The position numbers and the translations under genes were made by a program. Under the pieces are notes generated by a model that saw only the letters and a program-made list of their open reading frames with translations, had not been told where the DNA came from and did not search any database. A stretch of 23,395 nucleotides of DNA, taken from positions 1 to 23,395 of the forward strand of contig JAWCFL010000008.1 of NCBI GenBank assembly GCA_038858525.1. Reading direction: 5' to 3'. Shown one piece after another: positions 1 to 23,395 of this stretch. Within the stretch, counting starts at the first letter, position 1, and each line of letters starts with the position of its first letter. The DNA is from Candidatus Jordarchaeales archaeon (GTDB lineage: Archaea; Asgardarchaeota; Jordiarchaeia; Jordiarchaeales; Freyrarchaeaceae).

Positions 1-368
1 ACTACGAGGTCGCACATCATGACCAACTCGTGGCCGGCGGCGACGCAAACGCCTCTTATGCCAGCTATGACAGGCTTCCCCGTCTCCCTAATTAGTTCGA
101 CAAGTCTTCGGTAAGCGCTCTGCCACCTTAAGCCGGACTCAAAGTCGCTTCTCATCAGCTCGTTGAGGTCGGCGCCTGCACAGAAGTTGTCTCCCTCGCT
201 CGTGAGAATTACGGCTTTTACTTCATCGTCCCTGTCCGCCTCGACGAAAGCGTCATACAGCTCGTTTAGAAGAGGCGTGTTGAGGAGGCATAGCCTATCT
301 CGGTACGCTATTTTAACCCAAGCCAAGCAACCCTTCCTTTCAAGTTTCACCTGCCTCAACGAACTCAC
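1..368 (-). CDS. Enoyl-CoA hydratase/isomerase (crotonase superfamily), N-terminal part; runs off the left edge
   Basis: Not in the ORF track; translated by hand from GTG at 368: MSSLRQVKLERKGCLAWVKIAYRDRLCLLNTPLLNELYDAFVEADRDDEVKAVILTSEGDNFCAGADLNELM...GKPVIAGIRGVCVAAGHELVMMCDLV. Contains the crotonase oxyanion-hole motif FCAGADL and the KPVIA...GxELxxxCD motif. The start overlaps the upstream stop (GTGA, 365-368). Confidence 0.93.
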   Translation of the reverse strand, partial: MSSLRQVKLERKGCLAWVKIAYRDRLCLLNTPLLNELYDAFVEADRDDEVKAVILTSEGDNFCAGADLNELMRSDFESGLRWQSAYRRLVELIRETGKPVIAGIRGVCVAAGHELVMMCDLV

Positions 369-1273
369 CTTTTCTCTTCTCTCTTAACTCCGAAGTATTC
401 GTACCATCCGCCTCTGCTTCCCGGGTTAAACTTCGGGTCGCCAGTATATCCCGAGATGACCAGCTTTTTCAGGGTGACGGGTGGAGCGTAACGTTTCTCT
501 CGTGTCTCCCTGTAAATGTACTCGCTGACCTGCAACGCCGTGTGAAGCCCCGTAAAGTCCATCAGTTCGAATGGACCCATTGGGAAGCCGAATGCAAGCT
601 TGCACATCTCGTCAATCTCCCTTACTCCGGCCACTCCAGTCTCGAGAAGCCTTATGGCTTCCATGAACCAGCACATCATAAACCTCGTCGTGAAGAAGCC
701 CGGTGAATCCTTAGCTTCTATGGGCGTTTTTCCTAGTTTCTTTACTAGTTCTACCGTTAGCTTGAACGTTTCGTCTGACGTTAGGACTCCCCTTACGACC
801 TCTATTAGTTTCATTACTGGTGCTGGGTTGAACCAGTGCATTCCTATAAGCTTGTCTTTCCTTTTCACAGAGGAGGCAAGGTCACTTATCATAATGGCGG
901 AAGTGTTGGACGCGAAAACCACATCCTCCTTGCAGATTTCGTCGAGCTCCGAGAAAGCTTTCTTCTTAACCTCAACGTCCTCGGGCACCGCCTCGATGAC
1001 GAAGTCAACATCGCCGAAGTCACGCATAGATGTTGTGGTTTTAATTCTACTCATGACAGCATCGGCTTCCTCAACAGTAAGGCGGCCCTTCTCAACCAGC
1101 TTATCTAATCCGAATGCACCAGACCGTATAAGGTATAAGGCCTTCCTGAGAGTTTCCTCACTCCTGCTGAAAAGAAGAACGTTAAAGCCACTCCTAGCGC
1201 AAACCTGAGCTATCCCATGGCCAACGGCTCCCGCCCCTAAAACACCAATAACTTTAACATCCTCTATTTTCAC
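365..1273 (-). CDS. NAD-dependent 3-hydroxyacyl-CoA dehydrogenase family protein
   Basis: Rossmann motif GAGAVG, EAVPED, ASNTS, GMHWFNPAPVMKLIEVV, FPMGPFELMD. The likely start is GTG at 1273 behind the SD GGAGGGTGA; the ORF track start at 1297 is probably too early. Confidence 0.93.
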   Translation of the reverse strand: MKIEDVKVIGVLGAGAVGHGIAQVCARSGFNVLLFSRSEETLRKALYLIRSGAFGLDKLVEKGRLTVEEADAVMSRIKTTTSMRDFGDVDFVIEAVPEDVEVKKKAFSELDEICKEDVVFASNTSAIMISDLASSVKRKDKLIGMHWFNPAPVMKLIEVVRGVLTSDETFKLTVELVKKLGKTPIEAKDSPGFFTTRFMMCWFMEAIRLLETGVAGVREIDEMCKLAFGFPMGPFELMDFTGLHTALQVSEYIYRETREKRYAPPVTLKKLVISGYTGDPKFNPGSRGGWYEYFGVKREEKR

Positions 1274-1355
1274 ACGATCACCCTCCTTATCTATCATTAA
1301 AAAGAGGAAGGAAACATAGCTAAAAAATTATGTTTTGAAAGTATGTAAACGTGAC

Positions 1356-1373
1356 GAAAAACAAAGAGGAAAA
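1356..1373 (-). terminator. Putative archaeal oligo-T/pyrimidine terminator after the RuBisCO-like gene
   Basis: Minus strand reads TTTTCCTCTTTGTTTTTC starting 11 nt after the stop at 1384. Confidence 0.4.
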
Positions 1374-1383
1374 TGAATAAGAG

Positions 1384-2694
1384 TTATACTATCTTGGTGG
1401 TTTTCCAGGTTTTTAATGCCACGTCTAGTTCCTTGTGTTCTTTTGCCGCCTCTTCAAGAGGGATGCCTTTCATCGTTGCGTCAACAGCCTGTCTGAAGGC
1501 CATGGCGCCCGCTCTTGGTCCTTGTGGGTGAGCGTGTATTCCTCCTCCCACGCCAATCACTATGTCTGGCCCTAGGTCGAAGACTAGTAGGGGTACATGA
1601 GACGGTATTATGCCTCCTGATGGCATGGGGAAGACCTTCTTCAAGTGGTATAGCGGGTACCTTAACTCCTTAGCTATTCTGATGTAGTTTTCGCGTAGGA
1701 ACGGTGCTTTACCGTAAGGAGCAGGATAGACTACTATGTCTGCCCCTGCAATCCTCGGGAACTTTCCCATGATCAGGTGCGAGCTCAACCCGTACTCCGG
1801 TGCCATGTATATTGCGCCCGTGAAGTCTGGCAGGTGCGCCAGTATGGGCACGTTTATGCTCGGGTCCTCCGCCAGGTCCCTTAGTGTCTCAAACCCAACT
1901 GGGACGGCGTCAACCATTAGGGCGTTTCCTCCAAGTTCTATTACGCGGTCGGCGAGCTCCAGGACACGAGACGGCCGGTCAGTTATGTTGACTGTGTATA
2001 GCGTCTTTTCGCCCTTCTCCTCGTTTGCCTTGTCGATGGCTTCCATGAATTTGACAACCCGGTCCTCGACTCTGTTAGAATCCATGTCCGCCAATAACTC
2101 GTCGTCCTTTATTATGTCGACTCCGCCGGCGGCAACCTCATACGCAAGCTCAGCCCCTATATCTGGAGGAGAATAGACGCAGGGTTTTATCATGTTGTTT
2201 ATGAGAGGCCTATCCTTAACGCCAAGAATTTTCCTAACGCCCTCTATTCCAAACTTAGCTCCCTTAAATCCCTCAATGAACTTTCTGGGGAAGGCCAAGT
2301 CGAGCAGCTTTATTTTTCCCCCAGCCAATATATTACCTGCAACCGTGGCAAGCAATACAGGGAACTGGGAACCACAAAGGTTCACCAGTGGGAAGGCGAT
2401 CTGGATTATGTACTGCCGCTCCTCAACACTCTTCGGGAGATACCATTGATGAGCCGGGGTCTCATAAACGCCTATTACCCTAGCGGCGTGCTTCCGCTTT
2501 ACTTCGGGCGTCTCCTTAGGAACAGGAGTCCATGTCCCAGTGCTCTGCTCTATAGCAGCCGCTTGAGCCACAGCATTTGCATCTAATCCCGCTGGAAGTG
2601 AAACATAGTACGTCGCAACAACGTATTCATCTGGGTCGAAGCCTTCGGGAAGCGCCTCGGGAACATCAAGATACTCATACTTGAAGCCGCCCAT
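1384..2694 (-). CDS. RuBisCO-like protein (form IV RLP)
   Basis: AIEQSTGTW, AGNI, MIKPCV, GGVDIIKDDE (2098-2109), ILAH, YPAPYGKAP, PSGG, GGGIHAHPQGPRAGAMAFRQA. Lacks the equivalents of RuBisCO K177, R295 and H327, so it is form IV rather than a carboxylase. The likely start is ATG 2694 behind GGAGTGGTG. Confidence 0.92.
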   Translation of the reverse strand: MGGFKYEYLDVPEALPEGFDPDEYVVATYYVSLPAGLDANAVAQAAAIEQSTGTWTPVPKETPEVKRKHAARVIGVYETPAHQWYLPKSVEERQYIIQIAFPLVNLCGSQFPVLLATVAGNILAGGKIKLLDLAFPRKFIEGFKGAKFGIEGVRKILGVKDRPLINNMIKPCVYSPPDIGAELAYEVAAGGVDIIKDDELLADMDSNRVEDRVVKFMEAIDKANEEKGEKTLYTVNITDRPSRVLELADRVIELGGNALMVDAVPVGFETLRDLAEDPSINVPILAHLPDFTGAIYMAPEYGLSSHLIMGKFPRIAGADIVVYPAPYGKAPFLRENYIRIAKELRYPLYHLKKVFPMPSGGIIPSHVPLLVFDLGPDIVIGVGGGIHAHPQGPRAGAMAFRQAVDATMKGIPLEEAAKEHKELDVALKTWKTTKIV

Positions 2695-2742
2695 CCACCA
2701 ACACCACTCCACAGCTTAAAAATCTTAGAGTATTTAGGAACG

Positions 2743-2756
2743 TTATAAGTTATAAA
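2743..2756 (-). promoter_or_regulatory. Putative TATA box of the RLP gene within a TTATAA-G-TTATAA repeat
   Basis: Minus strand TTTATAACTTATAA about 50-60 nt upstream of ATG 2694; two palindromic TTATAA hexamers separated by 1 nt. Confidence 0.45.
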
Positions 2757-2953
2757 TATGCCGAAACAGAAAAGAAAAGGTCCTAATTAAATCCGCCATA
2801 GGGCTGGAACGGGTTTGTGAAGCACTTAACCCTTAGAGGTTAAGCTGTGAAGGCTACTGGTTTACAGTTAATGGATGCCTCTGAAAACTGGTTAAGCTGT
2901 TTCCCATGGGGGATAAAGTATCCAATTTTTCAAGCTTCCGCTTCTTCACAGGA

Positions 2954-3466
2954 TTACGCAGTCGCCCTGTGCCTTAGAATATTCATGTGTACCGCTATGA
3001 CTGTTAGGAGGGCTAGTAGGGGGTTCATGCCGAGAAGCTCCAGCTTGTAGTTGTCTTTTAACGAGAGGAGTTTACGTGTGGCTCGCGCGACCGTTTTTTC
3101 ATCGGCGTCCCTCACTTCGAATTTTCTTCTCAGAACGTCACCCTTCAAGTTATAGATTACGTTTCCTCTCCTGTCCTCAATCCAGTACATCGGGCGTAGC
3201 GTAAACAATTTTTCCTTCACTGTTGCTATGTGGTACCCCGTGTAGTCGTGGAGAGTATAAATGCCACGCAACGACAAGAATTTTTCTTTAACTATACCGA
3301 CAAGATTGCCTCCAGCATCATATAACTTCATCTCCCTCCAAGAGAAGGGGAACTTCGCCACAGCTCTCCCTATCTCTTCCTCTCTCTCACTTCTAATAAT
3401 GAGAGTATTTCTTAGTACTAAAAGCTTCTCATCGATAATATATGTCTCATAATCTAATAAGCCCAC
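2954..3466 (-). CDS. LURP-one-related / scramblase-tubby C-terminal-like beta-barrel protein
   Basis: Repeating units KEKFLSLRGIYTLHDYTG / KEKLFTLRPMYWIEDRRG / RKLLSLKDNYKLELLG followed by a hydrophobic terminal helix (NPLLALLTVIAV). GTG start with SD GGGAG. Confidence 0.75.
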   Translation of the reverse strand: MGLLDYETYIIDEKLLVLRNTLIIRSEREEEIGRAVAKFPFSWREMKLYDAGGNLVGIVKEKFLSLRGIYTLHDYTGYHIATVKEKLFTLRPMYWIEDRRGNVIYNLKGDVLRRKFEVRDADEKTVARATRKLLSLKDNYKLELLGMNPLLALLTVIAVHMNILRHRATA

Positions 3467-3639
3467 GAACTTTACTCCCCCGTAGCTTCACCACTACAAC
3501 AAACTTAAACAACTAAAAATTATTATTAGTTTTTAAGGATAAAGAGCTGGAACGCCTTTATGGAAAAGGGAATTTATCTTTTATTCTGTCCTAGAAGGGG
3601 GAGTCTTGTCATTCTCTGGGGGTGTAAAGAGTTCGTGTT

Positions 3640-4698
3640 TTGGGGTGTCCATTCGTGAGTGGTTATTGTAGTATGGTTAGGCAGGGTTATGCTTCTGGAA
3701 GTTGCATGGTTGAGATGGAGGACGGTTCCTTTAAGCCTGCGTGCAGGTCGACTCTTAGGAGGGAGGGGGAAGTTTGGTATAGGCTTATCAAGGCGGCTCA
3801 CCTTTCTAGGCCAGAGGACTACTTCAGCATTTATCAGAGTGGGTGTAATCATAGCTGCTTGAAGTGTCATTCTTGGGATTTCTCGAAGAGGTATAATGGG
3901 TTCTGGGTTTCGACAGGCGAGCTGGCTGAGATGGCGGTCGAATATGAGGGGATTGTGACTGTTTGGGAGCCGAGGAATAGGGCAACAATGTTCCACGCCA
4001 CCGATTTGTGTCGTCACTGCGGCATGTGCGTTGTTTACGGCACAAGGGGGAAGCTTTGTCCGAGGAAACTCGCAAAGGAACAAGTTGTCTTGAGTCCTCA
4101 GGGCTATGGGCCTGCTAGGAACATAGTTTCATTTACTGGCGGCGACGTCGTGTGCCAAGCGGATTTTTACGCTGATGCGGCCGAAAAAATTAAGGATGCC
4201 TGCTCCAACATGTGGGTTCTCATAGAGACTAACGGATATGGTCTTACGCCGAAAAACCTTGACGTACTGGCTTCGGGCGGGGTTGATTCGTTCTGGCTTG
4301 ACATTAAGGCATACGATGAAGAAGTTTATAGGCGTCTCTGCGGCACTACAAACGAGTGGATACTCAAGGTGCCAGAGCTCATAGTTGATATGGGCTTCGT
4401 TCTGGAAGTTTTAACGCTATACATTCCAGGCTGGGTTGAAGTGGACCAGATAGTTAAGATAGCCGAGCTTGTGCACAACGTTAATCCGGAGATCCCATTC
4501 ACCGTTCTCGCCTTCTTTCCGGCTTACAAATTATCCAACACCCGAAGCCCAAAGCTGCTTGAAATGGTCAACGCGTATTTTGCAGTCAAGAAAGTCGGGC
4601 TAAGAAACGTTAAGCTGGGAAACTGCGGTGTCTTCGCAAGAACACAGAAGGATTGGGATATCCTCATAACACTTGTAGGCCAGGAAGCCATAGGGTGA
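3640..4698 (+). CDS. Radical SAM protein, PflA/glycyl-radical-activase-like, with extra Cys clusters
   Basis: CxxxCxxC motif GCNHSCLKCH (3844-3867), SFTGGD, IETNGYG, WLDIKAYDEEVYRRLCG, VLTLYIPG, PFTVLAFFPAYKL. Confidence 0.9.
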   Translation: MGCPFVSGYCSMVRQGYASGSCMVEMEDGSFKPACRSTLRREGEVWYRLIKAAHLSRPEDYFSIYQSGCNHSCLKCHSWDFSKRYNGFWVSTGELAEMAVEYEGIVTVWEPRNRATMFHATDLCRHCGMCVVYGTRGKLCPRKLAKEQVVLSPQGYGPARNIVSFTGGDVVCQADFYADAAEKIKDACSNMWVLIETNGYGLTPKNLDVLASGGVDSFWLDIKAYDEEVYRRLCGTTNEWILKVPELIVDMGFVLEVLTLYIPGWVEVDQIVKIAELVHNVNPEIPFTVLAFFPAYKLSNTRSPKLLEMVNAYFAVKKVGLRNVKLGNCGVFARTQKDWDILITLVGQEAIG

Positions 4699-4940
4699 TG
4701 CCGCGAGGTTCATAGGTAGCCATATGCTCCTCTATCAGTCTTCATTGAAGAGGCCAAACGTTAATGAAGCTGCGCGGACACTAGAGTTCTTTGAGCCAGT
4801 GCTATATGGCAGAATCACAATAGCGCTCTGCTCGTTAAGAAGCTTAAATTACCATTGAAGAGTAAGGACAGCCTTTTTAAGTGACTTTATGATAAATAGT
4901 ATGGTGCGTTTTTAGATTTAATGGGTCGACGGGGTCTAGC

Positions 4941-5348
4941 TTGACTGGTATTGATGTTAGCAGGGTTGAGCGTTTACTCGCAGAGATTAATGAGGCATTA
5001 GTAGTTATGAACGACTTGTTGGGTGTGGGTGAAGAAGAGTTTCTTTCTGACGCTAAGTCTATTTATGCTATCAAGTATGCTGTGGTTAAGATAGTTGAAG
5101 CGGCGACCATCGTGGGGTTCCATATTCTCGAGTCTCTTTACGGGTTGTCAGCTGAGACGTACTCCGATGTTTTCAAGTGGTTGGGTGAACGGGGCGTTGT
5201 GTCCAACACCGTCAGCAGGGGTTTTGTGAGATTGGTTGGCCTGAGAAACCTCATAGTTCACCGTTACTGGGATGTTGATGACTTAAGAGTATACAGAGAA
5301 GCTAAAGGCAATGGTTTAGCTACGGTTAAAAGGTTTATCGAGGAGTAG
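4941..5348 (+). CDS. hepT: HEPN (DUF86/HepT-like) ribonuclease toxin, C-terminus probably clipped by a frameshift
   Basis: RX4HXY motif GLRNLIVHRYWDVD; AIKYAVVKIVEAA helix; SAETYSDVF motif; adjacent to an MNT gene. Confidence 0.88.
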   Translation: MTGIDVSRVERLLAEINEALVVMNDLLGVGEEEFLSDAKSIYAIKYAVVKIVEAATIVGFHILESLYGLSAETYSDVFKWLGERGVVSNTVSRGFVRLVGLRNLIVHRYWDVDDLRVYREAKGNGLATVKRFIEE

Positions 5349-5365
5349 GGAGTACGTCAAGAAAG

Positions 5366-5773
5366 ATGGGTAAAAGGTATAGTTTACCTGGAAAAGAGAG
5401 AGACGCTGTTATTGAACGGATACGTAAAACCCTAGAGGAGAGGGGTGTAGTTTTCGCCGTGGTCTTCGGGGGGGCACTTGACAAAGCCGCCTTTCATGGC
5501 ATAGACGTTGGAGTATATGCCGGCTTCGAAGCTGACTCGGTTAGCTTCGCGCTATACGCTGAGGAGCTCTCAGCCAAGCTGACAAGGGTGGCTGGAATCC
5601 CTGTCGACGTCGTAATACTAAATCACGCTCCAATGTGGCTCAGATACAGAGCACTGAAAGGAGTGGTCATCGTGGACAGGGACCCTGTTTTAAGAGTCTC
5701 ACTTAAACTGGCAGCAATAGATAACATTTTACTCAAAGCACGACGTTGGGAGGAAACTAGACAGCTCGATTAA
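5366..5773 (+). CDS. mntA: Minimal nucleotidyltransferase (MNT) antitoxin with a degenerate catalytic motif
   Basis: VVFAVVFGGALDKAAFHGIDVGVY aligns to hhFGS-x8-DxD with G for S and G for the first D; IPVDVVILNHAP and GVVIVDRD are typical MNT motifs. Confidence 0.82.
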   Translation: MGKRYSLPGKERDAVIERIRKTLEERGVVFAVVFGGALDKAAFHGIDVGVYAGFEADSVSFALYAEELSAKLTRVAGIPVDVVILNHAPMWLRYRALKGVVIVDRDPVLRVSLKLAAIDNILLKARRWEETRQLD

Positions 5774-5841
5774 AATTATCAACAAAGCACGCGAATTGTT
5801 TCCTTTTTATCTCGCCTAGACATCAGCTACCAAGTAAAGAA

Positions 5842-5869
5842 TTTATGTATTACATGTATTACAGTATTA
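5842..5869 (+). promoter_or_regulatory. TATA-like box overlapped by tandem TGTATTACA operator repeats upstream of the first vapBC
   Basis: TTTATGTA box; TGTATTACA at 5846-5854 and 5855-5863; partial GTATTA at 5864-5869. Each unit is a quasi-palindrome. Confidence 0.6.
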
Positions 5870-5881
5870 TGGTGATGAAAG

Positions 5882-6145
5882 GTGACTGTTATAAGCGTTA
5901 GGGTGAGCGACGATGTCAAAAAGCGCATGGAGCGACTAAAGCACATTAACTGGAGTGAAGTCATCAGGAAAGCAATAATGGAAGTTTTAGAGGAGGAGGA
6001 AGAGAGAAATCTTGCCAGAGCTGTTCTGCTCAATGAGAAAGTGAGGAAGAAGGCCCCTAGAGAATGGAACAGCGTCGAAGTCATAAGGTACTGGAGGGAA
6101 CACAGGTATGGAGAAACTGGTGGGGGATGCCAGCGTGATAGTTAA
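5882..6145 (+). CDS. vapB: VapB-type antitoxin, ribbon-helix-helix
   Basis: MTVISVRVSDDVKKRMERLKHINWSEVIRKAI is a typical RHH signature; overlaps the downstream PIN gene; SD GGTGA. Confidence 0.85.
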   Translation: MTVISVRVSDDVKKRMERLKHINWSEVIRKAIMEVLEEEEERNLARAVLLNEKVRKKAPREWNSVEVIRYWREHRYGETGGGCQRDS

Positions 6146-6527
6146 ATGGTTTATCGAGGAGGAATACACAAATGAAGCGTTAAGGTTAAGGGACATGCAT
6201 GTAAACGGAGAGATCCTGTTGACGGCGCCCGAGTTACTTCCCTTCGAGGTCCTAAACGCGTTAAAGTACAGTGGGCTCTTCGAGAAAGAGGAGCTTAAAA
6301 GCGCTGCAATTTCGCTCTCAAACTACCGAATAGAGCTACACCCTTTAAAGGGGGCACTCGCTGAAAAAACCGCGGAAATAGCTGCAGATGAAAATATAAC
6401 GATTTATGATGCTTCCTATGTAGCTTTAGCAACAATCTTAAAAACGAAAATGTATACCGCAGACGAGAAGCTTGTGGAAAAACTTGCACAAAAATATAGT
6501 GTATACCACATATCTCAAACGTTGTGA
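6108..6527 (+). CDS. vapC: VapC PIN-domain ribonuclease toxin
   Basis: GDASVIVKWF, FEVLNAL, IYDASYVALA, YTADEKL: the four acidic PIN positions are present. Confidence 0.9.
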   Translation: MEKLVGDASVIVKWFIEEEYTNEALRLRDMHVNGEILLTAPELLPFEVLNALKYSGLFEKEELKSAAISLSNYRIELHPLKGALAEKTAEIAADENITIYDASYVALATILKTKMYTADEKLVEKLAQKYSVYHISQTL

Positions 6528-6546
6528 ATAATCCGTAGAAAAGCAG

Positions 6547-6575
6547 ACGTCTCCATCATGAAAGAAGGGAGACGT
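6547..6575. repeat. 8-bp inverted repeat ACGTCTCC-N13-GGAGACGT downstream of vapC
   Basis: Arms at 6547-6554 and 6568-6575, read directly; function unknown. Confidence 0.4.
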
Positions 6576-6901
6576 GAAGCTAAGTGGAAGGACAGTTTGG
6601 ATTAACGCTTTTTTAAGAGACGAGGGCGCTCCGCGCGTATAGTGGTATAAGGAGGAGTATTTTGGTTGGATGGAAGAAATCATTATGGAGGTAAATGTGT
6701 TTTTGGTGAGTGGTGACTGCAGGTTTCCGGGTGGAGATTTAATAGTTGTTGAGTTGTAGAAAAAATAGTGAAGAGTGTTGGAGTGAAAATCGTGTTTGAG
6801 GATAGAAGCGGTTAGATTTCCGGAAGAGTGGGTGGCGTTGGGGAGCCATCAGAAGCAAATTTAGGAGTGCTGGTGGAAGCTGTTTCGTGATAAGGAGCTC
6901 T

Positions 6902-7573
6902 TTATAGCCAGCCTTTCTCCTTCCAGTACTCGTAGTCTTTTTTGAAGAAGTCTTTGCCTTCAAGTATAAGTTTTCTTAAGGCTTGGAACTCCTTTGACTT
7001 CGCCACATAGTTCTCCCAGCTAAATGTTCTCTTTTCCTTTATTGCTTGAACCATTTCTCTGCCTAGGTTTGCGGCTTTTTCAAGGTCTTCCTCGGAGACA
7101 TCTATTATGTTTCTTGCTAGGGCGGCCACTATGCCGACTGGGTAGGCTCCCTGAGCCATGAGGAAAGTGAGCATGTAGCGTGCAACCGCCTCCACGTCCC
7201 CGACGCCAAGGTATACAGATATTGCCGCCGCATATTTCCCGTGTAGGCTGGGCCTGTGCCCCATTGGGAGGCACCTATCAATGAAGTTCTTCATGAGCCC
7301 TGTTACGTGAAAAACATAGACGGGGCTAGCCATCACTATTCCGTCAGCCTCCATCATTTTTCCCTGGATGAGTTTCACGTCGTCTTTCTGAGGGCATTCC
7401 CCCTCAACGAGACAGAGACCGCAGCCTCTACAGTAGTTGATCTCATAGTCTTGTAGTAGAACTATTTCTGTTTCGGCGCCCAGCGACTGGCATTCGTCAA
7501 GCATTCTTTTTGTGAGCCTATAAGTGCAGCCCCATTTCTTGTGGGGGCTTCCAACTATAGCTAAAATGTTCAT
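6902..7573 (-). CDS. Iron-sulfur flavoprotein (Isf) / NADPH-dependent FMN reductase family
   Basis: ILAIVGSPHK FMN-binding start; compact Cys motif CRGCGLCLVEGEC; QKDD; ADGIVMASPVY; MKNFIDR. Confidence 0.9.
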   Translation of the reverse strand: MNILAIVGSPHKKWGCTYRLTKRMLDECQSLGAETEIVLLQDYEINYCRGCGLCLVEGECPQKDDVKLIQGKMMEADGIVMASPVYVFHVTGLMKNFIDRCLPMGHRPSLHGKYAAAISVYLGVGDVEAVARYMLTFLMAQGAYPVGIVAALARNIIDVSEEDLEKAANLGREMVQAIKEKRTFSWENYVAKSKEFQALRKLILEGKDFFKKDYEYWKEKGWL

Positions 7574-7613
7574 GGGAACACCTCGGAGATACTAGTTGAA
7601 GGTGTGAAGGGAG

Positions 7614-7629
7614 TCATAAAACTTTTTCG
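7614..7629 (-). promoter_or_regulatory. BRE-TATA promoter of the Isf gene
   Basis: Minus strand CGAAAAAG-TTTTATGA about 40 nt upstream of the ATG, which has the SD GAGGTG. Confidence 0.65.
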
Positions 7630-7744
7630 TTGGCCCAATAAGGTGGGTTGTTAACATGAAAGGTTTGCTTATTATATGCTGACAGTGAATTTTGCTTGAG
7701 CGTTTTGCTTGATGTGCTGAAAGGGAAAAGTATTTTTTGATGAG

Positions 7745-7775
7745 TAATAACGTTATTATGTGATTACGTCGTAAT
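7745..7775. promoter_or_regulatory. Two palindromic operator candidates upstream of the second vapBC
   Basis: Perfect 14-bp palindrome TAATAACGTTATTA (7745-7758) and ATTACG-T-CGTAAT (7763-7775). Confidence 0.6.
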
Positions 7776-8031
7776 GGTGATTATTTTGAAAAAGTACACC
7801 ACGATCCCCGTTCTCGTTGAGGTTAAGAGGATTCTCGACGAGGCTAGAAGTGGCAGAGAGTGGAGCGAGTTTCTTTTAAGTCTCCTTAACGAAAATAAGA
7901 GGTTGCAGAGAGTGCTTGCTGCGAGGAGCCTGCAGGAACGTTTCAACCTAGTTGAGAAAAGCGTTTTAGAGTCACATGAAAAATTCAGAGAAGGATTCAA
8001 GTTTAGGGGTGAAGAGGAGGAGCAAAGTTGA
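7774..8031 (+). CDS. vapB: Archaeal VapB-type antitoxin (probable RHH-like); alternative start TTG 7786
   Basis: YTTIPVLVEVKRILDEARSGREWSEFLLSLL fits a strand-helix-helix pattern; 4-nt overlap with the PIN gene; SD GGTGA precedes TTG 7786. Confidence 0.72.
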   Translation: MVIILKKYTTIPVLVEVKRILDEARSGREWSEFLLSLLNENKRLQRVLAARSLQERFNLVEKSVLESHEKFREGFKFRGEEEEQS

Positions 8032-8423
8032 AGATCGTCGCAGACACGGATGCCTTGATCCTCCTCGCTAGACTTGGCAAGCTTGATCGCTTCGTCGAAA
8101 AATATGAGGCGTGCTTAACAGTAATAACAGAGTACGAGTACGTCAGAGGCGAGGCGAGGGCAGGTGTACCTGCTGAGAACTCAAAAAAAGACGTTCATGC
8201 AGCTTTCGAAGTTCTACCCTTAAACAACAAAGCGGTTGCCGTTGCGAGTACTATCTGGGCGGAGCTAAGCAGGAGGGGTGTAATATTGGACGAAAGAGAC
8301 CTTTTAATCGGAGCGATATGCATATCGAGCAACACTCCTCTTTGGACGCTTAACAAGAAACCTTTCGAAAGACTTCAAGAGTTCGGGCTTAAGCTAATAG
8401 ACGTAGATGTAAGCAATCTTTAA
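8028..8423 (+). CDS. vapC: VapC PIN-domain ribonuclease toxin
   Basis: KIVADTDALI, ITEYEYVRG, ERDLLIGAICI, LWTLNKKPF. Confidence 0.88.
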   Translation: MKIVADTDALILLARLGKLDRFVEKYEACLTVITEYEYVRGEARAGVPAENSKKDVHAAFEVLPLNNKAVAVASTIWAELSRRGVILDERDLLIGAICISSNTPLWTLNKKPFERLQEFGLKLIDVDVSNL

Positions 8424-8850
8424 GCAAAAGTGAGGATAAACCGTTTTTAACGGCGATCAAGTCCTCGGCGGTACCGAAAACGCGCAAAATAATCCATGAA
8501 AGTGAAATAAAAATGTAGTAACATGTAAAGTTGTTGGCTAACTGAATTTTTTATGAAAATGTTGGAAGTAATCGATGAATCCATTTGTAACCTATCACAG
8601 GTAACCGATTGATGACCGGGGTGAGCTGCTACATTTACATGAACACCGGAATGGAAGTCCTAAAAGAACAGCAAATCGGGAAAAGTGTTAGTTCTGTAGT
8701 TTTAGATAAAAGAGAAAAAAGAGAAAAGCGTCCTTGGAAAGAGAGGGGTGAAAAACAGGAAAAAAGGAAAGGATAAAGCACGGGATTCAAATTGAGGTAG
8801 GCTAAAGGCTAAATTTGGGGAGATATTTATTTTTTGTAAATCCTAAAAGA

Positions 8851-8865
8851 AAAAAGATTATATAT
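8851..8865 (+). promoter_or_regulatory. BRE-TATA promoter of the acyl-CoA ligase
   Basis: AAAAAGA-TTATATAT about 30 nt before the first possible start codon. Confidence 0.55.
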
Positions 8866-8923
8866 TAACATAGCATCTAAATAAAGGGATAGGTTGTCAG
8901 GTCAGTTGTTGGAGGGGTGTAGT

Positions 8924-10591
8924 GTGAGTGTTTTGAGAGGGTTTCCAAGCACTATGATGGATGACTATCAGCTGAACGTGACGAAGGTTCTTGAGAATGC
9001 GTCTAAGGTCTACGGTAAGAAGGAGGTTGTTTCGAGGCGGGTGAGCGACGGAAGCATTTTCCGCTACACATACAAGGATGCTTGGGAAAGGGTTCAGAGA
9101 GCGGCGAACTTTCTGGTTGACGAGCTGGGGGTTAAGCCGGGTGACAGAGTTGGCGTCATAGGGTGGAACACGCACAGGTTCTTCGAGCTTTACTACGCTG
9201 TGCCAGGGGTAGGTGCCGTGGTGCATGAGATAAACCTCAGACTGAGCCCGGATGACCTAACGTATATAATAAACCATGCGGGCGACAGGGTACTTTTCCT
9301 AGATGATGGGCTTGTTAGGCTACTGGTTGAAAGCGTCAAGGACAAGCTTAAAACCGTTGAGAAGTTCGTTGTTATGAGTGACAGCAAGGAGGTTGACACG
9401 AGCCTTAAGCCGGCATACAGCTATGAGGCTTTGATGGACAGTGCCAAGCCAAGTTACAAGTTCCCAGTGATAGATGAGCGTAGCGGAGCGGCAATGTGCT
9501 ATACGACGGGAACAACCGGGAAGCCGAAAGGCGTTGTCTATAGCCACAGAGCCTTGATGCTCCATTCAATAGTTGCAGGTTTGCCGTCCACGATAAACGT
9601 GAGCGAGAAAGACGCCATGCTGGTCCTTGTGCCCATGTTTCATGTTAACGCGTGGGGTATGCCTTACGGTGCTCCAGCAGTTGGAGCAAAGCTCATCTTT
9701 CCAGCGCAGTTCTATGCGCCAGACATGATACTTGAACTCGTAGAGAAAGAGAGGGCGACCATAGCTGCTTCGGTGCCAACAATATGGATCATGGTTGTGG
9801 ACTACCTTAAGAAGACCGGTAAGAAAGTTGACCTCACCGGGCTCAAAATAGTGTTTGGCGGTAGCGAACCGCCACTAGCCCTAATGAAAACCTTGGCTGA
9901 GATGGGTGCAACGGTGCAGCATGCTTGGGGCATGACTGAAACAACTCCTCTTGGAACGGCAAATATAATCAAAAGCTACCTTGAAGAGACTCTTTCGGAG
10001 GAGGAGAAGTGGCAGCTTATGACGAAGCAGGGACTGGTTGCACCGATGTTGGAAGTTAAGATAGTTGATGAGACAGGAAAAGAGCTTCCATGGGACGGAA
10101 AAACACCTGGAGAGCTTCTCATTAGAGGTCCATGGATAGCCAAGTCGTACTATAACGATGAAAGGTCTAAGGACGCGCTCCTAGACGGGTGGTTCAGGAC
10201 GGGAGACATAGCCACGATAGACCCTGAAGGATACGTCAAGCTTGTTGACAGAGCTAAGGACCTGATTAAGAGTGGAGGAGAGTGGATTAGCAGCGTTGAC
10301 CTCGAAAACGCCATAATGGCTCACCCAGGCGTAAAGGAAGCCACCGTAATCGCCGTTAAGCACCCGAAATGGCAGGAGAGACCCCTAGCCGTGGTTGTTC
10401 CGAGAGACGAGTACAAGGGCAAACTAACGAAGGAGGAGATAATAGAATTCATCAGGCCGAAGTTCGCCAAATGGTGGCTTCCCGACGACGTAGTATTCGT
10501 GAACGAGATACCGAAAACCAGCGTGGGCAAATTCGACAAAAAAATACTAAGAGAGAAATACAAGGATTACAAGCTACCGACAGCAGAATAA
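8924..10591 (+). CDS. AMP-forming medium/long-chain fatty-acid-CoA ligase (ANL superfamily)
   Basis: [15 protein letters not shown]-binding motif, [53 protein letters not shown]. The start is GTG 8924 (SD GGAGGGGTG) or TTG 8894. Confidence 0.95.
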
Positions 10592-10627
10592 TTCACTCAT
10601 ATAAGGCCGTTCCCTTTTATGTTTCTT

Positions 10628-11011
10628 TTATATTTCTAGAGGAGTGCTTTTCTCTATGCAGTCCCTGTGTCTTTGAAGCATGTCGTCCAAAATCTTTTTC
10701 AGGTTTTCTTTTGGCATGAAACCTACAACTTGACCGACAATCCTTCCAGCGCAGAAGAAGATAAGTGTCGGTGTGCCCATGACGCCATAGCTAATAGCCA
10801 GCCTCCTGTTTCCTAAGCTTTGCAACACATTGACTTTAACAAACTTAATTTTTCCTCCATATTCCTCTGCAAGCTCGCCTATAATAGGGTCAAGCATAAG
10901 GCACCATGGGCAGCGTTCATGCCAGAAATCTACAACGGTAAGCACATCGGACTTTAAAACCTCATCCTCCCAGTTAATTTCATCCACATCCAAAACCACC
11001 AAGCACATCAC
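10628..11011 (-). CDS. Thioredoxin-family protein (CPWC)
   Basis: VVDFWHERCPWCLMLDP, IKFVKVNV, GVMGTPTLIFF (cis-Pro motif), VGFMPKENL. The true start may lie a few codons downstream, after the SD GGGTGA. Confidence 0.9.
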   Translation of the reverse strand: MMCLVVLDVDEINWEDEVLKSDVLTVVDFWHERCPWCLMLDPIIGELAEEYGGKIKFVKVNVLQSLGNRRLAISYGVMGTPTLIFFCAGRIVGQVVGFMPKENLKKILDDMLQRHRDCIEKSTPLEI

Positions 11012-11384
11012 CCAGAGTAGTTAGGTAAAAATGTTAAGTTAAGGATTACTGTTTTCCTCAATGTTTTTTCCAAGAAAGGGGGTCATGAGCAGACATGATA
11101 AGTTGAGCACCTCGGTTCCGGATGACAGTTCCACGTGTTCCTCGCATTACCAGTAGGCGGCTACGTCCACTTTCACTAGCTTATAGACATGCAAGCTTTA
11201 AAGTAGGCACGAAGCTCATCAGTTACATAAATCCTCAAACAAATATCCTCAAAAAATCCCGTTTCTATCAAAGTTTAAACCTTCGTCCTCACAAGTCCAT
11301 TCTATGGTGCCCCTGTCATGGGGCCTTACGATGTTTTATCCTGCATTCCATTCCTTTTTTCTGTTATTTAGAATAAACTGTTTT

Positions 11385-12782
11385 TCATGCGGTTTTATTA
11401 ATTCTGTCTAGGACTTGCTTGTATTTTGCTAAGTATACTGCTGCCTTTGCTGCTCTTTCCGGGGTAGGATATACCGGGATCCCGCCCATTTCAAGCGCCT
11501 CTACTTCACTTTTCACAAAGTTTCGCGGTGCGTGAAGTGCGACTATGGCGGGCTTTCCCGACTCTCTGACCACTTCAACCAGCATCTTGGCTATCGAGGG
11601 AACTGCTGGGTGGTAGAGCTGAAACATTATGAGCATATCCACATTACTATCCTGTATCGCAAGTCTCACCGCCTCCAACCCAACCTTGGGATTATAGGCG
11701 AATGCTAAGTCAACTGGGTTTGACCTAATAGTCATAGGAGGGAGAAGAGACTCTATTTTCTTTCTGGTCTCCTCGGTGAACTCGGGCAGCTCTAACCCGT
11801 TACTTTTACACACGTCTGATATTATTATGGCTGGCCCAGCCTGGACCGAGACCAAGGCGACTTTCCTACCTTTCGGAGGCTTAGTGATGGATAGCGCTTT
11901 AGAGGCGTCAAAAAGCTCCGTGACGCTGCCAACCGAGATGATGCCTGCCTGCTTGAAGAGTGCATCGTAGAGCCTGTAATCTCCAGCCATCGACCCGGTA
12001 TGCGAAATGGCTTCTCTATCCACTTTAGCCCTCCCAACCTTGTATACCACTATAGGCTTAACCTTCACTGTTTCTTTAGCAGCCTCCAAGAAGCCGCGTG
12101 GATCATCCAATCCCTCTATGTGCAACGCTATGACCTTTGTTTTCTCGTCTCGAGCAAGATACCTTATCATTTCAGGGAAATCTATATCGCACCTGTTTCC
12201 GAGACCGACTGCTAAGCTGACCCCAAGTCCCTGCGTTATGGCATCATAACAGAAGAGATGGCACACACCTCCACTCTGCGTTACGACCGCTATGTTTCCA
12301 GCCTTAAGCTCGCCCAGCACATCGGTAAACGTAGCGTTAACACCAGCATGAGCGTTCACAAAGCCAAAAGTGTTCGGGCCCAGAATCCTCATGCCGGAGC
12401 GACGAGCCACCCTAACCATTTCTTCTTGGAGACGCAAGCCATTACCTCCCACCTCCCTGAACCCTGCTGTTATGACGACGACGCCCTTAACACCCTTCTC
12501 AGCGCACTCCTCAACAACCCCTAGAACCTGCTCCGCTGGCGTTACTATCACAGCTAAATCGACTTCACCCGGCACATCGAGAATTGAGGGATAAGCCTTC
12601 AGCCCTTGAACAACGCTATGATTAGGGTTAACAGGGTACACCTTACCTTTAAAGTTAAGTAAACTCTTAAGGCAGTAGTAACCCATCTTAAATGGATTCT
12701 CGGAGGCGCCTATCACAGCAATAGAGTTAGGGTTAAACATTCTTTCAAGAGCATTAAAGCCACCGGAATAACTCAACTTCAC
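11385..12782 (-). CDS. acdA: ADP-forming acetate/acyl-CoA synthetase alpha subunit (NDP-forming acyl-CoA synthetase family)
   Basis: FNPNSIAVIGAS, YPVNP, VDLAVIV, GPNTFG, TQSGG, GNRCD, phosphorylatable His in SHTGSMAG, SNPVDL, VYPTPERAA. No ATP-grasp beta domain is fused. Confidence 0.92.
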   Translation of the reverse strand: MKLSYSGGFNALERMFNPNSIAVIGASENPFKMGYYCLKSLLNFKGKVYPVNPNHSVVQGLKAYPSILDVPGEVDLAVIVTPAEQVLGVVEECAEKGVKGVVVITAGFREVGGNGLRLQEEMVRVARRSGMRILGPNTFGFVNAHAGVNATFTDVLGELKAGNIAVVTQSGGVCHLFCYDAITQGLGVSLAVGLGNRCDIDFPEMIRYLARDEKTKVIALHIEGLDDPRGFLEAAKETVKVKPIVVYKVGRAKVDREAISHTGSMAGDYRLYDALFKQAGIISVGSVTELFDASKALSITKPPKGRKVALVSVQAGPAIIISDVCKSNGLELPEFTEETRKKIESLLPPMTIRSNPVDLAFAYNPKVGLEAVRLAIQDSNVDMLIMFQLYHPAVPSIAKMLVEVVRESGKPAIVALHAPRNFVKSEVEALEMGGIPVYPTPERAAKAAVYLAKYKQVLDRINKTA

Positions 12783-12952
12783 TCCTCCAGGGCTTTTGCA
12801 AATCTTCTTTCAAGAGGAGAGAAAGTAGGGGTTAAATACTCTGCGGGCTTCAAAGTCTCCTTATTAGAGGCTGTCTTAGGGTTCATGTAGCGCCAAGGAG
12901 GGTTTAACGTTTAAATAAGGAGGACTTAATGTTCTTGTTTTAGGTGTTAATT

Positions 12953-13735
12953 ATGAGTGTTATTTACGTCAGGAGAAGTTGTGGGGACATTGGAAGAGAC
13001 GTGGCGGCGTTACTTGGTGGCGCCGGCGTCTCCATCGATGGAAAAGTTGTTTTAAAGCCTAACTTAATAACTTGCGAGAAGCCGCCGACAACAACTCCTG
13101 TCGACGTCGTTGAGGCTTTGGCTGATTGGTTTATGGATCATGGGTGCGATGTTACTGTGGCAGAGGGTTCAGGGTGGGGGGACACGTGGGAAGCATACAG
13201 TGTTCTAGGCTATGCTAGGCTGGAGAAGAGAGGAGTTAGACTTGTTGACTTGAATGTGGATCGGTACGAGGTGGTAGAAAATGAGGCGGCTTTCGTGCTT
13301 AAGAGGTTTGAGCTCCCCTTAACACTTAAGGGTGCCTATGTGGTATCGGTTCCCGTTTTGAAGGAGCACTCCATAACGGGGGTCACGCTTTCATTAAAGA
13401 ACATGCTTGGAGCAACTCTCGGCGAGAAGGGCAGGGTGGCGAGAAAGGGAAGGTTCCACAGGATGGGGCTCGATGAATGCATAGTCGACGTTAACTTGCA
13501 CATTAAGCCGAGCCTCGCAGTCATAGATGGCAGGGTAGCGGGTTTCGGAGGCGAACTGGGATCGAAGCCGAAGAAGCTTGGCGTCGTCATAGCTTCAAAG
13601 GATCTAGTGGCAGCTGATGCCTATGCCTGCACGCTCCTAGGTCGTAACCCACTTACAGTTAGACATCTAGTACTGGCGTGGAAGAAGGGACTGGGAAACG
13701 TTAACCTCAACGAAGCAAAGATAATCGAAATATAA
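12953..13735 (+). CDS. DUF362 family protein (predicted Fe-S protein)
   Basis: VVLKPNL, TTPVDVVEAL, VAEGSG, SVPVLKEH..TGVTLSLKNMLG, LAVIDG, ASKDLVAAD. ATG 12953 follows the SD AGGTG. Confidence 0.88.
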   Translation: MSVIYVRRSCGDIGRDVAALLGGAGVSIDGKVVLKPNLITCEKPPTTTPVDVVEALADWFMDHGCDVTVAEGSGWGDTWEAYSVLGYARLEKRGVRLVDLNVDRYEVVENEAAFVLKRFELPLTLKGAYVVSVPVLKEHSITGVTLSLKNMLGATLGEKGRVARKGRFHRMGLDECIVDVNLHIKPSLAVIDGRVAGFGGELGSKPKKLGVVIASKDLVAADAYACTLLGRNPLTVRHLVLAWKKGLGNVNLNEAKIIEI

Positions 13736-13784
13736 AGTGAAAGCCAGTTCTGGAGGCAGAAGGGGAGAAGAGGGCATGAAGTGC

Positions 13785-14042
13785 TTATCCTTGAGTAGTT
13801 CTCGCCTTTAGGGTTTTCTTGAGCCTCATCATGAGGGTGTAAATTTCGCCTATTAGTTTCATGTCATCTTCTGTTCTCTCAGTTTTCTCCCTCAGCAAGG
13901 CGTTGTAAACCTCTTCAAGCTCTTTGATAAGACTCTGAATGTCCTCAGCAGACATCGTTGACTCAATAGGCTTAGATGGATCCAAAATAGCCAAGTTCAC
14001 ACCCCCACATGAGTCAGCATCACTTGAGCAGTTAAACACCAC
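13785..14042 (-). CDS. Small hypothetical protein with a predicted C-terminal helical hairpin
   Basis: 85 aa; amphipathic helices EDIQSLIKELEEVYNALL and DDMKLIGEIYTLMMRLKKTL; the promoter-like CGAAAAATAAATAA just upstream suits a leaderless start. Confidence 0.55.
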   Translation of the reverse strand: MVFNCSSDADSCGGVNLAILDPSKPIESTMSAEDIQSLIKELEEVYNALLREKTERTEDDMKLIGEIYTLMMRLKKTLKARTTQG

Positions 14043-14096
14043 GTTTTTTGGAAACCCCTTATTTATTTTTCGCCATTAATGTCCAACATGAACGAG

Positions 14097-14678
14097 TTAG
14101 GGTGAGGACGGCGCCCACTTAAATGGCGCCCCCGCGCTTCCTCCTCCACTCCTCTTCTCATTTGCTCTTTTAAGTATATCCTTTATCTCACTTACCGCTC
14201 TGCTCAGCACGTCCTCGACCTCTGTCAGGACATCGGAATATTCCTCGCCGAGGCTCATTAACTCCCAGAACAGCGAGTAAGTTTCTCCGATAATTCGGCT
14301 TATAGTTGACGAGGCGGTTTGAATCCATGGCGAGAGAAGCCAAAAGAAGTGGCGCCCGCCGCAAAAAGGCCCTCTCTCGGTCTCCTTTAGTTCCTCCAGC
14401 ATTTGTTTTCCCTTGTCGGTGAGCGTGTACCTTTTTGATCCGTTTCCGAGTATTTTCTGGGATTCCCTAATGTATCCGTTATCTTGCAGCCAAGCCAGGA
14501 GGGGGTATACTGATCCGGGGCTGGGCTTCCAGAATCCGCCGCTCCTCCTGTAAATCTCCTCCATTATTTCTGCTCCAGACATGGGTTTCTCTGAGAGAAG
14601 CAGTAAGATATACCTTTTAAGGTACCCTTTAGGTACGGCTGCGGTATGCCTCATCCACCGTCTAAACTCATGGTGCAT
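14097..14678 (-). CDS. PadR-family transcriptional regulator
   Basis: GYLKRYILLLLSEKPMSGAEIMEEI...WKPSPGSVYPLLAWL...KRYTLTDKGK; SD GAAGGTGA. Confidence 0.93.
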   Translation of the reverse strand: MHHEFRRWMRHTAAVPKGYLKRYILLLLSEKPMSGAEIMEEIYRRSGGFWKPSPGSVYPLLAWLQDNGYIRESQKILGNGSKRYTLTDKGKQMLEELKETERGPFCGGRHFFWLLSPWIQTASSTISRIIGETYSLFWELMSLGEEYSDVLTEVEDVLSRAVSEIKDILKRANEKRSGGGSAGAPFKWAPSSP

Positions 14679-14697
14679 TTCATCACCTTCATCGTGC

Positions 14698-14742
14698 TTG
14701 ATATCGTTATTGATATCGAATTAGATAAATATAAACTTTTCC
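14698..14742 (-). promoter_or_regulatory. PadR promoter (BRE-TATA) with a TTGATATCG x2 operator candidate
   Basis: Minus strand GGAAAAG-TTTATATT at 14728-14742; TTGATATCG at 14698-14706 and 14710-14718, each holding palindromic GATATC. Confidence 0.62.
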
Positions 14743-14793
14743 AACAAAACAACGAAAACGGAAGAAACGGCTTCACACGACAAGAAAGAAGAG

Positions 14794-15414
14794 CTAATCT
14801 ATCAAAATTAAACCCGTCAGTGTTACTATGTCACGGGCGCACCACTTGACGCTTAAACCGACTTTCTCAAGAGTACCCTGCACGTCTATTCCCACGGCTT
14901 CCATGCTCGGCCGGGCTTCAAGGGGATGCTTACACGGCTCATTTACGTCGCACTCGTCGCAGAGAGGGCATGACCCAGCGGCGAAGCCCACAGCAAACCT
15001 ATACCCTTTTTTGAAGGACTCTCTTTCAACGCCGGAGATAACGTGGTTTAGTAGTCTCCAAGCCTGCCTGCCTCCCCTCATCAAAGTCTTACTAAAGTCT
15101 TTGTCTGATAGCAACTCCTCCAGTTTCGCATCACTTCGAATGCGGCTCTTAATGTCCTCTGTCAATGGGACGTCTAGTTGAACTATTAGCGCATGCTTAT
15201 ATCTTGCAAGGTACTTCCTGAAGTCCTCAGCGGTTGGGGTGAATGGAGGACACATCCTGTTCCTTCCATAGAAGGGGCATGGAGGGTACCTGCACTTTAA
15301 TTGGACGCGCTCGTCAACTACGATAGCGTCGACGGGAATTGGCTTAGCTCTGCTCGCCCCAAGGGTGACCGCGAGCCTCGAAAGTTCCTCTAAGTCCTTC
15401 TCAATGCGGCTCAA
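14794..15414 (-). CDS. DUF2284 family predicted metal-binding protein
   Basis: VVDERVQLKCRYPPCPFYGRNRMCPP, GFAAGSCPLCDEC, CKHPLEARPSMEAVGIDV. Confidence 0.88.
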   Translation of the reverse strand: MSRIEKDLEELSRLAVTLGASRAKPIPVDAIVVDERVQLKCRYPPCPFYGRNRMCPPFTPTAEDFRKYLARYKHALIVQLDVPLTEDIKSRIRSDAKLEELLSDKDFSKTLMRGGRQAWRLLNHVISGVERESFKKGYRFAVGFAAGSCPLCDECDVNEPCKHPLEARPSMEAVGIDVQGTLEKVGLSVKWCARDIVTLTGLILID

Positions 15415-15449
15415 TTAAGGCACACCGCCGCCAAGCTTAACTTCCGGGA

Positions 15450-16748
15450 TTAGCTGTAGCGTTCCAAGTGGTTGGGTAGGAGAGCGTTTGCCTCTATTAT
15501 TTCTCTGTAGAGACTGGCGCTTGGCCTAGGTTTTCTCTCCATGGTTTCAAAGTCGACTTCAACTAAGCCGAACTTCATTTGGTAGCCGAGCACCCATTCA
15601 AAGTTGTCTATAAGGGACCAGTAAATGTACCCTCTAACGTCTGCTCCCTTCGATATCGCCTCATGAACCGCCTTCAAGTGCCTTACTATGTACCTGCATC
15701 TTTGCTCGTCGTTTCTCGTGGCTATCCCGTTCTCCGTCACCACCATTGGCTTACCATACTTTCTAAGTGAAAGTAGGACCTCTCTTAGGCCGTCCGGATA
15801 GACTTCCCACCCGTAATCTGATAGCTCTGCTCCTTCAGGGAAGCTTGTGAATGGAAGGGGGAAAACCTCACCCTGAGGAGTGCAGAGTGTTCTACTGTAG
15901 TAATTTATTCCTATGAATTCCCATGACGACTCAAGGTAATCAAATTTCTCGCCGTTTCCCAGTGGAGGCTGGAACTCTCCTGTGCTGACCGCATCAAGGA
16001 AGCACCCGTTAAAGAACCAGTCTCGCCTCTGCGCCTCCTCCACGTCGTCCTTAGATGATGGGTCACGGGGCTCAAAACGGGGGACCTGCTTTACTAGCGC
16101 CACTTGAGGCTTCGGGTAGCCGAGCTCCTTACATGTTTCATGTATCGCCACGTAAGCTCTTCCATGGGCGAGCGCAAGGTTTCTAGCTGCCGTAAGGCAC
16201 TTCTCTAGGCTTCTTTCTCCCGGGGGGAATATGCCGAACAGGTAGCTCATCGTGGCGACGATCATGGGCTCATTTATCGTGTTGTAGAAGGGAATTAAGT
16301 CCCCTAAGTGCTCTACTATTTTTCTCACGAAGGACTCGAATATTTCAGGGCTCTCAGGGTTAAGCCAGCCACCTTGCTCCTCGAACCATACGGGGTTAGT
16401 GAAGTGGTGGAGTGTTATCATGGGCTTAATGCCGCGCCTTTTAAGTGCGAGTATGACGTTACGGTAGTGTTCAACCTCCCTAATGTTTATCGTGCCCTGC
16501 TTGGGCTCTATTCTACTCCACTCGATGGACGTCCTGAAGACATTCAGCTTCAGGGAGGCGGCTATGTCAAAGTCCTCCTCATACCTGTTATAGTGGTCGC
16601 AGGCCCTGCCAGACACAGAGCCATCAAAAATTTTTCCTTGCTGCTCCCACTGCCACCACTGGTTGCCTGTGTTGTTCCCCTCAACTTGGTGAGCTGAAAC
16701 CGCGCACCCCCAAAGGAAGCCGTCGGGAAAAACGAGACCACCCTTCAA
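15450..16748 (-). CDS. Glycoside hydrolase family 1 (beta-glucosidase/beta-galactosidase)
   Basis: FPDGFLWGCAVSAHQVEG, FRTSIEWSRIEP, TLHHF, acid/base TINEP, IGINYYS, nucleophile VTENG, YWSLIDNFEW. TTG start with SD GGGTGA. Confidence 0.96.
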   Translation of the reverse strand: MKGGLVFPDGFLWGCAVSAHQVEGNNTGNQWWQWEQQGKIFDGSVSGRACDHYNRYEEDFDIAASLKLNVFRTSIEWSRIEPKQGTINIREVEHYRNVILALKRRGIKPMITLHHFTNPVWFEEQGGWLNPESPEIFESFVRKIVEHLGDLIPFYNTINEPMIVATMSYLFGIFPPGERSLEKCLTAARNLALAHGRAYVAIHETCKELGYPKPQVALVKQVPRFEPRDPSSKDDVEEAQRRDWFFNGCFLDAVSTGEFQPPLGNGEKFDYLESSWEFIGINYYSRTLCTPQGEVFPLPFTSFPEGAELSDYGWEVYPDGLREVLLSLRKYGKPMVVTENGIATRNDEQRCRYIVRHLKAVHEAISKGADVRGYIYWSLIDNFEWVLGYQMKFGLVEVDFETMERKPRPSASLYREIIEANALLPNHLERYS

Positions 16749-16829
16749 ACTTTCACCCTAAACAGGAAGAAACATTAAAGAATTTAAAAGTTCCGAGAAT
16801 CTAGTGGGAGGAGAAATAGGAGGAGTATA

Positions 16830-17648
16830 ATGGCGGGTTTAGTCATTGATTTCCACGTTCACCCCTACTTTAATCATGGTGATGGCAAGAGCTTCAACTG
16901 GAGGGATTACTGGTCGCTGGAGCTCACATACCGCTCCCTCAAATACTTGAGGTTAAATGTCGGGGTGAGAAGACTCTGCAGATACTTCGAGGAACGCATG
17001 AAAAGAAGGAGGATAGGAATATGCGTCATGTCAACGTTTTACACTTACCTTAATGGTGTTGTGAAGGCTATGGCGGAACTTAGACCTGACCTCTTCGTCG
17101 GCTTCTGCAACGTTGATCCTCACGAGGCGTATGCTGGCAGGACACTTTTAAGGCTAGTTAAGGCTGAGGGGTTCAGGGGGCTTAAGCTCCACCCTCTTCA
17201 CCAGAGGTTCCGTCCGCAGGAAGCCCCAGAAATATGGGAGGCAGCATCGAGGCTAGGTATTCCCGTTCTAGTACACGCGGGCAGAATATGGAAAAATGAT
17301 CCGGACTACGCTGACCCATCCCACTTCTACGATGTCCTCGACACTTATCATGGATTCACGCTAGTCCTAGCTCACATGGGAGGAAACTACGTCAAGGAAG
17401 CTGTCGAGCTTGCAAAGAGGTTTGACAACGTGTTTTTGGAGACTTCAGGCGCCTCGGCGAGAAGAATAATGTACGCTCTGGAGCAACTTGGAGCTGAAAG
17501 AATAGTTTATGGAAGCGACTCTCCTTTCATACCAATGGGGGACCCCGTGCAGGAAATAGAGAAAATTAAAAATTTACCTGTAAGCAAGCGTGAAAAGGAC
17601 ATGATCCTAGGCGAAAACGCCGCGAAAATCCTTAGGTTACCCAAATGA
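16830..17648 (+). CDS. Amidohydrolase_2 family TIM-barrel metallohydrolase
   Basis: IDFHVH (HxH), GFRGLKLHP, PVLVHAG, LVLAHMGG, NVFLETSG, IVYGSDSPF; SD GGAGG. Confidence 0.92.
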   Translation: MAGLVIDFHVHPYFNHGDGKSFNWRDYWSLELTYRSLKYLRLNVGVRRLCRYFEERMKRRRIGICVMSTFYTYLNGVVKAMAELRPDLFVGFCNVDPHEAYAGRTLLRLVKAEGFRGLKLHPLHQRFRPQEAPEIWEAASRLGIPVLVHAGRIWKNDPDYADPSHFYDVLDTYHGFTLVLAHMGGNYVKEAVELAKRFDNVFLETSGASARRIMYALEQLGAERIVYGSDSPFIPMGDPVQEIEKIKNLPVSKREKDMILGENAAKILRLPK

Positions 17649-18128
17649 ACGCAGGGAACCTTACATCAGAATTTTTAATTTTTAAAGTAGAATTCTGCCT
17701 TCTTCTATTTTTGTTAAGTCGACCTCTCGAAGCTTCTAATGCTGAAAATGGAACATAGAGCTCAACAGGAGCTTTTTCAATACTCCTGATAACAAGGTCT
17801 TCCTGCATCAAAGCCCATTTAAGGGGAAGAAGAAAGTTTGAACGAAAAGGTCTTTTTAACTTTCTTTCTTGCTCTGCAAGCTATAAACCTCTCGGTTTTT
17901 ATTAAAGCATATTTTTCTGCGGGATACCCGCGAATTCTGCAGCCTCATCGAGAATCCTAAACCGTTATCTTGCGGATCTGGTTTATCCGGTACTTTTTCT
18001 CTCTTCCCAGGTTTAACATTCTCACAAAAGCCCTTAAGCAAATAAACCGAGAACTTTACCTTCTAAGTTCTACACTCAAGACTATCATGACTTCATTATA
18101 CTAATTGAAGTTTCCAAACTTAAACATC

Positions 18129-18146
18129 AAGGGGGGGAAGGGAAAA
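18129..18146 (-). terminator. Putative pyrimidine-tract terminator after the SMC-like/winged-helix operon
   Basis: Minus strand TTTTCCCTTCCCCCCCTT about 115 nt after the stop at 18261. Confidence 0.3.
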
Positions 18147-18260
18147 CATTTGAAAGGCTCTCCTCACCTGAATGTGGCATGTTACGTTCCCATAGAAGAA
18201 GCATTTCAAGTCGGGTTTTGCGTTTTGATGCTTAATTTCGTTGCTCTCGCCTAGTTAACG

Positions 18261-18857
18261 TCAGAATCCTATTTCTAGCATCGTTAGGAGAACCTCGCTT
18301 GGGCGGAGTTCCAGGTCCTCTATTTCGATCTCTACTATCTTTTTCAGTCTTACATCCTCGTTGTTTACTATCTCCACTATTCCGGCGTCGGCGAGCTGCT
18401 GGCAGAGTTGCACTACTCTCCACCTTTCAAGTCCGAGTGTTCTGGCTATCGTTGTGAAGGACAAGTGCTGCCCTCTTTTGTAGGCCTCAAAAAGCATGTC
18501 GTATATTTCAGCTCGCTTCTCGTGTGAGAGGGCGAATCCGAGTTTGGCGGCTTCATCAGCAGACATGTCGTCCAGAGTTCTTAATGTTCCATCATCAACA
18601 TCGGTTAGCTTAACCTTTAGCCTTTTGTTTAAGAGAAAGACTACTCCGAGGTGGACAGCCTTAAGCACGTTGCCTAAGCTTGGCTTAGAAAGGAATCTGA
18701 GCTGGTCGTAAACGTACTTGGATGACTTCCCCGTCTTCTTCTTCATCCAGTTTGGGTTGACCACCTTCTTGTCGAATATCTCTCTCAGTATCTCCACTCT
18801 AGTGGGGTGAGCTAGGGCCTTAAAGTAGGGCACTACGCTTTTTATTGAGCGGTTCAA
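18261..18857 (-). CDS. Tandem winged-helix protein (two ArsR-like wHTH repeats)
   Basis: Repeat 1: FKALAHPTRVEILREIF...GKSSKYVYDQLRFL. Repeat 2: FALSHEKRAEIYDMLF...GLERWRVVQLCQQLADAGIV. The TTG start overlaps the upstream TGA (TTGA, 18854-18857). Confidence 0.82.
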   Translation of the reverse strand: MNRSIKSVVPYFKALAHPTRVEILREIFDKKVVNPNWMKKKTGKSSKYVYDQLRFLSKPSLGNVLKAVHLGVVFLLNKRLKVKLTDVDDGTLRTLDDMSADEAAKLGFALSHEKRAEIYDMLFEAYKRGQHLSFTTIARTLGLERWRVVQLCQQLADAGIVEIVNNEDVRLKKIVEIEIEDLELRPSEVLLTMLEIGF

Positions 18858-21388
18858 CTTTGACCCTCCTCTCCGAGTGGCTCGACAGTTAATGGACTGG
18901 ACTTCGAAAATATGAATCCCGGCTGGAGACAGTTCATCTCCCTGAGCACGCCTGCCAAGTTAGATGCTGTATACTCGTCTAGGGGGACGTCAAGTATGAG
19001 GAAGCGCTTTTTCTTCCTTCCACTCCAAGCGCCGAGAAGCCCGGAGATTAAGGAGAGCAGAGATATGAACTCCCCGTCGCTCAACGTGTGAACTTTCTGG
19101 GAGACCCTCCTGCCGAGAACAAGCCGTTCTAGAATTCCACTGTCGATGCGGAAATCTTTTATTCCTAGAATCTCTCCGACCCTTGGCAGTTCCCTTGAGA
19201 TGATTTCGAAGAAATCCTTTTTGGCGTCGTGCTCAATTCGCTTCAGGAAGTCGGCAGCTAGCTCGGCAAGTTTGAAAGACTTCTCGGCCGATACTATGCG
19301 ACTTTCCCGTTTCTCTATCTCCCTCGCCAAAGTTGAGAAGCGCTCCGCCTTTACCTCGAGCTCCCTGACTTGTTTCTCGAGGTCTTCCTTCGAAGCCTTG
19401 AGCTGGCCGACCCGTCTCCTCAGTTCTGCCGCCTCCTTTCTGACCGCGGCGTAGCTTTCCTCTGTGTACTGCTGCCTTAAATTTTCAAGCTTCCTTTCCT
19501 CCTCTTCAAGTTCCCGCTTCATTTTCGCGAACTTCTCACGTGACTCCACTAGTTGCTTCTCTGCCTCCGCTACCCTGACCCTTAGAGCATCCATGACCCG
19601 TAAACTCTCATCTCTTTCCCTTCTAGCCTTTTCAAGTTCACCTCTCAGCTTGAACCTCTCTTTTTCAAGCTCCTTGGCCACCTCGTCTAGCCCCTCAAGC
19701 TTCCTCCTGACCGCGTCCAGCCTAAGTTCATACGTTTTTATGTTCTCTTCGACCTCCTGCATCCTCCTCTTTAACTCCTCGACTTCCTGCTCCTTAGCTC
19801 TAATAGATGCGCTGAGCTCCATGTAGCTTCTCTGGAGCTCTATAGCTTTATCCATTTCCCTTAGAGCGTCATTCAGCTCCCTTTGCCTGAACTGCAACTG
19901 CCTCACTTTCCTGTCAACGTCCTCGATGTGTTCTTCAAGCTCCTTCATTTCTCCGGAGAGGTTTACCATGTCTACATGGCACAGAGGACAGAAACCCCTT
20001 CTCTCAAGCCAGTTTTTGAACTCCTTAAGGAATCTAGCCTCTGAGGAAAGAGAGCTAAGAGACGGCTTAACCGTTCTTTCGAGTTCGTCAAAAAATTTCT
20101 CCCTTAGGGCTGTAAGAGGTGAAGAGTCATTGATGAGCTCTGGGAGCTCCTTCACTCTAGATCTCAGTGACAGATATGAGTCAACGACTTTCTGGAGGGA
20201 AATGACGTCCTTGTTCAGGTTGAACTCTTTAACTCTTACCTGCTCTTTTAGGCTTTCCAGTTCAGGCTTGAGTCGGGAAATCGCCTCTACAAGCTGTTTC
20301 TCTCTTTCTATGTAGGCTCCTCTGTCCTCCCCAGCGCCTGCCACCCCTGAGAGCTCTGCCTCTATCACTTCGAGCTTCTTCGTGATCGAGAGTATTTCCT
20401 CCTCGGCTCTTCGAACTTTCTCCTCTGACTTCTTAAGGTCGTCCTTCAGCAAGGCGACATCTTTCTCAAGCTGGTTGACCCTCCTCGCGGTGTCCTCGCA
20501 AGTCTTCCTCATGAGGTCTACTTGTTCCTCTTTCACCTTGATGCTACTGGCCAAGTTCTCTAAGCTGGACTTCCTCGATTCAAGCTCATCAATCCTAGCC
20601 AAAAGAGCGGATTGCTCCTCCTCAAGAGCTCTAACTTTCACTTTAAGTTCGTTTGCTTCTTTCATCCATCTAGATGAAAGCCCTAGGAAAGTTGCCTTAA
20701 GCCGACCGGCATACTCGGATAACCCATTCCCCCTCTCAGGGAGCGAGACACCTTCCTCCGCTAAGTATTCTTCGAAGCTTACGAGCTCTCCTTCAAGCTC
20801 CTCGAAGCGTATTCTTAAACTGGACTTCAGGGAGTCAAGGTCGCTTCTAAGTTGCTCCACCAAGTCGAGGTAGGTGAGAGACCGTATCTTGTTCTTGAGT
20901 TGCTGGTAGCTCTTCTCTAAGTCCCCTCTAAAAACAAAAACGTCCTTAATGTTGTCTAGCACGGGTTCACCGGTAAATTTTTCTAGGAAGGACGTAACAT
21001 CGCCATTTTCGGCGAGCAGCTCCCCCGTTTCTGGGTTCAGCACACGGCTCCTAACACGTAGAGAGCCGTCAGGGGAGCGGGACACCTCCCTAACAATACG
21101 GATAAGCTTTAAGTCGCTGCTCGACGAGTCCGCCAGCTCGACTTCAACGACTCCGCTGTCCCCTGCAAGGTAGTCTTCAACTGCTTTGACATCGCCAGTT
21201 ATGCCAAAGAGTATGAGGCGGGCCATGGAAGTCTTACCTGCACCCATACGCCCGGAAATCTTGAATGGCTCTCTGGGCAAAAAGTACCATTTCGACGAGT
21301 CCACGAACCCGCTAAATCCACTCACCCGGAACCCATTAAGGAAAATTCCATCGCGGGTCTCTTGGGCTGCATTAAGGCTTCCGGACAA
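18854..21388 (-). CDS. Rad50/SbcC/SMC-superfamily coiled-coil protein with a zinc hook and a degenerate ABC-ATPase head
   Basis: Walker A GRMGAGKT (res 46-53, 21230-21253); about 550 aa of heptad-rich coiled coil; central CPLC (res 467-470, 19979-19990); signature-like LSDGE (res 769-773); Walker B-like FLILDVPLDE (res 796-805). TTG start with SD GAGGTG. Confidence 0.88.
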   Translation of the reverse strand: MSGSLNAAQETRDGIFLNGFRVSGFSGFVDSSKWYFLPREPFKISGRMGAGKTSMARLILFGITGDVKAVEDYLAGDSGVVEVELADSSSSDLKLIRIVREVSRSPDGSLRVRSRVLNPETGELLAENGDVTSFLEKFTGEPVLDNIKDVFVFRGDLEKSYQQLKNKIRSLTYLDLVEQLRSDLDSLKSSLRIRFEELEGELVSFEEYLAEEGVSLPERGNGLSEYAGRLKATFLGLSSRWMKEANELKVKVRALEEEQSALLARIDELESRKSSLENLASSIKVKEEQVDLMRKTCEDTARRVNQLEKDVALLKDDLKKSEEKVRRAEEEILSITKKLEVIEAELSGVAGAGEDRGAYIEREKQLVEAISRLKPELESLKEQVRVKEFNLNKDVISLQKVVDSYLSLRSRVKELPELINDSSPLTALREKFFDELERTVKPSLSSLSSEARFLKEFKNWLERRGFCPLCHVDMVNLSGEMKELEEHIEDVDRKVRQLQFRQRELNDALREMDKAIELQRSYMELSASIRAKEQEVEELKRRMQEVEENIKTYELRLDAVRRKLEGLDEVAKELEKERFKLRGELEKARRERDESLRVMDALRVRVAEAEKQLVESREKFAKMKRELEEEERKLENLRQQYTEESYAAVRKEAAELRRRVGQLKASKEDLEKQVRELEVKAERFSTLAREIEKRESRIVSAEKSFKLAELAADFLKRIEHDAKKDFFEIISRELPRVGEILGIKDFRIDSGILERLVLGRRVSQKVHTLSDGEFISLLSLISGLLGAWSGRKKKRFLILDVPLDEYTASNLAGVLREMNCLQPGFIFSKSSPLTVEPLGEEGQS

Positions 21389-21436
21389 CTATGGCACCTC
21401 AACTTCTATTAAGTTAGAAGAGACTAAACAAAACAG

Positions 21437-21460
21437 GTCCTAGGCACCACTACCTAGGAC
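21437..21460. promoter_or_regulatory. Perfect inverted repeat GTCCTAGG-N8-CCTAGGAC upstream of the SMC-like operon
   Basis: Arms at 21437-21444 and 21453-21460; lies between the minus-strand TATA TTTATATT (21510-21517) and the start at 21388. Confidence 0.55.
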
Positions 21461-21623
21461 AAACCCTCCAATTTTTCACAATTTCCGTGAGAAAAAAGAA
21501 GTAGCGAGAAATATAAATTTATCTATCGTGAAAGAAACCCGGTAAATTAAGGATGCTCAGAGACAGCTACTGAAACACGCATAGGCGACCACCGAAAAAA
21601 TAAAAAGAGTATTATCGCTAAGA

Positions 21624-21887
21624 TTGATGTGCTGGGGGGGCTCGGTAAGGTTGACGCTTAAGCTTAACGAGAAAAAATATCCTCACGATGACGAAATAGT
21701 GTGGCATGATGACAGCGTGAACGCTGCTATAAGCAAGCTTATCAAGGGAGAAGACGTGTGGGTTTGCTCAAGAAAGCTCTCACTTCTAATCAAAAGGTAC
21801 GGCAAAGAAGTTGTTGTGGAGCCTCTCATATGGAGGCGAAAAGTTATTTTTAGAGTCGCCAACGCGGACCTTGCCCGTAAAAGTTAA
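21624..21887 (+). CDS. Small hypothetical protein divergent from the SMC-like operon
   Basis: 87 aa or fewer (a TTG start at LTLKLNE is plausible); protein-like composition; fills the space between the divergent promoter region and the convergent U32 stop 6 nt away. No family recognised. Confidence 0.55.
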   Translation: MMCWGGSVRLTLKLNEKKYPHDDEIVWHDDSVNAAISKLIKGEDVWVCSRKLSLLIKRYGKEVVVEPLIWRRKVIFRVANADLARKS

Positions 21888-21893
21888 GTGCAT

Positions 21894-23395
21894 TTAGGTA
21901 ACTCCTCTGAAAAAGTGGCCTCTGGTTATAGGGGCTAACTCCCTCAACGTTTTTTTGAACAACAAAGCGCTACTTCCGTCAAGCACGGACCTATAGGCCC
22001 TGACGACTTCCTCCACATAGCTAGGGTTCTTCGCTCGGCAGTCTAGTCTAGCAACTTTAACTCCTGCTTCAGCCAGCCGGTCTAGCGAATCTATCATGCA
22101 GAGATCTCTCGAGTTAAACAGGTGCATTCTGCAGTTCTGATCAAACATTACTGGAAAGCGGAACCCCCTTTCATCCTCGAGGTAAAATGATGATCTAAAG
22201 CATGGCGCACTGCATTTTCCTTCAGGGCAGAGGACGCTTCTAGCAACGCAGTGCTCAGAAACCATTAGCTCCAGCGGGCCGTGAGCCACGCACTCAACTT
22301 CCAACCCCTTCTTATGAATAAGGGATATCTGCTTTAGTGTTAGTTCAGGACTCAAAGCAACCCCCCTAACGCCTAACCGATTAAGCGCGTGTAGAGAAAT
22401 GGAGTTTGTCACGTTCAAGAAGTAGTCTACATAGACTGGAGCGACCTTCGCTTCCAGTAACAAGTTTAGTGTCCCGTAATTTCCAGCTAAAACCCCGTTA
22501 GGCCTAAGCGAGGCGATATTCTCCATTGAGGAGAAGAGGAGAGCGATTTCACGGCTTCGAGCTATTCTTGGGGTTGACAACATGAACTCAACCCCATGCT
22601 CCCTACAGTAGTCTGCTCCCTCGCTCAGCGCGTCAAAGCTCAGAGGACGATTAGGCTTAAAGTAATCACCGCCAATAACGATACGATCCGCGCCGCAGTC
22701 AACTGCCCGTTTAAGCGACTCAAGCTCGCCCACACTCACAGACAGAGTAAGCGAGACGTTGTGTAGAGTTGAGTCGGAACAAACAGAAAGTTGACCTGTG
22801 TCTCCTTGAGTTGAGAGATGATAGCTACAATATTCATCGCCGTCCTCCAAACGCGACTTCGCAACACCCTCCGAGAGCGCACTCCTCCCAATAGGCTGTT
22901 GACTGCCACACCCAGCAACGATGCAAGCTACCTTATCCTCTGCTTTTTGCAGAATGCCTTCAACCCACCTAACTACTCGAACGTCACGCGTCCTGTAAAC
23001 TGGACACCCCACATGTGCCTCGCCGCTGAATGGTATGCTGACCACCGCGCCCACGCTTGCCCGCTTGACTCGTCTTCCTTCAGAGTACATTTCGCTCACA
23101 ATGAAGCCCATTTTATTTTTCTCCGTTATTATTTCTAGGCCGTCGCCTACACGTAGCTCCTTTAAAAGTCGCACCTCAAGCATACCTCTCCTGTGACCGG
23201 TTACCTGTCCCACTTTGACCCCAACGTTGTCCGGTCTCTCGTAGTTCATCATGCCCACGCCCGGATCGCCGTCAATGTATCCCTCAGTAAAACCCCTGCT
23301 GAAAACAGACGCCAACCTCTCAACAGCCCGCTTACCAGGCTTTCTATTCTCTAAGGCCCCTTTTAGCGCGTGCTTGTAAACGTCCACGGTGACGG
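21894..23395 (-). CDS. U32 peptidase-family protein (long RlhA/YdcP-like architecture), C-terminal part; 5' end beyond the window
   Basis: FSRGFTEGY, GVKVGQV, LRVGDGLEI, VYRTRD, then a second U32-like barrel: GVLAGNYG, VDYFLNVTN, LSPEL, HGPLELMVSEHC, CSAPC, NCRMHLFNSRDLC. The frame stays open past GTG 23387 (..VTVDVYKHAL). Confidence 0.85.
   Translation of the reverse strand, partial: VTVDVYKHALKGALENRKPGKRAVERLASVFSRGFTEGYIDGDPGVGMMNYERPDNVGVKVGQVTGHRRGMLEVRLLKELRVGDGLEIITEKNKMGFIVSEMYSEGRRVKRASVGAVVSIPFSGEAHVGCPVYRTRDVRVVRWVEGILQKAEDKVACIVAGCGSQQPIGRSALSEGVAKSRLEDGDEYCSYHLSTQGDTGQLSVCSDSTLHNVSLTLSVSVGELESLKRAVDCGADRIVIGGDYFKPNRPLSFDALSEGADYCREHGVEFMLSTPRIARSREIALLFSSMENIASLRPNGVLAGNYGTLNLLLEAKVAPVYVDYFLNVTNSISLHALNRLGVRGVALSPELTLKQISLIHKKGLEVECVAHGPLELMVSEHCVARSVLCPEGKCSAPCFRSSFYLEDERGFRFPVMFDQNCRMHLFNSRDLCMIDSLDRLAEAGVKVARLDCRAKNPSYVEEVVRAYRSVLDGSSALLFKKTLRELAPITRGHFFRGVT

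Follow-up and report, generated by a model that had tools for sequence, protein, structure and literature searches.

Does a zinc-hook protein of the SMC superfamily, encoded next to a winged-helix protein and apart from any Mre11 gene, belong to a new kind of system, and what could such a pair do? The window analyzed here, meaning the whole stretch of 23,395 nucleotides, holds two minus-strand open reading frames encoding 844 and 198 amino acids, both starting with TTG, which we refer to as P0001 and P0002 (Table 1). The frames overlap in the letters TTGA, with the TTG start of P0002 sharing letters with the TGA stop of P0001, and a ribosome-binding site of the GGAGG/GAGGTG type lies directly 5' of both starts. 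These observations agree with the two-gene operon that an earlier note had proposed for this sequence. At the orthologous loci, the genes have the same orientation and are spaced by gaps of 11-12 nt. The two-gene unit is confirmed as real and conserved.

The genes flanking the pair were identified as a U32 peptidase, a small conserved ORF, an Amidohydro_2 hydrolase, and a GH1 glycosidase. As stated in the earlier note, no Mre11, kleisin, HerA/NurA or nuclease gene was adjacent to the pair, either in the window or in the loci of relatives. The same regions contained no effector gene, defence island or mobile-element neighbours, and the GC content of the pair was that of its flanks. Actin, tubulin and ESCRT genes were not found beside the pair in any locus examined. 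In the Freyarchaeota loci, a gelsolin gene is located about 5 kb from the pair; neither this window nor the Jordarchaeales loci have it at the corresponding place. An Rfam scan of the window gave no matches, and the 610-bp spacer 3' of P0002 was not conserved in relatives. Contigs from two RNA libraries fell within both genes, which is weak support for transcription because DNA carry-over is possible. The contigs left intergenic regions uncovered, and contigs reveal neither transcript ends nor the structure of an operon.

Table 1. Features of the P0001-P0002 locus, with positions in the window and the basis of each assignment.
Feature	Position	Strand	Basis
P0001 gene, 844-aa Rad50-like zinc-hook coiled-coil protein	18854..21388	-	ORF, orthologues, AF2 model, Foldseek, dN/dS
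N-terminal ABC head half of P0001, AAA_23/Rad50-type, res 1-175	20864..21388	-	ESM-Atlas features and structure; hhalign with the genome's Rad50
Walker A GRMGAGKTS, res 46-54, intact, invariant	21227..21253	-	orthologue alignment
R154 at Q-loop position	20927..20929	-	Rad50 VYVRQGEIE aligned to VFVFRGDLE; invariant
CPLC zinc-hook motif, res 467-470, coiled-coil apex	19979..19990	-	invariant; Rad50 CPLC alignment; helix break in model
Signature LSDGE, res 769-773 (canonical LSGGE)	19070..19084	-	orthologue and profile alignments
Walker B FLILDV, res 796-801, Asp retained, catalytic Glu replaced by Val (V801)	18986..19003	-	alignments
K829 at H-loop position	18902..18904	-	Rad50 VVSH aligned to IFSK; invariant
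P0002 gene, 198-aa tandem ArsR-type wHTH protein (first unit less firm)	18261..18857	-	ORF, HMM, structure match, dN/dS
First ArsR-like unit of P0002, res about 8-80, low model confidence	18618..18836	-	NF033788, HTH_20, DUF7347 matches; pLDDT about 50
Second ArsR-type wHTH unit of P0002, res 96-185, confident	18303..18572	-	structure match 6j05_B; pLDDT about 90
BRE/TATA-like element GATA..TTTATAT of operon promoter	21511..21526	-	invariant in six orthologous upstream regions
Block CACGGAAATTG(T/C)GAAAAA with imperfect palindrome TCAC-N7-GTGA inside	21471..21490	-	conserved upstream of orthologues
GAGGTG ribosome-binding site before P0001 TTG start	21395..21400	-	invariant in six orthologous upstream regions

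The open reading frame, the orthologue alignment and the AF2 model all agreed on the description of P0001 as a protein with a split head, a long coiled coil and a CPLC motif. In the model, beta-rich heads extend to about residue 170 and resume from about residue 741, and the long helices between them are broken at the hook; the heads themselves are of low quality (pLDDT 30-80). Both the alignment and the model place CPLC at the apex in a short helix break, without a globular hinge. Foldseek searches with the whole chain identified JetC, Rad50, Smc5/6 and MukB as the best matches, and searches with the heads only identified Rad50/SbcC. The ESM-Atlas neighbours of both head halves were likewise of the AAA_23/SbcC type. 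The Pfam AAA_23 model scored 21 bits against the N-terminal head, under its cut-off of 27, and the Rad50_zn_hook model did not match P0001. HMM searches of PDB sequences with the whole protein and with each head half returned nothing or coiled-coil noise.

The residues expected to support ATP hydrolysis are altered throughout the heads. The Q-loop glutamine is replaced by arginine, LSGGE by LSDGE, the Walker B pair DE by DV, and the H-loop histidine by lysine, and all four substitutions are invariant in the orthologues. Walker A, the Walker B aspartate, the signature serine and the CPLC hook are retained. In the four orthologues (65-83% identity), GRMGAGKTS, CPLC, LSDGE and LILDVP (res 797-802) are invariant. 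The motif states suggest that P0001 may bind ATP without turnover, and that its hook would bind zinc and dimerize chains. The loss of the hydrolysis residues speaks against a motor that extrudes loops or gates a nuclease, and also against defence of the Lamassu/Wadjet kind.

The canonical complexes are encoded elsewhere in the genome, as the earlier note had suggested checking. Mre11 is coupled to a canonical 808-aa Rad50 on another contig, so that P0001 is not the Rad50 of this genome. Operons for SMC-ScpAB were also found: the genome encodes two SMC-ScpB operons plus one further SMC-like gene, the third, with ScpA matches on contig 2 only. P0001 is therefore an extra, paralogue-like protein. 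A distal 247-aa Metallophos protein present in the relatives was not Mre11-like.

P0001 shares with Rad50, including the genome's own copy, the bipartite AAA_23-type head and the CP-x-C hook at the apex, and its arms are of similar length, about 270-290 residues each. In a profile-profile comparison with the genome's Rad50, the region from hook to Walker B was aligned with 98.5% probability (464-817 vs 414-762), with CPLC on CPLC. The N-terminal head was collinear in a global hhalign run, with R154 at the position of the Q-loop glutamine, and the profile alignment of the C-terminal heads paired LSDGE with LSGGE, DV with DE, and K with H. Unlike Rad50, P0001 has other residues in place of the catalytic Gln (Q-loop), Glu (Walker B) and His (H-loop), carries LSDGE as its signature, and has no Mre11 partner gene beside it. 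The Rad50 models scored far below their cut-offs (PRK03918, 59 bits vs 700; Rad50_Sulf, 43 vs 1000), and HMMER did not match P0001 to any solved Rad50.

The archaea-specific SMC-related proteins (ASRPs), a described family that includes Sulfolobus ClsN/coalescin and Halobacterium Sph1/2 (PMC9389158), resemble P0001 in being archaeal and Mre11-less, with a zinc hook and a split head. Asgard ASRPs carry LSDSE and a Walker B LDK without Glu, where canonical heads read LSGGE and DE. The ASRP model NF045487 scored 84 bits on P0001 against a cut-off of 300, with the best stretch in the coiled coil; ordinary Rad50s reach 110-150 bits, and true Asgard ASRPs 290-374. ASRPs are about 615 aa long with a C-x-x-C hook lacking proline, whereas P0001 has 844 aa and CPLC; they show no profile similarity to the P0001 N-terminal head, and the hook is out of register. 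The AAA+ and other genes flanking divergent ASRPs were not found beside P0001, and neither P0002 nor the P0001 heads resembled anything encoded next to true and divergent ASRPs. Some Asgard matches of about 700 aa appeared ASRP-like, and where checked these were short Rad50s coupled to Mre11-sized genes.

In a maximum-likelihood tree of the heads, the P0001 family occupied its own long stem and was weakly sister to ASRP, at 65/82 and with a warning about long branches. AU tests left groupings with Rad50 (p 0.22), SMC (p 0.14) and ASRP all unrejected. Hence the proposal that the protein falls outside described families holds by the HMM cut-offs for Rad50 and ASRP, and the tree, with its weak ASRP sister relationship, does not decide it. 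We consider P0001 most likely derived from Rad50; an ASRP origin is possible, since LSDSE and LDK are found in Asgard ASRPs too. Arcadin-4 (Rkd4) of Thermoproteales is another lineage-restricted, highly diverged and Mre11-less protein, probably derived from Rad50 (PMC9389158). Its HMM matched the P0001 coiled coil only (28 bits), and the P0001 locus has no crenactin-type operon. The claim that the layout fits none of the known ones was therefore not upheld: P0001 is a narrow variant of known archaeal Mre11-less hook proteins and not a new kind of machine, because Mre11-less zinc-hook relatives (ASRP/ClsN/Sph and arcadin-4) have already been described.

P0001 and P0002 are confined to one Asgard family, in Jordarchaeales/Freyarchaeota MAGs comprising 5 species genomes of 2 genera. 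P0002 was found in all four relatives and the P0001 N-terminal head in three of the four. The pair was present in none of 6 genomes of the sister family, and the remaining 389 Asgard genomes contained no true match to either protein. A weak N-terminal head match in another Asgard genome (E 3.8e-4) corresponded to a 610-aa Rad50-like gene by a UvrD/Cas4-type gene and was judged unrelated. A profile search of 1.84 billion protein representatives recovered only members of the family, a single C-terminal fragment and matches to coiled coils, and a library of 5.8 billion proteins held no relatives of either protein beyond the clade.

In the sister family, about 0.9 kb separates the same two flanking genes and the pair is missing between them, so that both genes were gained or lost together. 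A 150-aa ORF at this equivalent site was unrelated to P0002. The chromosomal position of the pair is fixed across the two genera. The pairing, whose conservation across archaea the earlier note had suggested testing, is conserved inside the family, where both genes always occur together, and not outside it. This co-occurrence is weak evidence of coupling because the whole neighbourhood is syntenic within one family. Comparison with the same-genus orthologue gave dN/dS values of 0.093 for P0001 and 0.081 for P0002; by part, omega was 0.135 in the N-terminal head, 0.086 in the coil and 0.065 in the C-terminal head of P0001. The 844-codon frame was unbroken in every genome. P0001 is under strong purifying selection.

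The best structural matches of P0002 were ArsR/SmtB regulators. Residues 96-185 superimposed on the ArsR protein 6j05_B with a Z of 9.9 and an rmsd of 2.6 over 82 residues (VIA), and the N-terminal half of the model was of low confidence. HTH_20 and DUF7347 each matched two stretches of P0002, HTH_20 with 27.8 bits (cut-off 27). NF033788 covered residues 11-58 of the N-terminal unit, with a score of 38 bits that is under the cut-off of 55. A helix motif, ALxHxxRxEI(L), was found in both halves in the same register, and an hhalign comparison of P0002 with itself made an internal duplication weakly visible (20 columns). HMM searches of PDB sequences yielded only coiled-coil noise or nothing, and the ScpB Pfam model did not match P0002 even at E 10. 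The tandem winged helix read from the sequence therefore appears partly firm: the second unit is well supported by the structural match, and the first, which rests on HMM matches, the motif and a low-confidence model, is less so. P0002 resembles ArsR/SmtB regulators in the fold of residues 96-185, the HTH_20 and NF033788 matches, and the motif. It differs from these homodimers of single units in having two units in one chain, and from their genes in being the second of its operon. An ArsR-type gene inside an operon usually regulates that operon.

The promoter region offers a candidate site for such regulation. The stretch around positions 21471-21526 of the window has the core CGGAAATTG. The conserved block in it coincides with the predicted transcription start, about 20 nt 3' of the TATA box. 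Like the conserved TATA element, it occurs once in the genome and is tied to this operon; it precedes every orthologue, and is missing from the locus of the sister family. Of 5 distinct sequences, only 3 keep both arms of its palindrome intact. A copy of the motif with one mismatch was found within a coding region elsewhere in the genome and was taken as chance. P0002 may bind the block; alternatively, the block could serve as an initiator or leader element or be bound by a different regulator.

Our tentative explanation, to which we give somewhat less than even weight, is a lineage-specific, hydrolysis-dead zinc-hook tether or scaffold with an ArsR-type partner that is mostly an autoregulator. 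Within the SMC superfamily, P0001 would be a fast-evolved member, specific to this lineage, of the zinc-hook branch, and would act as a tether or scaffold with a structural, non-motor role. Zinc at the hook would join two chains; with ATP the heads would form a stable latch, or else they would remain open. The protein would then bridge or organize DNA, without end processing or loop extrusion. P0002, from the same transcript, would provide sequence-specific DNA binding. Its likeliest role would be to regulate its own operon by way of the conserved block at the predicted start of transcription, and it may additionally target P0001 to DNA.

A bolder version, in which the pair is a self-contained DNA tether without a kleisin, a minimal SMC architecture with no motor that evolved from Rad50 in this Asgard lineage, with a naturally hydrolysis-dead, EQ-like ATPase that latches on ATP and a P0002 pseudo-dimer acting as KITE or loader, seems to us distinctly unlikely. 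Prediction of a complex of the P0001 N-terminal head (1-215), C-terminal head (675-844) and P0002 gave a score of 0.00 and no verdict either way. Unlikely as well, if slightly less so, is an obligate SMC-like holocomplex with P0002 as a KITE-like subunit at the head or neck, which would make a new kleisin-less system. SMC-ScpAB, MukBEF and Smc5/6 also combine a long antiparallel coiled coil and an ABC head with a small partner of two winged helices, the number of wHTH units in P0002. The tight co-orientation, with the overlap here and short gaps in orthologues, the strict co-occurrence and co-restriction of the genes, the lack of both at the corresponding locus in the sister family, and similar purifying selection on the two would also fit. 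Yet the co-occurrence amounts to one gain or loss event in a single syntenic clade, and P0002 is unlike the genes flanking divergent ASRPs. SMC-kleisin-KITE systems have a hinge and a kleisin, whereas this operon has a hook and two genes only, none for a kleisin; their KITE partners are of the ScpB/MukE/Nse1-3 type, whereas P0002, in a model with a low-confidence N-terminal half, has ArsR/SmtB neighbours and no ScpB signal. These findings, together with the usual role of ArsR-type operon genes, speak against the idea of the earlier note that the partner is an SMC-type subunit.

P0001 might also be a cytoskeletal or cell-shape scaffold that is not associated with DNA, like arcadin-4 of the crenactin operon or haloarchaeal Sph3, with P0002 only its transcription factor. 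The Rad50-derived, Mre11-less and lineage-specific arcadin-4 (PMC9389158) sets a precedent, SMC-like Sph proteins are reported to be linked to cell shape (PMC10869688), and loss of the hydrolysis motifs would suit a static filament or scaffold. The gelsolin gene near the Freyarchaeota loci fits too, but it is missing here and in the Jordarchaeales, cytoskeletal and ESCRT genes are not adjacent in any locus, and the arcadin-4 match is restricted to the coiled coil; overall this reading is rather improbable. Much less probable is a module for foreign-DNA sensing or defence of the Lamassu/Wadjet/Rad50-like class, a role that had been suggested for the pair. PADLOC matches to LmuB and JetC reached 53 bits but were confined to the coiled coil, and the patchy, lineage-restricted occurrence typical of defence genes is set against a constant position in two genera, GC content like that of the flanks, the lack of nuclease, effector or mobile-element neighbours and of a defence island, and the loss of hydrolysis motifs that such systems use. 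That P0001 is a decaying Rad50 duplicate without a function of its own is scarcely credible. All four hydrolysis motifs are indeed altered, but the substituted residues are themselves invariant, no genome has a broken frame, promoter and ribosome-binding site have both been conserved, and the low dN/dS in heads and coil alike (about 0.07-0.10; 0.065-0.135 by part) disfavours decay.

The findings reach no further than a single family of uncultured Asgard archaea from hot springs, and the two proteins bear little on eukaryogenesis or on the chromosome biology of archaea at large. P0001 would be a second apparent example, after arcadin-4, of a lineage-specific structural protein that arose from Rad50. 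If the mechanism that we tentatively favour is true, P0001 would be a natural SMC/Rad50-type protein that is strongly selected after losing all of its hydrolysis residues. It would show what a scaffold of hook, coiled coil and heads is capable of without an ATPase cycle, and would bear on the workings of ClsN-type organizers and arcadin-type scaffolds.

P0001, a Rad50-like zinc-hook coiled-coil protein, and P0002, a double ArsR-type winged-helix protein, form a real, selected, lineage-private two-gene unit. The split ABC head, long coiled coil and zinc hook that the earlier note had read from the P0001 sequence were correctly observed, as open reading frames, motifs, the AF2 model, and Foldseek and ESM-Atlas neighbors all agree. 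Walker A (GRMGAGKTS, residues 46-54), the hook (CPLC, residues 467-470), the signature (LSDGE, residues 769-773) and Walker B (LILDVP, residues 797-802) are invariant in four orthologues (65-83% identity). In the AF2 model (mean pLDDT 70.7), whose heads are poorly resolved, the ends are beta-rich and the long helices are interrupted at CPLC. Foldseek top matches were JetC, Rad50, Smc5/6 and MukB for the whole chain and Rad50/SbcC for matches limited to the head, and the ESM-Atlas neighbors of both head halves were AAA_23/SbcC-type proteins.

According to curated HMMs, P0001 belongs to no family. Its best NCBIfam matches, ASRP (84 bits, cut-off 300) and Rad50 (59 bits, cut-off 700), Pfam matches to coiled-coil families only, and a sub-threshold score of the isolated N-terminal head half (N-head) on AAA_23 (21 bits) were accompanied by no match in PDB sequence searches. 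Profile-profile comparison with Rad50 (the genome's own and three other Asgard sequences) was more informative: residues 464-817 aligned with Rad50 414-762 at 98.5% probability, with CPLC on CPLC and signature and Walker B in register. The N-heads aligned globally and collinearly with few gaps, placing VFVFRGDLE opposite the Rad50 Q-loop VYVRQGEIE; in the C-terminal head half (C-head) IFSK lay opposite VVSH, and the coiled-coil arm lengths matched. Asgard ASRPs, represented by 16 loci encoding proteins of about 615 aa that score 335-374 bits with the ASRP model, align with P0001 over the C-terminal coil and head only; the hooks are out of register, and the N-heads show no similarity. They nevertheless resemble P0001 in having an LSD-x-E signature and in lacking the Walker B Glu. 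The head-domain phylogeny proposed in the earlier note placed the P0001 family on its own long stem (2.7 substitutions per site), next to ASRP with weak support (65/82) and under a long-branch warning; AU tests rejected neither Rad50 (p 0.22) nor SMC (p 0.14) as its group. We read P0001 as a family of its own within the zinc-hook branch, evolved fast and closest to Rad50 in layout.

P0001 can be ruled out as the Rad50 or SMC of its genome, since both sets are present elsewhere in the 2.09-Mb assembly (92.7% complete), as the earlier note had suggested checking. The Rad50 gene encodes 808 aa, with Pfam matches to the zinc hook and the SbcC Walker B, and is overlapped upstream by the gene for a 380-aa Mre11 (Mre11_Sulfo, 280 bits). 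SMC proteins of 1204 aa (920 bits on SMC_prok_A) and 1156 aa (657 bits) are each followed by their own ScpB, and a ScpA-like gene was detected solely at the former. The SMC-ScpAB set thus looks duplicated in this 2.1-Mb Asgard genome. A third SMC-like gene, whose product stood out in the head tree by its odd amino-acid composition, may be of the archaeal SMC5/6-related type.

In a 5.8-billion-protein index, relatives of P0001 formed three clusters only, all from Jordarchaeales and Freyarchaeota MAGs, on DNA from hot-spring metagenomes. A full HMMER search with a profile, run over 1.84 billion representatives, returned only this family, one fragment and coiled-coil noise, and P0002 had no relatives outside the same clade. 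Among 400 Asgard genomes, P0002 was present in 4 of 4 relatives of the window's own family and the P0001 N-head in 3 of 4, the remaining genome being 73% complete; neither occurred in the six genomes of the neighboring (sister) family, and no true match was found elsewhere. Because the searches yield nothing outside the clade, both genes are confined to one family with two genera; conservation of the pair holds at this level and no further.

Residues 96-185 of P0002 can be assigned with confidence to an ArsR/SmtB-type winged helix from the model (pLDDT about 90; VIA Z 9.9 to ArsR 6j05_B; Foldseek top matches CadC and HlyU; Atlas top matches Asgard ArsR-type proteins). The first half is poorly modelled, has ArsR HMM matches at residues 11-58, and repeats, in register, the ALxHxxRxEI motif of the second half. 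No ScpB signal was obtained even at E 10. The description that probably fits P0002 best is a DNA-binding protein with two ArsR-type units in a single chain. The claim of a KITE-like partner is unproven.

Features of the pair's locus, P0001 motif substitutions and related loci
Feature	Location	Strand	Details
P0001 gene	window 18854-21388	-	844 aa; TTG start
P0002 gene	window 18261-18857	-	198 aa; TTG start
Small conserved ORF	window 21624-21887	+	72-87 aa; no family match
Conserved block CACGGAAATTG(T/C)GAAAAA	window 21471-21490	-	about 20 nt downstream of GATA..TTTATAT
Two CCTAGG sites	window 21440-21462	-	8 nt apart
Q-loop	P0001 R154		canonical Gln
Walker B	P0001 V801		canonical Glu
H-loop	P0001 K829		canonical His
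Signature	P0001 LSDGE		canonical LSGGE
Two SMC-ScpB loci (own genome, G000)	G000:C4:7298-11903 (L011, L040); G000:C2:77553-82262 (L010, L039)
Third SMC-like gene (own genome)	G000:C47:7280-10510 (L012)		1131 aa; 244 bits on SMC_prok_A
Gelsolin-domain gene	L029:15911-16516; L031:13273-13878		Freyarchaeota loci, ~5 kb from pair
Divergent ASRP genes	L075-L078 (G211, G128, G176, G181)		644-669 aa; 197-283 bits

The P0001 stop overlaps the P0002 start (TTGA) in the window, whereas orthologues have an 11-12 nt gap. GGAGG/GAGGTG-type ribosome-binding sites precede both starts, and the GAGGTG before P0001 is invariant in 6 orthologous upstream sequences. Adjacency by itself says little, because the entire neighborhood (U32 peptidase, small ORF, P0001, P0002, amidohydrolase, GH1) is syntenic in all relatives; a gelsolin-domain gene is absent from the window and the Jordarchaeales loci. 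Unlike the pair, the small ORF, divergent from P0001 and sharing its intergenic region, is also found in 4 of 6 sister-family genomes, beside the amidohydrolase homologue. The sister family is more informative: there the two flanks lie ~0.9 kb apart, around an unrelated 150-aa ORF and neither P0001 nor P0002. Since the flanks are kept without either gene, the pair was gained or lost jointly, although this counts as a single event only. Contigs of two metatranscriptome libraries mapping inside both genes are a weak hint of expression.

The six orthologous regions upstream of P0001 (61% mean column identity) contain an invariant GATA..TTTATAT element and, at the position where an archaeal transcript would start, the conserved block. 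This block is present upstream of every P0001 orthologue, absent near the sister-family small-ORF homologue, and occurs once in the genome, where mismatched copies are no commoner than a control pattern. In the window it reads as a palindrome, TCAC-N7-GTGA; because both arms are intact in just 3 of 5 distinct sequences, it can only be called a putative operator. Autoregulated ArsR-type operons typically have such a layout. The paired CCTAGG sites in the predicted P0001 leader, seen in the window and the same-genus genome G113 and not in other orthologues, could form a hairpin.

Walker A is retained in P0001, as are the Asp of Walker B, the Ser of the signature and a D-loop Asp, whereas the hydrolysis residues are replaced; none of the four motif substitutions varies within the family. 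Against a same-genus orthologue (dS about 1), dN/dS was 0.093 for P0001 overall (N-head 0.135, coil 0.086, C-head 0.065) and 0.081 for P0002. Invariant substitutions and low dN/dS indicate that the degenerate head is kept by selection and is not decaying. Among SMC/Rad50 proteins, which are ABC ATPases, those with a mutated Walker B Glu become trapped in the ATP-engaged state. Because this Glu is replaced in P0001, we infer that the protein may act as a nucleotide binder or latch instead of a motor.

A role in defense is unlikely, because the locus has no effector gene, its chromosomal position is stable, its GC content is in line with that of the flanks, and PADLOC matches of P0001 fall in the coiled coil only. 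In another Asgard genome, a 610-aa Rad50-like ATPase (L047, G092:C297) lies directly downstream of a gene for a protein that joins the C-terminus of a UvrD/PcrA-type helicase to a Cas4-like nuclease domain; these two may be a repair or defense pair.

The earlier note's claim of a new system is unproven. Archaeal zinc-hook SMC relatives working without Mre11 have already been described: the ASRP family includes ClsN/coalescin and Sph1/2, with Asgard members, and a Rad50 origin has been proposed for arcadin-4 (PMC9389158). No conserved gene neighborhood was reported for ASRPs (PMC9389158). AAA+ genes adjoin divergent Asgard ASRPs, with nothing similar to P0002 beside them. L075, L076 and L078 share an arrangement in which the ASRP gene has upstream of it, on its own strand, a gene for a minimal AAA+ ATPase of 238-259 aa and an unassigned gene of about 334-351 aa; in L075 and L076 a small gene (about 120 aa) is present too. 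This recurring operon goes unmentioned in the ASRP paper (PMC9389158). L077 has an upstream 211-aa ORF without family match, and the layout is absent from L079 (G123). The pair differs from ASRPs and arcadin-4 in family, in its ArsR-type tandem partner, in its very narrow distribution, and in a P0001 head predicted to be fully hydrolysis-dead. We classify it among the known Mre11-less hook-type SMC relatives, as a variant not described before, whose notable feature would be that P0001 has naturally lost its ATPase cycle.
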